The translations under genes and the position numbers were made by a program. This document shows positions 1 to 64,000 of a DNA stretch of 64,000 nt, piece after piece (position 1 is the first letter of the stretch; each line of letters begins with the position of its first letter). Origin of the DNA: a virus; IMG/VR virus record IMGVR_UViG_3300031949_000013, positions 1 through 64,000 of that record; one strand, written 5' to 3'. The notes under the pieces were generated by a model, which was not told where the DNA came from, made no database searches, and saw only the letters and a list, made by a program, of their open reading frames with translations.

Positions 1-396
1 CCCGGTCTTGACGATTGGGTAACGGGTCCGGAAGACATACCGTGGAGCGTACAGCTCTCCAGCATCCTGACCAAGGCCCCGTAAGATGAAGCTCTCCGAG
101 ACGTCCTCTTCGGTCAAGACGTTGTCCGTCTGGTCCCGCCAGAACATGCTCCCAACGGGCAACGAAGTGATTCTCTCGAAGGGACCATACTCCGAATCAA
201 ACGAGCGGTAGATGTTCACCCCCGCCAGTTCGAACCCCGCATTCAAGCTGAGAGCAGACGGATCATCCCATCGGAGGTCGAAGACGCCCGGGTTCATCCC
301 ACCAATCAAAAACAGGTTGATTGGTGGGACTGGCCAGGGAGTCTTCTCTAGCTCCAGGTTCGTCGGGAAACGATCTCTCTGAGAGGCGTATGGCAT
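1..396 (-). CDS. Virion structural protein with FN3-like N-terminus (partial, runs off window start)
   Basis: Not in ORF track. ATG at 396, open to window edge: MPYASQRDRFPTNLELEKTPWPVPPINLF...FDLRWDDP...GVNIYRS...FWRDQT, an FN3-like LxW...YR...D pattern. Confidence 0.6.
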   Translation of the reverse strand, partial: MPYASQRDRFPTNLELEKTPWPVPPINLFLIGGMNPGVFDLRWDDPSALSLNAGFELAGVNIYRSFDSEYGPFERITSLPVGSMFWRDQTDNVLTEEDVSESFILRGLGQDAGELYAPRYVFRTRYPIVKTG

Positions 397-420
397 GGGG
401 GTTCAGCCACCCCGCCCCAC

Positions 421-789
421 TCAGGAGGGCGGCGTCTGAGGAGCTTCCGGGGTTGTGGAAGCCGGAGGACTGGCAGCATCATCGGACATGGCCGAGATGA
501 GCTTGAGCTTGCCCGAGGAAGCATCGATCTCCACCGTGGCATTCGGAGCCAACCCCCGCTCCAGGAGGATACCCTCGAAGACCCTCTGCTTCTCCTCATC
601 GATCCGACGAGCGGCGGCAAGAAGCTTCACTTTCTCCTGCTCCAGAGTCATGAACCTGTCGCTGACGTCGAGACGAGACTCCTGTAACAACCGAAGCCGG
701 TTAAGCTGCTCCATCGAAACAGGGTCGTCTGTGGTCAACCTACGCTGCGGCTGCTGCTGGCCATTGTTATTTGGATCACTCATTTGCAT
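421..789 (-). CDS. Hypothetical coiled-coil protein
   Basis: ORF track 421..810; the ATG at 789 (MQMSDP) follows purine-rich GAAAGAGAG; heptad-like central region. Confidence 0.6.
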   Translation of the reverse strand: MQMSDPNNNGQQQPQRRLTTDDPVSMEQLNRLRLLQESRLDVSDRFMTLEQEKVKLLAAARRIDEEKQRVFEGILLERGLAPNATVEIDASSGKLKLISAMSDDAASPPASTTPEAPQTPPS

Positions 790-796
790 CTCTCTT

Positions 797-2053
797 TCAA
801 GTGGCGGCACAAGTGAGAAACCGCTGCACTTCGGCTCTTACACCATCGGAGTCATTATTGAAAGCGGATTCCCACACAACCAGACAATCAAAACCCGCTT
901 CCTTGTAGGCTTCGACAAGCTCCGACTCATGGTCGAAATTTGCCCTACCTGTGAACATTCGAGAATGCCAGAAGTCGCCGAAGACCTCCACCACCTTGGT
1001 TACGCCCTTCTTGGGATGCTTCGGATCTGGACCAGGCAGGATGAAATCAGGGTTCTTGTGATGCCCAAGCTTTGAAAGCCATCGCCAGAACGAACCATTG
1101 CCTGTGTAGAGGAGTTCAGAATTGAGAGAGGAGAAACGCCGTTCTAGAAGGTTCATTTGTCTCTTGCCGCCCGCACTGATTAGGGCCTTGTAGGCAATCT
1201 CAGGCACCATCATGGGATGGGGAACACCATACTCCCGAATGAAGATTTCCCGTAGTCGTTGCTTGCCTATCTCAGAGGCAAAGAAGTGGTTTCCATAGTT
1301 GGCAACCATCGTCTCAAGTTGGACTCTCCGAAGAAATGGGCTCTGCCCAGTCCAGTCAACGCCCCAACGTTCCAGATTGGTCTGACGAGCCCGCTCAACA
1401 ACCTGAGGTGAATTAGCTGGGGCCGGACCTCCATAGCGATCTTGGTTGGTTGTAGCGATTTTCTCTCGAATGTGGGGGGAAGCCAGCATCTCTTCAGACC
1501 CATAACGTTCAAGATTGGTGGCCTGAGTCTTGGCTCGAACTTGTGTATTCTGACTCGGATTCTCCGCACCATAACGAGCCCGGTTAGTTTGACGGATTTT
1601 CTCTTGGACTTCGGGCCAAGAGAAAGGATTGTCTGCACCTGTCAGCACTACGTGAGAAGCATCTGAAGCTTCTCGTACCTTGCTATAGAGGGTGGAACCC
1701 TTGGAGAAAGGATTCTCAGCCCCGAACCGCTCCAGGTTCGTTGCTCGAACCTTGTCCCGCACAGCCTCGATGTGCATGGGGTGGGACACATCCTCCCCAT
1801 ACTTGGTTTGAAGAGTGTTTGCCAGACGGGCCATCTGGACTTCTCCTCGGTCACGAGCCTTCCAGACCGTGCAGGTAGCCCGATGACGCTTCATCTGCGT
1901 TTCAGAGGTGCTCTCATGACCACAGAGGCACGCTAGAGGCTTCTTGGAACCACCTAGCTCAGCCTGCCATCCCACACAGACAGCCTTGTGCCTGGCGTTG
2001 ATAGCGTCCGATTTGGGGAAGTGAGCTTGACAGTAAGGACAAGTGACAGGCAT
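797..2053 (-). CDS. Putative homing endonuclease: Zn fingers, TNLERYG-type repeats, C-terminal Vsr-like PD-(D/E)XK nuclease
   Basis: CPYC..H..C and CLCG..H..C at N-terminus; repeated TNxxR(Y/F/W)G..NP units; C-terminal NPDF...VVEVFGDFWH. Start taken at MPVTCPYC (2053). Confidence 0.7.
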   Translation of the reverse strand: MPVTCPYCQAHFPKSDAINARHKAVCVGWQAELGGSKKPLACLCGHESTSETQMKRHRATCTVWKARDRGEVQMARLANTLQTKYGEDVSHPMHIEAVRDKVRATNLERFGAENPFSKGSTLYSKVREASDASHVVLTGADNPFSWPEVQEKIRQTNRARYGAENPSQNTQVRAKTQATNLERYGSEEMLASPHIREKIATTNQDRYGGPAPANSPQVVERARQTNLERWGVDWTGQSPFLRRVQLETMVANYGNHFFASEIGKQRLREIFIREYGVPHPMMVPEIAYKALISAGGKRQMNLLERRFSSLNSELLYTGNGSFWRWLSKLGHHKNPDFILPGPDPKHPKKGVTKVVEVFGDFWHSRMFTGRANFDHESELVEAYKEAGFDCLVVWESAFNNDSDGVRAEVQRFLTCAAT

Positions 2054-2073
2054 TCCGCCAGCATGTAAAGGGT

Positions 2074-2964
2074 TCAAAATCCCACGAATTTTGCAGGAGT
2101 TAAAATTCCAGCCCCGGTGTACGGGCCGAAAGCACTCCGAATACCAATCCCAAATTTGGGTTGTTGAAGACCCTTGACGATCTTCACTGTCTGCTTGGCA
2201 CGTTCGAGCTGCTCTGTCCAGTTATCCTTGATGGCCTGGTAGGCAGATTCGTACTTGCTTGACTTCTCAATGGTGAGACTCACCCCGCCGATGCTGTAGT
2301 CAAACTCGTCGGCAATCCAGTTGAGCATCACAGCAAAGAGAGCGTGCATCATCGCTCCGTTCAAGAGCAACGTCCGCCACTCTGGACGGCTCTGAACGAA
2401 CTGATCCAGGTTCACGAACGGAGTCCTCGGTGGAGCTGCAATCACCTGGTCAAGGGCACGCTGAAGGTACTCGTCCAGTTCGTCGTCTTCCCAAATGAAT
2501 CCAAACACCCGGTTGAACTGCTGGACCGTCTCTTCGTGAGCCGGAGGACGAAAGTGGTAATTCCGATCTGGCTTGTTGTCCCGCAGAAGGATTCGAAGGC
2601 GACGAACCAAATCCGACTCCACGTCCGTGTAGAGCATCGTCTGGAGCGTCGCCTTGTCGATGACGTCAAACTCCTGGACTACCTGCTGAATCGGTCCGGA
2701 GACCGTCTCCCGGAAAGTCCAGCGGACCCTGTAGCTGCCCAGGTTGGCATCCAGAGGGACCACCACGCTGGCGTAGTATTCTCCTACCGAGGGGTTCGAG
2801 GGCACACGAACGGGTGAACCAAGAAGCACCTCCATCCCTGTTGAGAAATCATACAGGGCATAGGTGATCTCAGCCGCGTTTGTCGGCGTGTTGTTGGAGT
2901 TTTCCAGGAAGATGTTCAGATCTTCCCGGCCCAACTGTTGTCCTCGGTAGAAGCTAACAGGCAT
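2074..2964 (-). CDS. Putative neck/head-tail connector protein with N-terminal Ig-like domain
   Basis: 296 aa. N-terminal beta-rich domain shared with 3342..4070; C-terminal helical part with LRILLRD..WEDDEL..YSIGGVSLT pattern typical of myovirus neck proteins; late-module position. Confidence 0.55.
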   Translation of the reverse strand: MPVSFYRGQQLGREDLNIFLENSNNTPTNAAEITYALYDFSTGMEVLLGSPVRVPSNPSVGEYYASVVVPLDANLGSYRVRWTFRETVSGPIQQVVQEFDVIDKATLQTMLYTDVESDLVRRLRILLRDNKPDRNYHFRPPAHEETVQQFNRVFGFIWEDDELDEYLQRALDQVIAAPPRTPFVNLDQFVQSRPEWRTLLLNGAMMHALFAVMLNWIADEFDYSIGGVSLTIEKSSKYESAYQAIKDNWTEQLERAKQTVKIVKGLQQPKFGIGIRSAFGPYTGAGILTPAKFVGF

Positions 2965-2967
2965 GGA

Positions 2968-3333
2968 TTACCGTTCGCCAAGGCGAGAGGCCAGACCTCC
3001 GCAGAAAGCTCCGGTGTCGGTGACCTTACCTTCCATCTTTTTCATGCACGCGGTAATACGGTGTTTTCTGTCTCCGGTGAGGGAGTTCCAGAACTTCTTG
3101 AGGGAGTCCTCGGTCCAGCCCTTCGGAAGGTTCTCCCACTTAGCGGATTCCTTCTCGCCGGTCAGCTTGAGGATGTCCTGGCCGAACAAGGCCGAAGCCT
3201 TGATCCGACGAATGTTGAGCGAGGCCATCTTCTCCGCACAGGGCGGACAGACGGCTGCGACATCATTCTGGGTGAGCCATGGATCTTCCAGGGTCGTCTC
3301 CTGGGAAGTGCGGTCGTAGCTGTACTTGCTCAT
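2968..3333 (-). CDS. Putative internal head protein
   Basis: Start MSKYSYDRT (3333) shared with 20553..20747; CPPC motif; KESA|KWENLPKGW module. Confidence 0.6.
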   Translation of the reverse strand: MSKYSYDRTSQETTLEDPWLTQNDVAAVCPPCAEKMASLNIRRIKASALFGQDILKLTGEKESAKWENLPKGWTEDSLKKFWNSLTGDRKHRITACMKKMEGKVTDTGAFCGGLASRLGER

Positions 3334-3341
3334 GGGTGATC

Positions 3342-4070
3342 TCAATCCCAGCCGTACTTCAAGACCCGGACGGTAATATCTCTTGGGTCTGCTGCCGCCA
3401 AGGCATCTTGAACCACGAAGCGATACTCCACAACACTGGTTTCTGAAAAGAAAAACCTCTGGTAATACCAACGAACCATCCAGTCACCTGGCTGGCCAAA
3501 ATCCCCAACCCTCCCAGTCACGTAAAATTGACCCACATTCGGACCACGAGCTGGAACACGATTGGCTGGACCAGCTTGATACGGGACGCCGTTCCGGATC
3601 CAGTAGAGCGTGTAGCTCACCGCATTCGGGTTCACTGGGCCTGCGGAATTCCGGACGAACAAGTTCAGATCACCCACCTGGAAGGAGTCGTTCCACTTGA
3701 ACGGACCCCCAGGGTTCGAAGTAGACCCGTCAGCCGTGCCCGATGTCGAAGAACCGCTACAGCGGCAGACCGTCGGTGGCATCTGCTCGACGACCAGCTC
3801 CCCAGTCATCGCAGAGGTGCCGTAGAGCGTGTCCGGGTACCCGCTCAGGAGTAGCTTTCCCTGGCCCTGAGCCAGCCCAGAAACGCCGATCAGGAGTCCA
3901 GCATCCCCAGTGACCGTAGCCACTCCTGAGGCCGTCCCTGAAGCTTGTAGAGGCGGGATAGAGAGTACCCCAAACCCCAGGACTGCGCCCGAGAGGAGCT
4001 GACTCAGAGCAGCACTTGCCGCTATCGAGCCAGAACCCGTGGCCGTTCCAGAGGCAAAGAGAGTCGCCAC
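3342..4070 (-). CDS. Virion structural protein (Gly/Ser/Ala-rich N-terminus, Ig-like C-terminus)
   Basis: 242 aa ORF; C-terminal domain aligns by eye with N-terminus of 2074..2964. Confidence 0.6.
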   Translation of the reverse strand: MATLFASGTATGSGSIAASAALSQLLSGAVLGFGVLSIPPLQASGTASGVATVTGDAGLLIGVSGLAQGQGKLLLSGYPDTLYGTSAMTGELVVEQMPPTVCRCSGSSTSGTADGSTSNPGGPFKWNDSFQVGDLNLFVRNSAGPVNPNAVSYTLYWIRNGVPYQAGPANRVPARGPNVGQFYVTGRVGDFGQPGDWMVRWYYQRFFFSETSVVEYRFVVQDALAAADPRDITVRVLKYGWD

Positions 4071-4073
4071 ACC

Positions 4074-4457
4074 TCAGTCCTCAACGACTTGGAGCTGTCC
4101 GATTGGGAAGGACAGAACATCCCCGGTCAAGACGATCCTTGCAGCGTTGAGATTGGCAAAATAGAGCATGTTCCCGCCAACCAGGGCATCCATCAAAGCG
4201 AAGGAGGTGACCGTTCCCCAGCCTGCCGAGGCCGTTGGGAAAACGACCGGGATATCGTTGGTCGTAGTCCCGGCAGAGGGAGCAGCAAAGGTGCATGCCT
4301 GCCTGGCATAGCTGCCACCAGAGACTTCCACGCCACCCCCGGGATCAGTCGGAGCTGTCGTGAAGACAGCCACGTAGATCGCCGGAGGCATTGCATAAGC
4401 GACTCCGCGTAAGACGTGGTTGATCAGGCTATCTTCGAGGTAGTTCGTTTTCGACAT
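4074..4457 (-). CDS. Small virion fibre/whisker-type protein (NYLED..LN..LR family)
   Basis: MSKTNYLEDSLINHVLR...EVSGGSYARQ...FPTASAGWGTVT; paralog of 5355..5747. Confidence 0.7.
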   Translation of the reverse strand: MSKTNYLEDSLINHVLRGVAYAMPPAIYVAVFTTAPTDPGGGVEVSGGSYARQACTFAAPSAGTTTNDIPVVFPTASAGWGTVTSFALMDALVGGNMLYFANLNAARIVLTGDVLSFPIGQLQVVED

Positions 4458-4460
4458 GAT

Positions 4461-4856
4461 CTACCCTCCCACGGGCACAAATGAAGCCTTCAACCCGGAA
4501 GCCACAAGAGGCATCTCTGATACGACATCAAAACCCAAGGCCAAGGCTCTCGACCCGACGGGGTAGCTCAAGATCAGCCGCCAGAAACCTACAGCATTTG
4601 GCCTGAACCGAATGCTGTAGAACCCAGCCTGACCAGTGATCTCGTTGAAGTAGACGTTACCCGCTGCTACCTGAGCATCAGTGACGGTGGCTCCCGTCAA
4701 GAATGTCCAGGGCTGGGCAACATTGTTGTAGAAGAGTGTGGCCGTGAGGTCGGCTATGGTCAGACCCGTGACCCGAGTGAAATCATCAGGAGCAAAGATA
4801 TCCGCCTGGTCGATGACCACTCGATTGATCGGAATGAGACGACCATAGACAACCAC
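4461..4856 (-). CDS. Virion structural protein, Ig-like beta sandwich
   Basis: 131 aa, GTG start after AGAAGGAG; TGLT..DL...GFYSIRF.P...GFWRL. Confidence 0.6.
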   Translation of the reverse strand: MVVYGRLIPINRVVIDQADIFAPDDFTRVTGLTIADLTATLFYNNVAQPWTFLTGATVTDAQVAAGNVYFNEITGQAGFYSIRFRPNAVGFWRLILSYPVGSRALALGFDVVSEMPLVASGLKASFVPVGG

Positions 4857-4868
4857 TCGTTCTCCTTC

Positions 4869-5330
4869 TCAGCGCTCCGGAGCCTCTGGTGGCTTTCGTC
4901 GAGGAGGGTTCGTGTTGAGGGTCGGACTTGGGATCTTCCGGGGAGGGATCCTTCCCACCTGAAGTCCCGGGAATTGACTGGCTGGAGCTGTTCCAGGGAC
5001 AGGACCAGGGACGAAAGCCCTGCGAAGAAGGGCTACCATTGTGAACTCCGAGCGGCCTCCAAGACTCAGCATGGAAACATCGTAGTCTTGTGGAGCCGCG
5101 TAGAACGCAGAGTTTCCTGACGTGACAAAACCCAAGGGTACAGATCCCCTCAAGGATGCTGTCTGACCAGAATTCCCCTGAACACCTAGAATCAGTGGAA
5201 CAGCACCACTCAAAGATGCTGTCTGACCAGAATTCCCCTGAACACCTAGAACCAGTGGAACAGCGCCACTTAGACTTCCAGAGAATCCGGAATCTCCAGA
5301 AACATACAGTTCGGCAGCTTCAGCAGCCAT
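4869..5330 (-). CDS. Virion protein with 20-aa tandem repeats and Pro-rich tail
   Basis: LSGAVPL(V/I)LGVQGNSGQTAS repeated. Confidence 0.6.
   Translation of the reverse strand: MAAEAAELYVSGDSGFSGSLSGAVPLVLGVQGNSGQTASLSGAVPLILGVQGNSGQTASLRGSVPLGFVTSGNSAFYAAPQDYDVSMLSLGGRSEFTMVALLRRAFVPGPVPGTAPASQFPGLQVGRIPPRKIPSPTLNTNPPRRKPPEAPER
5155..5270. repeat. 60-bp-period tandem direct repeat (2 near-identical copies) inside CDS
   Basis: gatgctgtctgaccagaattcccctgaacacctagaa(t/c)cagtggaacagc(a/g)ccact at 5155 and 5215. Confidence 0.9.
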
Positions 5331-5354
5331 GGCTCACCACTTCCTGGAGAGGAA

Positions 5355-5747
5355 TCAGGATTCGGAAACGGTAAGGGCTCCGATGGCGAACGAAACCGTG
5401 TCACCAGGATCGACCGTCTTGGGTGCAGCAAGCGCTCCAGAGTAGAGCACGTTGCCTCCGGGTAAGGCAGAATCCAAAACGGCTCCATACGTGATGATGC
5501 CCCACGAACCAACAGCCGTTGGGAACGTGATGATACCTGTGTTCGCACACGTTCCAGCAGCAGGAGCACCGAAGGCCACTGCCATGCGAGTGTATTCGCC
5601 TGCGGAAACCTCACTGGCTAAGGATCCCCCTTCACCAGGATCACCCGTGAACAAGCCCACGTAAACGGTGGCGGGAGACACGAACGAAATGTTCCGCAGA
5701 ACAGCATTCAGAAGGGCGTCTTCCAGATAGTTGGTTTTGTTATCCAT
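5355..5747 (-). CDS. Small virion fibre/whisker-type protein, paralog of 4074..4457
   Basis: MDNKTNYLEDALLNAVLR...EVSAGEYTR...FPTAVGSWG. Confidence 0.7.
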   Translation of the reverse strand: MDNKTNYLEDALLNAVLRNISFVSPATVYVGLFTGDPGEGGSLASEVSAGEYTRMAVAFGAPAAGTCANTGIITFPTAVGSWGIITYGAVLDSALPGGNVLYSGALAAPKTVDPGDTVSFAIGALTVSES

Positions 5748-5780
5748 GATTCCTCTCCGAGAGATGTGACAAATACTTGG

Positions 5781-6026
5781 TCAGGGCATGTGGCATATCG
5801 ATTTCAGCGACTTAATGGCATTTGCGAACGGAAGGGCTGGAACTTTACCGGACTGATTGAACCAAGCCGACTTCAATTCCTCGATGTTCGCGATGCTCAT
5901 ATCGAAGATGAAACTGACCTTACCGTTGCCATTCCTGTCTGTTCGAAGCATCTGCACTCCCGCAACCTGTAGATAGGCAGCGAAATAGAGATCAGATGTC
6001 CGAAACTCATTCCCATTTTTGTTCAT
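5781..6026 (-). CDS. Small phage protein, DUF5659-like
   Basis: FRTSDLYFAAYL...G...FIFD...F...IKSLK pattern recalled for DUF5659. Confidence 0.6.
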   Translation of the reverse strand: MNKNGNEFRTSDLYFAAYLQVAGVQMLRTDRNGNGKVSFIFDMSIANIEELKSAWFNQSGKVPALPFANAIKSLKSICHMP

Positions 6027-6093
6027 CTGTCATCTCCATCTCGACCCTGGCTCCGTCGAAGCCAGGTGCCGTAAAGCTCTCGAAAGAGCCAGA

Positions 6094-7227
6094 TCAGGTC
6101 AGGACTGTCGTCCCAGAGACCCTCTGCCGCACTTTGACCTGAGCACTGGTCGTGGCGAGCGTGGCTCCAGGGATCAAGGCAGCCGGGATGAAGATCGAGG
6201 TCGCAGAGACCGTTCCTCCACCAGCTTCGATGAACTTCTGAAGCAGAGTCCTCCTGTACCCGGTGGTCACGTTGGCCAGATGAACTGTCGTCTCCTGTCT
6301 CTCCAAGGTGCCCAGGCCCGTGCCCGTGATGGTGAGGTCTCCAGCACCCGGAGTATTCAGATCCGCCGTGGTGAGAACCGGCAGGGTGGCAGCAAACGGA
6401 GTAACCCCGTCATCTTGCACCACTTCGATCGCCGGACCATCCACCAGAGGAGGAAGCCGACTCGGATCCGGGTTGAAGTTCACGTTGAGCAGCTCGGAGA
6501 TGTCTCCAACCAGAAAACTCTCCACTGCCGTGGTGCTCTCCCAGAACTGAGGCGCCACAGCATCAGCTACCGCTTCCGTCGTCCCCCGAGACGTGGGAAT
6601 GAGAGCCAGAGCAGTGGTAGCTGTACCAGCACCCGAACCGTTGATGGTTGCCGCAGAGACATCTAAAGGACCACCAACCGGGAGGGTGTTGAGGATCAGC
6701 GTGGCTGCCGGAACCATTGTCCGAATTGCCCCAAGGAGAACCAAGCCGAGAGGGGTGTTGGCTACGGAACCGCCCGCCACGGAGTCGTTCTCGATGAACG
6801 AATTCACACCCCTCGTCAGGGATTCCAGAGCGATGCCGTTACCAGCAACGTTCGTCCTGGCCAGAACACCAATCGGAGTGGTCGCTGCGTTCACCGCCGC
6901 TACCAGAGCAGCCAGCGTGGCATAGGCAGCCTGAGGAATCAGGACCGTCGTGAACACAGTCGGAGCCGCACTCACCCGAAGTTTGAGGTCGTCGTTCGCT
7001 GCTGTGATGGTCACAGGGAATGTACCAGAGATGTTCCCACCATTGAGAACGGCTCCAGCGCCGACCGTAGAGCTAGCTAAGACGCCTTCTACCTCGGCCA
7101 CCGTCGGTCGGCTGATGTAGACTTCCTGACCTCGTGGCTCGGTCGGAGGGTTGTACCGAGAAACAGGTTCGAGATCGGAAAGAAGAACAGGACCCGGAAG
7201 GTCTCCACGGATTACGCCAACTCGCAT
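6094..7227 (-). CDS. Virion structural protein with C-terminal Ig/IPT-like domain
   Basis: 377 aa, Ala/Thr/Val/Gly-rich; C-terminal TADL.TPG.GDLTITGTG shared with 7627..8217. Confidence 0.65.
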   Translation of the reverse strand: MRVGVIRGDLPGPVLLSDLEPVSRYNPPTEPRGQEVYISRPTVAEVEGVLASSTVGAGAVLNGGNISGTFPVTITAANDDLKLRVSAAPTVFTTVLIPQAAYATLAALVAAVNAATTPIGVLARTNVAGNGIALESLTRGVNSFIENDSVAGGSVANTPLGLVLLGAIRTMVPAATLILNTLPVGGPLDVSAATINGSGAGTATTALALIPTSRGTTEAVADAVAPQFWESTTAVESFLVGDISELLNVNFNPDPSRLPPLVDGPAIEVVQDDGVTPFAATLPVLTTADLNTPGAGDLTITGTGLGTLERQETTVHLANVTTGYRRTLLQKFIEAGGGTVSATSIFIPAALIPGATLATTSAQVKVRQRVSGTTVLT

Positions 7228-7229
7228 AA

Positions 7230-7616
7230 CTAGACTCCCTTTAATTCGACTGGTTTTGGCTTCCCAAACCGACCACGCTGTTGCTCCAGCTTGAGGTACC
7301 GAAGAATGACCCCATACCCGGCATAGAAATCACCGAGTTGATTGAGCAGCTCCAAGTCATCCGAACTCCAAGCAAAATGCGCCTTCTTGATTTGGAGACG
7401 CATTTTACGGATGATCTTGAAATAGCGATCCGCGTATGTGAGCGTGGCAATTTCTGATTCAGCCGCCGTGAGCTTCTCGAACCTCGACTGGGCATCCTTG
7501 AGTAAATTCCGGCGGTATGGATCCGGAATGAGGCCCTTGGGCTTCCAGCGATAGGTGATCCTGTAGAAGGAGTCACCTTCCTGATCGATAAGCTTGGGGA
7601 GAACAAGATACTGCAC
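7230..7616 (-). CDS. Hypothetical basic protein
   Basis: 128-aa ORF filling the gap between co-oriented genes. Confidence 0.55.
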   Translation of the reverse strand: MQYLVLPKLIDQEGDSFYRITYRWKPKGLIPDPYRRNLLKDAQSRFEKLTAAESEIATLTYADRYFKIIRKMRLQIKKAHFAWSSDDLELLNQLGDFYAGYGVILRYLKLEQQRGRFGKPKPVELKGV

Positions 7617-7626
7617 GTCACGGTGA

Positions 7627-8217
7627 TCAGGTCAATACGACTGCCGGAGTAGAGGTGTTCCCGTCAGCCCGAACTTGAGCGGACGAGGTGACCAAAGCCA
7701 CACCTGGGATATTTACAGCCAGGATGACGATGATCGTGTCGGAGATGGAGTTGAACAGAGCTGCGGGGATAACCTGTGCTCCAGTGCCCGTGATAATCAC
7801 CGAGGTGACATCCGGAGTCAGAGAGAAGAAGCCTGTACCAGTGATGGTCAAATCACCGGGACCTGGAGTGCCTAGGTCAGCCGTGGCCACTGTTGGAGTC
7901 GCTAGGTCACTGGGGACAAATGACACGACCGAGATCAACCCTGCCCTTGTAAGACCGGCGATCTTGCCTCCACCTGCCGAGCGAATCACACGATCCGTCT
8001 CGTTCAGGTCAATGTACCCAGGGATTGTAGGCTCGGACGCCTTCACCCTAGGGATGTAGCTCGGTTGCTTGGGCTCGTTGGCATACCCGTCCCGCTTGTA
8101 GGCTTTGGGGTCTGCCGTAGAGCCCATCCGGTGGACTGCCTTGTTTGGGAGCTGATCATCGAGGTCATCGACGAGCAGGGCTCCCAAACCAACTTGACTG
8201 TGGATGAGTCTGAGCAT
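7627..8217 (-). CDS. Virion structural protein with Ig/IPT-like domain
   Basis: SD AGGAG upstream; C-terminal domain paralogous to 6094..7227. Confidence 0.65.
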   Translation of the reverse strand: MLRLIHSQVGLGALLVDDLDDQLPNKAVHRMGSTADPKAYKRDGYANEPKQPSYIPRVKASEPTIPGYIDLNETDRVIRSAGGGKIAGLTRAGLISVVSFVPSDLATPTVATADLGTPGPGDLTITGTGFFSLTPDVTSVIITGTGAQVIPAALFNSISDTIIVILAVNIPGVALVTSSAQVRADGNTSTPAVVLT

Positions 8218-8294
8218 CCTGGTTCTCCTACCTGGGGTAGTGATCTCTGCTAGATTTCGAGGGTAAACTTAGTCCCTACGGCCTTACCGGAGCC

Positions 8295-8304
8295 ATAAAA
8301 GGAA
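8295..8304 (-). promoter_or_regulatory. Candidate late-promoter motif TTCCTTTTAT
   Basis: Identical 10-mer at 19080..19089 and one-mismatch copy at 38623..38632, all intergenic upstream of structural genes. Confidence 0.55.
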
Positions 8305-8341
8305 CCTCCATCCTGGATCTTCCACTTCGGGAACGCTCTTT

Positions 8342-8995
8342 TTAGATCGGGTAGGCCATCACGAAGTGAGCCGAGAACGCTGCGGTTGCCCCACTGCCTC
8401 GAACGAGAATCTGCTCGACCACCCCATCGAAGGTCGTGAACTCGGGAAGAGCATTTGGAGCAAGCTCTGTCTCTGGGCCAAGGACATTCGTAGCTACGTA
8501 CATTTTGGTTACGGTCTCCTGGTTCTGAACCACCAAATTGGTGACCCCTCCAGGCAAATACAACCGAAGCGACGTTGCCACTGTCCCTTCATTGGGAGCC
8601 GTCCCCGCGATGATGATCCTCTGCCTCGTGTGCCTCTCGCTCTCGGGAAGCACCAGGACAGGTGGGCTCGTGACCAGAGTTGCTCCAGACGCATCAAGCT
8701 GCTTCATCCGGAGCCAAAAAGGCCCGGCGTCAATGATGGTAAATGTCGTCGGATTGAACACGAACCTGTGGTTTTGCCCAGGTGCCGGATCCAGAACTGC
8801 CTGGTTGATCCCTGTCGTTGGGTTGGTATCCAAGAAGCCTTGGCGATTCGTGATGAACGCCGTGAAAGCCGCATCAAAGTTCGTCGCCCACTCCCATGTG
8901 TAGGCTGCGACACCCGAACCCACCCGATTTGGGGTGAGCAGATCCACTAGACCCGCCCGACGACGACGGATGGAGAACTCTCGTGATACACTCAT
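8342..8995 (-). CDS. Virion structural protein (beta-rich)
   Basis: 217-aa ORF, ATGA overlap with upstream gene. Confidence 0.6.
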   Translation of the reverse strand: MSVSREFSIRRRRAGLVDLLTPNRVGSGVAAYTWEWATNFDAAFTAFITNRQGFLDTNPTTGINQAVLDPAPGQNHRFVFNPTTFTIIDAGPFWLRMKQLDASGATLVTSPPVLVLPESERHTRQRIIIAGTAPNEGTVATSLRLYLPGGVTNLVVQNQETVTKMYVATNVLGPETELAPNALPEFTTFDGVVEQILVRGSGATAAFSAHFVMAYPI

Positions 8996-9420
8996 GACGC
9001 TCGCTTCTCCTCTCGGGCGACAAGTGGATCATACGTGGCCGCCGCTGCCTCGCCCTTCTTGCTCCGAACTTCATCCTGAACGTCTTTCCAAGAATGAGCC
9101 TCGTCACCCCCGAGATTCGGGATGAGCTTGTTCTTGAAGACGTGATCCTTCTCGCGACGGGCCATGTCTATCTTGCGCTTGCCACGATACTTGTTCTCTC
9201 GATTGGCCTTCGAGATCCAGCCTCCATGAACCCCATCCCGGAGGACGAAGCCGACGTTTCCAGGAGCAAATACAAGCTCCAGCATTCCACCTTGATCACA
9301 GTTCGTGCAGGGGATGATCTCGTCACCCGCTTTCACTGAGTCGTACTGCGAAAAGGTAAGCTTCTTGGTACAGTGGTTGTCACAGACCGGGCACCTGAGT
9401 TGATACATCGGCATCTTCAT
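8992..9420 (-). CDS. FmdB-like zinc-ribbon protein
   Basis: MPMYQLRCPVC...CTNC...F...G.W. Confidence 0.7.
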   Translation of the reverse strand: MKMPMYQLRCPVCDNHCTKKLTFSQYDSVKAGDEIIPCTNCDQGGMLELVFAPGNVGFVLRDGVHGGWISKANRENKYRGKRKIDMARREKDHVFKNKLIPNLGGDEAHSWKDVQDEVRSKKGEAAAATYDPLVAREEKRAS

Positions 9421-9427
9421 CTCCTTT

Positions 9428-10498
9428 TCATTTTGCCCGGATCGGAATCGTCCAATTCCGGGTCATTGCCAAGACGGCTGCTACATGCTTGCACACCTTG
9501 TTGACTCGCTGCGGATCACGAATGTTCGGAGCACTAGCAGTCCCCTGAAGGGGCGTCTTAGGGTCTTGGTAATCCTGTTGCTGAGCGTGAAATTCCGGAC
9601 CTTGCCATCGCCAGGCCGGACAAGAGCAAGCTAGCTGAAGGTTCAACTTCGTGAACTTGACGATGTTCCCCGTCCGATTCGCCTTGAGCCGGACCACCTT
9701 GGGACCATTGCCGCAATCCACGGAAAAAAGCCATCGAAGGTTTTTCACATCAGCTCGACGGAGAGTTGACCTACACTGCTTGCTTCGTTGATTGATCCTT
9801 GGACTGAGCTTTTGCTCAATCTCCTCGATCTCGGCCGCAACCTTAGCCCCACCCAGGAGAAAAAGAACCGGAGCCTGCTCCAGGAGATACATCCCCGCGA
9901 CCCACAAAGCCGACGCATTGTGCGTGTTGGGCTTATCGTCCCGATATGGGTATCTTGTGATCGAGTCATCCTCGCTAGGATGACCCCCTGGGTCTGTGAA
10001 CCTCGGCTTGAACTTCCCGTGATCCCGTCGGTCCTCCTCAGGGTCTTCTTGAGGCTTGGCCCGATCATCAGGACCGTCCTTCTTGTAGATGGATCCCGGA
10101 GGAGCCTTGTCGAATTCCCGGTGATCCTCGACAGGCTTGTTGAAGGTGGACTGACCAGTATCTTTAGGGTCTATGGAGATCCCCCGCTCGACAGGTCCAC
10201 CTGTAGGAAGCTCGGCCGTTCCCATGGGGTCCAAAAGAGGGCGAGCGGATTTCTCCCAATGGGAGAACTGGCCGTTGCCGTACCAGACTGGCTTCCCGCG
10301 TTTCTTCTTGAGCCCATCGATGAGAGATGAAACCTCTGCTGAGTCCATCTTGGCCCAGTCAGGTTCCTCTCCACCAACCTGCTTCACAAGATGCTTGGCA
10401 TAGTCCAACTGTGCCTTTGAGGGTGCGTTGGATGTAGCCGTGGGGAGGGCAGGATTGCCTCCACCATAGCTAGGTCGAGTGATCAGGGGTTGAACCAT
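9428..10498 (-). CDS. Modular virion-associated protein with C-terminal SWIM-type zinc finger
   Basis: ACSCPAW...CKHVAAVL; N-terminal low-complexity modules bounded by KSA, KVA. Confidence 0.65.
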   Translation of the reverse strand: MVQPLITRPSYGGGNPALPTATSNAPSKAQLDYAKHLVKQVGGEEPDWAKMDSAEVSSLIDGLKKKRGKPVWYGNGQFSHWEKSARPLLDPMGTAELPTGGPVERGISIDPKDTGQSTFNKPVEDHREFDKAPPGSIYKKDGPDDRAKPQEDPEEDRRDHGKFKPRFTDPGGHPSEDDSITRYPYRDDKPNTHNASALWVAGMYLLEQAPVLFLLGGAKVAAEIEEIEQKLSPRINQRSKQCRSTLRRADVKNLRWLFSVDCGNGPKVVRLKANRTGNIVKFTKLNLQLACSCPAWRWQGPEFHAQQQDYQDPKTPLQGTASAPNIRDPQRVNKVCKHVAAVLAMTRNWTIPIRAK

Positions 10499-12505
10499 TC
10501 AGCCCATCTTGCCGACAGCAATGTCTCCCACGGTAAAGTCCGGCTTGTCTGCGTACCGCTTGTTGACGATACCGTACCTCTTCCCCTCGACGTTGACTGT
10601 GTAATAGGCCGGAGCAATCGGCGGATCGCCCGTAGTGAAGTCATACTTGATCTTGCGCTTCTTCAACTCAGAGCCGATGTCCATGAACGAGCTGGCTTCC
10701 AAGATAGCCTCCCGAAGAACTTGAAGAGAATCCGCAGCTACCTTCCAGTCGGCCGACTTGAACTTGTCCTTGTTCTTGTCGTGCTCCACCTTCCACTTGG
10801 CTGCATCCTCAGGACTCATGTTCTCCGTCGGGTCAGCAGGCTTACCTTCCTCGAACCTAGACATGTGCTCTTCATCGGAAGACGCAACATCGATTCTGGG
10901 GTCAGGCTGCTGACCGCCGGCTAGACTTCTCCGAGCCTTCAGAATCTCACGAGTCAGCGCAGTTGCCTTTGTTACCCCATCTGTCCCGGCACCAAGCTCA
11001 TTCAACAAGGCCCCAGTATTCTCTACGACCCCTGCCAACATGGAGAGGGCCATCCGCCAGTTACCGGCAACACCTTTTCGGTAGGCAATCAAACTGTCCG
11101 TTTTGATCAACTCCATCCGAGGCATCGGTCCCGGATCCAAGGCCGCTACCCTCTCTGCCGCAAAGACGACATTCTTAGGCATGGACCGCTCCAGAACACG
11201 AAGCTGACCCTGCAAAGAAGCTGCCTCATTGTAGAGGTTACCGAGCTGAGGGGCGTACTTGGCAGGATCCCGCTTGTAGGTTTCCAGCGAGTGCCTCATC
11301 TGCTTAGCACCATTTTCAACGCCCCCTACCATGCGATCGAGGAAGACAGTGAATTGGTCCTCACGGGTAAAGTCCGAAGCATCCTTGAACTTGTCCTTGT
11401 GCTCTTCGTTCTTTTTCTTCCACTCCTCGGCATCATCGGGAGACATGTTTTGGGTTGGATCCGCCGGCTGACCCTTCTCGAACCTGGATCTGCGAGCAGC
11501 TTCTTCAGCAGGATTGTCCTCCAGCTCCATTCCTGGCCCAGCAGCCATCCCAAGTTCACAAGCCATCCCAGGTCCGCAACTATCCTCGCCAAGCCGAATC
11601 GAAGGACCGTGGGCAAGAGTGTTCTGGACAGCAGACCAGTAGACCATGCCCCACAGGGCATCCTCCATCTTCGAGAGAATGCCCCAAGGTCCACCAAGAA
11701 AACTCGGTCGGAACTTCCCGAGATTGTCCACCTCTTGATGAAGATCTTGATGAGCAATGCGAAGTGTTCCAGGAGCTTCACGAGCCAATTCTTCCTTGGA
11801 ACCTGTGGTTGCTTCCTTGGTCCCAGCGACCCAGGCATCTCGAAGAGCATCGTCGGACGCCGTCAAGTTCTCGGCAAGAACCTTCCTGAGCGTGGCCGCC
11901 AGGTGAAGTCTCTTGGGAGACTCCTTCGAGGGCTGGAGCAGAACCTTGCCCATGATCTCGAACATCTCGGCTGTGGCCGTCACATCCTCGGCAGTTCGAG
12001 TCTGATCTTCCAAACCGGAGATGAGCCCCAAAACCTGAGTCAGAGGAAGCTTGCCCGTAGTCCTGACATTCGCGGCGATCTTCTGGAGTTCCTCAGCAGC
12101 CTGCATCGGATTCATCGTGGGCCTCATTGGTTCTGAACGACGTTGAACAGTTCGAATCCGGACTTCTTTGAGGGCTCTCTCCAGCTCCTCGACCTTCTCT
12201 GGCCGCAGCTCTTGCTTGATCTCTTCATAGTCAAGACGGTCCGCGGCCAATGCCACGGCCTGGAGGGACTTCTCCAACTTGAAGAGGTGCTCCGGGATAG
12301 CTTGGAGAAGATGTCCAGCAACCTCGAAGATATGATCTTGATGGTCGGATTTCTCAACGAGCTGTCGAGCTAAATCGATATAGTGAGTGAGGTGAGCGCA
12401 ATTCAAACGAGCGTCACCCAACTCCTCCATGAGGTAAACAGTCATGCCAGACGCCGTCTTTTGACGCCCAGCACGCTGCATACAGCCGTCATGAGGCTCA
12501 ACCAT
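10499..12505 (-). CDS. Modular putative internal head polyprotein
   Basis: 668 aa; duplicated SRFE(K/E)G(Q/K)PADPT(Q/E)NMSP..A..W module; many K/R-x-A sites. Confidence 0.65.
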   Translation of the reverse strand: MVEPHDGCMQRAGRQKTASGMTVYLMEELGDARLNCAHLTHYIDLARQLVEKSDHQDHIFEVAGHLLQAIPEHLFKLEKSLQAVALAADRLDYEEIKQELRPEKVEELERALKEVRIRTVQRRSEPMRPTMNPMQAAEELQKIAANVRTTGKLPLTQVLGLISGLEDQTRTAEDVTATAEMFEIMGKVLLQPSKESPKRLHLAATLRKVLAENLTASDDALRDAWVAGTKEATTGSKEELAREAPGTLRIAHQDLHQEVDNLGKFRPSFLGGPWGILSKMEDALWGMVYWSAVQNTLAHGPSIRLGEDSCGPGMACELGMAAGPGMELEDNPAEEAARRSRFEKGQPADPTQNMSPDDAEEWKKKNEEHKDKFKDASDFTREDQFTVFLDRMVGGVENGAKQMRHSLETYKRDPAKYAPQLGNLYNEAASLQGQLRVLERSMPKNVVFAAERVAALDPGPMPRMELIKTDSLIAYRKGVAGNWRMALSMLAGVVENTGALLNELGAGTDGVTKATALTREILKARRSLAGGQQPDPRIDVASSDEEHMSRFEEGKPADPTENMSPEDAAKWKVEHDKNKDKFKSADWKVAADSLQVLREAILEASSFMDIGSELKKRKIKYDFTTGDPPIAPAYYTVNVEGKRYGIVNKRYADKPDFTVGDIAVGKMG

Positions 12506-12542
12506 CGGAGTCCTTTCCTGCTTTCACAGCAAAGGACTCCGA
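12505..12542 (-). promoter_or_regulatory. RBS-sequestering hairpin
   Basis: Perfect 12-bp inverted repeat TCGGAGTCCTTT/AAAGGACTCCGA covering the SD (AAGGA) and the A of the ATG at 12505; no U-tract follows on either strand. Confidence 0.7.
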
Positions 12543-12561
12543 AAAGTGCCTTAGCGGTCCG

Positions 12562-13713
12562 TCAGAAGCACTCCGGGAACTCCTGGAGAAGCCGGGCCTT
12601 CATCTCGTCGTTCTCAGCAGCGAAAATGGCCTTGATGACATCCGGACGATCATCAAAGTCCGCTTGGATTCGGGCGACCTTCTTCCGAACAGGATCGTCG
12701 AAGTTGTAAAGGTCCGGGAAATCCACGCACATTATCTTGGCAATCTTCCGACGAGCGTCCTCAGTACCAGAGATATCCACCGGAGGATGAGCTGCCGGCT
12801 GGACCACCTGAACATCCTTCTTCGGACCGTTGGTGGTCCGGAAGGTCAAACCCTCGGACTCGACTACTGCTTGCTGAGCAAGGCCAGCTCCACCAGTTCC
12901 TCCGAGGTCTGCGGTCATCGTCCCGCCACCGACCGATGGAGTGACCGTGAAACCTTCGGTCTGCCGCACCTGGGGAGCCTGAACCGAACCCACGACCTGA
13001 CGAGCCGGAACTGCATCCACGTCCACGTAGGCTGCCTTGTGAGCGTTCTTCGTAGCCAGATACTCAGCTCTCTGGACAGCCGACATCCGGGCCATCATCT
13101 CCTCTTCTGTCATGCCACGACCCGGATCGATCTGGCCTGATTGTGAGGCCGTTCGGATGTGACTGCCTGCGGACTCGGCCGTGAGGGTGGCTGACGCCTT
13201 GGCCGGTGTCTTGAGGTTCCTAACCGGGACTCCATCCTGGGGCTCCACGACAACCCTGGATGCCTCGGCCGCAGTCAAAGCACGATTCTCCGATCCCGTT
13301 CGATACGTTCGATCTCGGTTCCGATTCTGGGCAGCATCCGCCATCTCTCGAACATTGCCGACCGTGCGCTCCTGCTCATCAGTTGTCACCGGAGCCACTG
13401 GACGAGCCCGGTTCGCCGGATCGAGAGGATTCCCGCCCTGGGTTGCATGTCGAAGCTGGATGCCCGCAGGCTGCGGGATCTGGGCCGAGATGTCATTAGG
13501 ATCATACTCGGCTGCTGGCACCACCCAGCCCATCCGCATCGCTCCACGCAGTTGGGGTAAACTGATCGACTGCCCGCCGTACTGGACGATGGTTCCGTCG
13601 AATAGAAGCTCGGAACCCGCAGGGACCGAAATCCCAGTCTGTCCAAGAGCGAACGTCCGAGTCGTGATGAAGGGCAGCGGCTTGCCAGCGTGGAATTGGA
13701 TCTGGGTATTCAT
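12562..13713 (-). CDS. Hypothetical virion-associated protein
   Basis: 383-aa ORF with SD AGGGAG. Confidence 0.65.
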   Translation of the reverse strand: MNTQIQFHAGKPLPFITTRTFALGQTGISVPAGSELLFDGTIVQYGGQSISLPQLRGAMRMGWVVPAAEYDPNDISAQIPQPAGIQLRHATQGGNPLDPANRARPVAPVTTDEQERTVGNVREMADAAQNRNRDRTYRTGSENRALTAAEASRVVVEPQDGVPVRNLKTPAKASATLTAESAGSHIRTASQSGQIDPGRGMTEEEMMARMSAVQRAEYLATKNAHKAAYVDVDAVPARQVVGSVQAPQVRQTEGFTVTPSVGGGTMTADLGGTGGAGLAQQAVVESEGLTFRTTNGPKKDVQVVQPAAHPPVDISGTEDARRKIAKIMCVDFPDLYNFDDPVRKKVARIQADFDDRPDVIKAIFAAENDEMKARLLQEFPECF

Positions 13714-13717
13714 TTCA

Positions 13718-13759
13718 ATCTGTCTCCCTAGAGATGGAAGGGCCTCTCTAGGGACAGAT
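13718..13759 (-). promoter_or_regulatory. RBS-sequestering hairpin preceded by CTTTTTGAT motif
   Basis: TCCCTAGAGA/TCTCTAGGGA 10-bp stem plus ATCTG/CAGAT 5-bp stem; the 3' arm contains the SD of 13713. Confidence 0.65.
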
Positions 13760-13781
13760 CAAAAAGTAGATTATGAGTGGA

Positions 13782-14318
13782 TTAGTCAGCAGGCTCCAGA
13801 CGGGAGGGAACCACGGCAAACGATGGGTTTTCTGCGATGGCTTCCAGCGTGGCCTCGGCCTTTTCTGGCTCAGGCCACAACTCCTCGGGGTCTACTCCCG
13901 AACGAAGGGCATCCAACGCTTGCTTGGCCGAAAATGCTTCAGCCTGTCTGGCTTGGAGAAAGGCATCCAAGGTGGCAGCCACTTCCTTGCGAAGTTCCTC
14001 GCCAGCCAGGTAGATGATCTGACCTCGAACTTCCCATTGCTCCATGAACTCAGGCACAGGAACAATGTCCTCGATGTTGACCCTCTCAGCTCCATGGGCC
14101 AATGGGATATCCCCAAACCCTTCGAGTTTAGCTGTGAGTACCCACCCCGGGCGTCCTCCAAATTCCTTCGGATCGGGAGTCAGGGTGAATGTGGTGCGAA
14201 GAACCGCCTTAGGATGCTTGCACCTCCCGTACTCCTCTAAAGCCCACAGGACAGCCTGGTAGAGAGACTCCGTGTCGTTGTAGGGCTTCCGGTGAAGATC
14301 TTCGGCAGGGTTCGACAT
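13782..14318 (-). CDS. Hypothetical protein
   Basis: 178-aa ORF, preceded by GGTGTAG motif. Confidence 0.6.
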   Translation of the reverse strand: MSNPAEDLHRKPYNDTESLYQAVLWALEEYGRCKHPKAVLRTTFTLTPDPKEFGGRPGWVLTAKLEGFGDIPLAHGAERVNIEDIVPVPEFMEQWEVRGQIIYLAGEELRKEVAATLDAFLQARQAEAFSAKQALDALRSGVDPEELWPEPEKAEATLEAIAENPSFAVVPSRLEPAD

Positions 14319-14344
14319 GACCCTTCTCTACACCACTATCAAGG

Positions 14345-14674
14345 CTACACACGACCCTGCCGCTTGAAGAACTCGATCTGCTTCAAACGGGCCTCAGCCT
14401 CAGCCTTGGACTTGTAGCAGCCGCCATTCCAATCAGGGTTGTTCGGCGACCGAACGCAGTATTCGCCCTTCTCCTTGCGGATGACCGCTACGATGTTCCT
14501 TTGGGCTTCCTTCGTGACCTCGGTGATGTCCGTGAAGTCCCCGTCAGGATCCGTAACATCCACCCAATCCTTCTGCCTGATTCGAGGTTGAAACTTGGCA
14601 GGAGCCCTTGGAGATTTGGAGGGAACCTTGGCTTCCCTCCACTTGACCATCACGATATGCGCAAGCTTGTCCAT
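14345..14674 (-). CDS. Putative internal head protein
   Basis: Start re-assigned to MDKLAHIVMVKW (14674), just after the upstream stop; C-terminal IRKEKGEYCVRS...GCYKSKAEAEARLKQIEFFK module. Confidence 0.6.
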   Translation of the reverse strand: MDKLAHIVMVKWREAKVPSKSPRAPAKFQPRIRQKDWVDVTDPDGDFTDITEVTKEAQRNIVAVIRKEKGEYCVRSPNNPDWNGGCYKSKAEAEARLKQIEFFKRQGRV

Positions 14675-14676
14675 CC

Positions 14677-14946
14677 CTACAGCTTTTTCAACTCTTGCTT
14701 GATCTCTTTGGCCTTGGGTCCACGCCATGAACTCGCATTGTTCAGGAAGTAAGCGATGATGCTCTTGGCCGAGTCTGCCCCGTAGCTGTCTGTGATCTTG
14801 TCCAGGTCCATCATCGCTTCCAAGTAAGGCTTGGCTGCGAAGTTGACCTTCTTCCAATCCTGGGCGATCTCCTTGGCGATCTCGTGAATTGGACGAGTCT
14901 GGGCAGCCTGGAGATACCTAGCAGCTACACGGTGGGCGAGGTCCAT
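14677..14946 (-). CDS. Putative internal head protein with RVAARYL tag
   Basis: MDLAHRVAARYLQAA then RPIHEIA.EI..DW..V.FAAKPYL.AM..L...SWRG domain. Confidence 0.65.
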   Translation of the reverse strand: MDLAHRVAARYLQAAQTRPIHEIAKEIAQDWKKVNFAAKPYLEAMMDLDKITDSYGADSAKSIIAYFLNNASSWRGPKAKEIKQELKKL

Positions 14947-14961
14947 GCCTAGTTGAAGCAA

Positions 14962-15141
14962 TCAAAACAATGATCGCTTGCAGGTCGGGCACTTTGGAAT
15001 CGGCTTCTTCTGATGGAGCTTACAGTAGCCGTCTCTCCAAGCCATGTTCTTGCATCTACCTGGAAACCACCGGTCTTTCCGCTGAACTTTGCAACGAGCT
15101 TTCTCATGCCCTGGGTTCAGCCACCATCTGCCCTTATTCAT
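14962..15141 (-). CDS. 59-aa Cys/His zinc-finger protein (below ORF-track cutoff)
   Basis: Hand translation: MNKGRWWLNPGHEKARCKVQRKDRWFPGRCKNMAWRDGYCKLHQKKPIPKCPTCKRSLF; ATGA overlap with upstream stop; fills the gap exactly. Confidence 0.6.
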   Translation of the reverse strand: MNKGRWWLNPGHEKARCKVQRKDRWFPGRCKNMAWRDGYCKLHQKKPIPKCPTCKRSLF

Positions 15142-16067
15142 GCAACGGGTCTCCCTACCAGCCGAGGATGATCGATCCCGTATCGTTTGAGGAACCGATC
15201 CACCGTTGTGGGTGCCTCACCAAGCATCTTAGCCATACGTCGAATGGGGATTCCTTGTGAGGCCATCTCTTTCAGGATCTTCTCCGAAAGCTTCTGTCGA
15301 AGCTGATATTGAGGCCCCAGGAATCCGAACTCCAGCTTGTGAGTCATACAGTCTGGCATGTGTGGACGAACCAGTGAGATGAAGCGTTCGGCTTGATCTT
15401 CACCATCGAGAATGAACTCGCCCGTCTTACCTTTCCGCAAAGTCCACCTGGGACTGAAACCAAACTTCTCGAAAATGGCCAGAGCAACACCACGACTAGC
15501 GAGATCCATCCCAAAGGCGAACATGGGCCACCATTGAGCACAACCATCGTCCATAAACCAGATAGCAAGGGCGAGTGGATCTACGAGATCCACCACTCGA
15601 TTCTGTAGCCGCTTGGGGCCTGGTTCTGGATAGAACAGAGCGTGCCAGGGAAGCAGAGTAGCATGGGAAACTGTTTCAAAACGCCACCCAGGGAATTCCC
15701 GCCACTGTGTCGGGCTGATCGGAGTCTTTACCCAAGATCCCCACTCAGAGGCTTTCCACAGAAGGTAGGTCTTCTGCGCATCCGAATGATTCTCCATGTA
15801 ACGGGCCACGTGGATACTCTTGGAAAGCCTACCGTCCCCAAGCATGGATCCCACTAGAACTGACTGTAGTCGGCCCTCTATGGGGATTACCTCGTGGCGT
15901 TCTGTTCGACAGATGGTCTCTATCCCAAAGCGACGTCTCCAAGACCTCACCCGTTTGACAGTTGCTTCCCCTTTGAGCCTCAAGACAATCTGCTCATCTG
16001 TGAGTAAATCCTCAGCATAAAGTCGTCGAAGATCCTCCTGGGAGATAGGACACGGTACAGCTTTCAT
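15138..16067 (-). CDS. Free-standing LAGLIDADG homing endonuclease with terminal HTH domains
   Basis: VLVGSMLGDG and LALAIWFMDDG motifs; HTH-like segments at both ends. Confidence 0.85.
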   Translation of the reverse strand: MKAVPCPISQEDLRRLYAEDLLTDEQIVLRLKGEATVKRVRSWRRRFGIETICRTERHEVIPIEGRLQSVLVGSMLGDGRLSKSIHVARYMENHSDAQKTYLLWKASEWGSWVKTPISPTQWREFPGWRFETVSHATLLPWHALFYPEPGPKRLQNRVVDLVDPLALAIWFMDDGCAQWWPMFAFGMDLASRGVALAIFEKFGFSPRWTLRKGKTGEFILDGEDQAERFISLVRPHMPDCMTHKLEFGFLGPQYQLRQKLSEKILKEMASQGIPIRRMAKMLGEAPTTVDRFLKRYGIDHPRLVGRPVA

Positions 16068-16101
16068 GCTCTGACTTCTACACTACTGGAGCATTCACAG
16101 C

Positions 16102-16135
16102 AAGAGAAAAGCCGACCCAGTTTCCTAGGTCGGCT
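16102..16135 (-). terminator. Rho-independent terminator after major capsid gene
   Basis: Minus strand AGCCGACCUAG-GAAA-CUGGGUCGGCU followed by UUUCUCUU. Confidence 0.85.
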
Positions 16136-16171
16136 CCTCTTTGGCTTCTCCCAGCCTCTACCGGCTCACAC

Positions 16172-17050
16172 TCAGAAGCGTGTGATGACGAGGCGAGTCA
16201 ACCCACGTGGGTTGAAGGCGCCTATGCCGATATTTTCGAAACAGGAGAAACCAATCGTACGAGCCTTCGGGTCGTCCGCCGAGAGAACGGTCAGCTCGGT
16301 ACGGACCGGGAAGCGGCCGAAGTTCTCCGGCTCTGCACAGACATACACGTAGCCGGCCGGAACCAGACGGCTGGTGATGATCTGAGCACCCCAGAGGGTG
16401 GCCTGGAGACCGGTCTTCAGGAGGGTGGCCTGAGACTCGATGTCCAGGATGTCACGACCGAACTTCCGGATGTCAGCGTAATCAACCGCATTCATGTAGA
16501 TGCGGGCAACACGCAAGTCGTGACGCTCGACCTCAGCAAAAGCATCCGCAAGGACGCTCGGGCTGATTGGAGCAACGACGGCGATGTCCGGGTTGGTCTG
16601 GCCAGGCAGAGTGTCGAAGCCCGAGACAGCGATGCTGTCCAGAACCGCAAACACACGCTCGTCCTCAGCCGCCTGGATCTGAGCCTTCGCAAGATCCTGC
16701 GAACGCTCAATCAGGTCGAACCGACGCTCCTTGATCTGGGTGAGCGGGATCTCCGGGTTCGAGGCAATCTCGAACAACGGGAAGATCACACGCCTCGGCT
16801 TCTGGATGGCGAGGATGTTTTCACCCTCTTCACCAACCACGAATGCCGTGACTTCCGGATCCTTGTCATAGATCGGAAGGGCTCCGTCGGGGAGCTGCTC
16901 GACCAGGAAGGTCTTGCGACCAACGGCCGTGTAGTCTCGACGGAGACGTAAGGGCTGGATCATCGAAGCTGCGAGCTTGGCTCGGCCGGCAGCAGTACGG
17001 ATGTACTCACTGATGATCTGTTGCTTGATTTCGTTTGAAACCTGGTTCAT
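16172..17050 (-). CDS. Major capsid protein (HK97 fold)
   Basis: Order protease-scaffold-decoration-MCP-terminator; LAASMIQP, LFEIASNPEI, AEDERVF, LWGAQIITS, IG.FNPRG motifs; resembles my recollection of Bxz1-like myovirus capsids (unverified). Confidence 0.85.
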   Translation of the reverse strand: MNQVSNEIKQQIISEYIRTAAGRAKLAASMIQPLRLRRDYTAVGRKTFLVEQLPDGALPIYDKDPEVTAFVVGEEGENILAIQKPRRVIFPLFEIASNPEIPLTQIKERRFDLIERSQDLAKAQIQAAEDERVFAVLDSIAVSGFDTLPGQTNPDIAVVAPISPSVLADAFAEVERHDLRVARIYMNAVDYADIRKFGRDILDIESQATLLKTGLQATLWGAQIITSRLVPAGYVYVCAEPENFGRFPVRTELTVLSADDPKARTIGFSCFENIGIGAFNPRGLTRLVITRF

Positions 17051-17073
17051 GGCTCTTTACTCCTCACTCAGCC

Positions 17074-17688
17074 TCAGACTCGCAGGTCGATGACCAGGAG
17101 TGAGTTGTTGGCGTCCGGGGCGACCTTGACGATGCCCATGAGCGTGTTTGTGCCCGCAGAGGCGTTGTCCTCGTAGCCATCCTCGACCTCATTCGTGAGC
17201 AGGCCGTTGACCGAGGCGTAGAGCTTTTGACCGACGGCGTACGCTGTGAGAGCAGCGGAACCAGTCTTCTGGTGCTGGGTCTCGTAGAGCGTAAGACCGA
17301 TGGTAGCCATCCCACAGACGTAGGGGCCACGACCGGAAGCCACACCTGGCGTGTTCTCGAACGGATTCCCGAGGGAGTCGTTGATGAAGATGCCGAGGGG
17401 CTTCTGACCAACCACATAGGAACCGCCAACCTTGACGGGACCTCCATGGAAGCCATTGCCTGCGTCAGGACGAGTGAAGGCAACGCTGCTGCCGAGAACG
17501 CCCTTCTTCGTGATTCCTGCGAGGGTCGTGGACGTGTTGACTCCGGCGACAATGGGAGGGTTGGTTTGCGTGAACGCATCTGCCGTCAGAACACCAACGC
17601 TGTTGCGGGTGCCCATGTGGAAGAGGTGAACGCGACCTGAAGTCTCCCTGAAGTCACCCGAGCCCTGTCCACCTAGCGGATTTGCCAT
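17074..17688 (-). CDS. Head decoration / minor capsid protein
   Basis: Directly upstream of MCP; PLGIF..D...ASG...Y.VG..LYAS.NGLLT...MGIV beta-tulip-like pattern. Confidence 0.7.
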   Translation of the reverse strand: MANPLGGQGSGDFRETSGRVHLFHMGTRNSVGVLTADAFTQTNPPIVAGVNTSTTLAGITKKGVLGSSVAFTRPDAGNGFHGGPVKVGGSYVVGQKPLGIFINDSLGNPFENTPGVASGRGPYVCGMATIGLTLYETQHQKTGSAALTAYAVGQKLYASVNGLLTNEVEDGYEDNASAGTNTLMGIVKVAPDANNSLLVIDLRV

Positions 17689-17756
17689 TGTTGGTATTCT
17701 CCTGGTGTCAGTTCTTGCTGGGGTTACCGATGTACATATTCATCTGCTCTGGAAGA

Positions 17757-19046
17757 TCAGGACCGAAATACGTCGGAGACGTCCGGTGCCGAATTCCAGA
17801 GATTGGAAAGCTTCTCGACATCCCCACCTGCACTGGGAGTCGGTGAACCGCCAAGCTGCGACACACCAGCCGTTGGACGTGTTCCGATCGTCCGAGTTGA
17901 AGCCGTGCGAGTCTGGGGTGTGGTGGCCTGAACCTGCATCGGTGCCGGAGCCCCATGCTGGAGAATGTGAGCCTGCTGAGCGTTCTGGACCTCTGCGTTG
18001 TTGGCAAAGAGGGTGGACAGAACCTCGTCCTCCGGACCCATAGGAACCTCGCCGATGTCCATCGACGGAGAGTCCATCTGAATGCCGAAATCGTTGGCGT
18101 CGAGGCCCTGGACCTGTGGCTGCTGGCCCTGAGCGAGCATCTGATCAATCATCTGATCATTCGACTGCTCCTGAAGCATCGCATCAAGGGCCTGCTGCTG
18201 ATGCTCGGCCATGGTCTGACCCTGCTGCACTTGCTGACCCTGGCCCTGCTGCTCCATCGGAACCTGCTGGACCTGCTGGACCTGCTCCTGTTGCTGGCCT
18301 TGCATCATCTGCTGGAGCTGTTGGGCCATCTGCTGGACCTGCTGGGCTATCTGCTCCAGCGTCCCGAGCTTGGCAGAAGCTTCCTTGTCATCCTTCTTGT
18401 CCTTGGCCTCATCCTTCTTCTTCTGGATCTGCTCCAAGAACTCCGGAGGAAGCTCTTTGGCCTGCTTCTCGCCTTGACCTTGATCTTGATCCTGGGCCTG
18501 CTGATCCTGGGCCTGCTTCTCGCCCTGATCCTGAGCCTGACCCTGATCTTCCTGATCCTGAGCCAGGCGATTGACCGTAGCGATGAGGTCGGGGTCAGAC
18601 AGGTTCATGAGCGCAAGAGCCTGATCCTCAACCGCAGCCTCGACCGCCTTCGATCCAAGCATCTGACGAGCCACCTTGCAGCAAAGGTCGGCTTTCTTCA
18701 CCAAAGTCTCCTCATCGAGAGAAGCCTGGCGGGCACCTCCACCACCACCACGAGCTGAAGAAGAACCTGGATCGGTCTCCGGATGACTGAAGGTGTCACC
18801 CCTCATCTCTGGTAAGCCGATCTCGTCCCGAGCCGTCTCACCATCGCTATATTCAGCCTTCCAGTTCTGGCCGGAAGGGTGAACGTCTTCGGCGAAAGTC
18901 GAGGGATCACCCGTGAGGTACTTGTCCGCCGAGGGCTGCCTCTGGAGGTGGTCCTGATTCATCGCCCGAGGATCTTCCGCACGCTTCGACATCGCCGAAG
19001 CCTGCTTCTGAATCTCTGAACGGTTCCAAGTGGTGCGCTCACGCAT
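17757..19046 (-). CDS. Capsid scaffold protein
   Basis: Gln/Asp-rich, coiled-coil, between protease and capsid genes; many KQA/RTA sites. Confidence 0.7.
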   Translation of the reverse strand: MRERTTWNRSEIQKQASAMSKRAEDPRAMNQDHLQRQPSADKYLTGDPSTFAEDVHPSGQNWKAEYSDGETARDEIGLPEMRGDTFSHPETDPGSSSARGGGGGARQASLDEETLVKKADLCCKVARQMLGSKAVEAAVEDQALALMNLSDPDLIATVNRLAQDQEDQGQAQDQGEKQAQDQQAQDQDQGQGEKQAKELPPEFLEQIQKKKDEAKDKKDDKEASAKLGTLEQIAQQVQQMAQQLQQMMQGQQQEQVQQVQQVPMEQQGQGQQVQQGQTMAEHQQQALDAMLQEQSNDQMIDQMLAQGQQPQVQGLDANDFGIQMDSPSMDIGEVPMGPEDEVLSTLFANNAEVQNAQQAHILQHGAPAPMQVQATTPQTRTASTRTIGTRPTAGVSQLGGSPTPSAGGDVEKLSNLWNSAPDVSDVFRS

Positions 19047-19079
19047 GGTGGATCAGCCTTTCCTGCTCAAAAGGGGACT

Positions 19080-19089
19080 ATAAAAGGAA
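19080..19089 (-). promoter_or_regulatory. Candidate late-promoter motif TTCCTTTTAT
   Basis: Immediately after the protease stop, 33 nt before the scaffold ATG. Confidence 0.55.
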
Positions 19090-20550
19090 TCACTGTCCTA
19101 GATCGAAGAGACGGCCCTTAACAATTAGGGCCTCTTTTTCAGCCTGGGTCATGTCCCTGCCAATGACCCTACGGCAGGCCAGTAGGTAACTTTCTACATC
19201 TGAGTATGCAGCCGCGCCCCCAACGGCCACGACGGTTCGGTAGATCCGGTTGTCTCCGGCCATTCTGGGACTGTCATTCATGAGGTCTACGTACCGCGAG
19301 ATAGCCAGGATCTCCCTACTGGAGAACTTCTGAGCCTTGACTATCTGCCAACCACCACGAAGGTGGTAAATCAGACCGACTATGATTCTTCGGGCTATAA
19401 GCGGATTCTTGACGCTTCGGAGAACAACCCGAGCTGCTTGTCGAATAGCCGGATTCTGAGCCATGGCCGACTTGATCAACGTCTCGTTCATATTCTCCGA
19501 CCCGGGTCCTGGAGTCTCCGTTGGTGGAGGAGCTGCCATCTCCTCCCGGACCTTCTCGATAGCTTTGGTCCGGATATGATCAGCCAAGTCACTGACGGCG
19601 GTGTCCATCGGATTTTCGGGAGATTCCTCACCTGGGATATCTCCTTCGGTCGGGTTCTCCTGTGCCCAGATTCTTCGGGCCGCCTTCTGAAGCAACCGAG
19701 GATCAGCAACCCGAGTGGGCTGGGAGAAAGCCACCTGCATCTTCGGAGCCAACCCAGCAATCTCCTGAGGGCTCAAAATGTTTCGAAGCACAGCGCCCGT
19801 GAAAGCCGGATTAGCAACCCAAGACGCCTCAATGAACTTGACCGACTTAGGATCTGTATAGTGCCCGCAGAGTTCGGCGATCTTCCGGGTCTTCCCTAAG
19901 GAATCGACGAAAGTGTTGCCCTTCGAGTACCGTATGTGCGAGCAAAGTTGAGTCTCATCCTCGGAGGTATTCCCACACTTCGAACAGGTCGTGTGTACGA
20001 CAGAACAGCCCATACTCAGCGTCGAGAGCTGACCGCTCGCAATCGCATCAATGAGTGGCTTGTGTTTCCGATCTGTGGCTACGAGGATGTCCACGTAGAT
20101 CGAGTCCCCAATGTCCCGGGCAGCGGCATCAATGATCTTGCCCTTGGATAACTCAGGGATCTGGAGATGTTCGACGTAGTTCTCTCCACCAACGAATGTC
20201 TTGAAGGTGGCTAGTAAGAGCTTCCGCTCCCACGAATCTTGGTTGTTGTTGCAATATTTGCTCGTCCCAGGAGTGATGAAGTAGTCCTGGTACTGACGAT
20301 TGACCGTGAACCCACCCTCAAAATTCCTGCCGAGCTGACCGGGACCATTCTCAGTATCCACCGAGGCAATAATGGTGCAGTGGCTCAAAAGGAATTTGTT
20401 TGGGTCGTACTCCCCAAGAACAACCTGTGCGGCAACCCTCCGGTCGAAAGCCGTGCCCATCTGCATGGCCTTGTGACGAACCTCATCCCAGGCCGGTAAC
20501 GATGTGATCGGCCTAACGACTGCTGCGTTTGCGTACTTGAGGAATGCCAT
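19090..20550 (-). CDS. Prohead (capsid maturation) serine protease with Zn-binding insertion
   Basis: YVEH...KGKII...LSMGC..CSKCG..CSH...FIEASWVANPA; HK97/herpes-type protease motif order. Confidence 0.8.
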   Translation of the reverse strand: MAFLKYANAAVVRPITSLPAWDEVRHKAMQMGTAFDRRVAAQVVLGEYDPNKFLLSHCTIIASVDTENGPGQLGRNFEGGFTVNRQYQDYFITPGTSKYCNNNQDSWERKLLLATFKTFVGGENYVEHLQIPELSKGKIIDAAARDIGDSIYVDILVATDRKHKPLIDAIASGQLSTLSMGCSVVHTTCSKCGNTSEDETQLCSHIRYSKGNTFVDSLGKTRKIAELCGHYTDPKSVKFIEASWVANPAFTGAVLRNILSPQEIAGLAPKMQVAFSQPTRVADPRLLQKAARRIWAQENPTEGDIPGEESPENPMDTAVSDLADHIRTKAIEKVREEMAAPPPTETPGPGSENMNETLIKSAMAQNPAIRQAARVVLRSVKNPLIARRIIVGLIYHLRGGWQIVKAQKFSSREILAISRYVDLMNDSPRMAGDNRIYRTVVAVGGAAAYSDVESYLLACRRVIGRDMTQAEKEALIVKGRLFDLGQ

Positions 20551-20552
20551 AC

Positions 20553-20747
20553 TTACTTCACGAAGACGTCGCCTTCGTGCTTCTTCAACTTGGCTAGTAC
20601 GTTTTCCAGATTTCGAATGAGATCCTTGAGTGGTCGTTCACGAATGGCAAGAGAGCCGATATCTTTGAGATTCAGGATCACTTCCTTTTCGACATGTACT
20701 CGTGGACTAGCAGCAACCCGATCTGTTCTGTCGTAGGAATACTTCAT
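20553..20747 (-). CDS. Small putative internal head protein
   Basis: MKYSYDRTDRVAAS N-terminus. Confidence 0.6.
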   Translation of the reverse strand: MKYSYDRTDRVAASPRVHVEKEVILNLKDIGSLAIRERPLKDLIRNLENVLAKLKKHEGDVFVK

Positions 20748-20761
20748 GGCTTAGATCCCAT

Positions 20762-21487
20762 CTACCAACCCACTGGCTCTCCATCCGGACCCATGATGTC
20801 GTTCTGGCGGATGATGAAGAGGTCTTTCGGACAGGCAAACAATCTGATCTTCTCGCCCTCGGCCATCTTGTAGAGAGTCTTCCGCATCATATTGCCGCAC
20901 TTCGGGCAGTTGGGCTTCTTGGCCGCAACTTCCTTCTTCGTGGCTCGATGCTGACGGTTCTGAGCAACCCAGTAGGTGGCAGCTTTCCGGGCGAACTCAG
21001 CGATGTAGACGTCTACAGTGTTCCGAGCGAACCGATACCACTTCTGGATTTCATCCCGAAGTGCTTCATCGTTCACCGCTTGCGAAGCATACCGACGCCA
21101 CAGGTCGTCGTAGGCCCTAACCTCGTTTGCTCCCTTCGACCAGATCCGAGCCAGCTCCTTGTGGAAGCCTTGCGGAAGCTCGGTAGTCCGCCAGAGAGCG
21201 AGTCTGACGGATGACTCCTTGGACTTCGCCACATCCCAACCGGGGTAGTAGGAGAAGTCCAAGGCTGGAGGAAGGTAGTAGGCAAACTCGGCGTTGACCC
21301 GAACCAGCTCTTCTGGAGAGACCCGCTCATTTCCAAACGGCCACTGGACATCCACGAACCCAATGCCCTTATGGACCGCTGTGACACGGCCATAGAAGGG
21401 GGAGACCTCGGAGAAGCCCGGAATGAACTTCTGCACAACATCTCCAGGACCGAAGTCCCGGGTGAGCTTCCAGTAGTCGATTGCCAA
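20762..21487 (-). CDS. Hypothetical protein, SH3-like N-terminus and C-terminal Zn ribbon
   Basis: GDVVQK..GRVTAV..G.VDVQWP; CPKCG...ACPKD. Confidence 0.6.
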   Translation of the reverse strand: MAIDYWKLTRDFGPGDVVQKFIPGFSEVSPFYGRVTAVHKGIGFVDVQWPFGNERVSPEELVRVNAEFAYYLPPALDFSYYPGWDVAKSKESSVRLALWRTTELPQGFHKELARIWSKGANEVRAYDDLWRRYASQAVNDEALRDEIQKWYRFARNTVDVYIAEFARKAATYWVAQNRQHRATKKEVAAKKPNCPKCGNMMRKTLYKMAEGEKIRLFACPKDLFIIRQNDIMGPDGEPVGW

Positions 21488-21502
21488 CTTACGGGCCTTT
21501 CC

Positions 21503-21892
21503 TCAGGGAGCCAGCGGACGACCTGTTGTGGACTTTCCGTGATGCACTGCTGACGACTGATCGTCGGCGTACGCCTGCATGTACGGCTCGTCAGCGTTCG
21601 TCATCACCGGATCCATGGGGTTCTTGAACGACTCCATGTAAGGCTCGTCAGAATCCCGGCTGATAACCTCAGCGGTCTTCAGAACCTCCACCTGGCGACG
21701 AATCACGGATTCCTGCCCGTAGGCCATCTTCTCGATCTCGTCTGCAACCACGTCAAGGTTATTGACCAAACCCTTGGCCGTGTCGAAGTCCATCCCCCAC
21801 TTCGCGTGGTTCTCCTGGATGAATCCAGCCATCTTGTCGAGACGACCAAGGATGTTGTCCATCTTGGCCTTTGCTTCCTTAGATAGTGCCAT
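21503..21892 (-). CDS. Hypothetical head-associated protein
   Basis: SD AGGAGGAG/GAAGGA; internal DEPYM repeat after KTA. Confidence 0.65.
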   Translation of the reverse strand: MALSKEAKAKMDNILGRLDKMAGFIQENHAKWGMDFDTAKGLVNNLDVVADEIEKMAYGQESVIRRQVEVLKTAEVISRDSDEPYMESFKNPMDPVMTNADEPYMQAYADDQSSAVHHGKSTTGRPLAP

Positions 21893-21919
21893 TATCCTTC
21901 TCTCCTCCTGATCGTCGGG

Positions 21920-24709
21920 TCAGACATCCAAGCTTTTGACAGCCTGGAGCACGGGCATGAAGGCCGCTCGGGCCTCGGGGTTCTGCTGAGCGGCCGAAAT
22001 CACGGCTGCACGGAGTGAAGCGTATTTCTTCGCCTGCTTCTCTCCCTGATCCTGGTCATCCTGACCCTGATCTTGAGCCTGCTTCTGACCTTGATCCTGG
22101 TCCTGCTCCTCGTCCTGGGCAACCCGGGTCGCCAAGTCCATCAGGTCGTAGGCCAAGGGAGCATTCTCAGCAGCGTACTTTGCTGCCAGCTTCCGGATTT
22201 CGTTCGACGCCTTCATGTTTGCCACCTTCTGTGATCCTTGATCTCCCAAAGGAGAATCGGTTGCCTGTCGTTGAGTCAAAAGAGTCATGTTTCCATCAAC
22301 CCCGGCCAACCTGGCCAAGAGCATGTTGTAGTTGTTCGGCTGGATGGCCCCATTGTAGGGTCCACTGTAAATCGCTAGGTCGAGAGCCGCTCGAAGCTGG
22401 GTGTCTCGAACAATCCCAGGCAACGATTGCTTCAACACAGGCGTCTGCAACCAATCCTTGGCAGCTCCAAGGATCATCTCCCAGTCGGTCTCTCCAAAAT
22501 CTCTCTGAGCTGGTTGCTGCCAACCGTTGTACCCAGGATATTCGGCAGGGGCCACACCGTTGTAAACGGCGGCCTTTTCAGACACAGGTGCCATCGAAGA
22601 TGGCGTGGGATAAGAAGAAATGACGAACCTGGCGGCCACCCTGGCGGCAGTCTTCTCCCCATACTGGGCAAACTGCTCAGTCAGAAGCCATTTCCTCAAA
22701 TCTCGTGTGGCTTTGGGGTTCTTCACCCGGTCGTAGTGGGCTGGTTTGACCGGGGGTACTGGCTTGGGGTTCTTCTGTTCCAAGGTCCAAAGGGCTGCCT
22801 GCCTATCCTCCAGGAGGCCGTTGTAGGACCGCATGGCTTCCTGCCATGCCTCAGGGGTCGAATACTTAGCCTGGTCCGGCTTCTTTGGCTCTGGGCCTTG
22901 ATCGAGTTGATGCTCAACCTCGATTTCCCACTCAGCAAGCTCCTGTTCGTGGTTTGCCTGGTCTCGGTCGTAGTCAGCAATCTCTTGATGCTCCAGATAG
23001 AGCTTGGTGGGAGCCGCCTTCTGTGGAGCAAGCGTCTCGATTCGATGAAGAACCATCCGCTTGAAGGTATCCCTAGGGTCTCGTTCGCTCGCCAACTCTG
23101 AAGGATAATTCCTGGCCCGGATTTTCATGAAGTTCTGAGCAGACTGAATCCCCTTCCCGATGTCCTTCGGACTGCTCCACTCAGAGATGTCCTGAAAGTC
23201 GTCTACGACTCCTTCCTTCTCCTCACGATCGTAGTCATCATCATCGTCATCCTTCAACAAGGACCAGAGAACTTTCGCAGGCGTTGCTGCAATGCTGACC
23301 GCAGTGCCAAGACCCTTCTTGAAAGCTCCCCAGCCTGTCGGACCCTTGGCAATGAAGAGATTTCGAGCCGTATTGAGATCGTTGCCCTGGAGGTAAGCAA
23401 CCACAATTCTCTGGGCATCCGGGTTGCCGCTCAGAGACTCCACGAGCTTCTTGGCAGCTTTTGGAGGAACATGGACGCCGGTCTGGCTGGTTGCCCGATC
23501 GAAAACCATGTCCGCAGCTTGTTGAGACACAGCCGAACGACCCTCTCCAGGTGGCTTGAGAAGAACCTGGGTCAGCCCAACGGCGACCATCGGGTCTGTT
23601 CCCTTAGGCAGAGTCTTACTCAGGGAGTCTTGGATGTTCTTCTTGGCAGCCAAACTGATGGCTACGATCTTGATCTGGTGCGCCCTGTAAACCTCGGCTT
23701 GATCTTGTGGACTCAAAGCAGCAAATGAAACGAAGTCGCCTTTCTTCGTCTGAATCGTTTCCGGCAGAGGAACCTTGGAAGGATCTGTCTCGTAGAACTT
23801 CCCAACCCTCCCGGCAAATGCCGTGATGTTCTTCTCGGGCTTTGAAGCCACGGCTTCGTAATACTTCACCAGGTCATCCACATCATCTGGATGCAGATTC
23901 GCCTGGATCAAAGCTACCCGGGACTCTTTCGGAAAAACATCCAGGATCTTCCGGATGGCGGCTTCACGTTGAGCCCTGGAGGCAGGCGGTCGCTGTGGAG
24001 GGGGTACTTTCGGGACAGCTTCAGTGACATCCTCAACCTCCTCGGGTTCTTTTTTCGGAGTCCCTTTCAGAGCTGACTCGGCTTCTTGAATCGCCTTCTT
24101 GTGCTCAGCGACGGCTGCCTCGAAGTCCTCCTCGGACTCAAAGTCCTTACGCTTCGGCTTGGGCTCTTGCGCCTTGGCCTGGAGTTGTTCCTGATGCTTC
24201 TGGAGCTTGGCCTTGTGCTGCTCCAAAGACTCCTGGTATTCCTCGTCCGAGTCATAGTTCTCTCGCTTGGGTGCAGTAGGAGGCTTGAAGCCTGAAGGCT
24301 TCTCCTCTTTCTTGCCCTTGCCCCGAGGCTTCTTCTCTTTCTTGCCCTTGCCCCGAGGCTTCTTCTTTTCCTCGACAGCCGCCTGTTCCTCCTCGGACTT
24401 GACGGTGTGTTTGGAAGGGTCAGCTTCCGGGTGGGACTTGAGGTACTCCTGTTTGGCTTCCTCGGTGGGGAACTCCACCGCCTGAAGATACTTGGCAACA
24501 ACCCGTTGGGCAGAGCCTCCGACGTTCTTGTAGTTATCGGAGCGGTCTTTCCGGTCCGCCGCCTCGTCCGGATCCACATCGTGATCGGACTCGTCCCTTT
24601 CCCGCCGAAGATCTCTCCGAGGGGGCTTCAATTTGGGAGCGGGACGGACCAAACGCTCGGCCTCGTCATCCTCCCGTTCAGCCTGGGTCTTGGTGGACAG
24701 GAAGTCCAT
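21920..24709 (-). CDS. Large modular putative internal head protein
   Basis: ORF track 21920..24730; ATG at 24709; RVVAKYL and RVAARF tags, KKPRGKGKKE duplication, QDQ repeats shared with scaffold. Confidence 0.65.
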   Translation of the reverse strand: MDFLSTKTQAEREDDEAERLVRPAPKLKPPRRDLRRERDESDHDVDPDEAADRKDRSDNYKNVGGSAQRVVAKYLQAVEFPTEEAKQEYLKSHPEADPSKHTVKSEEEQAAVEEKKKPRGKGKKEKKPRGKGKKEEKPSGFKPPTAPKRENYDSDEEYQESLEQHKAKLQKHQEQLQAKAQEPKPKRKDFESEEDFEAAVAEHKKAIQEAESALKGTPKKEPEEVEDVTEAVPKVPPPQRPPASRAQREAAIRKILDVFPKESRVALIQANLHPDDVDDLVKYYEAVASKPEKNITAFAGRVGKFYETDPSKVPLPETIQTKKGDFVSFAALSPQDQAEVYRAHQIKIVAISLAAKKNIQDSLSKTLPKGTDPMVAVGLTQVLLKPPGEGRSAVSQQAADMVFDRATSQTGVHVPPKAAKKLVESLSGNPDAQRIVVAYLQGNDLNTARNLFIAKGPTGWGAFKKGLGTAVSIAATPAKVLWSLLKDDDDDDYDREEKEGVVDDFQDISEWSSPKDIGKGIQSAQNFMKIRARNYPSELASERDPRDTFKRMVLHRIETLAPQKAAPTKLYLEHQEIADYDRDQANHEQELAEWEIEVEHQLDQGPEPKKPDQAKYSTPEAWQEAMRSYNGLLEDRQAALWTLEQKNPKPVPPVKPAHYDRVKNPKATRDLRKWLLTEQFAQYGEKTAARVAARFVISSYPTPSSMAPVSEKAAVYNGVAPAEYPGYNGWQQPAQRDFGETDWEMILGAAKDWLQTPVLKQSLPGIVRDTQLRAALDLAIYSGPYNGAIQPNNYNMLLARLAGVDGNMTLLTQRQATDSPLGDQGSQKVANMKASNEIRKLAAKYAAENAPLAYDLMDLATRVAQDEEQDQDQGQKQAQDQGQDDQDQGEKQAKKYASLRAAVISAAQQNPEARAAFMPVLQAVKSLDV
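24305..24364. repeat. 30-bp perfect tandem duplication inside CDS
   Basis: ctctttcttgcccttgccccgaggcttctt twice (KKPRGKGKKE). Confidence 0.9.
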
Positions 24710-24726
24710 CGCTAGACACGGGGGAT

Positions 24727-27700
24727 TCAAGGATTAGGACTGGTCGGCTTCTTGGAAGCGAACCGACTGTTCTGCGCTGATGTGTCCTGGCCTTCCTCTG
24801 GCTTGATTTCAAGCTTGAGGTACTTGGCGATACGCTCCAGAACGTCGGTCTTCTCGGCCAGGACACGGCCAACCTCAGCATAAAGCGACCGGAGCACCTC
24901 GTTGAAGGTGGCATCCGAAACTGTGAGGACATCCCGCTCGATCTTGAGCCGCGTGTCACTCGGGTCAATGTTGAGCATCTCCAAGATGATGTCGATGCTG
25001 AGCGAGCCCTTCTGGTAGAGGTTGTACATCGCATCGAACGTGTCCTGGCTGTCCCGAAGCGGAAGCCGGGTGAACGAGAGCTTCGGGTACAGGACCACTT
25101 CCTGACCCCACTGGTCCTTCTCGATGAAGCCCTTTCGACGAGCTACCGGCTTGAACAGGTACTCCTCGACGTACTCCTGTAAGACCTCTCGGAATAGGAG
25201 ATACCTGTTGTTGATTACCTCCAACTTGAGGCGATCTCCCGAGTAGAGAGCTTCACCGGACATGAGACTCTCAGTCACGCCAAGACCCGTCAGGAGCCGC
25301 CGCTCGGTCTGCTCGTACTCCACGGACAAGTCCAGGAGACGATCCCTGGATCCCATCTCCTCCCAGTGGACCTCATAGTTGGCCACAATGGAGTAGTCCG
25401 GGTCCACGAGAGCCAGATCTACCTGCTCTCGAAGCTGCTCGACGTCCGTATCCGAAAGACCCTCGGCCCACACAATGCGCTTGGGAGTCATCGCCCGAGA
25501 AGCGATGGAAGTCTGGGCCTGCCGGAGCTTCTCCCTATAGTAAAGCGTGCGTAAGCAGTTGAAAGTATTGGTGTTTCCAGCAAAGAAGGTGTGATCCTTG
25601 TGGACGTTAAGGCTGTAGACTGGCCCTGTGTGCCTAGCCGTAGAGACTTCCGACAAGCGATAGTACAGCTTGCCTTGAAGCTCGACGTGACGTGACCCAG
25701 AACGCCCGTCCTTCCACTTGTCTGGTTCCTGTCGCTTAGCGAGGAACCCGGTCTCGAAGAATGCCTTGACCGACGGACCGTGCGTGAAGTGTACAGCGTA
25801 AAGGGGCTTTGCCCAGGCCATCTCCCCATTTGCCTGCTTGACCCATCTCTCCTTCGTGGGCTTCGTCTTGGAGACGGGAATACCTAACGAGGTACAGAGG
25901 AGGAACACCTGCTCCATGAGTGCAGCGTTCGTATTGTTGAACCGGACACTGACACTGCCGTCTTTTTTGCGAACCACGTCCCCATCAGAATCGCAGAATC
26001 CTCGGAGCAGGCCGAAGAGAAAGCTCTTGGGGGCATCGAAAGCCCAACCAGGGACATGCTTATCTTCGCTGGTATGCCCAAAGTTCGCAGCTAGCCAACG
26101 GATCACGGCATCTTGACTACCAGACAAATGAACCCCGGCTGCCATGGGTGTTTCTGACCAGGCTACCTTGAGGTTCTCAAGCATGGGCTTGATGCCTCGC
26201 TCCATGGCCTGGACGGACGCTGGCTCGTTCGGACCGTAAGTGAACCCCAGGGTTCCGTAATCAAGCCCATCTTGCTTCGATATGTGGCCATCCCCGAGCC
26301 AGAAGCCCAAGAAGTACCCAAGGTCGGAAGAGAGGTCGAGATTTCGAGGGAAACTTTTTACATGATTCGCACTCGTAAGGGCATGGATTTTCTTCCTGTT
26401 GGGAGGGAAAATGATCGACTTGCCCTTCGTGATCCTAACTCCATATCCAAGCTGGATGAGTTGAGACCGTATCTCCTTGAGTGTGACAGGATGCAGGTTG
26501 AACCGCTCACACACTTCCGCAGACCGTAAGGTAACAGCTTCAGTTAGAGTCGTCGCCCAATCGAGGATGGCATTCATATCTCCAGTACGCCCAATCTTCT
26601 TCGGGTCAGTTTGCTCCTTCTCGTAAGAGACTGTGAATGTATCAGCGGTCCTGTCCACTACCTGCAAGCGAAGGGACGAAGAGCCTCCAGACTTTCGAGC
26701 TTGGTAGTCAGTCTCGATACCATGCAGGTAGGCTGCAAGATCCACAGACTTTACAGACTCGGTGAGAGGAAGCTGAGCGACCTGGAGGTAGTCTCCAGGC
26801 AACAGATCACCTGCGACCACTTCCAAAGTCACCCCGTCACGAAGCACAGGGTACTTGTGATCTTTGGTGCATCCGATGGGTTCTAGCTTGGCAACATGGA
26901 GTAGGGAAATTTCCTCATCGATATTGCGGATACCGACTTCAAATTCACACCACGCCCCCGTATGACTCAAGACCAAGTCCTTGTCAGGATCAAGGTCTTC
27001 GATAGGAATCTGGCGGACTTGGTCCTCCCGTTTCACAAGCACAGGCGTACCTGCGATATGACACCGATCCAAAATGCTCTGACCAATCTCCTGGTCCGCA
27101 CCCTTTCGACCTGAAAGCATGTAAACGAAGGAGCCTTCATCGGGTTCAGTCCCCAGAGGAATGAGCTTACCATCAGCAATGTGCTGTCGAACTTCCTCGG
27201 GGATCTCCTCGATCATCTCTTCCGCAACCGGATCTCCACCTAGAGCCTTTTGAATGAGCGCTCGATCCCGATCCGAGGGGATCAACTCAACACGGACCTT
27301 ATCCGTAAAGGAAAAGGTCTGGAGCTTGATCTTATCGATGGGAAGGATGATGATGCGAGCCCATCCCATATAGTTCTTAGCGTAGTGATGGAGTTCCTGG
27401 GTTTCCCGGTCCTCTCGCTCCTCCCACTGTTCCTGGGTGGCTTCCCCGGAGGTGCCGTCCTCCAAGAGAACCGCCATCTTGATCTGGTGCTTCTCGTACC
27501 CAATCTCGGGAGGGACATCGACTGCACTATCTTCGGCGAAAATGGCCGCTGTACCATCCAGCCAATAGTGGTGGCTGGCCGTGATGAGCCGTTGGAACAG
27601 CTTCGTGCGCCGACACATGCCCTGAAAGAAATCCAGGATGAACTTCCCATAGTCATCCGGAGACTCAAAACCCTCGGGGTTCGTACGGGGTTTCGGGGTT

Positions 27701-28074
27701 GTCAAACGGAGCTTCGAGAGCGGAAGCTCCGTATGTAAGTCGATGGCCTGCCCAACGATCTCGTCCGCGTTGTAGAAGTGGCGGTAAATCTCCCGCTTCT
27801 CACGAAGCGACTGCGGGAGTTCCAGAAAGTCTGTCGAGAGTTGCGGGCTGAAAAAATTGCCTTGGCTCGACATGGTCGTATTCCCGCCGAAGGCTCCAGC
27901 AAAGCCATCGAACCCGGAATTTGCCAACTTGACCTGCCGAGCAATCTTCTCCTTCTCGGTCAGACCCGACCTCATATTGCTGTGGGTTGCGACGTAAGGA
28001 CGCTGGGGCGGCATCCGGGTTGTCGTCCGGACGATGTAGCCTCCTGATCCGTTGGTGAATCTGTCAGACGGCAT
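24727..28074 (-). CDS. Portal protein (intein-containing)
   Basis: Between terminase and protease; RHFY..D.IVG.AIDLH.ELP.S, G.SIL.RC.R.L.Y..KLR.AQ; 1115 aa including intein. Confidence 0.8.
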   Translation of the reverse strand: MPSDRFTNGSGGYIVRTTTRMPPQRPYVATHSNMRSGLTEKEKIARQVKLANSGFDGFAGAFGGNTTMSSQGNFFSPQLSTDFLELPQSLREKREIYRHFYNADEIVGQAIDLHTELPLSKLRLTTPKPRTNPEGFESPDDYGKFILDFFQGMCRRTKLFQRLITASHHYWLDGTAAIFAEDSAVDVPPEIGYEKHQIKMAVLLEDGTSGEATQEQWEEREDRETQELHHYAKNYMGWARIIILPIDKIKLQTFSFTDKVRVELIPSDRDRALIQKALGGDPVAEEMIEEIPEEVRQHIADGKLIPLGTEPDEGSFVYMLSGRKGADQEIGQSILDRCHIAGTPVLVKREDQVRQIPIEDLDPDKDLVLSHTGAWCEFEVGIRNIDEEISLLHVAKLEPIGCTKDHKYPVLRDGVTLEVVAGDLLPGDYLQVAQLPLTESVKSVDLAAYLHGIETDYQARKSGGSSSLRLQVVDRTADTFTVSYEKEQTDPKKIGRTGDMNAILDWATTLTEAVTLRSAEVCERFNLHPVTLKEIRSQLIQLGYGVRITKGKSIIFPPNRKKIHALTSANHVKSFPRNLDLSSDLGYFLGFWLGDGHISKQDGLDYGTLGFTYGPNEPASVQAMERGIKPMLENLKVAWSETPMAAGVHLSGSQDAVIRWLAANFGHTSEDKHVPGWAFDAPKSFLFGLLRGFCDSDGDVVRKKDGSVSVRFNNTNAALMEQVFLLCTSLGIPVSKTKPTKERWVKQANGEMAWAKPLYAVHFTHGPSVKAFFETGFLAKRQEPDKWKDGRSGSRHVELQGKLYYRLSEVSTARHTGPVYSLNVHKDHTFFAGNTNTFNCLRTLYYREKLRQAQTSIASRAMTPKRIVWAEGLSDTDVEQLREQVDLALVDPDYSIVANYEVHWEEMGSRDRLLDLSVEYEQTERRLLTGLGVTESLMSGEALYSGDRLKLEVINNRYLLFREVLQEYVEEYLFKPVARRKGFIEKDQWGQEVVLYPKLSFTRLPLRDSQDTFDAMYNLYQKGSLSIDIILEMLNIDPSDTRLKIERDVLTVSDATFNEVLRSLYAEVGRVLAEKTDVLERIAKYLKLEIKPEEGQDTSAQNSRFASKKPTSPNP
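25558..27063 (-). mobile_element. Intein with LAGLIDADG endonuclease in portal (502 aa)
   Basis: N-terminus CHIAGTPV, block B CTKDHK, LGFWLGDG and LLRGFCDSDG, C-terminus VYSLNV..DHTFFAGNTNTFN, +1 Cys. Confidence 0.85.
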
Positions 28075-28077
28075 AGG

Positions 28078-28536
28078 TCACCTCTCCGCCTCATCCCCAT
28101 AGATGAGTTCGAAGTCATCACTTGTGGGGAGCGAAAGCTTCTCGATTTCTCGGTTCTGTGCCCGGAGCCTTCTCTGCTCCTCCTCGATGGCTTCTCGCTG
28201 CCGAGTTTCTTCTTGATTAGCCTTGGCAGTGTCAAGCACCCTACCCATCGAGGCGGTTCTGCGTAAGCCCTGATTCAGAGCCCCGCAAATCCGGGCGTAG
28301 GCGTTCGAGTAAGCCAAGTATCCAGAAGTCATTTCGTCCCGCTGCCGAAGGGCATGAGTTCGAAGTCGCTGGGATAATTCGACCAGCTTCAAGATACTGG
28401 TCGAGACAGACTCCCGCACGGAAGCCATCTCGTCGATGATCGCTTTGGCTTCTTTCTCATGCCGCTCGACCCGCTCCTCTTCCTGGAGCCGAGCGGTTCG
28501 AATCAAGCCGTTGCTGTGCTGGGCTTCAGGCGACAT
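28078..28536 (-). CDS. Hypothetical coiled-coil protein
   Basis: 152-aa ORF, SD GAAGGA. Confidence 0.6.
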   Translation of the reverse strand: MSPEAQHSNGLIRTARLQEEERVERHEKEAKAIIDEMASVRESVSTSILKLVELSQRLRTHALRQRDEMTSGYLAYSNAYARICGALNQGLRRTASMGRVLDTAKANQEETRQREAIEEEQRRLRAQNREIEKLSLPTSDDFELIYGDEAER

Positions 28537-28762
28537 CCTTCTTCTCGTTCAAGTTTCCCCAGGCTTGGACCAGACGGATCAACAAGCCGATGTGAACTAG
28601 GTCTCCAGCCAGAATGCTGGACCACTCACCACCACAACGTCGAAACACTACCCGGATGGAGGCGAGCTGCTCCCCATCTATGCCCCTCCCCAACAGATTG
28701 TCCACAAATTTGTGAACGACCTTGTCAGCGAATAGGAGTGGCGATGGCTCTTTCTCATCCAT
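28526..28762 (-). CDS. Hypothetical protein
   Basis: ATG at 28762 overlapping the terminase stop region. Confidence 0.55.
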   Translation of the reverse strand: MDEKEPSPLLFADKVVHKFVDNLLGRGIDGEQLASIRVVFRRCGGEWSSILAGDLVHIGLLIRLVQAWGNLNEKKDVA

Positions 28763-31700
28763 AGCGACCCCCACGGAGACCCAACTTACGAGGGAGAGCC
28801 CGATCTGAAAAACCGCCGTGGAGTCTGGCTCGGTTCATCTGGTAGTGGCCGACTGTGACGGTCGAAGGTGCGTGCGGGCGGTAGACGCCAAAACCGTGGG
28901 ATACATGCTTCTGGTTGAGCATCAGCTCGGTCGAAAGCCAAATCGACCGGACTAGGGCATCAGAGAGATCGTCCTTGGCTCCAGCCTTCTTGGGCTTCTC
29001 CACCATGACGATGTTCCTGCTGATCTGTCGGGCCTGGAGGGTCAGTAGTTCGGCGATGAGCGGCGAGTGTTTTTTGCTACCTGGGTCGGTGGGATAATCA
29101 TAGAGTCGGAGCTTCTCGTCGAAGAGAAACATCTTCGCCGACTGGAAAATCTTGCTCGACTGGTCTCGGGTGAAGAACTCCGTCTTGAACTGCTTCAACC
29201 CACGCTTGTGAAGTGCCTGCTCCAAAGGAATACCATTCCAGCGGTCGAACAGGCCCTCCGAGATGTGGAACTTCTTGGTGAGAGAGGTAATCCACTCAGC
29301 GATCTCGTCGAAATCCAAACGCTCGACGTTGGCCAAGGTCTTCGAGTACAACGTCGAGTAGACTCCATCGAGATGAGGGTTAGACTCTCGCCAGTCTGTG
29401 CCAGCATACCAGCACTCATGATAGTCTAGAACAACGGTATCTCCCTCAACATGAGTGATGACAACGGCCGTACCGTCCTCCACGAGACCAACGTCGATCC
29501 CCATCTGATGAGGCATCCTGGACGGACCAAGGGTTTTGGGTCGGAGCTGTGGATCCACGCAAGACATAAGATCAGACTCACGCTCAATCCAACCCGTGAC
29601 TTGATCAGAAAACTGGGCACCGTGCTCGACAGCAAAAACAACAGGGTCCGAGTGGTATTTCTGCTTGTAGTAGCTCGCCGGGACCGTGGGATTGATTTCC
29701 CAGGTCGGAGCTTGCAAAGCCAGGAGCTTCTCAGAACCTTCCCCGCCGTGCATGGCTAGGTCGAACAACTCGAAAAACTTGCCACTCTTGCCGAGAGGGC
29801 TGGAGATTAGGATGATCCTAGACTCCACGTCCCCAATGGGTAAGCCCTTCTCGTTCTTCGGAGAGAAGGCAGCGGTCGAAGGCGTGACGGCGTCGTAGAT
29901 GTCCTTGGCGGAAGACTGACCCCTGTCCTGGAAGTGGGCCACCTCGTCGAGAATAACGACGGAGTTACCTGCACCACGTAAGCCTTTAGCGATGCAACTC
30001 TTGAAGGTAACTCGAAGCGTGGCCTTGCCGTTCAGCGAAACGAAGCGGCCATTCTCGGTCTGCTTCGAGGTCGGCCCGAACTTGTCGATGTCGTAGGGCG
30101 TCCGGAAGTTGACGTGGGAGAGCGTGTTGTTCGCGATGAAGGGTTTGAAGTATTCACACTTCGCCATGTGGCTGGTCACCTCATTGAAGAGGAGACCAGC
30201 CTGGTCTTTGTCAGTAGCAACCGAGATAAGTTGGATCCGGTTGCCGTTCGGCAGCCCGTAATAGTTCTGTGGGTTGTACAGATTCAGAAGACGATAGACT
30301 TCGTAGCTGGCGAAGATGCCTGCAAGCGTGGTGTTGTGATTGGTGAACCCGTTCCCGACGAAGGCTTCTCCGTCTGGAACAGTCAAGTCGAAGACATGTG
30401 CCTCCGCCTGCTCCACTGCGGATACAGCCGAGTAAAAGTAGTCCAGCCGGAGCAACTCTTCAAAGTGAGAGGTGTCCGCACCCAGCTCTTTACCTATTCC
30501 AATAAGTCGAGGAATCCGTGGGTAAGTCAGGTCTTCACCAGAACCAGGCTTACACACATTGCCGGCCACCTCCCGAAGTTTGGATCGCCCCCAACCTAAC
30601 TCACCCCTAGCTGGATTCCTCTTGGGAACTGATTCGAGAAGGTCTCGGACTCGTTGATACTGATGCGGGATGCTCTCGGTATCCGATTTGCCTTCTTGAG
30701 CGTCCTTTAACGCCGCCAACACCGGAAGACGCTTCTTGTCAGAGTCAAACCCGATCAACCCGGCAAATATCTGACGAGAGCGCATTCCTTTGAGAGACAG
30801 GTTGGCATAATACCTCTTCGTCTTCTTGTTCCACTTCGTCTTGACGCCCGAGACAATCCCAAGATTCAGCAGGAGTACCTGTACCTCATGGGCTAACCGG
30901 AAGCTAGCAGAGGAAAAGGTAATGTGACTTCCACCACTTTCCGCACACCCGTCCGTCTCAAAGAGACCACGGAGAAACGCACAGACAACTGGCTTTGGGG
31001 ATCTGAGGATGGCCCAGGGGACCATCTTGGAGTACCTGTCCCAACCCATCTCCCAACCGATGTCGTGAAAGAATCTCCGCACCCCAACGCTACAGAACTC
31101 CAGCCTTCCAGTGCTATTCGTGCGTTCATCCATCTGGATGCGAGGCTCACCGAGGAGGCTTCTGAAGTGACTTGTGAGATGCTCCCACGTCTCAGAGTGC
31201 TCTACGGTGAACGCCGTTGAGTGGTCATCATTCCAGGTACCGTCGCCAACAAGGTACCCTAAGAAGTTGCCTAGCTTCTCATCGAGTATGCAGGGCAGGT
31301 CAACTTTCTTGATCCCCTCCGTATTGTGGTAGGGGCGTAAGTCCAGGTAGTCCTTGGCCCACAGATCAGTGGATCTATTGATTGCTACGAAATCCCCTAC
31401 CCTCAGTTGGTCCAGGTATCTCCACTCGACCTTACCTGCTTCGGACAGAACCTTGATACGATGATTCCCTGTACCAGACAAGGAGTAACCATCTTGGGTC
31501 TTCACCTGGAAGACCTCTTTCACCCCACCATTGTAGAAAGCCACTGACTGCGCTCGTCTACTAGCTTCCTGTACGACCTCCACCTGGAGGCTCGAAAACC
31601 CGTCCTCGGGAGCATTTCCAAGCTCACCTATGCGGAAGATCCCGTTGTTCGTTAGCGTGAGGGTATCCCACTCCACACACTTTCCGGACCTTCTACCAAT

Positions 31701-32075
31701 GGCCAAGATCAGCTCTCGACGGTCGTGATCCTGTTCTTTGATGTTGCAACGACCCTCGTTGTAGAGATACGAGAGATACTCGACCTCAGTGAACTCGTAA
31801 AGAGTCCGGGTGTTGAACATGTCCGTGATCTTGATACGATCATCAGGATCATCAGGGAGCTTGTCGTCGAGAGGTAAACGGTAAAAGAGCTTGACTATGA
31901 ACTTCTGGGCAGGGAAAAGCCTCAGAGCCAAGCCCCAAGGCTGCTCGATGTAATCGAGCACATTGAAGATCCTCTGTGCCCCCGTGCTGTTATCGGGAGC
32001 GTCCGCCATGAGAGACTGCTTCGCTTCATGCGCAGTCTTTCGGAGGAACCCGACAATGCCTTCTTGCTTAGCCAC
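28755..32075 (-). CDS. terL: Terminase large subunit (intein-containing)
   Basis: Walker A GRRSGK|TT split by intein, Walker B VILDE, ISSP coupling motif, nuclease GIDVG and KDDLSDA. Confidence 0.92.
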   Translation of the reverse strand: MAKQEGIVGFLRKTAHEAKQSLMADAPDNSTGAQRIFNVLDYIEQPWGLALRLFPAQKFIVKLFYRLPLDDKLPDDPDDRIKITDMFNTRTLYEFTEVEYLSYLYNEGRCNIKEQDHDRRELILAIGRRSGKCVEWDTLTLTNNGIFRIGELGNAPEDGFSSLQVEVVQEASRRAQSVAFYNGGVKEVFQVKTQDGYSLSGTGNHRIKVLSEAGKVEWRYLDQLRVGDFVAINRSTDLWAKDYLDLRPYHNTEGIKKVDLPCILDEKLGNFLGYLVGDGTWNDDHSTAFTVEHSETWEHLTSHFRSLLGEPRIQMDERTNSTGRLEFCSVGVRRFFHDIGWEMGWDRYSKMVPWAILRSPKPVVCAFLRGLFETDGCAESGGSHITFSSASFRLAHEVQVLLLNLGIVSGVKTKWNKKTKRYYANLSLKGMRSRQIFAGLIGFDSDKKRLPVLAALKDAQEGKSDTESIPHQYQRVRDLLESVPKRNPARGELGWGRSKLREVAGNVCKPGSGEDLTYPRIPRLIGIGKELGADTSHFEELLRLDYFYSAVSAVEQAEAHVFDLTVPDGEAFVGNGFTNHNTTLAGIFASYEVYRLLNLYNPQNYYGLPNGNRIQLISVATDKDQAGLLFNEVTSHMAKCEYFKPFIANNTLSHVNFRTPYDIDKFGPTSKQTENGRFVSLNGKATLRVTFKSCIAKGLRGAGNSVVILDEVAHFQDRGQSSAKDIYDAVTPSTAAFSPKNEKGLPIGDVESRIILISSPLGKSGKFFELFDLAMHGGEGSEKLLALQAPTWEINPTVPASYYKQKYHSDPVVFAVEHGAQFSDQVTGWIERESDLMSCVDPQLRPKTLGPSRMPHQMGIDVGLVEDGTAVVITHVEGDTVVLDYHECWYAGTDWRESNPHLDGVYSTLYSKTLANVERLDFDEIAEWITSLTKKFHISEGLFDRWNGIPLEQALHKRGLKQFKTEFFTRDQSSKIFQSAKMFLFDEKLRLYDYPTDPGSKKHSPLIAELLTLQARQISRNIVMVEKPKKAGAKDDLSDALVRSIWLSTELMLNQKHVSHGFGVYRPHAPSTVTVGHYQMNRARLHGGFSDRALPRKLGLRGGRYG
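30333..31679 (-). mobile_element. Intein with LAGLIDADG endonuclease in TerL Walker A (449 aa)
   Basis: N-terminus CVEWDT, GTGNHR, LGYLVGDG and FLRGLFETDG, C-terminus VFDLTV...FVGNGFTNHN, +1 Thr. Confidence 0.92.
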
Positions 32076-32083
32076 TCAGCACC

Positions 32084-32740
32084 TTACCGGAGCACGCTCT
32101 CGGCCTGGTCTTCCCAGTTCTCCATCATGGACATGAACTTCGTGTAGAACAGATCAGCCTGCTCTGGAGACATCACCTGCTCGACCACGGACTTAATGTT
32201 CGTCGCCCAGAGCTGAAAGACTTTCTGGAAGGATTCGCTGCGAGGATCCAACGTCTGTTGACCCTGCTGTCGCAAATCAGACTGAAGAGCGGCAATCTCC
32301 TTCAAGACCTTCGTGTGTCGGCTGATGAGCTGGGAGGTGTCCTCACCCCGCTTCTGAAGTTCGATGCGCTGAAACTCCAAAGAAGCAGCGTTCTGCGCCA
32401 CTCGAATGAGTGTGAGCCGGATAACCTCGGGTGAGCTGGACTTGTTCCTGGCAGCCTGTACCAGTTCGTCACCATCAACGAATCGAAGCTCTGACTCTTG
32501 CATCCTGGCGAGGTATTCCAGGTCGGCGGCTGTCGGAAGGGATACTGTCTTACCCTCCCTTCTGACGGCACGACTACGGCCACCAGTGCTCTTGGAAAAC
32601 TCCCCAGTGGCGTTGTGAAACGGCAACACCTGGGCAACCTTTAGCTTTCGGACAGCATCCGAGCCTAGACCGCTGGCGGCTGCCAGGGGCTGCTCCTCCT
32701 CGATTTCGATTTCCTGGATGTTGTTATCGTTGTCTGCCAT
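32084..32740 (-). CDS. Putative terminase small subunit
   Basis: Helical 218-aa protein immediately upstream of terL (positional inference only). Confidence 0.45.
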   Translation of the reverse strand: MADNDNNIQEIEIEEEQPLAAASGLGSDAVRKLKVAQVLPFHNATGEFSKSTGGRSRAVRREGKTVSLPTAADLEYLARMQESELRFVDGDELVQAARNKSSSPEVIRLTLIRVAQNAASLEFQRIELQKRGEDTSQLISRHTKVLKEIAALQSDLRQQGQQTLDPRSESFQKVFQLWATNIKSVVEQVMSPEQADLFYTKFMSMMENWEDQAESVLR

Positions 32741-32743
32741 GGC

Positions 32744-33142
32744 TCAATGCTTTCCTTCGGGCTTCGTGCCTCCCCCTCCATCAGTCCGAATAAGGAACTG
32801 GGAGAGATTCTTCACGGTGTCGTAGCCCTTGTCTCTCTCGATCTGCTTCTTGGTCCTCTCGTCGAGTTCCTTCCCGGTCTCCGCCAGATTGCGGACATTC
32901 ATCTGATTCGGAGTCCCGTGGAAAACATCCTCTGGTCGGATGTCCCGACGATCCGGCTTGACAGTGTCCGTCCGGTCTTCCACTCCCCGAGCATGCTCAT
33001 CCACGATGCTCTTTTCGATCCCATGAGGCTTATTGATGGGCTTGGTCAGAGTTTGATCACGCTTCCGCTCTCCCGGCGGCTGATCTGCCAGAAACAAGCG
33101 TTGGTGCCTTGCGGCAACCCGGAGAACGAGGGAGGAGATCAT
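32744..33142 (-). CDS. Putative internal head protein with RVAARH tag
   Basis: MISSLVLRVAARHQRLFLA followed by a charged disordered segment. Confidence 0.6.
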   Translation of the reverse strand: MISSLVLRVAARHQRLFLADQPPGERKRDQTLTKPINKPHGIEKSIVDEHARGVEDRTDTVKPDRRDIRPEDVFHGTPNQMNVRNLAETGKELDERTKKQIERDKGYDTVKNLSQFLIRTDGGGGTKPEGKH

Positions 33143-35121
33143 AAGTCGATGTTGGTCCCGCCGAACTCAATACTGATAGGATCCTTCGAGGTAGTCATTT
33201 CGATGTCGCCCGGCTCCTGATGCTGAAGCTGGTATTCAACCATCATGCTCAGACCGTTGTTCATGATGTTCTCGTAGGAGACTTCGGAAGCCTTGCCCGA
33301 CGCGAGGATGGCCCGCTGTTCAGCCAACTTGTCCACATAGGGAGGCTCCGTCACGAGAGGCTTGGCCAACACCGAACAAGCCCCAGTGGGATCTCGAAGA
33401 ACACAGGAAGCACACTTCGATCCCATCTTGACGTAGGGCACCAACCTGGAACGATGAAGCCGCCCGGCTTCCTTGCATCCCTTGCCGTAGTCCTCATAGA
33501 TGGTGGGATCGATGTACCTGATCCCCTGAAGGCCCTGCTCAGCGAAGACCTTTCGCAGCTCGTCCTTGGCCGCCCAAAGGTCTCTTGGGTCAAACCTGGA
33601 TTTCATCAAGTTGGCGAGATCTTCTCCGTACATGCCCTCGTTCATGTACCGAGATGCCGCTCGGACGACATCCCGGATGGCCAAAGTGTTGGCCTTGTAC
33701 TGATGCCCAGCCCCAGCGAACTGGGTCTCGATGGCTAGCCGGGTGCGAGCCCCAGGAGCCGGCTGAGGACCGGAGGCAGCCTTGTGGATGGCCTTCAAAG
33801 CCGCAACTGGAGTAGGCCCCCAGTCCAACCTGTCAGCGTTCCAGGGAAGCCGACAGGCTGTCCGGTGCTCATCCACGACAGCCTTCACGATCTCAGGCGT
33901 GAACACCTCATCCGGACTAGCTACAAGCTTCCGGCCGTACATCATGCACCGACCGATCTGGGAGAAAATGCACGAGCCACACTTCTTCCCCGCCACGATC
34001 GCCTTGATCATAGATCCGTGTTTGGCCAGGAAATCCGCTCCCTCACGGCACTCGTCGAAAGACTCCTGAGTCGAATAGACCACTCCGTAGAGCCCAAGAT
34101 GATCCACAAGAGGCTTCCACTGAGGAGCGGTGGCCTGGATGTCGGTCAGGTCGAAAGCAAGTCGAAGTGACTGGACGATCTCCTCCTGGCTTCGGCCCTT
34201 GATCATCTCTCGACGAAGGAACGCCACGATCGGACGAGCCTTCAACTCGGCAGTCTTCTCCAGCTCGGCCTCGCGGTTCTTCTTCACCAAAGCCGAGGCC
34301 GCGATGAAGTCTGACTTAGCCCCCTCCGAAGTGACCGTGGAAGGTGGCTTATACTGCGTCTGCCCACTGAACTGCTGGGCTTCCGAAGTTGCTTTGGGAG
34401 CCAGGAAAGCGGCCCGAATTCTCTCTTTTGGATCCAACGTCGAAGCCTGAACAACCTTGCCCTTAGCACGCTGGAGATTCTCGACCTGGTTTGCCAACTC
34501 CTGATTGTACGGAACCTGGATCTGGATCTCCTTGTGGAAGACAGAGCAGTGGTGCGTTCCATCAGGGGTGCCCATGTGATGGGTGCAGTTGCCACACGCC
34601 TTTTTGGCCACAACGAAACGAGCCGTTGAAGCCGTCTTTTGGGCAAACTCGACCGCCTTGCCACCTTGAGTACACTCCGGGAAATCCGAAGCCTCAATGT
34701 AGAAGCGACCAAGAAGACCTCGCTCGGCAAAGACCTGGGCCAGACCCGTCTTGGCTGCCTTGAGCGTCTCGGCGTCGTATCTCGATGTGAGAGCTTCCTT
34801 GATCCGTGCCGGGTCATTATACTGCATCACAGCCAGACGAGCCGTGCGAATGACGACCTCGGGAGACGTGCGAAGAGGTCCATGTGCTCGGGACAGATCA
34901 CCCATAGTCTTCGGGTCGGTGTTCGGAACCAACCGCAAAGGCGAGGCATCTCGATTGTGATCCCAAAGCATGTTGAGGTCGGGAACCACATCCAAGTTCT
35001 GCTTGGGTAGTGTATCCTCGGTCCGGTACTTCTGCTCATCCACAGCCAGCCATTCGAGGTCGGAAACCCCGACGCCGGAACCTTCCTTCATGAAGTCTGT
35101 GATGTCTCCAAGTTCAGCCAT
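33139..35121 (-). CDS. Protein with three tandem Cys4 metal-binding repeats
   Basis: Three units of GL.G..Y...C...CxxC...C. Confidence 0.65.
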   Translation of the reverse strand: MAELGDITDFMKEGSGVGVSDLEWLAVDEQKYRTEDTLPKQNLDVVPDLNMLWDHNRDASPLRLVPNTDPKTMGDLSRAHGPLRTSPEVVIRTARLAVMQYNDPARIKEALTSRYDAETLKAAKTGLAQVFAERGLLGRFYIEASDFPECTQGGKAVEFAQKTASTARFVVAKKACGNCTHHMGTPDGTHHCSVFHKEIQIQVPYNQELANQVENLQRAKGKVVQASTLDPKERIRAAFLAPKATSEAQQFSGQTQYKPPSTVTSEGAKSDFIAASALVKKNREAELEKTAELKARPIVAFLRREMIKGRSQEEIVQSLRLAFDLTDIQATAPQWKPLVDHLGLYGVVYSTQESFDECREGADFLAKHGSMIKAIVAGKKCGSCIFSQIGRCMMYGRKLVASPDEVFTPEIVKAVVDEHRTACRLPWNADRLDWGPTPVAALKAIHKAASGPQPAPGARTRLAIETQFAGAGHQYKANTLAIRDVVRAASRYMNEGMYGEDLANLMKSRFDPRDLWAAKDELRKVFAEQGLQGIRYIDPTIYEDYGKGCKEAGRLHRSRLVPYVKMGSKCASCVLRDPTGACSVLAKPLVTEPPYVDKLAEQRAILASGKASEVSYENIMNNGLSMMVEYQLQHQEPGDIEMTTSKDPISIEFGGTNIDL

Positions 35122-35130
35122 TGAGGTGCC

Positions 35131-37401
35131 TCATCTCTCGGGGCGGCTATAGTTCGGGTCCGGCCGGTAGTTGTGCGTCGTGTAATCGTACCTGATGTAC
35201 TGGGTGTCGTGATGCTCGTACATCTCGCTCTTGTTCGGGAGATCCCTGTCGTAGTTGTACGGGTTGACGGGATCTGCGGGTAACTCGGACTGGGCGATCA
35301 TCTCGTCGCTCAATCCCTCTGTGTAGTAGTCTGATCGAGCTACCGGCTCCTCGACATCGATCGGCATCACACTGTTCTGCGACCGCACGTTCGTCCGCTC
35401 GTTCAAACTGACATCGACACTTGGAGTGTTGTCCTCCGTGAATCCTCCAGGATCACTCGGGAGCCCACTCGTCGGGCCGTACACGCCTTTCGTTCCGGAT
35501 CCCTCGCCAGAAGGATTGCCATAACCTCCTGCGCCCTCACCCTCAGCCCCGCCTTCGGCCCCATAACCCAAGCCAAAATCCCAGGCATCCGCAGGTGGAT
35601 CCAAGTCCTCGGGCAACCCCGAGGTGGCCTTCCGAGCTAAGAGATTGTGTTTCTTCATCAGGATAGCGTCGTTGACGTCTGACTTGTCCAAATGAAGCCG
35701 ACGACCCATAGGAGACTTCAAGATACGATCCTCGGTCCAGCCCTTATCGAGCAGCTCGTTGACCGTTCGATAGTTATCTAGCGAGAGGAGCGGACCCCCA
35801 CTCGGACGAGGAGTATCCAGCGGCGGAAACTTCATAGGTCCAGGCCAATCCCCACGACCCGCTTCACGAGTGTCGTTCTCCCAGGGAGTCCGATAGATGT
35901 AGTCATCCTCTCCACCATCGGAGAGCCCCCACTCATCGGTTACCCTAGGTTCATCCTCGTTATAGCTATCCAGAGGACCACGGTCTTCTGCCCGGTCCAA
36001 ATGATCCACCCGAGGACCAGGGAGAGAGTCCGGAGACACAGAGGAGTTACCACGGAAGTAACTGTAGGACGCCATCTTGGCGTGCATCTCTGGAGAGAAC
36101 TTTTGATCCTGCACCATCTCCGGAGCGAACTTGAGCTTCTTCTTGGGCTTCTTGAGCTTCTTCTTGGGCTTGCCCAACTGCTCAGGACGGGGTTCCTCCG
36201 AACCAGGAAGACCAGATGATTCCAAAGCTTGCTCGGCTGTGGCTTCGTCTTCCTCATCAAATTCGACAGGCGGCTTGTCCTCGTCTTCTTCTTCGCCCTC
36301 GGGAGCTTCTTCCTCGGCCGGAGCTTCTTCCTCGGCCGGAGCTTCTTCGCCTTCAGAAGTCTCAAAAGGATTCTCAGAGCCTTCTTCTTCGGTTCCTGGC
36401 TCCTCACGAGAGTAACTCTCTTCTTCTTCCTCAGCCGGAACTTCTTCTTCCTCGGCCGGAGCTTCTTCTTCACCTTCCGGAGCTTCTTCTTCCTCAGCCG
36501 GAACTTCTTCTTCCTCAGCCGGAACTTCTTCTTCACCTTCCGGAGGTGCTTCCTCTTCTCCGAGAGGTACTTCCTCTTCGCCCTCGGGAGCTTCTCCGAG
36601 AGGTGCTTCCTCTTCGTCTTCACCAAGCGGGATTTCTTCCTCATCCTCGCCCGATGAGACTTCTTCGTCGTCAGCTCCAAGAGGCGCTTCCTCGCCAAGA
36701 GCTTCCCCAAGCTGTTCTTCCCCAGGCTGTTCTTCACCCGGAGCTTCTAGGTCCACACTCTCCTCGGCTGCGGCATCGGCTGCGGCGTCCTCAATGGCTT
36801 CCATGTCTCCTTCGGCCTCTGCCTCAGGGTCTTGGAGGATCTGTTGCGACTCCTGGAGGAACTTCCGAACATCCATGGCATCTGCGGGATCAAGCTGGTT
36901 GAGCTTGGGCTCCCAATGAGGAGCGTTGATCTCGTCGTGGATGCTGTCCGAGATCGCACTGAGATTCTCACAAGCGTCGTGGAGCTTGTCTCGAATCTCC
37001 TTCACCTTCATCACATAGCCTCGACCACCAAGCATCCCGTCCGGGGAGATGGTTGAAGACTTGAGCCTGGCGAACTGACGGTAGGCTGTCAATCCATGGC
37101 CAAGGGCCACACTCATAGCCCAGAGCATTCGGGAAAGCGGCTTGAGTGCTCTTGGATCATAGGGATGATCCTTCGGGATGTTCCGCTTGCCAGGACCACC
37201 TTGGTCACCACCAGGAAGAGCAGAGACCCCCATGACTGCCGTCCCCTCCGAATCCCCTGTCGGCTCATCATTGCCGAAAGGCGGGGGTCCAGCAGCTATC
37301 TTCTCTAGCACATACCACCTCTTGTAGACCCTGGCTCGAAGGCGTTCCTCCGGAGTCAAGGCCAACAAAGTCATATCTACCTTTGTGTGGAGGTTGATCA
37401 T
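35131..37401 (-). CDS. Highly acidic low-complexity virion-associated protein
   Basis: 756 aa, EEE(V/A)P(A/E/L) repeats; the start may instead be the downstream MTLLAL. Confidence 0.65.
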   Translation of the reverse strand: MINLHTKVDMTLLALTPEERLRARVYKRWYVLEKIAAGPPPFGNDEPTGDSEGTAVMGVSALPGGDQGGPGKRNIPKDHPYDPRALKPLSRMLWAMSVALGHGLTAYRQFARLKSSTISPDGMLGGRGYVMKVKEIRDKLHDACENLSAISDSIHDEINAPHWEPKLNQLDPADAMDVRKFLQESQQILQDPEAEAEGDMEAIEDAAADAAAEESVDLEAPGEEQPGEEQLGEALGEEAPLGADDEEVSSGEDEEEIPLGEDEEEAPLGEAPEGEEEVPLGEEEAPPEGEEEVPAEEEEVPAEEEEAPEGEEEAPAEEEEVPAEEEEESYSREEPGTEEEGSENPFETSEGEEAPAEEEAPAEEEAPEGEEEDEDKPPVEFDEEDEATAEQALESSGLPGSEEPRPEQLGKPKKKLKKPKKKLKFAPEMVQDQKFSPEMHAKMASYSYFRGNSSVSPDSLPGPRVDHLDRAEDRGPLDSYNEDEPRVTDEWGLSDGGEDDYIYRTPWENDTREAGRGDWPGPMKFPPLDTPRPSGGPLLSLDNYRTVNELLDKGWTEDRILKSPMGRRLHLDKSDVNDAILMKKHNLLARKATSGLPEDLDPPADAWDFGLGYGAEGGAEGEGAGGYGNPSGEGSGTKGVYGPTSGLPSDPGGFTEDNTPSVDVSLNERTNVRSQNSVMPIDVEEPVARSDYYTEGLSDEMIAQSELPADPVNPYNYDRDLPNKSEMYEHHDTQYIRYDYTTHNYRPDPNYSRPER
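36285..36730. repeat. Degenerate 18/21-bp tandem repeats encoding Glu-rich tract
   Basis: Recurrent cggagcttcttcctcggc / ggaacttcttcttcctcagcc units. Confidence 0.8.
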
Positions 37402-37404
37402 GCT

Positions 37405-37689
37405 TCAACCCTTCAAAGGGGTTCCGGTATCATTGAAGAGCCGCTCGATGAAGTAGTTCTCGCCTTCCTGCTTGAGCGCCCACAAGTCTTGCGTGCTTTT
37501 GTGGACTAGCATATCGGCCGACGCCCGAATGAACCCATTGAGGTCACTCAACGAACCAACCTTCACCCGAGTTGGCTTCGAGGCAGCCACCTTTTGCCCG
37601 TGAGGGGTGATGACCTGTGGTTCCCTTTCGAAAAAGGCGTCCAGACCAGAGGTACTTGTCTCAATTGAATCTAGCTTGAAGTCCGCCAT
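37405..37689 (-). CDS. Small virion-associated protein
   Basis: SD GAGGA; KVAA site then F.R.S...LVHKS..DLW.L......IERLF module. Confidence 0.65.
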   Translation of the reverse strand: MADFKLDSIETSTSGLDAFFEREPQVITPHGQKVAASKPTRVKVGSLSDLNGFIRASADMLVHKSTQDLWALKQEGENYFIERLFNDTGTPLKG

Positions 37690-37694
37690 GTTCC

Positions 37695-38594
37695 TCAGGT
37701 GATGTTGAGCTGAACCAAAACGTCCACGTAAGAGTTATCACTGTAGCCACTGACCCGGAAGGTTTCTTGGTACGTCCCGGTGGCCATAGTGTCGGCAGGA
37801 ACAACCTGGACTGTCACGTCCTGGGTCTCGCCAGAAAGAAGGGTGCCCGAAGTCGGCGTGAAAGCAACCAGCCAGTTGTCGGACAGACAAGTGAGCCGCT
37901 GGACTAGGAACTCTAGCACGGAGCCCAACGGTCCGATGTTCTCGATAGTGAAGACCTGGTTCGGGAGAAGTGGGAAAGCTCCCGAGAGGGGTTTCACCAC
38001 GCTGAAAGTGAGCACCAATGGTGTGGCGTCGATGATGGCCTTCGGCCGAACGTTGATCGTGATCGGAAGAGACTGCGGCGTGTTCGTCGCCGTATCGTCT
38101 TGGATCAAAATGGTGGCGTTGTAGATGCCCGGGAGCAGACTCGTAGAATCCACAGACACCTGGAAGGTGCCTGACTCCTGGAAACCCAGGTTGCCAACAG
38201 TCGAGGGAGCAACGGTAACGTAAGAAGCCGAGGGTGTCAGGAGAGCATCCAGCAAGGAACCGTAGACCCCCGAGTTCGTCACCAGGGCATCCTGCTGTTC
38301 CGAGAAACCTCGGCCAGTGTCCACATCGAACGTGAGTGATGCGGGAGGGCCGACCAAAATCACCGGCCGGAACTGGACTGCCAATTCCGAAACGCTGTCG
38401 GCCATCGCCGTGATAACGTCCCCTGGGATAGGAACCGTGTCACGAAGAATACCGAAGGGCGAAACAATGTTGAGGATCACAAATGACGGTGACGCCCCGG
38501 AGATATCCATCCGGGTAGTCCACCGCCAGACTCCTTGGGCCACCTGAAGGCTGAAGGAGTATTCATGACTCTGGAGATTGGCAGCTAGGGGCAC
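37695..38594 (-). CDS. Virion protein with BACON/Ig-like domains, first gene of the late block
   Basis: GTG start with SD GAGGAG; two P..L.F...F.I.N.G...WL...P.SG.L..GE.Q.V.V...G.Y units. Confidence 0.7.
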   Translation of the reverse strand: MPLAANLQSHEYSFSLQVAQGVWRWTTRMDISGASPSFVILNIVSPFGILRDTVPIPGDVITAMADSVSELAVQFRPVILVGPPASLTFDVDTGRGFSEQQDALVTNSGVYGSLLDALLTPSASYVTVAPSTVGNLGFQESGTFQVSVDSTSLLPGIYNATILIQDDTATNTPQSLPITINVRPKAIIDATPLVLTFSVVKPLSGAFPLLPNQVFTIENIGPLGSVLEFLVQRLTCLSDNWLVAFTPTSGTLLSGETQDVTVQVVPADTMATGTYQETFRVSGYSDNSYVDVLVQLNIT

Positions 38595-38599
38595 GTAGA

Positions 38600-38632
38600 C
38601 GGCTCCTCAAACAGGAGGGCCGATAAAAGAAA
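38600..38632 (-). promoter_or_regulatory. Candidate late promoter TTTCTTTTAT plus SD-hiding hairpin
   Basis: Motif at 38623..38632; mRNA CGG-CC-CUCCU/AGGAG-CCG pairs with the SD of 38594. Confidence 0.55.
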
Positions 38633-38666
38633 CCCCACAAATGTCCGATTTGGCTGTCAGAGCCAG

Positions 38667-39308
38667 TCAAACACAGGCATCCCCACCCCGATTGCTCCAC
38701 TGAGGCAGTTTCACTTCCCGGAGAATGTTGAACTTCTTGGAAGCAATAGTCGAGAAGATTTTACGGTAGGGCATGTACTTCCCGTTCAGATCCGCCGCAT
38801 CCTCGATGACCTTTACGGCCTTGAAAAACCGGTGACGTACCCGGCCTTGTGTCAAGCCCAACTTCGAGGCGACTTCGGATTGGCAGGTGGTCTGCCACAT
38901 GCCAATTAGGATATCCACGTCGATCTGCTGGGGCAGGATCTCCGGGAGATCCGCTCGTAAGTCGTCCTCGGTGACCTCCGGGATGCTGAGCAAGAACTTG
39001 ATTCGCTGAAGACTACGATCCAGGCGGTAGCTGATGGCCGCCTGTGTAACCTCGAAGATGGCCGCGATGTCCGCCTGACGCTTCTTCAAGATGTAGTAGA
39101 GGTAGATGAGATCCGCCTCTCGTTCCGGGATACGATCCAACAGGGTTTCCACCCTGGCTTCGTATCCCTCTGGTAAGTCCCCCTCCTCATCGAATTCCTC
39201 ATACGCATCGACTGCCAGCTCATCGAGCTGAAAATCCAGGCCATCCTCTCCAGAGAAGCGATTGGCCAGTTCTGAGGGGTCTACTGGGATCACATACCCA
39301 ATACTCAT
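38667..39308 (-). CDS. Sigma-70 region-4-like protein with two HTH units
   Basis: LLDRIPEREADLIYLYY...RQADIAAIFEVTQAAISYRLDR and a second unit QSEVASKLGLTQGRVRHR; no recognisable region 2. Confidence 0.7.
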   Translation of the reverse strand: MSIGYVIPVDPSELANRFSGEDGLDFQLDELAVDAYEEFDEEGDLPEGYEARVETLLDRIPEREADLIYLYYILKKRQADIAAIFEVTQAAISYRLDRSLQRIKFLLSIPEVTEDDLRADLPEILPQQIDVDILIGMWQTTCQSEVASKLGLTQGRVRHRFFKAVKVIEDAADLNGKYMPYRKIFSTIASKKFNILREVKLPQWSNRGGDACV

Positions 39309-41149
39309 AGTGTCAATCCGGTGGCTATCTCCGAAGAACGCTCAAAGAACGTCTCCAGAATCGAGTTGGGGTTAATCTCGACCGCTCTCAAAAGAGCAGC
39401 TACTTCATCTGGATTTGAATCTGGATCGATCTTCGTGAATGGGACATCTCTCAAGGTCATCAGGTCCACGTTGATACGCACTTGGGGTTCGGCCGAACGG
39501 AGCCTCTCATACTGTACCTTGGTCAAACCGGTGAGGCCAGATCGATACAGAGCCTCTACCGTACCGTGAGCTTGAACCAGAGCCCTGAGAATCTTCTTTG
39601 GGACTCGGGGCACGCCCGGAAGGTTGTCCGAGCTATCCCCAGTGAGAGCCCGGAGCTGTACCATGTCCGTAGGCTTCACACCATAATGCTCTTCTACCGC
39701 TTCCGGGTCAAACAGCAACTCTTTTCTACTACCGATGGCTGGAATGAGGACGGAGACGTTCTCGGAGACGACCTGAAGGAAATCCCTGTCCGTGCCGAAA
39801 ATGACTGTTTTCTGGCTGGAAAGCTTCTTCCGAACGAGAGTTGCGATGACGTCATCAGCCTCCTCATTAGGGTTGAATACCTGGTAAACCCCAAGACAAG
39901 GCAAAATCTTCCGAAGATAGCCCATCTGATCGAAGATCGGAGTGCCGGCTCTCGAAGGACGATTGGCCTTATATTCCGGATACTTGTCCTTCCTACGACG
40001 CGATGAGCCATCCCAAGAAACATAGAGGGCGGATGTGTTGAATCTCTTCCGAAGCGCTCCCAGGCTCCGGAGAAAGCCTAGAATGACTCCCGTCGGGCGT
40101 CCTTGACTATCCGCAAGTTCGGACATCCCAGGGGCGTACAGGCACCGAAAGGCAAGGTTGTGACCATCGACGATGATGTTTTGAGGCATTTTTCCGGCTC
40201 CTGCTCTCCGACGAGTCGCCTTCTTCCGCAGCAACTCGTTCATCTCTGCTCTGATCTGTCTACCCCGTCCGAGGACATCCTCGAACCAAGCCAACTCCAG
40301 CATTCCGCTCTCGATGACCATCCCGATCGCGGGATCCTCGATCCGCTTGTCCGCTTTGATGAATCTGGAAGTCGGGGCAGCGGCCATCAGCCACCCGGAT
40401 AATCGCTCTATCTCGGCGACTCTGCTTGGGAAATTCCACTTTTCCAGAGGATGATCGAAGAATCGGATGAAGGAGTAGGTCCGACTCCCATGGGTGTTCC
40501 AGTGGTTGAGCTGCTTGAGGCCCTGGTAACTATGGAGCACTGTGTCAAAGCCATTCTGCCAGGAAAACACAGGGTCGCTGCCCTGGACCCAGACTCGAAG
40601 CTGACCCAGACGGGCTAGAAGCGGGGAGAGCGGGCTTCGGGTGCTGACCTGGAGGAACGACCTCGGAAGGGTGATGATGGTCTGCTTCGACCGAAGCTTA
40701 ATGTAGACCTGGACGGCATCCTGCTCCGGGATCTCCTCGATGACCATGGCCTCGATGTGCTTGAAGTGGCCAGAAGTGATGACCACTGTATCCCCGACAC
40801 CGATCCCCTGATTGACCTCCAGATCGATCTGGCTGCGAATCTGGTCGATATGAGCGTCGGGTACCGTGGCCAGGACTCGATACCGAGACCCGTTGGTCTT
40901 GGTCAACACCGTATGGACGAACCGAGTGCCCTCCAGTTTGAAGTAGGCGGTGTCCGGAAGGGTCTTTCGAATGAAAGCGTACCCCTCCATCAGATAGTGG
41001 ATGACGCGATCCCCACCTACTTGGGTCACGGCAGCCGGGATGAAAACTTCGCCCGGTTGTTTCAGCGATTGGAGGATGCCCGCCTTGAGAGCATCAGGGT
41101 CCTCCCCCTCGCTTTTCGGACTGAGTTCAAGGACAACCCACTCGCTCAT
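39305..41149 (-). CDS. NusG-like (NGN+KOW) domain fused to 5'-3' exonuclease/flap endonuclease
   Basis: N-terminus WVVL..EVFIP..LMEGYAFI..GDTVVITSGHF..V.E; C-terminus IVDGHNL, YKANR, EADDVIATL, DRDFLQ, GDSSDNLPGV; single uninterrupted ORF. Confidence 0.85.
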   Translation of the reverse strand: MSEWVVLELSPKSEGEDPDALKAGILQSLKQPGEVFIPAAVTQVGGDRVIHYLMEGYAFIRKTLPDTAYFKLEGTRFVHTVLTKTNGSRYRVLATVPDAHIDQIRSQIDLEVNQGIGVGDTVVITSGHFKHIEAMVIEEIPEQDAVQVYIKLRSKQTIITLPRSFLQVSTRSPLSPLLARLGQLRVWVQGSDPVFSWQNGFDTVLHSYQGLKQLNHWNTHGSRTYSFIRFFDHPLEKWNFPSRVAEIERLSGWLMAAAPTSRFIKADKRIEDPAIGMVIESGMLELAWFEDVLGRGRQIRAEMNELLRKKATRRRAGAGKMPQNIIVDGHNLAFRCLYAPGMSELADSQGRPTGVILGFLRSLGALRKRFNTSALYVSWDGSSRRRKDKYPEYKANRPSRAGTPIFDQMGYLRKILPCLGVYQVFNPNEEADDVIATLVRKKLSSQKTVIFGTDRDFLQVVSENVSVLIPAIGSRKELLFDPEAVEEHYGVKPTDMVQLRALTGDSSDNLPGVPRVPKKILRALVQAHGTVEALYRSGLTGLTKVQYERLRSAEPQVRINVDLMTLRDVPFTKIDPDSNPDEVAALLRAVEINPNSILETFFERSSEIATGLTL

Positions 41150-41158
41150 TTTGTAACA

Positions 41159-42544
41159 CTACCCCCGCCAGGATCGCTCGAAGGCTCGTTTCCAGTCGCC
41201 AGGCGGCAGCACCTTCTCCTCCTTCGAGGCTGTCACCACTCGCTTGTCCCCTTCCTCATGCCCCCTCGGGTGATCCTTGGGAACACCAAACTCGTCTACG
41301 GTTGTGAGAGCCATCGGGTCAGTTCCCAGATTTCCAGCTTTCCCATTGGTCACGGGAGGTGTTGGGGCAGGGACTTGAGGGGATGGTATTGGAGGGGGCG
41401 TAGGCTTGGATGCCGCGATTGGTATTGTTGGAGCTGATACTGGTGATACTGGGTTTGGAGAGGAATGTAGTTGCAATTGTGGGGTTTGGGCAACAGGAAT
41501 TTGTTGAGGAAGTTCCATCGTGGTGGTCAAGGCCACCACATCGCAGATGAGCCCTACCTTCGTTCGTGCCTGAGCAGATAGGAATTTGCGGGTATAACCG
41601 ACGATCGAGGGTCCGTATTTCTTGTACAGCTCCTCTGCCTTCGCCCTGTCCACATAGGTGAACTCGGCAAACATTTTGTTGGCGAGACGGTAGGTGTTCA
41701 TGGCCGCTTCGGCCAATCCAACCGAAACCTCCTCGGCACCCACCTGATCACAAGCGTCCTCGATCAAGGGGAGGGACTTCGTGGGGTCGTCGAGGGACAA
41801 CAGAATTTCGTAGTAGGTCGTGGTCAGTCCAAGCCCCAGATAGTCCCGAACGGCTTCAACCGAGACCACACCAGCCTGCGAAATCATCTCCAGCCGATTC
41901 ATGATGTCCCGAACATGCCCTCCAGAGCTGTCGATGACCGTGAACAAGGCATCTTCCTCGTATTCGACCTGTTCAGCTTGAAGGATTTGCTTCAATCTTT
42001 CGGCTATATGTTCCCGAGTTATCTTGCGAATCCGGTGCTCCTCACATCGTGAACGAATCGCCCCCCGGATCTTGTCCGGCTCGGTCGTGCAAAAAATGCC
42101 GACCATGTCCTTCTCCTCGATGGGCTTGAGGAGAACATCCTGGGCTGCATTGCTCATCCGATGAGCTTCGTCGAAGAGGTGGATTTGCTTGACGGCTCCC
42201 GGCACAACAAAAGGCAAATCATCCACGATCTGCCGGATGATGGCAACAGTCCCTTGACTGGCGGCATCCCGCTCATGAAAGGCCAAGGAGGTGTCGCTCA
42301 AGATCGCTTGACAGTTCTCGCACTTGTTGCAGGGCTCCTGATCATCGGTCAGATGCTCGCACAGCATTGCTCTGGCCAGAACACGAGCCAGGGTCGTCTT
42401 GCCCTGGCCGTGTCCTCCGGAGAAGATGTACGAGGAATCGAGAGCCGTGCCAAGGCGGATCCTGGTCTTCAAGACCTGGACGGCGCCTTCTTGCCCAAGC
42501 ACATCCGTGAAGTTCTTGGGCCTATAACGGATATCCCACATCAC
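41159..42544 (-). CDS. dnaX: DNA polymerase III gamma/tau clamp-loader ATPase
   Basis: RYRPKNF.DVLGQ, GGHGQGKTT, C..PCNKCENC, DEAH, IRSRC, G.VRD. Confidence 0.92.
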   Translation of the reverse strand: MMWDIRYRPKNFTDVLGQEGAVQVLKTRIRLGTALDSSYIFSGGHGQGKTTLARVLARAMLCEHLTDDQEPCNKCENCQAILSDTSLAFHERDAASQGTVAIIRQIVDDLPFVVPGAVKQIHLFDEAHRMSNAAQDVLLKPIEEKDMVGIFCTTEPDKIRGAIRSRCEEHRIRKITREHIAERLKQILQAEQVEYEEDALFTVIDSSGGHVRDIMNRLEMISQAGVVSVEAVRDYLGLGLTTTYYEILLSLDDPTKSLPLIEDACDQVGAEEVSVGLAEAAMNTYRLANKMFAEFTYVDRAKAEELYKKYGPSIVGYTRKFLSAQARTKVGLICDVVALTTTMELPQQIPVAQTPQLQLHSSPNPVSPVSAPTIPIAASKPTPPPIPSPQVPAPTPPVTNGKAGNLGTDPMALTTVDEFGVPKDHPRGHEEGDKRVVTASKEEKVLPPGDWKRAFERSWRG

Positions 42545-43053
42545 AGCTCAGATAGCAGGTCTTCGACGTTCTCGGTCTCGGTTTCTGCGGTCTCGACCCC
42601 GGCTTCCTCCCGGGCGATGGTGTCCACCTGGATTTCGTGAGCCACCGAAACGAAGCCGGTGAGCTGGTCATTCCAGGCTCCATGACGACGCAGGATACTG
42701 GCGAACTCCTGGACATCGGGCTCCCGGATCTTCCACGTCATCTCGCCAGACTTTTCGTCTTCCTCGCCCGTGCAGCGCTCCAGGAGATGATCAACAAGGG
42801 CTTGGCGAGCCTCGTTGCTCAGCTCCACCCACTTGTCTCCGGCGACTTCAATGACGAAGTCCAATTCTAAGAGGAATTCTAAGGGTCCAGAAATCTTCCG
42901 GGTCTTACCCAGAACATCGATCCCACCTTTGCTCGACGCCTTGTCCACGAAAATGAACCCGAGTCGAGCCGTAGCTAACTCCGGGTGGTAGTTTGCGATC
43001 AATCCTCCTGCGACGGCTCGGACGGACTCTGCTTCACTGTATACCTTAGGCAT
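42541..43053 (-). CDS. Phage metallopeptidase-like protein with degenerate active site
   Basis: DFVIE....W..L....RQALVDHLLERC...PDVQEF..I.RRHG.W; the family motif is normally HELxH. Confidence 0.6.
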   Translation of the reverse strand: MPKVYSEAESVRAVAGGLIANYHPELATARLGFIFVDKASSKGGIDVLGKTRKISGPLEFLLELDFVIEVAGDKWVELSNEARQALVDHLLERCTGEEDEKSGEMTWKIREPDVQEFASILRRHGAWNDQLTGFVSVAHEIQVDTIAREEAGVETAETETENVEDLLSEL

Positions 43054-43768
43054 GGCTCTTCCTCTCTATCGTGTAAGGGTCAACCTGCCGAAGCAGGTAG
43101 TCTCGAAAGCGGGCATCACCCCAGACTTCCCATAACTCGTTGGGGTCTTTCGTGTACTTGTTCTCGGCAATGCGAACTCTAGGGGGAGTCAAGATGCGGA
43201 CATCCAGGGAATCACCATAGTCTTTCTGGAAGTCCGAACAAGCCTGTCGTCCGTCACGGTCGTTGTCATAGACCAACCAAACCTGCTTCACAAAGCGCCG
43301 GACGAGCCGAGCCAAAGCCTCGCTAGTCCCAAGAGTAAGGGCTGCGAAAGTGTTCTCGAACACCCGCTGGACGGGGAAAACATCGAATGCCCCTTCTACC
43401 ATGAAGACTGTCTCTGTCTCCCACATTTTGGGAATGGCCTGGCCTAGCCCGAAGTACACCGACTCGTCCCGGTCGTGGTAGTACGTCAGGTAGCCCTTGA
43501 TCCCCTGGGAGATGTGCCGGAACTGGAGCCCTTTGATCTGGCCCAGGATATTCGTGAGGGGCAGCACAAAAACATCATCGAGTCGCTGGCCCCCATGAGA
43601 GAATTTGACGAACTCCTTGGGCACTCCTGCCGGGAGATTCCTGTTCAGACAACCCAAATGGTAGAAGTCAACCTGAGCATCAGAAACACCTCGTGCCCAG
43701 AGCGCCTCACGCTCTCGATTGCCCAACCGTGCATGGGCAATTTGGACGAAGTCATCTAACCAACTCAT
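43046..43768 (-). CDS. dnaG: DNA primase core (TOPRIM) lacking N-terminal Zn-binding domain
   Basis: L..RG, VEGAFD, YDNDRDG, KDPNE. Confidence 0.8.
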   Translation of the reverse strand: MSWLDDFVQIAHARLGNREREALWARGVSDAQVDFYHLGCLNRNLPAGVPKEFVKFSHGGQRLDDVFVLPLTNILGQIKGLQFRHISQGIKGYLTYYHDRDESVYFGLGQAIPKMWETETVFMVEGAFDVFPVQRVFENTFAALTLGTSEALARLVRRFVKQVWLVYDNDRDGRQACSDFQKDYGDSLDVRILTPPRVRIAENKYTKDPNELWEVWGDARFRDYLLRQVDPYTIERKSHA

Positions 43769-44369
43769 TGATGAGAATCACTGCCTGATGGATCCGCTGA
43801 AACACCAAGCCCACATGATCATCTATTCGGGTTGCGACGCCCACCAAGGTAGGGGCTGTTCCCAGAATCATCTGACCGGGAGGGAGATCGGAAAAGAAAA
43901 TCCGAATCCCATCCACTTCGGCCACATGACCTTGGGCTATGATGAGTTTGATGGCGTCATCCAGGGAAATCTCCCGACCGCAAACCTCGTGGAGAGTCAC
44001 GAAAGGCACGATCAACGTTCGAGGTAATAGGCCGAAGCTCTCCAGGCGATGCTTGGCTTGAGCTATGCTAGTACACCGATTGGCCCATCCGGAGATATCG
44101 GAAAGAGCCCACAGAGTCCGGTAAAATTCAGCTAGAAGGCGTGGCTCCTCGTCCAATGGACACTCGGAGAACCCGTACCGGAGTACCTTCTCCCGGGAGA
44201 CCACTGGCTGGACAAAGGATCTTCGGGCATTGGTCACCAGGAATGGGGCATCCTCAGGTTCAACCGGCCGCTCCAGATAGGCCGGGACTGCAAAGCCCCC
44301 GTCCCGGGCTGCCTTCCGTCGGGACCGCTCTGGAACCAGGAAGCCCTCAAAGGCCGAGGGAGTCATCAT
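43752..44369 (-). CDS. Hypothetical protein resembling the C-terminal half of the major capsid protein
   Basis: By-eye alignment to MCP A/P-domain segments (see findings). Confidence 0.5.
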   Translation of the reverse strand: MMTPSAFEGFLVPERSRRKAARDGGFAVPAYLERPVEPEDAPFLVTNARRSFVQPVVSREKVLRYGFSECPLDEEPRLLAEFYRTLWALSDISGWANRCTSIAQAKHRLESFGLLPRTLIVPFVTLHEVCGREISLDDAIKLIIAQGHVAEVDGIRIFFSDLPPGQMILGTAPTLVGVATRIDDHVGLVFQRIHQAVILINELVR

Positions 44370-44868
44370 TGGTGGACTCCGGAAGCTGTTTCATCGGATC
44401 CGTTCTGATTCTCAAAAACCAAAACCAGATGCGCTTCCACCAAGGAAGACTGACAGGATGGGACAAAGCCCAGAGCAATCCGTGGACCTCGGGGAGATTC
44501 GTTTGCAACCACCCAAGGTCATGCGTCTGGACCTCGAAGTCCCGTCGAAGGTCTTCCTTCGTGATCTTAGGGGTGTAGTAGGGACACCTCTGGGCATCGA
44601 TAGGATCTTCGCAGATGGTTCCGTTCCATTGCTCAACGTTCTCCATGCCCAACGTGCAGAGCCCGAGAGACTGCTGGACGATCGACAAAGAAATCCGGTT
44701 GTAGTTCTCGTTGGGCTCACCATCAACTCTCTTCCGGACATCCATTGGATGCCGGTAGTTGTGGGTGCATTGGTGAGGCAATCGTTGGGACGTCAACTGA
44801 ACTCGACGGTCCAGCTCCTTGGACAGCAGATACCGAACACGCCCTTGAAGATCCGAGGCTGGTCGCAT
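44347..44868 (-). CDS. Hypothetical Cys-containing protein
   Basis: 173 aa; CTHN..C..C..CPYY; amphipathic WWKRIWFWFL tail. Confidence 0.6.
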   Translation of the reverse strand: MRPASDLQGRVRYLLSKELDRRVQLTSQRLPHQCTHNYRHPMDVRKRVDGEPNENYNRISLSIVQQSLGLCTLGMENVEQWNGTICEDPIDAQRCPYYTPKITKEDLRRDFEVQTHDLGWLQTNLPEVHGLLWALSHPVSLPWWKRIWFWFLRIRTDPMKQLPESTNDDSLGL

Positions 44869-45548
44869 CAGGCGCTCCTCAATTCCAAATACCTAAAGCC
44901 CGCCTCTTCCACGACAACCTCCGAGCAACGATAAGCCCGATTAGCATGATCCAGGAACGACTGCTTATGGGTCACGAGCAGGACATCGATCTTCATAGAC
45001 TCCGCAAGCTGCTGGAGGAAGCTGCCGGTGGCGTCCACGTAGTCGTCGGAGACCGAAGCCAACGTCTCATCGAGCAACAACAACGGGCGACGCTTGAGCC
45101 GGAGCAGAGCCATCATGCGAAGGATCAGGTCGGCCACAGCCGAAGGTCCACCACCAAAGGAGTCCAGGGGTTTTCCCCGGATGGCCAACGGGTCATCGGC
45201 AGCCCCTTGACGAAACAGGAAGTCCACCGAGACCTTATTGTACTTTGGGGAGATTTCAGCCTCAAAGCCCAGACCCAGGTCGAAGAAGATCGTGTTGAGA
45301 CCTTCCGTGACTACTCCCTCGATAGTCCGCACCTGCTTGACCACGAGCTGATCGAGCAGAGCACGAAAGAGTTCACTCACCTTGGTGAGCTTCTCGACCC
45401 GCACCGTGAGCTGGCTGACCTCAGCTTCCTTGGCAGCCAGCTCAAAGGTCATCCTATCCCGAAGCGTGGCGATTCGAATGGACGACTCCTCCACTGCTCG
45501 AACGCGATGGATCAGGTCATCGATGGGATGAACCGAGTCACTTGACAT
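44868..45548 (-). CDS. SbcC/Rad50 C-terminal half (ABC signature, Walker B, H-loop)
   Basis: SFGGG signature, LLLLDE, VLLVTHK; no Walker A. Confidence 0.85.
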   Translation of the reverse strand: MSSDSVHPIDDLIHRVRAVEESSIRIATLRDRMTFELAAKEAEVSQLTVRVEKLTKVSELFRALLDQLVVKQVRTIEGVVTEGLNTIFFDLGLGFEAEISPKYNKVSVDFLFRQGAADDPLAIRGKPLDSFGGGPSAVADLILRMMALLRLKRRPLLLLDETLASVSDDYVDATGSFLQQLAESMKIDVLLVTHKQSFLDHANRAYRCSEVVVEEAGFRYLELRSA

Positions 45549-46753
45549 TTGATACCGCCTTCTGGACCCGGGAGTACCTTACCAGCGGGATCCATGTAGA
45601 ACGGGTCGATGACGCGGAAATAGTAGCTTTCCTTGCGCTTATCGGTGGCCGGAGCGATTCTAACTCCGATCGGAGTCTGCTTACAATCCAAAGAACTCAC
45701 CATCTCCAGGAAGTGCTTGATGCTGACGTTGGTAGCAAAGCTCCTCGTCTTGGCTTCCTCGGTCATCGGGATCACCGTGACGTAGGGACTCTTGACAGTG
45801 CCGGTGGGCTCCTGGAACAAGAACTGGAGCTGCCACTTATCGGGGGCCGCCTCGTAGATGATTCGAACACGCTCCTTGTTCTTGTCCCCCGCTTCAAGCG
45901 CTTCTTTCATGTACCGCAACTGCCGGATGAGGAAATCCGTATCGACGAGAAGCCGAATCGACTCCTCTGGGTAGTAGGCATACCTGGGATGATTCTTGGT
46001 GTGGTGCGTCCAGCCGAACATCTGACCCTTGGTGTTGGTCAGGAAGGTCCAGTTGTCTCCAGTTCGCAGGATCACAGAACCCTCGCTCTTGGAGAGGAAG
46101 CTGAGCACCTGGGGCAAGTGGTTACCGTGAAGAGCCAAGCCCTTACCCTTGAAGGCATCGCAGTAGAAGTACGAGCCCCGCCGACCGTCTGCGGCGAACA
46201 GAGTGCCGTCACCAGGCGCCCACTCGGGCTTGCTGGTGTCGAAAATCTGGATGGTCTTGAGGTACTCATCGACCTTCTGATTGTCGAGAGACACCAGGCT
46301 GCCCCTGACAGTCTCGATGGCCCGCTTGAGCAAAGCGGCCGGCATCTCAATGTCCGACTCCGAGGGCTCGGGATCCTCGACAGGTCGGATTGCCTGAGAG
46401 TCAAAAGACGGACGCTCGCACACGTTCCCCGAGGCAGTCTCATAGTTCACGTAGAAACTGCCCTCTCGTTCCCCTGCCTCGAAGTTGAGGATCTCCTCGG
46501 GAGCGACGTGCTTGAAAACGTTGCTGAAGGCTCCAGGATAGATAAAGGTCCCCTCACCCTCGACGTTCGTAATCGCCAGGACCGCTCGGGCGATGTGTGT
46601 CTTGTCCTGGGAGTAGACGTAGCAGCTCTGGTCCCCACGGATGACAAACAAGTAGCCTGCCCCGCCTTGTTTCGTGACTTCCTGGGGAGGGACAATCCCC
46701 ACAACATCGAGGGCCTGAACGATGTCAGACGCCTGAACACTGAACTTGATCAT
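45512..46753 (-). CDS. dnaN: DNA polymerase III beta sliding clamp
   Basis: MIKFSV...L..V, EGEG, AALLKRAIETV, LFAADGRR, YP, three-domain length; clamp loader genes nearby. Confidence 0.75.
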   Translation of the reverse strand: MIKFSVQASDIVQALDVVGIVPPQEVTKQGGAGYLFVIRGDQSCYVYSQDKTHIARAVLAITNVEGEGTFIYPGAFSNVFKHVAPEEILNFEAGEREGSFYVNYETASGNVCERPSFDSQAIRPVEDPEPSESDIEMPAALLKRAIETVRGSLVSLDNQKVDEYLKTIQIFDTSKPEWAPGDGTLFAADGRRGSYFYCDAFKGKGLALHGNHLPQVLSFLSKSEGSVILRTGDNWTFLTNTKGQMFGWTHHTKNHPRYAYYPEESIRLLVDTDFLIRQLRYMKEALEAGDKNKERVRIIYEAAPDKWQLQFLFQEPTGTVKSPYVTVIPMTEEAKTRSFATNVSIKHFLEMVSSLDCKQTPIGVRIAPATDKRKESYYFRVIDPFYMDPAGKVLPGPEGGIKCQVTRFIPSMT

Positions 46754-46762
46754 GTTTGAACC

Positions 46763-47038
46763 TCAATCCTTTTTCTCGAATTTCGCCAGGGCTTGCTCGA
46801 CCTCAGCTAAGTCCTTCTCGAAGGAGGCAATGGCTGCCTCGACTTCAACCTTCTTCTGATTGCGTTCCTCGACGAGCTTCTTCGGGTCATACCCTGCCGC
46901 CCGGATCTCCTTGATCAGGCGATCCAACTCTTCCCGCTTGGCTTGTAACTGACCCTTCAGAGTTGCTTTCTTTGACCGCACTTCTTGAGTCCTCCGGGAG
47001 AGTTCATCGATCTTCTTTTTCATCTGCTCTGGAGTCAT
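46763..47038 (-). CDS. Small all-coiled-coil protein
   Basis: Start MTPEQ (47038); two heptad helices around a GYDP turn. Confidence 0.7.
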   Translation of the reverse strand: MTPEQMKKKIDELSRRTQEVRSKKATLKGQLQAKREELDRLIKEIRAAGYDPKKLVEERNQKKVEVEAAIASFEKDLAEVEQALAKFEKKD

Positions 47039-47046
47039 GACTGCAC

Positions 47047-47919
47047 CTATACACCTGTGGAGGGTTTCTTCTCCATAACTTCTTGGCCTTCCTTGCACAA
47101 GCCAATGAAAGTACAGAAGCGACACTCCTCCTTGCTGGCCCTCGTTGGAAAAGCTCGCTGAGTCCGCTCGATGGGCTCACCTGCTCGACGGGTCATGCCC
47201 TGCTCAATCCTCGACACCGCTTCCATGACCTCGTCGAGCAACTCGTCCAGCTCGACTCGGGAGAAGTCCACCCAATCCATGCTCTCCGGCGGATCAAAAC
47301 GCCAATAGACAAAGCCTAGCTTGTCAGGGAGAGCCCCGTCATTCCGCATGGAGTAGAGCAAGGCGTACCACTTGAGCTGCCGGGGATCCACGTAGGAAGC
47401 TCGATGCTTCGATCCCTTCCCATCAAGAATCACGAGGTCATGATGCGGCTTGGTGCGTTGGATGATGAAATCGGCTCGGCCTCCGAGACGATGACCCTTC
47501 ACGTCCACGTCGAGCTTAAACTCAGCATCCATTCGAGGTCCGGCTAAGCGATAGAACCGAACGATGCGGATGGCTCTGGCGATGGTGTCCCTGACATCGC
47601 CAAGAAGCTCCTCCTGACTCACATAGTTCGGCTTCTGATCGGCCTTGCTTTTCCACTGGATGACATGACCTCTCTTGACCTTGTCAGCCACGACCTTCTG
47701 GTACGTGTCTTCGATTCGTTTCTCCAGAGTCGCCTGGACGTTCTTCTCTCGCCAGAGGCCCTTCATGTAGAAGTCCTCCATGAGCGTGCCGACGACTGAC
47801 CCATAGAGAGAATTGACGGAGTTGTCGGGTTCCGGGGGTTTCGTCTCTGCGACGTATGAGTGCCAGTACCTCCTAGGGCACTTATGGGTCTTGAAGCCAG
47901 AGTAGGAGAGGTACATCAA
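47047..47919 (-). CDS. PD-(D/E)XK exonuclease (RecB/Cas4/AddB-like)
   Basis: LSYS..CPR, GRADF, ILDGK, QL..Y, CRFCTF..C Fe-S staple pattern. Confidence 0.85.
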   Translation of the reverse strand: MMYLSYSGFKTHKCPRRYWHSYVAETKPPEPDNSVNSLYGSVVGTLMEDFYMKGLWREKNVQATLEKRIEDTYQKVVADKVKRGHVIQWKSKADQKPNYVSQEELLGDVRDTIARAIRIVRFYRLAGPRMDAEFKLDVDVKGHRLGGRADFIIQRTKPHHDLVILDGKGSKHRASYVDPRQLKWYALLYSMRNDGALPDKLGFVYWRFDPPESMDWVDFSRVELDELLDEVMEAVSRIEQGMTRRAGEPIERTQRAFPTRASKEECRFCTFIGLCKEGQEVMEKKPSTGV

Positions 47920-48899
47920 CCCGCCTTCTTCAACCTGGCTGTCTCCAGGTAATGCAGTGCCAGCTCTCGGATTTCTGTGGCGAAGGACAAGTTAGAAAGC
48001 GTGTCCTCGATGGACGCTTCGGGGTCCATCAAGACATCTGCTCGAATCTTCTGGACGAACTGGTCGATGTGCCTGACCTGCTCGTCCTGACGCTCTTTGC
48101 GTTCAATATCGAAGACCTCGGAAGGAGGTAGAACGTCCAGAGGGAAAGGAGTGCAAACGATGCCACTCTTCGTGACTTCGATGATCCCCACCTTCGGTGT
48201 TCGTTCGAGGTTCTCCCGAATCAGAGCACCTCGACTCACAGCCCCTTGATTCAGGAACGTGCGGCCTTCCAGAGAGACAATGCCTTGGTCCCTGTGCCAG
48301 TGCCCGAAAGCCCACAAATCCGGACCATCTGGAAACACGAGATCGGAGTATCGGAAAACAGGCTCTCCGAAGAAGTCCTCGATGCTGGGAGGAGGGTTGG
48401 GTCCAGCCAACGAGTGTACGAGGGCGATTAGGAAGGTGTCACCAGGCTGCTTCCGAATCAACCGTAACTCATTCAGGGTCCGGGTTGGGCTGTACGGTAC
48501 GCCAACAACCCGGACTCGTAAGTCCCCATCCTCAAACACTTGCTCTCGTAAGTGTTGAAAGACCTTTGCAGCGTAAAGAACACCCAGGGGTTGTCTCTCG
48601 ATGGTGTTCAGATTGTTGTAGGCGATATCGTGGTTGCCTTCGACACAATAGGTTGGGCATGGGTATCCAGCTTGGACCTCTGCCGACTGAAACACGATGG
48701 AGTGTGGATTTCGACTGGCGGCCTTGATATGGAAGTAGTCACCGCAATCGAGGACAGCGTTGGCCTCATGCTTCTTGGCCAGCTCTCCGATCTGATGCAA
48801 GTTCCTCCAGATCTCGGTCGGGTAGTCCCCCTTCCAGGAAGAGGGAGATCGATCCGTGACATGAACGTCCGTGCGATGGATAAAGCAAAGTCTAGGCAT
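47916..48899 (-). CDS. sbcD: SbcD/Mre11-like metallophosphoesterase nuclease
   Basis: TDVH, GDYF, GNHD, VH, GHWH; start MPRLCF at 48899. Confidence 0.88.
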   Translation of the reverse strand: MPRLCFIHRTDVHVTDRSPSSWKGDYPTEIWRNLHQIGELAKKHEANAVLDCGDYFHIKAASRNPHSIVFQSAEVQAGYPCPTYCVEGNHDIAYNNLNTIERQPLGVLYAAKVFQHLREQVFEDGDLRVRVVGVPYSPTRTLNELRLIRKQPGDTFLIALVHSLAGPNPPPSIEDFFGEPVFRYSDLVFPDGPDLWAFGHWHRDQGIVSLEGRTFLNQGAVSRGALIRENLERTPKVGIIEVTKSGIVCTPFPLDVLPPSEVFDIERKERQDEQVRHIDQFVQKIRADVLMDPEASIEDTLSNLSFATEIRELALHYLETARLKKAG

Positions 48900-50229
48900 C
48901 CAGATGCAGCGTGTGCCCCTCCGAAAGAGATTGTGAACAGGTCGGGCACAGCCCGAGATCAGACCACTCACCCAGAGCAGTCGCTTCCTGGCCTTCTACT
49001 TCGGTCAGATTTTCTGTGAGCTTGGTCACCACCACCGAAAGCTCTTGATGCTTCTCGGTGAAAGACACCAGCTCTAGCAGACTGTCAATCCCCTGGATAC
49101 CCTCACCCGGCCCTTCCGTCAATTCGACGACCTCTAGTTCCTCCGTGGTGGTCATCAGCATCTCGTACTGATCCGCAAAGAGGGTGAGCTGAAGCAAGGC
49201 ATGAATCTCTTGAAGAGGGATTTCAGAAGGCTCGATGGTCTTCTCGACTTCCTTCCAACCTGAAAAGATGGCCTTGAAGGTGGCGATCTGGACCAGCCAG
49301 TCCTCAATCTGGACCAGTTTCTCCCCCACAACCTCCAAGGCTTCTGTCTCGGGCTCAGGAATCCCTTCCACCGGCTCTAGATCGGTCACAGCGGCCGTTT
49401 TCTCGGCCAGGACGACCTCGTACTCCAGGATCACGTTCAAGCCAGTCTCCATGGCTTGAGCGGGTTCTAGGTCAGGGATAGCGACGGCATCCACCGGCTG
49501 AAGAGCCCGGATCCCATGAGCTAGCTCCTGGAGCTTGGTGTGGAATTGCTCGACCTTAACCTTCTCCCGAACCTTCTCCTGGATGGTGTCGAACACCTCG
49601 CCCACCAACTTGGCCCTAGCGATCGGATCTTCCGAGCCTTTGTACAGGAGAAGACTGATTTGAAGATCCAGAACATCCTTCTCCCGGACCTTGAGTGTCG
49701 AGACAGCCTCTCGGCGATCTCGCTCTACTTCAGTCATAGCAGCGTTGATATCGTCGAGCTTGGCGACATCCGAGAGTACATCAGCAACGACCGTGCCGGA
49801 TTGGTTCAACAGGAAAATGGGATCAAACTGTTCGGCAACCTGGACGAGTTGCTTCCGGTCACCGACCTTGACCAAAGAGAAGTCCTTGGCCAGAAAATCC
49901 GGGAGGCCCCGGTCCACCTTGCTGTAGACCTCCCCGTTGTGCGTATACCTGTTGATCTCGTCGCCCTTCTCCCAGAGGAGATCCATCCCTTCGGTCTGGA
50001 TGTGTACCGAGCACTGGCAGCGACACTTCTTTGTGCCCCGGATACGCCGGGAGCAGTGCTCCCCATGACGAACGAAGTCAGTGCCGAGAGCGTTCGTCAG
50101 AGCGGCCTGGACTGCCCTGACGACCGCACTCTTGCCGATGTTGGATCGACCGACCAACACGGTGAACCCGTCGATCGTGAAGGTGGTCTTCTCTATCGAC
50201 TGGAAGCCCTGGATCTCTACCTCTAACAT
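48892..50229 (-). CDS. SbcC/Rad50 N-terminal half (Walker A, Q-loop, coiled coil, Zn hook)
   Basis: GFQSI, GRSNIGKS, EQFDP, ends shortly after CPTC. Confidence 0.85.
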   Translation of the reverse strand: MLEVEIQGFQSIEKTTFTIDGFTVLVGRSNIGKSAVVRAVQAALTNALGTDFVRHGEHCSRRIRGTKKCRCQCSVHIQTEGMDLLWEKGDEINRYTHNGEVYSKVDRGLPDFLAKDFSLVKVGDRKQLVQVAEQFDPIFLLNQSGTVVADVLSDVAKLDDINAAMTEVERDRREAVSTLKVREKDVLDLQISLLLYKGSEDPIARAKLVGEVFDTIQEKVREKVKVEQFHTKLQELAHGIRALQPVDAVAIPDLEPAQAMETGLNVILEYEVVLAEKTAAVTDLEPVEGIPEPETEALEVVGEKLVQIEDWLVQIATFKAIFSGWKEVEKTIEPSEIPLQEIHALLQLTLFADQYEMLMTTTEELEVVELTEGPGEGIQGIDSLLELVSFTEKHQELSVVVTKLTENLTEVEGQEATALGEWSDLGLCPTCSQSLSEGHTLHLDA

Positions 50230-51431
50230 CAGCCTTCCGAGTGTTCCAGCTCGACTTCCTGCTCGATGGCTTCAACTTCGGCATCACCATCGGGAGAGAA
50301 GTCTGCCATCATGATGTCCTCGTCATCGACATCCTCATCTGGAGGCGCGATTTCCACCTTGAGGGCTTCGAGAAGCTTCTTTCGTAGCTCTTGTGTAGTC
50401 TTCTCATCCTTGGAGAGGAACGTGCGCAGAGCTTCTTTTCCTCGGTAGGTCTGACCGTTCAGCCCGAGGGAAGGCCCGTTCTTCGAAATGAGCTTGTTGT
50501 TGATCCCGCCTTCGATGAGGGAGTGAAGGTCATCGATCCCGAGGCCGAACCGGATGAAGATGTCAGCCGTGTAGCCCTGCTTACCATCGATCTTCGACTT
50601 GATGATCTTCACCTGCGTGTGGTTGCCGTAGGGATAGCTCTTTTCCTTGCCGGTGATCCGATCTTTCTTTTTCCACACGTCGGACCGGATGCGGGTAAAC
50701 CGCAACCGTAAGTATGCGAAGAACTTGAGCGCCTTACCACCCGTGGTGTTATCCTCGCCGCCACCGTAGCCGGTGTTTCCGATGAGGGCACGAGTCTGGT
50801 TGATGAAGACGAGAGCCGTGCCCTGAGGGTTCTCGGAGATCTCTTTCGTGAGCCAAACCACGATGCGAGGAAGGAACTTCGCAAAGGCCCGAGCACGATC
50901 ACCAATCATGCTGGCCTTGTCGATATTCTTCTCCATCTCGTCCTTCGTCACCATGGAGGCCACCGAATCCACAACGATGAGGGATACGCCGGTCATGATG
51001 CCGATGTAGATCATCTTAATGCCCTCTTCGAGGTTGTCGGGCTCGATGACCATGAGCGTCTTGTTGTCGAACTTCACACCGACTTTCTCGGCGTACTCAT
51101 GGTGGAGGGCATGCTCGAAATCGAGGAACATAGCGACCTCGCCACGCTTCTGGACTTCGGCGATGGCTTCGAGGGCCGCCGTTGTCTTCCCAGAGGACTC
51201 TGCCCCGAAGATCTCCGTGACGCGACGCCTGGGATAACCAGGACACACTGGCTTCCCATCGGAGGCAAGACCGCCGCCGATGAGGTCATCGATGACGAAA
51301 GAACCTGACGGAACCGACGGAAGCGCCCCCTTGTGCTTCTCGACCGGCCTCTTCTTCGTACTCTTGAGAATTGCTGCGGCTGCCCTCTGATAGATTGCAG
51401 AACTGGTAGCGGGTTTCTTGGCGGCGGCCAT
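50229..51431 (-). CDS. recA: RecA recombinase
   Basis: EIFGAESSGKTT, DFEHAL, VVDSVA, FINQTR, GGKALKF. Confidence 0.95.
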   Translation of the reverse strand: MAAAKKPATSSAIYQRAAAAILKSTKKRPVEKHKGALPSVPSGSFVIDDLIGGGLASDGKPVCPGYPRRRVTEIFGAESSGKTTAALEAIAEVQKRGEVAMFLDFEHALHHEYAEKVGVKFDNKTLMVIEPDNLEEGIKMIYIGIMTGVSLIVVDSVASMVTKDEMEKNIDKASMIGDRARAFAKFLPRIVVWLTKEISENPQGTALVFINQTRALIGNTGYGGGEDNTTGGKALKFFAYLRLRFTRIRSDVWKKKDRITGKEKSYPYGNHTQVKIIKSKIDGKQGYTADIFIRFGLGIDDLHSLIEGGINNKLISKNGPSLGLNGQTYRGKEALRTFLSKDEKTTQELRKKLLEALKVEIAPPDEDVDDEDIMMADFSPDGDAEVEAIEQEVELEHSEG

Positions 51432-52088
51432 TCAAACCTCCTGTGGAATCTGTGAAAAGCGGAAGAAGCGGGCATTCTCTCGGAATGCTAGACCGGTGAT
51501 GATGGTCTTTCCGGCCTTTGCCCCCTTCGTGAACTTGTGGACCTTGTAGAAAGCATTCCTCTCCGACGGAACCAAGTCTTCTTCTGTCAGCTCGCCCCGG
51601 ATGAACTCCCAAAACCGGGCAGTAAAGCGAGCGATATGGTAGGCGTCGGCTTCGTTGTGGTTGAATCGGCCCTTCAGGATCCCTGTGTCGATTCGAGCCG
51701 CCTCGACCATGTCTCGCTTGTCCATAGATCCCCGCCGGATGGTGGGATCCATCCGAACCAAGCGCTTGACTGTCTGGGGATCAAAGAACACAACATCCTT
51801 CCGATGCGAGTAGACCGCCTCACAGACGTACACGAAGAGGCCGTACAGACCTTCCGAGTAGGACTCACCGAAGGGAGGGGATTCCACCCCAACGGCTTCA
51901 ATCTGCGGATAGGTTTCCAAGAGCTGTGACAGAAGTTCTCGAAGAACAATGTAGCGGGTGACGAAGATAGACTTCGAATCAGTGGCGTGATGACCTTTCA
52001 CCACGACACGATCAGGTCCAGCTACGTCCGAGCGATGGACACACCAGCCGAACCCGGCCAAGGACGGGTCGATGCCGAGCGTGATCAT
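51432..52088 (-). CDS. RuvC-like Holliday junction resolvase
   Basis: Start MITLGIDPSL (52088); VGVE, P..VK, NEADAY. Confidence 0.85.
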   Translation of the reverse strand: MITLGIDPSLAGFGWCVHRSDVAGPDRVVVKGHHATDSKSIFVTRYIVLRELLSQLLETYPQIEAVGVESPPFGESYSEGLYGLFVYVCEAVYSHRKDVVFFDPQTVKRLVRMDPTIRRGSMDKRDMVEAARIDTGILKGRFNHNEADAYHIARFTARFWEFIRGELTEEDLVPSERNAFYKVHKFTKGAKAGKTIITGLAFRENARFFRFSQIPQEV

Positions 52089-52134
52089 TACAGGAAGAGG
52101 GGACCAGAAAGTCCCGGTCCCCTCTCCTTTCTGG

Positions 52135-53028
52135 TCACACCGAGCCGGAGTCGTCGAGAAGGGCGTCCATCTCGCTGGACACTTCTTCACCCTTGTTCCC
52201 GGTAGAGAGCCCCAGCTTGATCTGAAGATCCGCTGTGGACATCTCACGGAACGGGATGAGCTTCTCGTAGTACGTCGCGGCTCGCTCCAGCACACGACGC
52301 ATCAGCTCCGGAGACTTCCGCCAGGTGGCTTTGCCTCCACCCGTGATCTTGAAGTTCTGAAAGTCGGCGTTCTCACACTTCAGAATGAGATCCTGATCAG
52401 CGATGGTGAGATCGTTCGACCGAAGGCCCTTGTTCACAGACCAAATAGACTCGTAGTTCTTCGGCCCGAATCGCCACGGTAAAACGTGCCAGTCGTTCAA
52501 AATGCGATTCTTGTCCAGCTCGTCACCCTTGCGAGGCAGGTTGCCGTCCTTGTCGCACGGGTAGAAGAGAGCGACCGTCGAGAAATAGTTCTTCGGGTCT
52601 CCCATTCCCTTCCACGCGACGTCCGCCTCCGCTCCGTCCAGGCCCAGACGAGAGAGGACGTAGCCCACCCCGTCCTTGTAGTGAGCCACGAACTTGCGGA
52701 ACTTCACCTGGTTGACTTCGAGCTTCTCCACAGGAGTCAGCTCGTCCACCTTCTTGTTCAAGGATGCCGCCTTCTTGGCAATCGCTTCCTTGGCGATCTT
52801 CTCGACGTCCTCGCTCGATAAGGTGGTGCCTGCCTTCTTGGCCACTTGCTTGGCCGTCGTCACTGCGCAGATATCGACAGTGTGGAAGTACACTAAGGCC
52901 ACTCGGTAGCAGCGACCTTTGTCCCCCTTGAACCACTCGGTGCGGTTGGAGGTGCCATACTTCTTGTCCTCATCGGAGTCTACTCCGACGTCGTCCTCGT
53001 ACTGGTCATACACATTGGATTCAGACAT
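52135..53028 (-). CDS. Single-stranded DNA-binding protein (gp32-like, putative)
   Basis: Start MSESN (53028) with SD AGGAAAGG; FK......R, W.F, acidic C-terminus; sits between helicase and RecA genes. Confidence 0.6.
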   Translation of the reverse strand: MSESNVYDQYEDDVGVDSDEDKKYGTSNRTEWFKGDKGRCYRVALVYFHTVDICAVTTAKQVAKKAGTTLSSEDVEKIAKEAIAKKAASLNKKVDELTPVEKLEVNQVKFRKFVAHYKDGVGYVLSRLGLDGAEADVAWKGMGDPKNYFSTVALFYPCDKDGNLPRKGDELDKNRILNDWHVLPWRFGPKNYESIWSVNKGLRSNDLTIADQDLILKCENADFQNFKITGGGKATWRKSPELMRRVLERAATYYEKLIPFREMSTADLQIKLGLSTGNKGEEVSSEMDALLDDSGSV

Positions 53029-53113
53029 GATTGTTGTGCCTTTCCTGCTATTTACAGGACGCCCCAGCCCTACAAATTTGAATATGGGTAGGTCAGAGTC
53101 GTCGAAAGCCCTT

Positions 53114-53974
53114 TTACACCGACTGCGCGTCATCGTCGAATAAATTTGAGAGGTCGTCACCATCGAGAAAACGGTCCAATTCAGGATCCCCGTCCCCCGT
53201 TGTTGTTGGGGTAGGAGCCGTCTCAACGGCAACCGCTTCGTCCACACCGTCGATGAGGTCCGAGAAGTCGTCTACCTCGGGAGCTGTCTTTTGGACTTCC
53301 AGGAGCTTTGCCTCTACGGCTACCTCAGCTTCCGGGGGCGGTGTCTCCTCCTCGGCAGCTATCTCCTCCTCGGCAGCTAAGGGATCCTGACCTGACAGGA
53401 GGATGTCATTCAGCTCCGTCATGCTTCTGTCGATCTCCTCCTCTGAGAGACCGCTGTTGGACGCTCCAGTCGTGCTTCCTCGTGATGTGCCGGACTCGTC
53501 TCCGTAGAACGAACCGGAGTCAATAGCATCACGTATCAGAGCACGCTGAGCCCGGATGTCGCTCATCGTGCTTTTCAGTTCGTTGTACCGATGTCGGACT
53601 GCCTTCTCGACGTAGCCCAGATCGAGAAGCTGGCCTTCGAGTGTCTGGATTTCTGTCAGGCGGTCTCGAAGGATCAGGTTCACTGTGGACTTGCGGTCAT
53701 CAATGTTCGGCTGACGACGCACACGATCGTCCTCAGCTAAGAGCCGGTCGGACTCAATCTGGAAGACTGCCTCCAGGCCATGTCTGACCCGGTCCAAGGT
53801 CTGGCGCTCCTGGAGGATTTCTTGAAGAATCAGACTCACCGTGTTGATGTAGCCACGAGTCAAGGAGATCATCTCGTGAATATGCTTCGGACCTAAAGAC
53901 CAAGCATCCGCCGGCAGCTCCACGGAAAACTTGCCGATCTGGTCGTAAATCTCATCTACCCGCTTAGGTTCCAT
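53114..53974 (-). CDS. Coiled-coil protein with acidic tail (possible recombination mediator)
   Basis: Long helical N-terminal half; position next to SSB and RecA. Confidence 0.5.
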   Translation of the reverse strand: MEPKRVDEIYDQIGKFSVELPADAWSLGPKHIHEMISLTRGYINTVSLILQEILQERQTLDRVRHGLEAVFQIESDRLLAEDDRVRRQPNIDDRKSTVNLILRDRLTEIQTLEGQLLDLGYVEKAVRHRYNELKSTMSDIRAQRALIRDAIDSGSFYGDESGTSRGSTTGASNSGLSEEEIDRSMTELNDILLSGQDPLAAEEEIAAEEETPPPEAEVAVEAKLLEVQKTAPEVDDFSDLIDGVDEAVAVETAPTPTTTGDGDPELDRFLDGDDLSNLFDDDAQSV

Positions 53975-56180
53975 GAGCTACCACTTCCGTCAGGTTGGGT
54001 GTCTCTACACCAGCGAGCTGAGCCGAGATTGTGTCGGCCAGCACCGTGTTACGAGTGACTACCTTGTCGTTCTTCACCGCTGTCAGAATCGCGGATTCCT
54101 CTCCCACGAGCCAGACTCTCTTCCTGGCCCTCGTCACTGCCGTGTAGAGCAGATTCCGCTGGAGCATCCGCCCCTGGGCCTTCACGATGGGCATGAGGAT
54201 GGTATCGAACTCGTTGCCCTGGCTCTTGTGGACGGTCACGGTATAGGCCAGACGTAGCTTCTCCAAAGCGTCACTCTCAGTGAACTCCACGACTCCCTCT
54301 TCACGTCCTTCAGCACCGTAGATACGAACGAGCAAAGTGTCGTCGGGGGTCAAGCGAAGGAACTTGCCAACATCCCCATTGTAGACATTCAGTTCATAGT
54401 CGTTCTTCACGACCATGAGACGGTCCCCTTCACGGAACAGAAGCGAGCCCTTCTTCCACTCAGCCTGGCTCGTGAGCGGATTCAGACGCTCACGGAGAAG
54501 GTCATTCAAGTTGTTGACTCCTACGACGCCATCGTACTTAGGGGACAAGACCTGGAAGTTGGCATCCTTGGCCTTGAGCCTTGAGGCCACCTCGACAATG
54601 AACTGGACAATCTTCTCCTCGTCGCTGCACCGCACGAACTTGAACTCGGTCGCTGTCTTCGGATCCTCCAGGAGAGGCATTTCTCCTTGATTGATCCTAT
54701 GTGAGTTTTGGACGATGGCGCCTTTTGAAGACTGACGAAAAATCTGAGTGAGCTTGACGCTCGGAAGAGCCTGACAAGCCATCAGCTCCCGGATAACGCT
54801 ACCCGGACCCACCGACGGAAGCTGAGCTGAATCTCCCACCAGAACAATGATAGTGTCGTGACTCAAGGCGCTCAGGAGCCGGTAAAATAACTCCTGATCC
54901 ACCATGGAGCACTCGTCCACGATAACAGCATTCGTAGGGTACTGTCGTCCGCCGGACCCATATTCCCATTCGGAACCGTTGTACTTGAGCAGACGATGGA
55001 TGGTTCCCGCTGGTCTTCCGGTCACCGCAGAAAGCCTCTTGGCGGCAATCCCGGTCGGAGCCATCAAGGTGTAGTTCAAACCATTCTTCTCGAACAGGTT
55101 GACGAAGGTTCGAATCACCATCGTCTTGCCCGTCCCGGGTAATCCGGTGAGAACCAGGATCCTCTGCTGGATAAGAATCTCGACGGCCTTCCGTTGAAGC
55201 TCTGACAGTTCGATACCGAAAGTCTGCTCGTATTCGTGCAAAAACTTTGCAGGGTCTACATCGAGACCCGAAGGCATGTGCATCTTAGCAAGAAGCCGGG
55301 CCGCATCCCGCTCGTATTGGTAGAACGTCGGCAAGTAAACCCCCACGTCGGGGTCTACAATGACGGACCGGTGACTCACGAGTTGGTCCACCGCTCTGAT
55401 GCAACAGTCATAGGAGATCTCACCGACTTCCAGATTACGTAGTCTCTCGGGGATGTCTCCCCGTCGAAGAAAGAGGTGTCCGTCGAGAGAAGCTTCCTGG
55501 AGTGCCCAGAGGATGGATCCACAGATTCTCCGAGGGTCATTCAGAGGTATACCCATCGTCACAGTGGCTAAGGTGTCAACCTTCTCGAAAGAGAAGCCTC
55601 GAATCTCCATCAGGCGGTATGGGTTTGAACGGATGATCGAGGAGGCGTCAAGACTGAACTTGGCCAGGATCGCTTGTTGATCAGTCGGGGTGAAGGTGTC
55701 ATTCAGAAGGCTGCTCAAGTCCCGAGCCGAGAGCATTCTCTGCCAGCCCTCTACAGCTCCACGAATACTCTCCGGGGTGAGTCCCTCGAAGGTCTCAGCT
55801 AAGACCTCGCTCGGCTTGTTCGTGAGAACGTTGTAGGTCTCCAGGCCGTACTTCTCAATCAGTCGTCTGGAGACAGTGGGATCCGTGAAGCCTTCAACGC
55901 AGAGCTGTAAGAAAACCTCAATGTCCGAGTGAAACCTAGCCCAAGGCTCCCAGGTCTCGACCTTGAACTGGCGACCGAATTTCTTGTGATTGGTCCATCT
56001 ACCGATCAAACGCAACGGGACGTTGTACCGAAGTTGAATCAGCCCGGGTAAGAGGCCCTTGACTGCCGTGGCCCTGTCATTAAAGACAGAGTCCTCGACT
56101 TCGTGGACGTCAAAGTTGAAGATGAAAAAACCGTCTTTCGAAAAGGCGACCGAGTGGACATAGCCAGATAAGACGGACAT
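53964..56180 (-). CDS. recD2: RecD2-like SF1B helicase
   Basis: NPYRL, TGLPGTGKT, APTGIAAKR, TIHRLL, VDECSM, GDSAQLPSVGPG, TVHKSQGNEF, LLYTAVTRAR. Confidence 0.93.
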   Translation of the reverse strand: MSVLSGYVHSVAFSKDGFFIFNFDVHEVEDSVFNDRATAVKGLLPGLIQLRYNVPLRLIGRWTNHKKFGRQFKVETWEPWARFHSDIEVFLQLCVEGFTDPTVSRRLIEKYGLETYNVLTNKPSEVLAETFEGLTPESIRGAVEGWQRMLSARDLSSLLNDTFTPTDQQAILAKFSLDASSIIRSNPYRLMEIRGFSFEKVDTLATVTMGIPLNDPRRICGSILWALQEASLDGHLFLRRGDIPERLRNLEVGEISYDCCIRAVDQLVSHRSVIVDPDVGVYLPTFYQYERDAARLLAKMHMPSGLDVDPAKFLHEYEQTFGIELSELQRKAVEILIQQRILVLTGLPGTGKTMVIRTFVNLFEKNGLNYTLMAPTGIAAKRLSAVTGRPAGTIHRLLKYNGSEWEYGSGGRQYPTNAVIVDECSMVDQELFYRLLSALSHDTIIVLVGDSAQLPSVGPGSVIRELMACQALPSVKLTQIFRQSSKGAIVQNSHRINQGEMPLLEDPKTATEFKFVRCSDEEKIVQFIVEVASRLKAKDANFQVLSPKYDGVVGVNNLNDLLRERLNPLTSQAEWKKGSLLFREGDRLMVVKNDYELNVYNGDVGKFLRLTPDDTLLVRIYGAEGREEGVVEFTESDALEKLRLAYTVTVHKSQGNEFDTILMPIVKAQGRMLQRNLLYTAVTRARKRVWLVGEESAILTAVKNDKVVTRNTVLADTISAQLAGVETPNLTEVVAHGT

Positions 56181-56437
56181 CAGGGAAATCCTCGCCAGGT
56201 AGCAAGAGACAGCATCGCTTCATGGGTTGTACCCTCAGTCTCCAAAGCACTGCTGTAGACCACTTGAAGTGCGGTCACGATAAAACTACTGGCGAGACTG
56301 CCACGGATACAGTAATCCAACACCTCCAAAATCTCGATAGCCCAGGGAGGGTCTGACCACTTCTCAATAAGAGGCTTCAGCGACACATCGAGTTGCGTCG
56401 TAGAGGACCCCAAGAGAAGATCACGGAGTTCGTTCAT
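56180..56437 (-). CDS. Hypothetical protein
   Basis: 85-aa ORF coupled by overlaps on both sides. Confidence 0.55.
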   Translation of the reverse strand: MNELRDLLLGSSTTQLDVSLKPLIEKWSDPPWAIEILEVLDYCIRGSLASSFIVTALQVVYSSALETEGTTHEAMLSLATWRGFP

Positions 56438-57216
56438 TCCTCAACCATTCTGAGGAAGTCTTCTTCGGAGAGGCACACCGTTCCGTTCTTGCGAGCTGCA
56501 ACAGCTTTCGAGCTGGTGGAGTTGGGGTCGGCGATCACGAGGTACGAGAGTCCTTTACCGACGGATCCTTTCACTCCACCGCCGGCCGCCACAACCATTG
56601 CCTCCAAGTCACCTCGCTTCCGGACCATGCTCCCAGTGAAGCAGAAGGACTTCCCGGTGAGTGAACCTACGATCACGTCCTTGATCCGGACCCCCAGACC
56701 ATGAAGCTCCTTGACCTGGCCGGCGTGATGCTGAAGCCAATTGGCCAGCGTCCGGGACTTCACCGGGCCGAGACCCGGAACCTTGCTCAGGGCAACGGCG
56801 TCGAGATTGCTCAACTTGGCCCAGGAATCATGGCCAGCATCCATGACCATCCGGATCGTTGAGGCTGCACAGCCTGGAATCGACAAGGCGCCCAGAAGGC
56901 TCTCCATCGGGATGGGGTTCTTAGCCCAGAGAATCTTGAGCAACTTGTCGGCCACGTGATCAGAAATTCGGTCCACTTCAGCCAGGGCCGGGATGGTAAG
57001 CTTGTAGAGATCGGGAACGGCCTTCACCTTACCCGAGGTGACCAGCTTTTCGATGAGAACTTCGCCCCATTCCTTGATGTCCAGGGACTTGATGTACCGC
57101 TCGATGCGTCCGACCGCCTGAGCAGAGCAATCAGCCGTGTTCGGGCAGATGAGGTACTCACCCTCCATCTCGGTCTCGGAGCCACAGACGGGGCACTGAG
57201 GGGGCGGGATCACCAT
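56434..57216 (-). CDS. ligA: NAD+-dependent DNA ligase, C-terminal fragment (Zn finger, HhH, BRCT)
   Basis: CPVCG..CPN..CSAQ, LSIPG, VPGLG, FCFTGS, SVGK, SSKAVAA. Confidence 0.88.
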   Translation of the reverse strand: MVIPPPQCPVCGSETEMEGEYLICPNTADCSAQAVGRIERYIKSLDIKEWGEVLIEKLVTSGKVKAVPDLYKLTIPALAEVDRISDHVADKLLKILWAKNPIPMESLLGALSIPGCAASTIRMVMDAGHDSWAKLSNLDAVALSKVPGLGPVKSRTLANWLQHHAGQVKELHGLGVRIKDVIVGSLTGKSFCFTGSMVRKRGDLEAMVVAAGGGVKGSVGKGLSYLVIADPNSTSSKAVAARKNGTVCLSEEDFLRMVEE

Positions 57217-57995
57217 TGGTACACCTGGCCTGTGGGGTAGCAGTCAGGATCGTTTGGATCTACCCAAGGCTTTCCAGGGCCTCTCCAGGGACGAATACCC
57301 ACTTGCATCTCCATGCCCTCCAAAGCTGTGGCATTCACCCAATTGGCATTCCACCCATGCCTATGCACGTAGTCATTGAGGGCATCCCGTTTAGCCGCAA
57401 TCTTGGGCCAGGCCCACTTGAAGTCTGGCTTCACCTCCCAAAGCTCGTGAATGTTGCCGAGGAGGACCACCAGGAAGTCAGGCCAATAGTTTCGTTTCGC
57501 TCCGTCGAACAGGTACGGGATAGAAAGTGGTTCCACCTCGTAACGTAGAACGTGAGGGTGGAGGTCCAATACCTTTGCCACTCGCAGTTCCCACGATGAG
57601 CGCACCCACTGCTCTCCGAGAGACTTTGGGCTCGTTATCCAGCATCCCCGACCTATCCCACGAAGGCGCCCATCCCCCCAAGCACGAGTGACACCTTCGG
57701 AGATTCTACTTCTTACTTCGGGCGTTCGCTCATACTTCCCCGCGACGCCCACACCTTTTCCGGAGCGAGCCGCCGACATCTTCTGTATTGCCTCGGGGGT
57801 ATGACCCACCCCACGAGTAGGATTGTGCTCTTGCATGAAGTTAGACTGCTTCAGTCGCATCTCGTCTGACTTGAGGTGAGCAAGGCCAAAACGGGATTTG
57901 AACTCAGCAGCCGTAGAAAACCCATGTTTGCGGATGTGGTCCGTCGTAATGAACTCAGTGACCACATGGCACACGGGGCAGGTCAACTTAGCCAT
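57210..57995 (-). mobile_element. Free-standing endonuclease (Zn finger, NUMOD3-like repeats, TnsA-like PD-(D/E)XK) inserted in ligase
   Basis: Start MAKLTCPVC (57995) with SD GGAGG; HTPEAIQKMS, RSSWE, YWPDF, EVKP. Confidence 0.8.
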
Positions 57996-59118
57996 TGACC
58001 CTCCCAAGAATCTTGGGGATGACATCACCCCCACGAGCCAGTATGACTTGGCAGCCGATCTCCAGCCGGTGCTTCCGAATAAAAGCCACGTTGTACAATG
58101 AGGCGTGGTCAATAGTTGCGCCAAGGAGATTTACTGGATCTACTACGGCCACTGGAGTAATCCGGCCTGAAGCCCCTACTTGCCACTCCACGGCTCTGAG
58201 AGTGGTAACTCGGGTAATAGGAGCGAACTTGAAGGCTACCGCCCCAAGTGGCCGACCATCCTTCTCCCCGAGGAAAAGTTGGAGATCAAGACGATTGATC
58301 CTGATCACTAGACCATCTATGTCGTAGTCGAGGGAATCTCGGATGCTCTCCTGGTACTGTAGCCAGATCTGAGTGATAGCCGCCACACTGGAGACAGTTC
58401 CGTAGTTCGGGACTTTGAAGCCCTGTGCTTTCAGCCATTCGAACTGAGCAAGCTCAGTACCGTGGCTGTGTGCCGTGGCATGGATCACATCACTCTCCAA
58501 GACGGAGTAGGTGATGACCGACAGGTGCTCCGAGCCTTTTCCGTCGTAGCGTTTGGAGACACCGGCTGCGGTGTTCCTGGTGTTGGCCTTATCAGGGAAG
58601 TGCTTGGCGAAGTCACTCTTGAACAGAACGATCTCCCCTCGGATGGATCCAGAGAAGCCTGGCACCTCCTGAACGAGACCCTTCATCTTCCGGACGTTCG
58701 GAGTGATGTCCTCGCCAACCAACCCGTCCCCACGGGTGAGAGCTTGAACGAACTTCCCCTCCTCATACCGGAGATGGATCGAGATACCATCGAGCTTCTC
58801 GGTCCAGAGCAAATGTTCCCAGGAAGGGTCCGTGACCGGAAGACCCGTCCCCTCTACCCATCGAAGAAGCTCTTCGGGGAGGTTCACCTTGTCCAGGGAA
58901 CCCATTGGCACTCCGTGGCTGACCTTGACCCATTCCGAAACCGCTGAAGCCCCGATAGCCTTGATCTCGGGAGAGTCCGGACGAAGCATTCGCAGCCGAT
59001 CCCGGGAGGCATCATAGACCTCGTCTGGAACCAACGAAATCCCCCGCTCGTAGGCCACTCGCCACTCGGCGAGCTTCACTTCCAGCTCGTCAGCTTCCTC
59101 TTCGTCGAATACAAACAT
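57988..59118 (-). CDS. ligA: NAD+-dependent DNA ligase, N-terminal fragment (adenylation and OB domains)
   Basis: MGSLDK, EKLDG, TRGDG..GEDIT, RNTAAG, DIDGLV, GRITP, GDVIP. Confidence 0.92.
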   Translation of the reverse strand: MFVFDEEEADELEVKLAEWRVAYERGISLVPDEVYDASRDRLRMLRPDSPEIKAIGASAVSEWVKVSHGVPMGSLDKVNLPEELLRWVEGTGLPVTDPSWEHLLWTEKLDGISIHLRYEEGKFVQALTRGDGLVGEDITPNVRKMKGLVQEVPGFSGSIRGEIVLFKSDFAKHFPDKANTRNTAAGVSKRYDGKGSEHLSVITYSVLESDVIHATAHSHGTELAQFEWLKAQGFKVPNYGTVSSVAAITQIWLQYQESIRDSLDYDIDGLVIRINRLDLQLFLGEKDGRPLGAVAFKFAPITRVTTLRAVEWQVGASGRITPVAVVDPVNLLGATIDHASLYNVAFIRKHRLEIGCQVILARGGDVIPKILGRVNG

Positions 59119-59165
59119 GGCTTCCAGGATGTTCAGGCACCCTGGATCAACCTACACCGGGAAGG

Positions 59166-59432
59166 TCAACTCCGCTTGATGTCGTCGGGATAAATCCCGA
59201 GCACCTGGCCGTTGCCTTGCTGTTCCACCATTTCGGCGATCTTTTGCAAGTTCTCGAAGGAAGCCAGAGTGAACCTGACTTCCTTTCCGTTGTACTTGGC
59301 CAGAATCTCCTGAATATCCATGACCACCGTACGGCCCTCAACATTCTCTGTCCGAATGACGTACCGGTCCGTCATAGGATCTTGTTCCACGATGCCTTCG
59401 ATGAGGTGACCTAGAGTCGATGGATCGGGCAT
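59166..59432 (-). CDS. Hypothetical protein
   Basis: 88-aa ORF, SD GAGGA. Confidence 0.6.
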   Translation of the reverse strand: MPDPSTLGHLIEGIVEQDPMTDRYVIRTENVEGRTVVMDIQEILAKYNGKEVRFTLASFENLQKIAEMVEQQGNGQVLGIYPDDIKRS

Positions 59433-59438
59433 GATTCC

Positions 59439-61736
59439 TCAAACAAGAGAGCAGACACCACCAGCGCACGCCACCTCGCCCTTCAGGTCCGTGGAGTCGT
59501 CATCCTCGATCAGGGCTGTGTAGTCCACTGGCTTGTAGTTCCGAAGAATGTCGTTCCACCTATGCTCATCCTCGGGAGTGCTGATCTCTTCATTGGGAGC
59601 GAAGGCGTAATCCTTGTCTCCGGAAGCTGGGAGGAGCGAGACTCCCGTGAAGAACTCACGATTTTGCCAAAGGTACTCCGCCACATCTTCCCACTCTTCG
59701 GGTCGAACCTGAGCCGTGTTCGAGACATTGTGGTTCAAGCCGGGCGAGATCGAGATGTCAGCCGTCCCTGGAAGAACCCAGTTCTGCTGAGTGGACTTGA
59801 CCATGTCGAGGAACTCCAGAGCTGAAAGATCCTCTTTGACGGTAGCGCCTGGGGGAGCTTCCACCGGAAACTCGATGACCCACTTCCCGTCGGGCTTCCG
59901 AACACACATGTGCGGATTCACAGCCTTGAACGCTTGAAAAACGGGCTCCAACTCGTCAGCAGTCACGCGACGGATATACCGACGAGCATGATGGGCGTGA
60001 TGGCCTGAACCAACACAACCTAACTCCAACGATGTCGTCCCAGAAGGCTTCACACACGTTGTTCGCACGGCCGGATTGATTCCAAGACGCGCTGCATACT
60101 CAGCGTTCCATTGACGGATCATCCCCGCAACTTGCCTCTGATAATCGGGATGGCAGGCAATGCTGGGGGTATCCAACATACCAGTCATTCCAATGCCAAG
60201 AAGCGCTTCCCTAGCAGCCAAAGTCTCGGAGACCCAGCCCAGATACGGCATCTTCGTGTAGGTTGCCTGAAGTGTACCGATCAATGTCGCTGCTTTGGCT
60301 GCCTTGACGAAATCTTCAAATGACGTGAACTTGGCAGCATTGATCTCACAGAGGTTGCAGAAGGCCCACCCTGTGAACGTATCACCAACCTCAACCGAGA
60401 TATCCTGCTTACGAAGCTTCTGCTGGGTAGTCTCGTCGATGACCAGCTTTGGATTCAGGCCAATTTCACCGCAGGGATTAGTCCCATAGTCGTGGTCGTT
60501 CGTGAAATAGAACCCCGGCTCTCCCCACTGTCGAGTCATCGAGAAGAGACGCTTGAATTGCTTCTTCCGAACTTCGTCTCGCTTGAGCACGACCGAGTTG
60601 TTGGCGTTCGCCAACCAAGGCTCGTTCGTGTACCAGTTACCTGTCTTGCAGTACATCATCTCGCTATCGTCGAGCGAAAACAGGGCAATCATGGCCGAGC
60701 GACGGATCCCACCAGACAGAACCGCATCAGCGGCATGACAAAGGATCCGGTGACACTCGATGGGACGAAGCTTTCGACCCTGAGCCGCTGAGAGAACCCC
60801 ACGAATACGTTCCAATGATTCCTTGAGCTTTAAGTGCCCTGGGGCTCTACCTCCGGAGGTCTTGAGGGGAGTCCCGGCTGGACGAATCTTGAAGTAGGAC
60901 AATTCTAAGTTTGTTCCGTCCTGATAGCTCCGAAGAAGAGCCTTGAGGGCTTCTCCCCACCCCTCAATGCTGTCCTCCACGATGTGGTGCTCGACTAATT
61001 TCGGATCCACGTAGGCAATGACGGGGAGCTTCTCCACATGGTCGAACTGCACAGAGTAACCTACGCCACAACCGGAGAGCAGAAGGAACAGCGCCTCAGA
61101 GAACGCATCGAAGCGATCAATCAAAGTAAACGAGCAGTTGTAGATTCGATTGTGGTTACTCAGAATAGCTGGTCCGCCAAACTGCATAGACCTCATCGAG
61201 GGGAGAACATTCTTCTCCCGAACCAGGTCAAAGGCTTCTTGAATCTCCGAAGCCATCTCTGGAAACCGACCGAGGTGCATCCCCTCAACCCTCTCAACGG
61301 TCTCCGCGTAAACCTCACGACGCCTCAGCTCTGGGATATAACGGGCGTACTTGCCCGCATGGATGTAGTCCGCCAGGCCCTTGGAATCTACAGCCTTGGC
61401 CCGAATCTGCCTCAACTCTTGGCGCTGGTGTCGATAGAGGATGTACGCCTTGGCAACAGTGAACTGACCATGCCGCATGAGCGAGGTCTCAACAGCATCT
61501 TGCACCGTTTCGACATCCACAATCTCACCCGAGAGTGAATGCAGCACCGTGCGAACTACCGCTGCTACAACTTGCTCGTCTACCTCACCGACGCTATCAG
61601 CCCAAGCCAGGCTGATAGCCTTGCGTAACTTTCCTGGGTCGAAACCCTGAAGAGTTTTCCCATCACGCTTGCGGGTGTATCTCACACCAGAACCGGCACC
61701 ATTCGAGGGTAGGAAGTTGATTACTGCGGCGTCCAT
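59439..61736 (-). CDS. nrdJ: Class II (B12-dependent) ribonucleotide reductase with ATP cone
   Basis: KRDG..FD ATP cone, YNCSF, GGIRRSA, TNPCGEI, CNL, TTCVKPSGT, C-terminal CAGGVC. Confidence 0.9.
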   Translation of the reverse strand: MDAAVINFLPSNGAGSGVRYTRKRDGKTLQGFDPGKLRKAISLAWADSVGEVDEQVVAAVVRTVLHSLSGEIVDVETVQDAVETSLMRHGQFTVAKAYILYRHQRQELRQIRAKAVDSKGLADYIHAGKYARYIPELRRREVYAETVERVEGMHLGRFPEMASEIQEAFDLVREKNVLPSMRSMQFGGPAILSNHNRIYNCSFTLIDRFDAFSEALFLLLSGCGVGYSVQFDHVEKLPVIAYVDPKLVEHHIVEDSIEGWGEALKALLRSYQDGTNLELSYFKIRPAGTPLKTSGGRAPGHLKLKESLERIRGVLSAAQGRKLRPIECHRILCHAADAVLSGGIRRSAMIALFSLDDSEMMYCKTGNWYTNEPWLANANNSVVLKRDEVRKKQFKRLFSMTRQWGEPGFYFTNDHDYGTNPCGEIGLNPKLVIDETTQQKLRKQDISVEVGDTFTGWAFCNLCEINAAKFTSFEDFVKAAKAATLIGTLQATYTKMPYLGWVSETLAAREALLGIGMTGMLDTPSIACHPDYQRQVAGMIRQWNAEYAARLGINPAVRTTCVKPSGTTSLELGCVGSGHHAHHARRYIRRVTADELEPVFQAFKAVNPHMCVRKPDGKWVIEFPVEAPPGATVKEDLSALEFLDMVKSTQQNWVLPGTADISISPGLNHNVSNTAQVRPEEWEDVAEYLWQNREFFTGVSLLPASGDKDYAFAPNEEISTPEDEHRWNDILRNYKPVDYTALIEDDDSTDLKGEVACAGGVCSLV

Positions 61737-61748
61737 GCAGGAACTCCT

Positions 61749-62729
61749 TCATGATGCGACAGACAAAACGGCAAGCTCAACCAGAGTTCGTTTAGATCTA
61801 GCTGGCCCTTTTACATTTGCATCTAGCCGGCACAAATTGGCCAGGTTGCTCTGAAGGCTCTTGACGTTGTGGCGATTGGACCAGAGCAAGAACGTGTTCT
61901 GAAGACGGTAAACGTTCATTCCCATCTGGCTAGCAATCTCGTCTTTCGACTTACCTACGTCGAGCAGTGAGCGTGCCATGATGAGACGTTCTACGTGGTG
62001 CATAAGAGCAGAAGCGATAGGCACACTCGCAGCATCTCCCTCATAACGGTAGAGATGTGCAACCAAGTTCATGGCTCGCTTGACGTTTTTCTCACACGCT
62101 GCATCTGCCACTTCATACGGCGTTGCCGGAGGCTGCGATGCCACCACCCTCTGCACATGCTCAGTGGTCACTGTCCCATGCGGCCCCACTAAGAGGCTAA
62201 GCTTCTTGAGTTCGTTGACTAGCACGTAAAGATCATCACCGACAAACTTGAGCAGCAGGTCATTGATACCTTTACCTAAGATAACTCCGAGAGCTGCGGC
62301 TTCCTTGTCCAAACGATCCTGCTTACCCTTGGTATCCCAGGGCTTGAGCTTGTTGAATGTCTTGGAAGTCCCCTTTGCCGCTGCTTTATGCCAAACTTCT
62401 GGGAACTTGACTTCGCCCTTCTTGGAAGGGCGGCAGACAGCCAGAAGAATGGACGAGAGATCCTCAGAGGATTTCTCTTCAATGTACTCCTCCAGAGCCC
62501 CGGTTTTCTTGATGCCTTCGGCGTTGTCCACAATGACCAGACGGGAACGCTCGTCCATGAACGAGTATTCATCACAAGCAGTCACAATCTCAACGCTCTC
62601 TAAGCCCTTGCCCTCCAGAAAAATAACCTGACGGCTCTTGCTCGAACGTGCCTTATCGATTTCGAGGTCGAGGTCAAACTCCTCCGTTCCAGAGCAAATG
62701 ATGAACGGGGCCAACCTCGGTTTCGCCAT
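61749..62729 (-). CDS. holA: DNA polymerase III delta subunit
   Basis: G.EEF, SFM...RLVIV.NAE, VGDDL..L.NEL.KL, D..VK.G...LVEL. Confidence 0.8.
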   Translation of the reverse strand: MAKPRLAPFIICSGTEEFDLDLEIDKARSSKSRQVIFLEGKGLESVEIVTACDEYSFMDERSRLVIVDNAEGIKKTGALEEYIEEKSSEDLSSILLAVCRPSKKGEVKFPEVWHKAAAKGTSKTFNKLKPWDTKGKQDRLDKEAAALGVILGKGINDLLLKFVGDDLYVLVNELKKLSLLVGPHGTVTTEHVQRVVASQPPATPYEVADAACEKNVKRAMNLVAHLYRYEGDAASVPIASALMHHVERLIMARSLLDVGKSKDEIASQMGMNVYRLQNTFLLWSNRHNVKSLQSNLANLCRLDANVKGPARSKRTLVELAVLSVAS

Positions 62730-62730
62730 C

Positions 62731-63678
62731 TCAGTCCCTTACACCAAGCAGGGCGGATTTCACGTGCGAAGATAACGTGATTTTGACACCACGATCCAGA
62801 TGCGTCTGTACAACACGCAGTTGCGTGAGCAGCTTGTACGCTCGCTCGGAAGGCCACACTTCTTGCAGCTTCTGGATCTTCTCCTCGATGTCCGTGTTCG
62901 TGATCTGGGCCGGAGCTACGGTGATCATGAGGAGGTCGTGGAGTAGGTGTTCGAGAAAACGAATCCCAAGGGCCAAATCAGCCCCGAGCGCGTCAATGGC
63001 TGTGAAAACTGCTGCGGGACTTTGCAGGAGGTCCGGCTTCAGTAGCTCCAGAACTTGATCTCGTAGCCGCAAGCGGCCTGAGCCCCAGTACCCGATGGCT
63101 CGTCCGACGGAACCTTCTGCTAGGCGCGTGAGCACAAGAGCTTTTGACGCATCTGTCTCAAACTGCTGGATCCGTGCGAGTATAAAGGCTTCCGGTAGAG
63201 CACGGTAACGCACGAGTCCGCAGCGACTTCGGATCGTCGGAAGCACAGCGTCGGCGGACTCCGCCAACAAGAAAAAACGTACGACGTCAGGAGGCTCCTC
63301 TAGCGTCTTCAGGAGAGCATTTGCAGCCGCCGTGTTCATACGGTCAGCACCGTCGATCACGACGTACCGAGCCGCTGCGTAGCTTGGGTAGTTGAGCACA
63401 TCTGCCGTCAGCTCACGAACCACGTCCACCTTGATGGTGCCATTCTCATCCGGCTGAATCAGCGTTAGATCTGGGTGCATTCCCTGATCAATCTGCCGAC
63501 CATGGAAGGTGTCCGTTACGTCCCCCTTGCTGAACGACTCCTGAGCTGCCTGAAGGACGGAGAATTTCTTGCCGATCCCGTCCTTACCTACCAGCAGAAG
63601 CGGTGACGTGATATGACCATCGACGACCCTACGTAAGAACCGAACGCCTTCAGCTTGACCCTGAACCAGGTTCAACAT
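62731..63678 (-). CDS. holB: DNA polymerase III delta-prime subunit
   Basis: GQ, G..GIGK, HPDL, ADRMN.AAANALLKTLEEPP, LPTIRSRC. Confidence 0.9.
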   Translation of the reverse strand: MLNLVQGQAEGVRFLRRVVDGHITSPLLLVGKDGIGKKFSVLQAAQESFSKGDVTDTFHGRQIDQGMHPDLTLIQPDENGTIKVDVVRELTADVLNYPSYAAARYVVIDGADRMNTAAANALLKTLEEPPDVVRFFLLAESADAVLPTIRSRCGLVRYRALPEAFILARIQQFETDASKALVLTRLAEGSVGRAIGYWGSGRLRLRDQVLELLKPDLLQSPAAVFTAIDALGADLALGIRFLEHLLHDLLMITVAPAQITNTDIEEKIQKLQEVWPSERAYKLLTQLRVVQTHLDRGVKITLSSHVKSALLGVRD

Positions 63679-63847
63679 GAGCGTCTAGAAGCCGCTCCTC
63701 GGGCTCTGGATCGATCGGTTGCAGGTGGAGAACCACATGATATGCCTGGCCACATTTTTCGCAAACCAATCGAGAAGGCTCCTTCCCCGATTTAGCCAAG
63801 TGCCCTCTACACCGAAGGCACACGAGCATTCCTAAATTGTCGGACAT
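63650..63847 (-). CDS. Small Zn-ribbon protein
   Basis: Start MSDNLG (63847); LVCLRC...LVCEKCG..Y. Confidence 0.6.
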   Translation of the reverse strand: MSDNLGMLVCLRCRGHLAKSGKEPSRLVCEKCGQAYHVVLHLQPIDPEPEERLLDAHVEPGSGSS

Positions 63848-63849
63848 GC

Positions 63850-63999
63850 TCAATAGTCGAAGTGGCCACCGACAGAAACGCCCCAAGTGTGCCCGCACTT
63901 GATACACCGATAAAGGCGTTGACCGTGATGCTCTGCTCCACCGGTTCTGATCTCGGCGGCCTCCATAGAGTCACAGCTTCTCGGGCTTCGACACTTCAA
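63850..63999 (-). CDS. Zn-ribbon protein, TFIIS/RpoM C-ribbon-like (partial, 5' end outside window)
   Basis: Hand translation ...LKCRSPRSCDSMEAAEIRTGGAEHHGQRLYRCIKCGHTWGVSVGGHFDY*. Confidence 0.55.
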   Translation of the reverse strand: MKCRSPRSCDSMEAAEIRTGGAEHHGQRLYRCIKCGHTWGVSVGGHFDY

Positions 64000-64000
64000 G

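What the first reader, a model, noticed from the sequence alone, without database searches (positions are those of the whole stretch)
38667..41149. NusG-flap endonuclease fusion plus tandem sigma4 protein at the replication/late boundary: candidate replication-coupled late transcription system
Seen: one 614-aa ORF joins a complete NusG-type NGN+KOW module (about residues 1-170), a ~150-aa helical linker and an intact PolA-type 5'-3' exonuclease. An in-frame ATG at 40189 (M321, MPQNIIVDG) has its own AGGAG, so both the fusion and a stand-alone nuclease may be made. The next gene has two sigma-region-4-like HTH units and no region 2, and the 38-kb co-oriented virion block starts right after it. 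Known: NusG paralogs (RfaH, LoaP) act as antiterminators on long operons, and T4 couples late transcription to replication through its clamp. Inference: this phage may tether an RNAP-binding elongation factor to nicked or Okazaki-fragment DNA to license late expression. I do not know of a described NusG-FEN fusion.
Basis: partly seen in the sequence, partly recalled or inferred. Interest (0 to 1): 0.85.

Follow-up and report, generated by a model that had tools for sequence, protein, structure and literature searches.

The report
Phage NusG-like factor fused to flap nuclease
A fragment of a very large uncultured phage carries one gene that joins a copy of NusG (the factor that rides on RNA polymerase) to the phage's only DNA flap nuclease; the join is real and shared by dozens of related phages, but comparison suggests it was added later to an older pair of transcription factors and is not clearly a replication-to-late-gene switch.

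Summary
Every observation was confirmed. ORF 39305-41149 (-) encodes 614 aa: NGN plus KOW (profile vs T. maritima NusG, E 3e-11; KOW Z 11.2), four ~35-aa Trp-bearing helical repeats, and a PolA-type 5' nuclease (Z 28 to M. smegmatis FenA, acidic residues invariant). The next gene holds two homologous sigma-region-4 domains and no region 2. Virion genes follow.

New here:
- The order dnaX, NusG-like, FEN, sigma4 is kept in about 100 huge-phage loci (contigs to 529 kb).
- NusG-like and FEN are fused in about 58 of 61 crown-clade loci. They are separate genes in three crown lineages and in two distant clades.
- One 485-kb relative keeps the NusG-like/sigma4 pair with no FEN at all.
- M321 is a conserved internal start: ATG or GTG in 18 of 22 loci, with Shine-Dalgarno-like runs in 17 of 22. 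Free nuclease is therefore probably made too.
- A conserved promoter-like motif, GGTTTCTTTTAT, starts the late block right after sigma4.

Reading: a phage NusG paralogue plus a tandem-sigma4 partner act on host RNA polymerase, and the FEN fusion is secondary. T4-like replication licensing is possible but has no support. The scan noted this fusion earlier in three other genomes. I found no paper describing it.

The parts
39305..41149 (-). 614-aa fused ORF: NusG-like module, helical repeats, 5'-3' exonuclease/FEN
40814..41149 (-). NGN domain (residues 1-112)
   Evidence: Profile vs NusG, E 3e-11. VIA: RfaH NGN Z 9.4, NusG NGN Z 8.2. G56, Y57 and F59 are invariant or nearly so.
40634..40813 (-). 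KOW domain (residues 113-172), predicted as a five-stranded beta barrel
   Evidence: Model strands 121-170. T. maritima NusG KOW Z 11.2, rmsd 1.3 A, 29% identity. Pfam KOW in 25 of 53 homologues.
40214..40633 (-). Helical region (residues 173-312): about four ~35-aa repeats, each with a conserved Trp; no known family
   Evidence: Helices 175-312. hhalign repeat 2 vs repeat 3: 97%, E 2e-11. Stays with the NusG-like half in split relatives.
40187..40213 (-). Basic/Gly junction holding AGGAG (40202-40198) and the in-frame ATG of M321 (40189-40187): conserved internal translation start
39308..40189 (-). PolA-type 5'-3' exonuclease / flap endonuclease domain (residues 321-614)
   Evidence: Pfam above cut-offs. 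FenA Z 28.1. Invariant D328, D380, E429, E430, D432, D433, D454, D456, D505, D508. One FEN per complete relative.
38667..39308 (-). 213-aa tandem sigma-region-4 protein, translationally coupled to the fused gene (ATGA overlap)
39255..39299 (-). Conserved N-terminal peptide of the sigma4 protein (GYVIPVDPxELANRF), followed by an acidic disordered spacer; partner unknown
   Evidence: Alignment A2; low pLDDT for residues 19-43.
38621..38632 (-). Promoter-like motif TTTCTTTTATCG, 38 nt before the first gene of the late block, followed by a hairpin over the ribosome-binding site
41159..42544 (-). DnaX-like clamp-loader gene, always directly upstream (context)

Best explanation
This is a two-in-one gene of a huge phage (complete relatives are 411-529 kb). 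The N-terminal NGN+KOW module is a phage-specific NusG paralogue. With the tandem sigma-region-4 protein encoded next to it, it forms an old, conserved pair of transcription factors. These most likely act on the host RNA polymerase. They are made at the end of the replication-gene transcription unit, just before the first late (virion) promoter. The paralogue probably takes the NusG site on elongating polymerase and keeps it processive and Rho-resistant over the few, very long late operons, as RfaH, LoaP, UpxY and ActX do for long operons of other mobile DNA. In the crown clade this factor gained a Trp-rich helical repeat and became fused to the neighbouring gene for the phage's only flap endonuclease. 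The gene then yields two products: a roughly 68-kDa NusG-helical-FEN protein, and a roughly 33-kDa free FEN from the conserved internal start at M321 for ordinary Okazaki-primer removal. The fused form would hold part of the nuclease pool on transcribing polymerase. The most plausible use is removing RNA:DNA hybrids or transcript-derived primers where replication and transcription meet on a co-oriented genome. Shown: the anatomy, the conservation of the fusion, the conserved internal start, the split and FEN-less relatives, the sigma4 duplication and the position before a conserved promoter-like motif. Inferred: binding to host RNA polymerase, specificity for late operons, and any role of the tether.
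For: NGN+KOW identity. Active-looking FEN. Fusion kept in more than 120 protein clusters at 90% identity, 52 of the best 150 representatives at 50% identity, and about 58 of 61 crown-clade loci. Synteny dnaX, NusG-like, FEN, sigma4, Ig-like gene is kept. Internal start: ATG in 13 and GTG in 5 of 22 distinct fused loci, at the position where free-standing FEN genes start; Shine-Dalgarno-like run in 17 of 22 against 22% at control codons; M or V in 95 of 118 homologues. Core pair without FEN in LR745208.1. A relative's NusG-like module is fused instead to a complete sigma factor (P0196), which links this family to initiation factors. Complete relatives show no Rpb1-type polymerase domain, so host polymerase is the likely target. 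One FEN per complete genome. The late motif occurs only 2-5 times per 400-kb genome, which implies long operons.
Against: No experiment or read data bears on RNA polymerase binding or on which products are made. The window protein alone misses Pfam's NusG cut-off, and none of the named NusG subfamilies is matched above its cut-off. Very divergent phage polymerases of the phiKZ type would escape the Pfam search. Recurrent splitting at the junction (L111, L112, L187) and the FEN-less relative fit a fusion with no coupling role at all. Nothing ties the factor specifically to late rather than all phage transcription. The statistics for the internal start are not corrected for shared ancestry.
Confidence: 0.5

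Rival explanations
1. Neutral or merely economical fusion. NusG-like and FEN were adjacent, translationally coupled genes. Loss of one stop codon merged them, and both halves work independently. The link is tolerated but does nothing.
For: Both genes are separate in the outer clades (L115-L118, L238-L243), and the ORF has re-split at the same junction at least three times in the crown clade. The internal start is maintained, so free FEN is still needed. The NusG-like/sigma4 pair exists without FEN. The same NusG-like family is also found fused to another neighbour type, a sigma factor.
Against: The fusion has persisted in about 95% of crown-clade loci across divergence down to 38% identity. 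It arose together with a dedicated helical repeat domain that carries nearly invariant Trp residues. The adjacency itself is conserved in every clade that has the FEN.
Confidence: 0.28
2. One reading: T4-like replication-coupled late transcription. The FEN domain (or a clamp bound to it) marks nicked or Okazaki-fragment DNA. The tethered NGN module and the sigma4 protein then license RNA polymerase on replicating DNA. In this scheme NGN takes the place of gp55 on the clamp helices, and sigma4 takes the place of gp33 on the flap.
For: The genes sit at the replication/late boundary, directly before a conserved late-type motif. The sigma4 protein lacks region 2, and NGN binds the same polymerase site as sigma region 2 (established knowledge of NusG/RfaH). 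The phage has its own clamp loader and a probable divergent clamp at 45512-46753. The sigma4 protein carries a conserved terminal peptide on an acidic spacer, typical of a docking motif.
Against: The NusG-like/sigma4 pair is kept in a relative with no FEN and in clades where FEN is a separate protein. NusG-family factors load on elongating polymerase, not on promoters (established knowledge). The conserved C-terminal ILxxFF helix of the FEN is part of the nuclease fold, not a free clamp-binding tail. No clamp-binding motif was identified.
Confidence: 0.12
3. The NGN-KOW module no longer works on RNA polymerase. It has been taken over as an adaptor within the replisome, or as an RNA 5'-end torpedo device in which the nuclease degrades nascent RNA.
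For: The gene sits inside a replication operon next to dnaX. FEN-superfamily folds include Xrn1/Rat1, which appear among the structural matches. KOW domains bind many partners.
Against: The NGN core motif (G56, Y57, F59) and the whole NusG architecture are conserved. The constant partner is a sigma-type DNA-binding protein, and one relative is fused to a full sigma factor. The nuclease is a DNA-type PolA 5' nuclease with an H3TH-like element, closest to FenA and ExoIX rather than to Xrn.
Confidence: 0.07

Closest known systems
Specialised NusG paralogues of mobile or horizontally acquired DNA (RfaH, LoaP, UpxY, ActX/TaA)
   Same: Two-domain NGN+KOW architecture. Encoded by the element whose long operons it would serve. 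Weak but consistent profile matches to nusG, UpxY, LoaP and RfaH models.
   Different: All matches fall far below those families' cut-offs. The KOW is predicted as a beta barrel, with no sign of an RfaH-type helical state. It carries a C-terminal Trp-rich helical repeat and a whole nuclease. It is phage-encoded. No recruitment site is known; the leader hairpins after the late motif are only a candidate.
Stand-alone PolA-type 5' nucleases (M. smegmatis FenA, E. coli ExoIX/Xni, T5 D15, T4 RNase H)
   Same: Same fold (Z 19-28) with the full set of conserved acidic residues. It is the only such gene in each complete relative, so it is presumably the Okazaki-primer nuclease.
   Different: Here it is translated as the C-terminal third of a NusG-like protein as well as, probably, on its own. 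The H3TH loop reads GVPRVPKK instead of the usual GVxGIGxKTA (the usual form is from memory).
T4 late transcription machinery (gp55, gp33, gp45 clamp)
   Same: Concept only: small phage factors that replace parts of sigma on host polymerase, encoded among replication genes, with late genes downstream.
   Different: No homology to gp55 or gp33. No clamp link was shown. The core pair also exists in a relative without the nuclease.
Archaeal Spt5-FttA and eukaryotic Spt5-Xrn2 partnerships
   Same: A nuclease brought to the elongation complex through a NusG/Spt5-family factor (PMC11616081 abstract for FttA).
   Different: Those are non-covalent partnerships, use RNA nucleases and serve termination. 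Here a DNA-type flap nuclease is covalently fused.

Membership tests
NusG/Spt5 family | NGN domain | tested here: met
   Profile A3 vs T. maritima NusG, residues 3-163, E 3e-11. The fold matches RfaH NGN (Z 9.4) and NusG NGN (Z 8.2). The window protein alone scores 17.7 bits, below Pfam's 22.2 cut-off.
NusG/Spt5 family | KOW domain after the NGN | tested here: met
   Z 11.2, rmsd 1.3 A to T. maritima NusG KOW. Pfam KOW in 25 of 53 homologues.
NusG/Spt5 family | Binds the clamp helices of elongating RNA polymerase | not testable with these tools
RfaH (also LoaP, UpxY) subfamilies | Score above the curated equivalog or subfamily cut-off | tested here: not met
   RfaH 24 bits vs 144.5; LoaP 23 vs 125; UpxY 25 vs 100; nusG 34 vs 135.7.
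RfaH | Alpha-helical, autoinhibitory state of the KOW domain | tested here: inconclusive
   AlphaFold predicts a beta barrel; a single prediction cannot exclude fold switching.
PolA-type 5'-3' exonuclease / FEN | N-terminal resolvase-like and C-terminal H3TH/SAM domains above the Pfam cut-offs | tested here: met
   118.4 bits vs 34.3, and 49.2 bits vs 40.
PolA-type 5'-3' exonuclease / FEN | Conserved acidic metal-binding residues | tested here: met
   Ten acidic positions are invariant in 53 homologues. Their assignment to the two metal sites rests on general knowledge of the family.
Sigma-70 family (for the 213-aa neighbour) | Region 4 | tested here: met
   44.6 bits vs 24.1. Present twice. 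The fold matches region 4 of SigD, SigF and SigE, TM about 0.8 over 57 residues.
Sigma-70 family (for the 213-aa neighbour) | Region 2 (core binding, -10 recognition) | tested here: not met
   No region 2 in the protein or in the 94-kb record. It is therefore not a sigma factor in the strict sense.
T4-type clamp-coupled late transcription | A factor that binds the sliding clamp | not tested
The one candidate motif was rejected as part of the FEN fold.

The most novel reading that the evidence does not exclude
The triad is a split, replication-aware substitute for sigma. The NGN module occupies the clamp-helix site that sigma region 2 (or T4 gp55) uses. The tandem sigma4 protein takes the flap and reads the GGTTTCTTTTAT element. 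The fused flap nuclease, alone or through the phage's divergent clamp, restricts this complex to replicating phage DNA. That would make a NusG-family protein part of a promoter-specific initiation device, and it would be a non-T4 solution to replication-coupled late transcription.
Probability: 0.1. Interest if true: 0.9.

Novelty: new variant of a known kind. Interest (0 to 1): 0.6.

Why it matters
NusG/Spt5 is the only transcription factor family shared by all cellular life. Its specialised paralogues are known from chromosomes and plasmids, but the papers I searched describe no phage-encoded one. Here a whole clade of 400-500-kb phages carries such a paralogue with a constant sigma4-type partner. 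Most of them weld it to the replisome's flap nuclease. If the tether is functional, it is a natural, ready-made probe of how transcription and replication are coordinated on one template. If it is not, the family still offers a new phage route to controlling host RNA polymerase, and a clean case of a gene with a conserved internal start that gives two products. Both readings can be tested with recombinant proteins.

Tried and rejected
- Clamp-binding tail on the FEN: the conserved C-terminal ILxxFF(G) looked like a PIP or beta-clamp motif. It forms helix 595-602, which aligns with the end of the FenA fold, so I dropped it.
- Phage clamp: Pfam DnaN domains were not found in the record or in five complete relatives. 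A 393-aa ORF next to delta' is not a clamp. The 413-aa ORF 45512-46753 gives only weak clamp signals.
- The genome-contig scan returned only bacterial PolA 5' nuclease domains and no fusion.
- An apparent triple fusion with sigma4 in L091 was an artefact of my script; a stop codon separates the genes. L176 was likewise misclassified as split and is fused.
- Sigma-70 promoter and intrinsic terminator scans around the genes were at chance level.
- The strict late motif is rare (2-5 copies per 400 kb), so it is not a high-copy late promoter.
- The genomic context of the sigma::NusG-like fusion P0196 could not be fetched.
- Foldseek on the 614-aa model listed only FEN folds.
As a result there was no co-fold, no read-level check and no expression evidence.
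- Literature searches for a NusG-nuclease fusion or a phage NusG found nothing relevant.
Full report
**What is there.**
All long ORFs of the window lie on the minus strand. ORF 39305-41149 encodes 614 aa. ORF 38667-39308 encodes 213 aa and overlaps it by ATGA. The record is a 94-kb fragment that CheckV rates about 20% complete. Complete relatives with terminal repeats are 411-529 kb, so this is a piece of a huge phage.

**The fused protein.**
- Pfam places a PolA-type 5' nuclease at residues 325-570, well above cut-off. It gives only a sub-threshold NusG match at 3-105.
- Family information settles the N-terminus. A profile of 53 full-length homologues hits T. maritima NusG (E 7e-8).
- A profile of the N-terminal module alone hits the same protein over its whole length (E 3e-11). 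Every one of its 26 PDB hits is NusG, Spt5 or ribosomal L24.
- The AlphaFold model (pLDDT 82.8) shows four parts: an NGN fold (1-112), a five-stranded KOW barrel (121-170), four long helices (175-312) and the nuclease (324-602).
- An exhaustive structural comparison gives FenA Z 28.1, NusG KOW Z 11.2 (rmsd 1.3 A), Spt5 Z 10.7, A. aeolicus NusG Z 10.2 and RfaH NGN Z 9.4.
- Ten acidic positions of the nuclease are invariant, so it looks active.
- The helical part is built of ~35-aa repeats with a conserved Trp (hhalign 97%, E 2e-11 between repeats 2 and 3). It has no known relatives.
- NCBIfam models for nusG, UpxY, LoaP and RfaH all match weakly and far below their cut-offs. It is a NusG-family protein but belongs to none of the named subfamilies.

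**The neighbour.**
- The 213-aa protein has a strong sigma region 4 match and a second, partial one.
- Its two halves are homologous (hhalign 96%, E 3e-9).
- The model matches solved region-4 domains at TM about 0.8.
- There is no region 2 in the protein or in the 94-kb record.
- The family has a conserved N-terminal peptide (GYVIPVDPxELANRF) on an acidic, disordered spacer, and a conserved C-terminus.
- Look-alike clusters are almost all viral.

**Context.**
- Upstream lie Pol III delta and delta', ribonucleotide reductase, an NAD ligase split by an endonuclease gene, RecD2, RecA, SbcCD-like proteins, a PD-(D/E)XK nuclease, primase and DnaX.
- Downstream lie the terminase large subunit, portal, protease and major head protein.
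- Thirty-five nucleotides after the sigma4 stop lies TTTCTTTTATCG. Two more copies precede late genes at 19089 and 8304. No copy lies on the other strand or in the replication half.
- The same motif, with small variants, sits 23-42 nt before the homologous first late gene in more than 20 relatives that share no other non-coding similarity. It is usually followed by a hairpin over the ribosome-binding site whose sequence differs between phages.
- The motif occurs only 2-5 times per 400-kb genome, which points to a few very long late operons.

**Comparative evidence on the fusion.**
- More than 120 protein clusters at 90% identity are full-length fusions of 584-661 aa. Fifty-two of the best 150 representatives at 50% identity are fusions.
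- In IMG/VR the order g205, primase, metallopeptidase-like gene, dnaX, NusG-like, FEN, sigma4, Ig-like gene is kept throughout.
- A search anchored on sigma4 gave 66 distinct loci. About 58 are fused. Three crown-clade lineages are split at the same junction: L111, L112 and L187. In these the helical repeats stay with the NusG-like half.
- A distant clade, L238-L243, has three separate genes. A second distant group, L115-L118, is also split. L120 is fused with almost no linker.
- On a tree of the FEN domain, the crown clade (support 100/99) holds 28 fused and 2 nested split rows, and its deepest branch is fused. The outer rows are split. The fusion therefore most likely arose once at the base of the crown clade, together with the helical repeats, and was undone a few times.
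- GenBank LR745208.1, a 485-kb uncultured phage, has dnaX, a 207-aa NusG-like gene and the sigma4 gene side by side. It has no FEN there or anywhere else.
- One representative, P0196, joins a complete sigma factor (regions 2 and 4) to this NusG-like module. Its genomic context could not be retrieved.

**The internal start.**
- In the window, AGGAG, 8 nt and then ATG encode M321.
- Among 22 distinct fused loci the aligned codon is ATG in 13 and GTG in 5, although GTG is only a third of Val codons.
- A Shine-Dalgarno-like purine run lies 5-16 nt upstream in 17 of 22, against 22% at control codons of the same ORFs (p about 6e-8, uncorrected for ancestry).
- In 118 homologous proteins the residue is M (44) or V (51), within an otherwise unconserved Gly/basic stretch.
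- The position is exactly where free-standing FEN genes start in split relatives. Free nuclease is thus very likely made alongside the fusion.

**Interpretation.**
The conserved core is the NusG-like factor plus the tandem sigma4 protein. Complete relatives show no Rpb1-type polymerase domain, so host polymerase is the probable target. Some relatives have ordinary sigma genes elsewhere, and one complete genome has none recognisable. By analogy with RfaH, LoaP, UpxY and ActX, which serve long operons of acquired DNA (knowledge summarised in PMC7819879), I read the NusG-like module as a phage processivity and anti-Rho factor. It is placed to act at the switch to the long virion operons.

Each complete relative has a single FEN, so this is the replisome's primer-removal nuclease. 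Its fusion to the transcription factor is secondary. The fusion may tether nuclease to polymerase to clear hybrids or transcript primers on a co-oriented, heavily transcribed and replicating genome. It may equally be a tolerated merger of coupled genes. It is weakened by the split and FEN-less relatives, and nothing found here links the FEN to a clamp.

**Novelty and prior notes.**
Searches of the paper library found no NusG-nuclease fusion and no phage-encoded NusG paralogue. A dedicated NusG review mentions neither. IMG's automatic names ("5'-3' exonuclease/transcription antitermination factor NusG") show that the architecture sits unremarked in databases. This scan had already noted the same fusion in three other genomes, with one follow-up reaching a similar verdict.

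**Limits.**
The host is unknown. All functional statements are inferences.

Noticed in passing
window 38621-38632, 19078-19089, 8293-8304 (- strand); L084-L113 upstream of the Ig-like gene: The promoter-like motif GGTTTYCTTTTAT lies before late genes. It is conserved in more than 20 related huge phages. It is usually followed by a hairpin over the ribosome-binding site whose sequence varies between phages, which looks like covariation. It could be the late promoter plus a leader element that recruits the NusG-like factor.
   Followed up: partly
window 56434-59118 (-): The NAD-dependent DNA ligase is encoded in two pieces: adenylation+OB at 57988-59118 and Zn-finger/HhH/BRCT at 56434-57216. A TnsA-like endonuclease ORF (57210-58124) separates them.
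   Followed up: no
window 45512-46753 (-): This 413-aa ORF has no Pfam hit but gives weak matches to a phage processivity factor family (phrog_947, E 0.0025) and to T. maritima Pol III beta (E 0.12). It is probably a very divergent sliding clamp.
   Followed up: partly
protein P0196 (from; context unknown): This 541-aa protein joins a complete sigma factor (region 2 E 4e-10, region 4 E 2.5e-8) to the same NusG-like NGN-KOW module (E 2e-39). It is another fusion partner for this family.
   Followed up: partly
L166 3161-5047 (GenBank LR745208.1): The DnaX of this 485-kb relative is 628 aa, with an insertion after the Walker B region that looks like an intein (begins CFTED..., ends ...VSNCH). I did not verify this.
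   Followed up: no
A2 alignment, rows L104, L108, L109: Some sigma4 homologues carry a CPxC...CPxC zinc-ribbon-like insertion between the two region-4 domains.
   Followed up: no
window 35131-37401 (-): This 756-aa protein has a long acidic EEEAP/EEEVP repeat region and no family match. Only its residues about 70-190 are conserved in relatives.
   Followed up: no
window 15138-16067 and 797-2077 (-): Homing-endonuclease-like ORFs (LAGLIDADG/HNH types) are embedded in the virion block, one of them directly after the major head protein gene.
   Followed up: no
G000 64-74 kb (L164): Beyond the window, the record encodes a Cpn60-type chaperonin, an RtcB RNA ligase, a VWA protein, an Rv2179c-like 3'-5' exoribonuclease and an HNH endonuclease. 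A third sigma-region-4 match lies at 80649-80762.
   Followed up: no

What the first reader, a model, noticed from the sequence alone, without database searches (positions are those of the whole stretch)
56434..59118. NAD+ DNA ligase split in two by an endonuclease gene with no intron or intein
Seen: the N-fragment stops after ...GDVIPKILGRVNG (end of OB domain). The endonuclease ATG (57995) overlaps that stop, and its own stop overlaps the ATG of the C-fragment MVIPPPQCPVC (Zn finger-HhH-BRCT). There is no non-coding space for a group I/II ribozyme and no intein motif. Both junctions read CAATGG, but joining across that repeat does not restore the frame. The C-fragment has its own AGGTG/GGTGTA just upstream, and both halves look intact. 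Known: Aeh1 nrdA is split by mobE and assembles from two polypeptides. Inference: a two-chain LigA created by homing endonuclease invasion at a domain boundary.
Basis: partly seen in the sequence, partly recalled or inferred. Interest (0 to 1): 0.75.

Follow-up and report, generated by a model that had tools for sequence, protein, structure and literature searches.

The report
Phage DNA ligase split by endonuclease
A selfish endonuclease gene has inserted into this uncultivated phage's NAD-dependent DNA ligase gene and cut it into two separately translated halves that very probably still work together, a real and well-documented case of an arrangement already known from phage T5 and its relatives.

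Summary
On the minus strand, the LigA adenylation+OB half (57988-59118), a 261-aa endonuclease (57210-57995) and the LigA Zn-HhH-BRCT half (56434-57216) follow each other. Their stop and start codons overlap (ATGGCTAA, ATGGTGA). No intron or intein signal was found.

- **Empty site:** a syntenic relative (L002) has the uninterrupted gene.
- **Direction of the event:** an outgroup allele shows that the intact state is ancestral.
- **Co-conversion:** the last 76 codons of the window's N-half are foreign. They are 38-76% identical to L002 but 88-96% identical to the N-half of another endonuclease-bearing allele. This is a co-conversion tract.
- **Selection:** both halves are under strong purifying selection (dN/dS 0.07 and 0.04).
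- **Site specificity:** this Zn-finger plus TnsA-like PD-(D/E)xK family sits at the same ligA site in every full-length member with readable context, with both halves intact in all 18 complete loci.
- **Decay:** one "intact" relative carries a 22-aa endonuclease scar as its linker.

Two-chain NAD+ ligases are already known. T5-like phages have ligA/ligB, and PDB 9HU3/9I5I is the pair from phage PR1, split at the same boundary. This scan has also reported such loci on other DNA many times. It is a new member of a known kind.

The parts
57988..59118 (-). LigA N-fragment ('subunit A'), 376 aa: domain Ia, adenylation (KxDG, K108) and OB fold
   Evidence: Pfam PF01653 E 3e-40 and PF03120 E 2e-22. 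It aligns to E. coli LigA residues 49-389 of 4glx/2owo. Y23, D32, D36, K108, D110, G111, R129, E162, R181, R190, R260, D268 and K297 are conserved in at least 95% of 23 alleles. dN/dS against L002 is 0.074 for codons 1-300.
57991..58218 (-). Co-conversion tract: the last 76 codons of the N-fragment (end of the OB domain), of foreign origin
   Evidence: Against L002, nucleotide identity is 0.72/0.63/0.51, compared with about 0.87 elsewhere. dS is 1.5 against 0.63, and GC3 is 0.54 against 0.68-0.73 in the flanks. Amino-acid identity is 96/96/88% to P0173, the N-fragment of another endonuclease-bearing allele, but only 52-84% over codons 1-300. The outgroup intact allele P0053 matches L002's tract (75%) and not the window's (55%).
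57210..57995 (-). Free-standing homing endonuclease, 261 aa: C2H2 zinc finger, NUMOD3-like GKGxGxxGKYxRT segment, and a TnsA/T4 gp4-like PD-(D/E)xK nuclease
   Evidence: Pfam PF08722 scores 35 bits, over its cut-off. In 26 homologues C6, C9, H20, E155, P172, D173, E187 and K189 are invariant, and H24 is conserved in at least 90%. The profile hits TnsA (E 3.5e-4) and T7 endonuclease I. The AF2 model has pLDDT 86, and the top Foldseek hits are TnsA 1t0f/1f1z (E 2.6e-6). The start at 57995 agrees with the N-termini of the closest homologues.
56434..57216 (-). LigA C-fragment ('subunit B'), 260 aa: Cys4 zinc finger, HhH, BRCT
   Evidence: Pfam BRCT, HHH_5 and DNA_ligase_ZBD. It aligns to T. filiformis LigA 403-660 and to 9hu3_B 'DNA ligase subunit B' 6-233. 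C8, C11, C24 and C30 are conserved in all alleles. dN/dS against L002 is 0.040.
58000..58004 (-). SD-like GGAGG, 4 nt upstream of the endonuclease ATG, inside the N-fragment's last codons
57222..57226 (-). SD-like AGGTG, 5 nt upstream of the C-fragment ATG, inside the endonuclease's last codons
57208..58070 (-). 863 nt with no DNA-level counterpart in the insertion-free relative, where 101 nt (L002 7007-7107) stand instead
   Evidence: blastn: window 61799-58071 = L002 3273-7006 (88.5%); window 57207-53900 = L002 7108-10415 (86.8%).

Best explanation
A free-standing homing endonuclease gene invaded the phage's NAD+-dependent DNA ligase gene in the linker between the OB fold and the zinc finger. 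The endonuclease has a zinc finger plus a TnsA-like PD-(D/E)xK nuclease. It arrived by double-strand-break repair from an endonuclease-bearing donor allele, and about 76 codons of the donor's OB-domain end came with it (co-conversion).

The result is a compact three-gene unit, ligase N-half / endonuclease / ligase C-half, with overlapping stop and start codons and internal SD sequences. It is probably transcribed as one mRNA and translated by coupling.

Nothing rejoins the ligase at the RNA or protein level. The adenylation+OB chain and the Zn-HhH-BRCT chain assemble non-covalently, as in the T5/PR1-type LigA/LigB enzyme, and seal nicks together. The endonuclease presumably cuts uninterrupted ligA alleles of co-infecting relatives and so spreads the cassette.

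Shown here: the anatomy, the empty site, the direction of the event, the co-conversion tract and its donor lineage, site specificity of the family, and purifying selection on both halves. Inferred: cleavage activity and target, heterodimer formation, and ligase activity.
For: - **Anatomy and domains:**
- **Empty site:** the syntenic relative L002 has one 640-aa ligA between the same ribonucleotide reductase and RecD-like helicase genes.
- **Polarity:** the outgroup intact allele P0053 is 75% identical to L002's tract and 55% to the window's, yet 76-77% to both C-parts.
- **Mosaic:** WIN-L002 identity is 0.80-1.00 over codons 1-300, then 0.76/0.64/0.38. WIN-P0173 is 0.52-0.84, then 0.96/0.96/0.88. 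Going by matching contig lengths (4,419 nt), P0173 appears to lie on the contig that also holds the closest endonuclease (P0002, 80%) and a C-half (P0054, 74%).
- **Composition and divergence of the tract:** dS 1.5 against 0.63, and a GC3 dip in the tract and the endonuclease.
- **Selection:** dN/dS 0.074 (N) and 0.040 (C).
- **Site specificity:** every full-length family member with enough flanking DNA lies between a ligA N-half and C-half in the same order. This holds for L007-L022 among viral contigs and L030-L051 and L054 among metagenome contigs. In all 18 distinct complete loci the three frames are open, and the catalytic, NMN-binding and Zn residues are conserved.
- **No splicing element:** no Rfam match and no Hint domain. 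The same Pfam search does find a split intein in the ligA of locus L012, a positive control.
- **Precedent for function:** PDB 9HU3/9I5I hold the LigA and 'subunit B' chains of Providencia phage PR1, broken at the same boundary.
- **Stand-alone C-halves:** 242 clusters in the 143-455 aa range match the C-half, most of them about 260-280 aa stand-alone proteins and some of them contig-end pieces of full-length genes.
Against: - No biochemical or expression data exist for this phage.
- Part of the WIN-L002 divergence used for dN/dS may predate the insertion.
- The contig is a fragment (94 kb, CheckV estimate 20% complete). A second ligase elsewhere in the genome cannot be excluded. None is on the contig.
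The crossover is therefore mapped at protein level only.
- One distant family member (L052, 34% identity, 1.5-kb contig) is not followed by a recognisable ligase half.
- The endonuclease tree roughly follows the ligase tree. Much of its history may be vertical rather than active homing.
Confidence: 0.85

Rival explanations
1. The insertion killed the ligase. The two halves are decaying remnants and the phage relies on the host's LigA or on another phage ligase.
For: The contig is only part of the genome, so another ligase could exist. Some phages lack a ligase altogether (PMC7824862).
Against: dN/dS is 0.074 and 0.040 at dS of about 0.65. Both frames are intact in all 18 distinct split loci, which are only 35-50% identical to one another, and every catalytic and Zn residue is kept. 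The same break gives a structurally solved two-chain enzyme in phage PR1.
Confidence: 0.04
2. A hidden rejoining mechanism restores a single-chain ligase: a group I/II intron, a split intein, or translational bypass or frameshifting.
For: Introns and inteins are the usual homes of homing endonucleases. In locus L012 the same gene does carry a split intein further upstream.
Against: Coding sequence is continuous, with overlapping stop and start codons and no non-coding space. There is no Rfam match and no Hint or intein domain. The N- and C-halves aligned to the intact L002 protein leave no extra 100-aa or 35-aa intein pieces; only the 12-residue linker differs. A 780-nt bypass has no precedent.
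Confidence: 0.03
3. The nuclease is no longer (only) selfish. It has been recruited as a working partner of the ligase, for example a nick- or end-processing nuclease co-translated with it, and is kept for that reason.
For: It is associated with ligA in all but one distant member, across deep divergence. Translational coupling at both junctions is tight in many lineages. Its catalytic residues are invariant. Its tree roughly tracks the ligase tree.
Against: Close relatives differ by presence or absence of the gene, with a co-conversion footprint. Intact alleles without it are common. In P0175 it has been deleted down to a 22-aa scar while the ligase stays whole. All of this fits a mobile element that comes and goes.
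Confidence: 0.08

Closest known systems
T5-type two-subunit NAD+-dependent DNA ligase (ligA/ligB of Demerecviridae; Providencia phage PR1 pair solved as PDB 9HU3/9I5I)
   Same: The same enzyme is broken at the same place. Chain A ends 2 residues after the position matching the end of the window's N-half (query 374 = chain 337 of 339). Chain B starts at the position matching the window's C-half start (query 5 = chain 6). Both are annotated as subunits A and B in T5, Sugarland and Athena.
   Different: In T5, Sugarland and PR1 the gap holds no endonuclease gene; it holds about 200 nt with a terminator and promoter. Here an intact nuclease gene fills the gap with overlapping codons. Ligase identity is only about 30-35%. 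Whether the two breaks share one origin was not tested.
Aeromonas phage Aeh1 nrdA-a / mobE / nrdA-b 'genes in pieces' (Friedrich et al. 2007, PMID 17395719, cited in PMC3326045)
   Same: A free-standing homing endonuclease gene without an intron or intein splits an essential DNA-metabolism gene, and the two polypeptides are thought to reassemble.
   Different: A different enzyme (ribonucleotide reductase) and a different nuclease family (MobE is HNH-type, from my own knowledge). Function of the pieces has been shown for Aeh1 and not here.
TnsA of Tn7 and T4 gp4 head-completion nuclease (PD-(D/E)xK, Pfam PF08722)
   Same: The nuclease domain matches PF08722 over its cut-off. TnsA is the top fold match. 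The E...PD...ExK residues are invariant. PHROG 'head closure' families match residues 131-222.
   Different: No transposase partners lie next to it. It carries an N-terminal C2H2 zinc finger and a NUMOD3-like segment, and it behaves as a site-specific mobile gene inside ligA.
'Fractured genes': split inteins with a free-standing endonuclease between the halves (Dassa et al. 2009, from my own knowledge, not retrieved)
   Same: A gene in two pieces with an endonuclease gene in between. Locus L012 shows exactly this in the same ligase, at the KLDG active site.
   Different: The window's break has no intein halves, so no protein trans-splicing is possible.

Membership tests
NAD+-dependent DNA ligase (LigA) | Adenylation domain with the KxDG lysine and the NMN-binding domain Ia residues | tested here: met
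   PF01653 E 3e-40. K108, D110 and G111, and Y23, D32 and D36, are conserved in at least 95% of 23 alleles.
NAD+-dependent DNA ligase (LigA) | OB fold, Cys4 zinc finger, HhH and BRCT domains | tested here: met
   PF03120, PF03119, PF14520 and PF00533. C8, C11, C24 and C30 are conserved. Aligns to 1dgs and 2owo.
NAD+-dependent DNA ligase (LigA) | All domains on one polypeptide | tested here: not met
   Two ORFs separated by a 786-nt gene in another frame.
T5/PR1-type two-subunit LigA/LigB | Break between the OB fold and the zinc finger, with each half a separate gene | tested here: met
   Ends align to within a few residues of the termini of 9hu3 chains A and B. 9hu3 is the PR1 pair.
T5/PR1-type two-subunit LigA/LigB | The two chains form an active heterodimer | not testable with these tools
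   No multimer prediction or assay is available. Inferred from purifying selection and from both chains being deposited together in 9HU3/9I5I.
T5/PR1-type two-subunit LigA/LigB | Common descent of the break with the Demerecviridae break | not tested
   Ligase identity is about 30-35%. No joint tree was built.
Free-standing homing endonuclease | Presence/absence polymorphism at one site among close relatives | tested here: met
   Window against L002: 863 nt replace 101 nt, with flanks 87-88% identical.
Free-standing homing endonuclease | Co-conversion of flanking host sequence from the donor | tested here: met
   76-codon tract.
Free-standing homing endonuclease | Intact nuclease active site | tested here: met
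   E155, D173, E187 and K189 are invariant in 26 homologues, including the window's. TnsA-like fold.
Free-standing homing endonuclease | Site-specific cleavage of the empty allele | not testable with these tools
   Needs an enzyme assay on the L002-type site.
Group I/II intron or intein | Ribozyme core, or Hint splicing blocks, flanking the endonuclease | tested here: not met
   Rfam gives only a 21.7-bit noise hit. There is no Hint or intein domain, while the same search finds Hint in L012.
Tn7-like transposon (TnsA) | TnsA together with TnsB/TnsC partners and transposon ends | tested here: not met
   The nuclease gene abuts the ligase halves on both sides with overlapping codons.

The most novel reading that the evidence does not exclude
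The mobile unit may be a portable 'split-allele cassette' rather than the endonuclease alone. It would comprise the last ~76 codons of the OB domain, with a tail suited to life as a free C-terminus and a cleavage-resistant target, plus the endonuclease and the translational coupling signals for the downstream half. It would convert intact ligases into two-subunit ligases wherever it lands. The nuclease might also have acquired a role alongside the ligase.
Probability: 0.12. Interest if true: 0.6.

Novelty: new member of a known kind. Interest (0 to 1): 0.4.

Why it matters
The locus shows most stages of a homing endonuclease's life cycle in one essential gene, from natural sequences alone:

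- the empty site (L002, P0053);
- a fresh invasion with a traceable co-conversion tract (this window);
- long-term residence with both ligase halves kept (18 lineages, many on 300-620 kb contigs);
- decay to an in-frame 22-residue scar that re-fuses the enzyme (P0175).

It gives a plausible origin for the endonuclease-free two-subunit ligases of T5-like phages. It also points to the OB|Zn linker of LigA as a place where the enzyme tolerates being cut or extended, which is useful for protein engineering of split ligases.

It adds an apparently undescribed ligA-specific family (zinc finger plus TnsA-like nuclease) to the homing endonucleases. I found no paper on it in the library. It does not change how ligases or homing endonucleases are understood.

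Tried and rejected
- **DNA search in cultured phages:** blastn of the whole locus against 50,697 phage records found nothing. No cultured phage has a full-length member of the endonuclease family; only the nuclease domain matches gp4-like head-completion proteins.
I could not fetch the contigs that encode P0002/P0173/P0054 or P0175. The search for related loci for P0175 and P0174 in viral contigs also found nothing. The crossover and the deletion junctions are therefore known only at protein level.
- **CAATGG repeat as a target-site duplication or recombination scar:** rejected. Half of it is the ATG, joining across it does not restore the frame, and other loci lack it at the second junction.
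- **Intron, intein or bypass:** rejected.
- **Internal promoters or terminators:** none above the shuffled expectation.
- **Loss in L002 rather than gain in the window:** rejected by the outgroup P0053 and by the GC3 dip in the window's tract.
- **Literature:** no paper on a split NAD+ ligase structure or on TnsA-like homing endonucleases was found in the library. Only T5 ligA/ligB annotations turned up.
- **Athena phage gap:** the two ORFs in the Athena (T5-like) gap have no recognisable endonuclease domain.
Full report
**What is there**

The window is the first 64 kb of a 94-kb IMG/VR virus record, with a CheckV completeness estimate of 20%. On the minus strand three ORFs abut:

- a 376-aa protein (57988-59118);
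- a 261-aa protein (ATG at 57995, stop at 57210);
- a 260-aa protein (56434-57216).

The first stop and the second start overlap as ATGGCTAA. The second stop and the third start overlap as ATGGTGA.

Pfam assigns the NAD-ligase adenylation and OB domains to the first protein. It assigns the ligase zinc finger, HhH and BRCT to the third, and a TnsA-like endonuclease domain (over its cut-off) plus a weak NUMOD3 to the middle one.

Against solved structures, the first protein covers E. coli LigA 49-389 and the third covers T. filiformis LigA 403-660. Together they make one complete LigA, broken in the linker between the OB fold and the zinc finger.

GGAGG lies 4 nt before the endonuclease ATG and AGGTG lies 5 nt before the C-half ATG. 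Both are as good as or better than the median for 40 other genes of the window. No promoter-like or terminator-like site exceeds the shuffled expectation, so one coupled transcript is likely. The contig holds no ATP-dependent ligase and no second LigA, but it is a fragment.

**No splicing**

- There is no non-coding space.
- Rfam gives only a 21.7-bit noise hit.
- There is no Hint or intein domain.
- Aligned to the intact protein of a relative, the two halves account for everything. Only the roughly 12-residue linker is replaced by ...GRVNG* and MVI....
- As a positive control, the same Pfam search finds a Hint module and an intein C-block in the ligase of locus L012. There a separate, upstream break at the KLDG active site is a split intein with a DUF559/Vsr-like ORF between the halves.

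**The empty site and the direction of the event**

L002 (IMGVR_UViG_3300044849_000004) is syntenic. It has the ribonucleotide reductase gene upstream and the RecD-like helicase gene downstream, and a single 640-aa ligA.

blastn aligns window 61799-58071 to L002 3273-7006 (88.5%) and window 57207-53900 to L002 7108-10415 (86.8%). In between, 863 nt in the window replace 101 nt in L002.

Identity is not uniform:

| Measure (window vs L002) | Body of the gene | Last 75 codons of the N-half | After the endonuclease |
|---|---|---|---|
| Nucleotide identity | about 0.87 | 0.72, 0.63, 0.51 | 0.83-0.92 |
| dS | 0.63-0.66 | 1.5 | – |
| GC3 in the window | 0.68 (N), 0.73 (C) | 0.54 (0.61 in the endonuclease) | – |

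An outgroup intact allele (P0053) is 76-77% identical to the C-parts of both. In the tract it is 75% identical to L002 and only 55% to the window. L002 therefore keeps the native sequence, and the window's tract is the foreign one.

A search with the tract alone found its source lineage. P0173 is a 378-aa N-half. By matching contig lengths (4,419 nt) it appears to sit on the contig that also holds the closest endonuclease (P0002, 80%) and a C-half (P0054, 74%).

In bins of 25-50 residues:

- window-P0173 identity is 0.52-0.84 up to residue 300, then 0.96/0.96/0.88;
- window-L002 identity is 0.80-1.00 up to residue 300, then 0.76/0.64/0.38.

This is a recombination mosaic with a crossover near codon 300. 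It is the co-conversion expected when a homing endonuclease gene is copied from a donor together with adjacent exon sequence.

**The endonuclease family**

The protein database holds 51 clusters of this family. An alignment of 26 members (A1) shows:

- an invariant CxxC...H, with the second His conserved in at least 90% (a zinc finger, faintly Ros/MucR-like);
- a GKGxGxxGKYxRT segment;
- E155 / P172-D173 / E187-x-K189, a PD-(D/E)xK site.

The profile hits TnsA and T7 endonuclease I. The AF2 model (pLDDT 86) has TnsA as its top fold match, with E 2.6e-6. The nuclease domain also matches T4 gp4-type head-completion nucleases.

In IMG/VR and JGI metagenome contigs, every full-length member with enough flanking DNA lies between a ligA N-half and C-half, in the same order and orientation. 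Many of these contigs are 300-620 kb.

In 18 distinct complete loci, all three frames are open. The N-half ends 5-15 residues after the DVIP motif, and the C-half starts 5-20 residues before the first zinc cysteine. The junctions are overlapping or nearly so.

The ligase halves of these loci are only 30-50% identical to the window's. They still keep the NMN-binding, KxDG, motif III-V and Cys4 residues.

One distant relative on a 1.5-kb contig (L052) has no ligase half downstream.

The endonuclease tree roughly follows the ligase tree: the window groups with L010 and L019 in both. Intact alleles are nested among split ones. The history therefore mixes vertical descent with gains and losses.

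**Loss with a scar**

P0175 is a 652-aa "intact" ligase seen on six contigs. It reads ...GDVIPKILGRI-VAKVLDLHPHVLQYDVEPFSIP-SQCPVCGF... at the junction. The 22 middle residues equal residues 139-160 of the window's endonuclease (19/22, E 1e-9).

Its N- and C-parts are 90% and 88% identical to a split pair (P0174, P0055). So the endonuclease can be whittled down in frame until the two halves are one protein again. This shows both that the element is dispensable and that the linker tolerates foreign peptide.

**Function of the halves**

dN/dS between the window and L002 is 0.074 for N codons 1-300 and 0.040 for the C-half, at dS of about 0.65. Part of that divergence may predate the insertion. 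The deep conservation across split lineages does not have that weakness.

From established knowledge of LigA, the adenylation+OB part can self-adenylate but needs the Zn/HhH part to bind and seal nicks. The C-half must therefore act in trans.

**What is already known**

- PDB 9HU3/9I5I hold a 339-aa 'DNA ligase (NAD+)' chain and a 248-aa 'DNA ligase subunit B' chain.
- I identified these as the pair from Providencia phage PR1: 757 and 528 bits over the full length.
- Their termini match the window's break to within a few residues.
- Endonuclease-split genes without an intron or intein are known from Aeh1 nrdA/mobE (cited in PMC3326045) and from nrdD of Felix O1-like phages (PMC4837284).
- 242 clusters in the 143-455 aa range match the C-half. 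Most are stand-alone C-halves of about 260-280 aa; some are contig-end pieces of full-length genes.

This scan has also reported split NAD ligases with resident endonucleases many times on other DNA. One earlier follow-up describes a TnsA-like nuclease exclusive to the split allele in a 536-kb phage, the same length as the contig of my locus L020.

**Verdict**

The thing itself is a new member of a known kind. Its value lies in how cleanly the invasion, its donor lineage and the later decay can be read from sequence.

Noticed in passing
protein P0175 (residues 375-396); no locus available: A full-length 652-aa LigA, seen on six contigs, carries 22 residues of the endonuclease (equal to window endonuclease residues 139-160, 19/22 identical) as its OB-Zn linker. 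This is an in-frame deletion scar that re-fused a once-split ligase. Its sister split pair is P0174 + P0055 (90% and 88% identical).
   Followed up: partly
L012:826-3382: In this 73-kb viral contig the ligase N-half is broken again at the KLDG active site by a split intein. There is a Hint module after ...EKLDGFS|C and ...VLAHN|C at the start of the next ORF. A 314-aa DUF559/Vsr-like ORF lies between the halves. With the TnsA-like endonuclease further down, the ligase is encoded in three pieces.
   Followed up: partly
L020:2235-4664: In a 536-kb contig, extra genes are nested in the ligase gap. A 335-aa ORF with a DGQHR motif (no Pfam hit) lies between the N-half and the endonuclease, and a 134-aa ORF lies between the endonuclease and the C-half.
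   Followed up: no
Bacillus phage SP-15, KT624200.1 26536-27183 (hit H41): A distant relative of the endonuclease (25% identity over residues 1-190, zinc finger included) lies under features annotated 'major capsid protein | putative endonuclease'. This may be the same kind of element in a capsid gene.
   Followed up: no
L052:1-576: A 34%-identical relative of the endonuclease on a 1.5-kb contig is followed by an unrelated 205-aa ORF, not a ligase C-half. It is the one possible exception to the ligA-only rule.
   Followed up: partly
L029:3957-4849 (Vibrio phage Athena, T5-like): Two ORFs (112 and 186 aa) sit between ligase subunits A and B. They have no recognisable endonuclease domain and are possibly remnants of an earlier resident.
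   Followed up: partly
window 57623-57637 and 58016-58030 (minus strand): The peptide PK(I/S)LG occurs both in the ligase OB tail (DVIPKILG) and inside the endonuclease (SPKSLG here, SPKILG in P0002). This may be chance, or a short homology that helps deletions.
   Followed up: no
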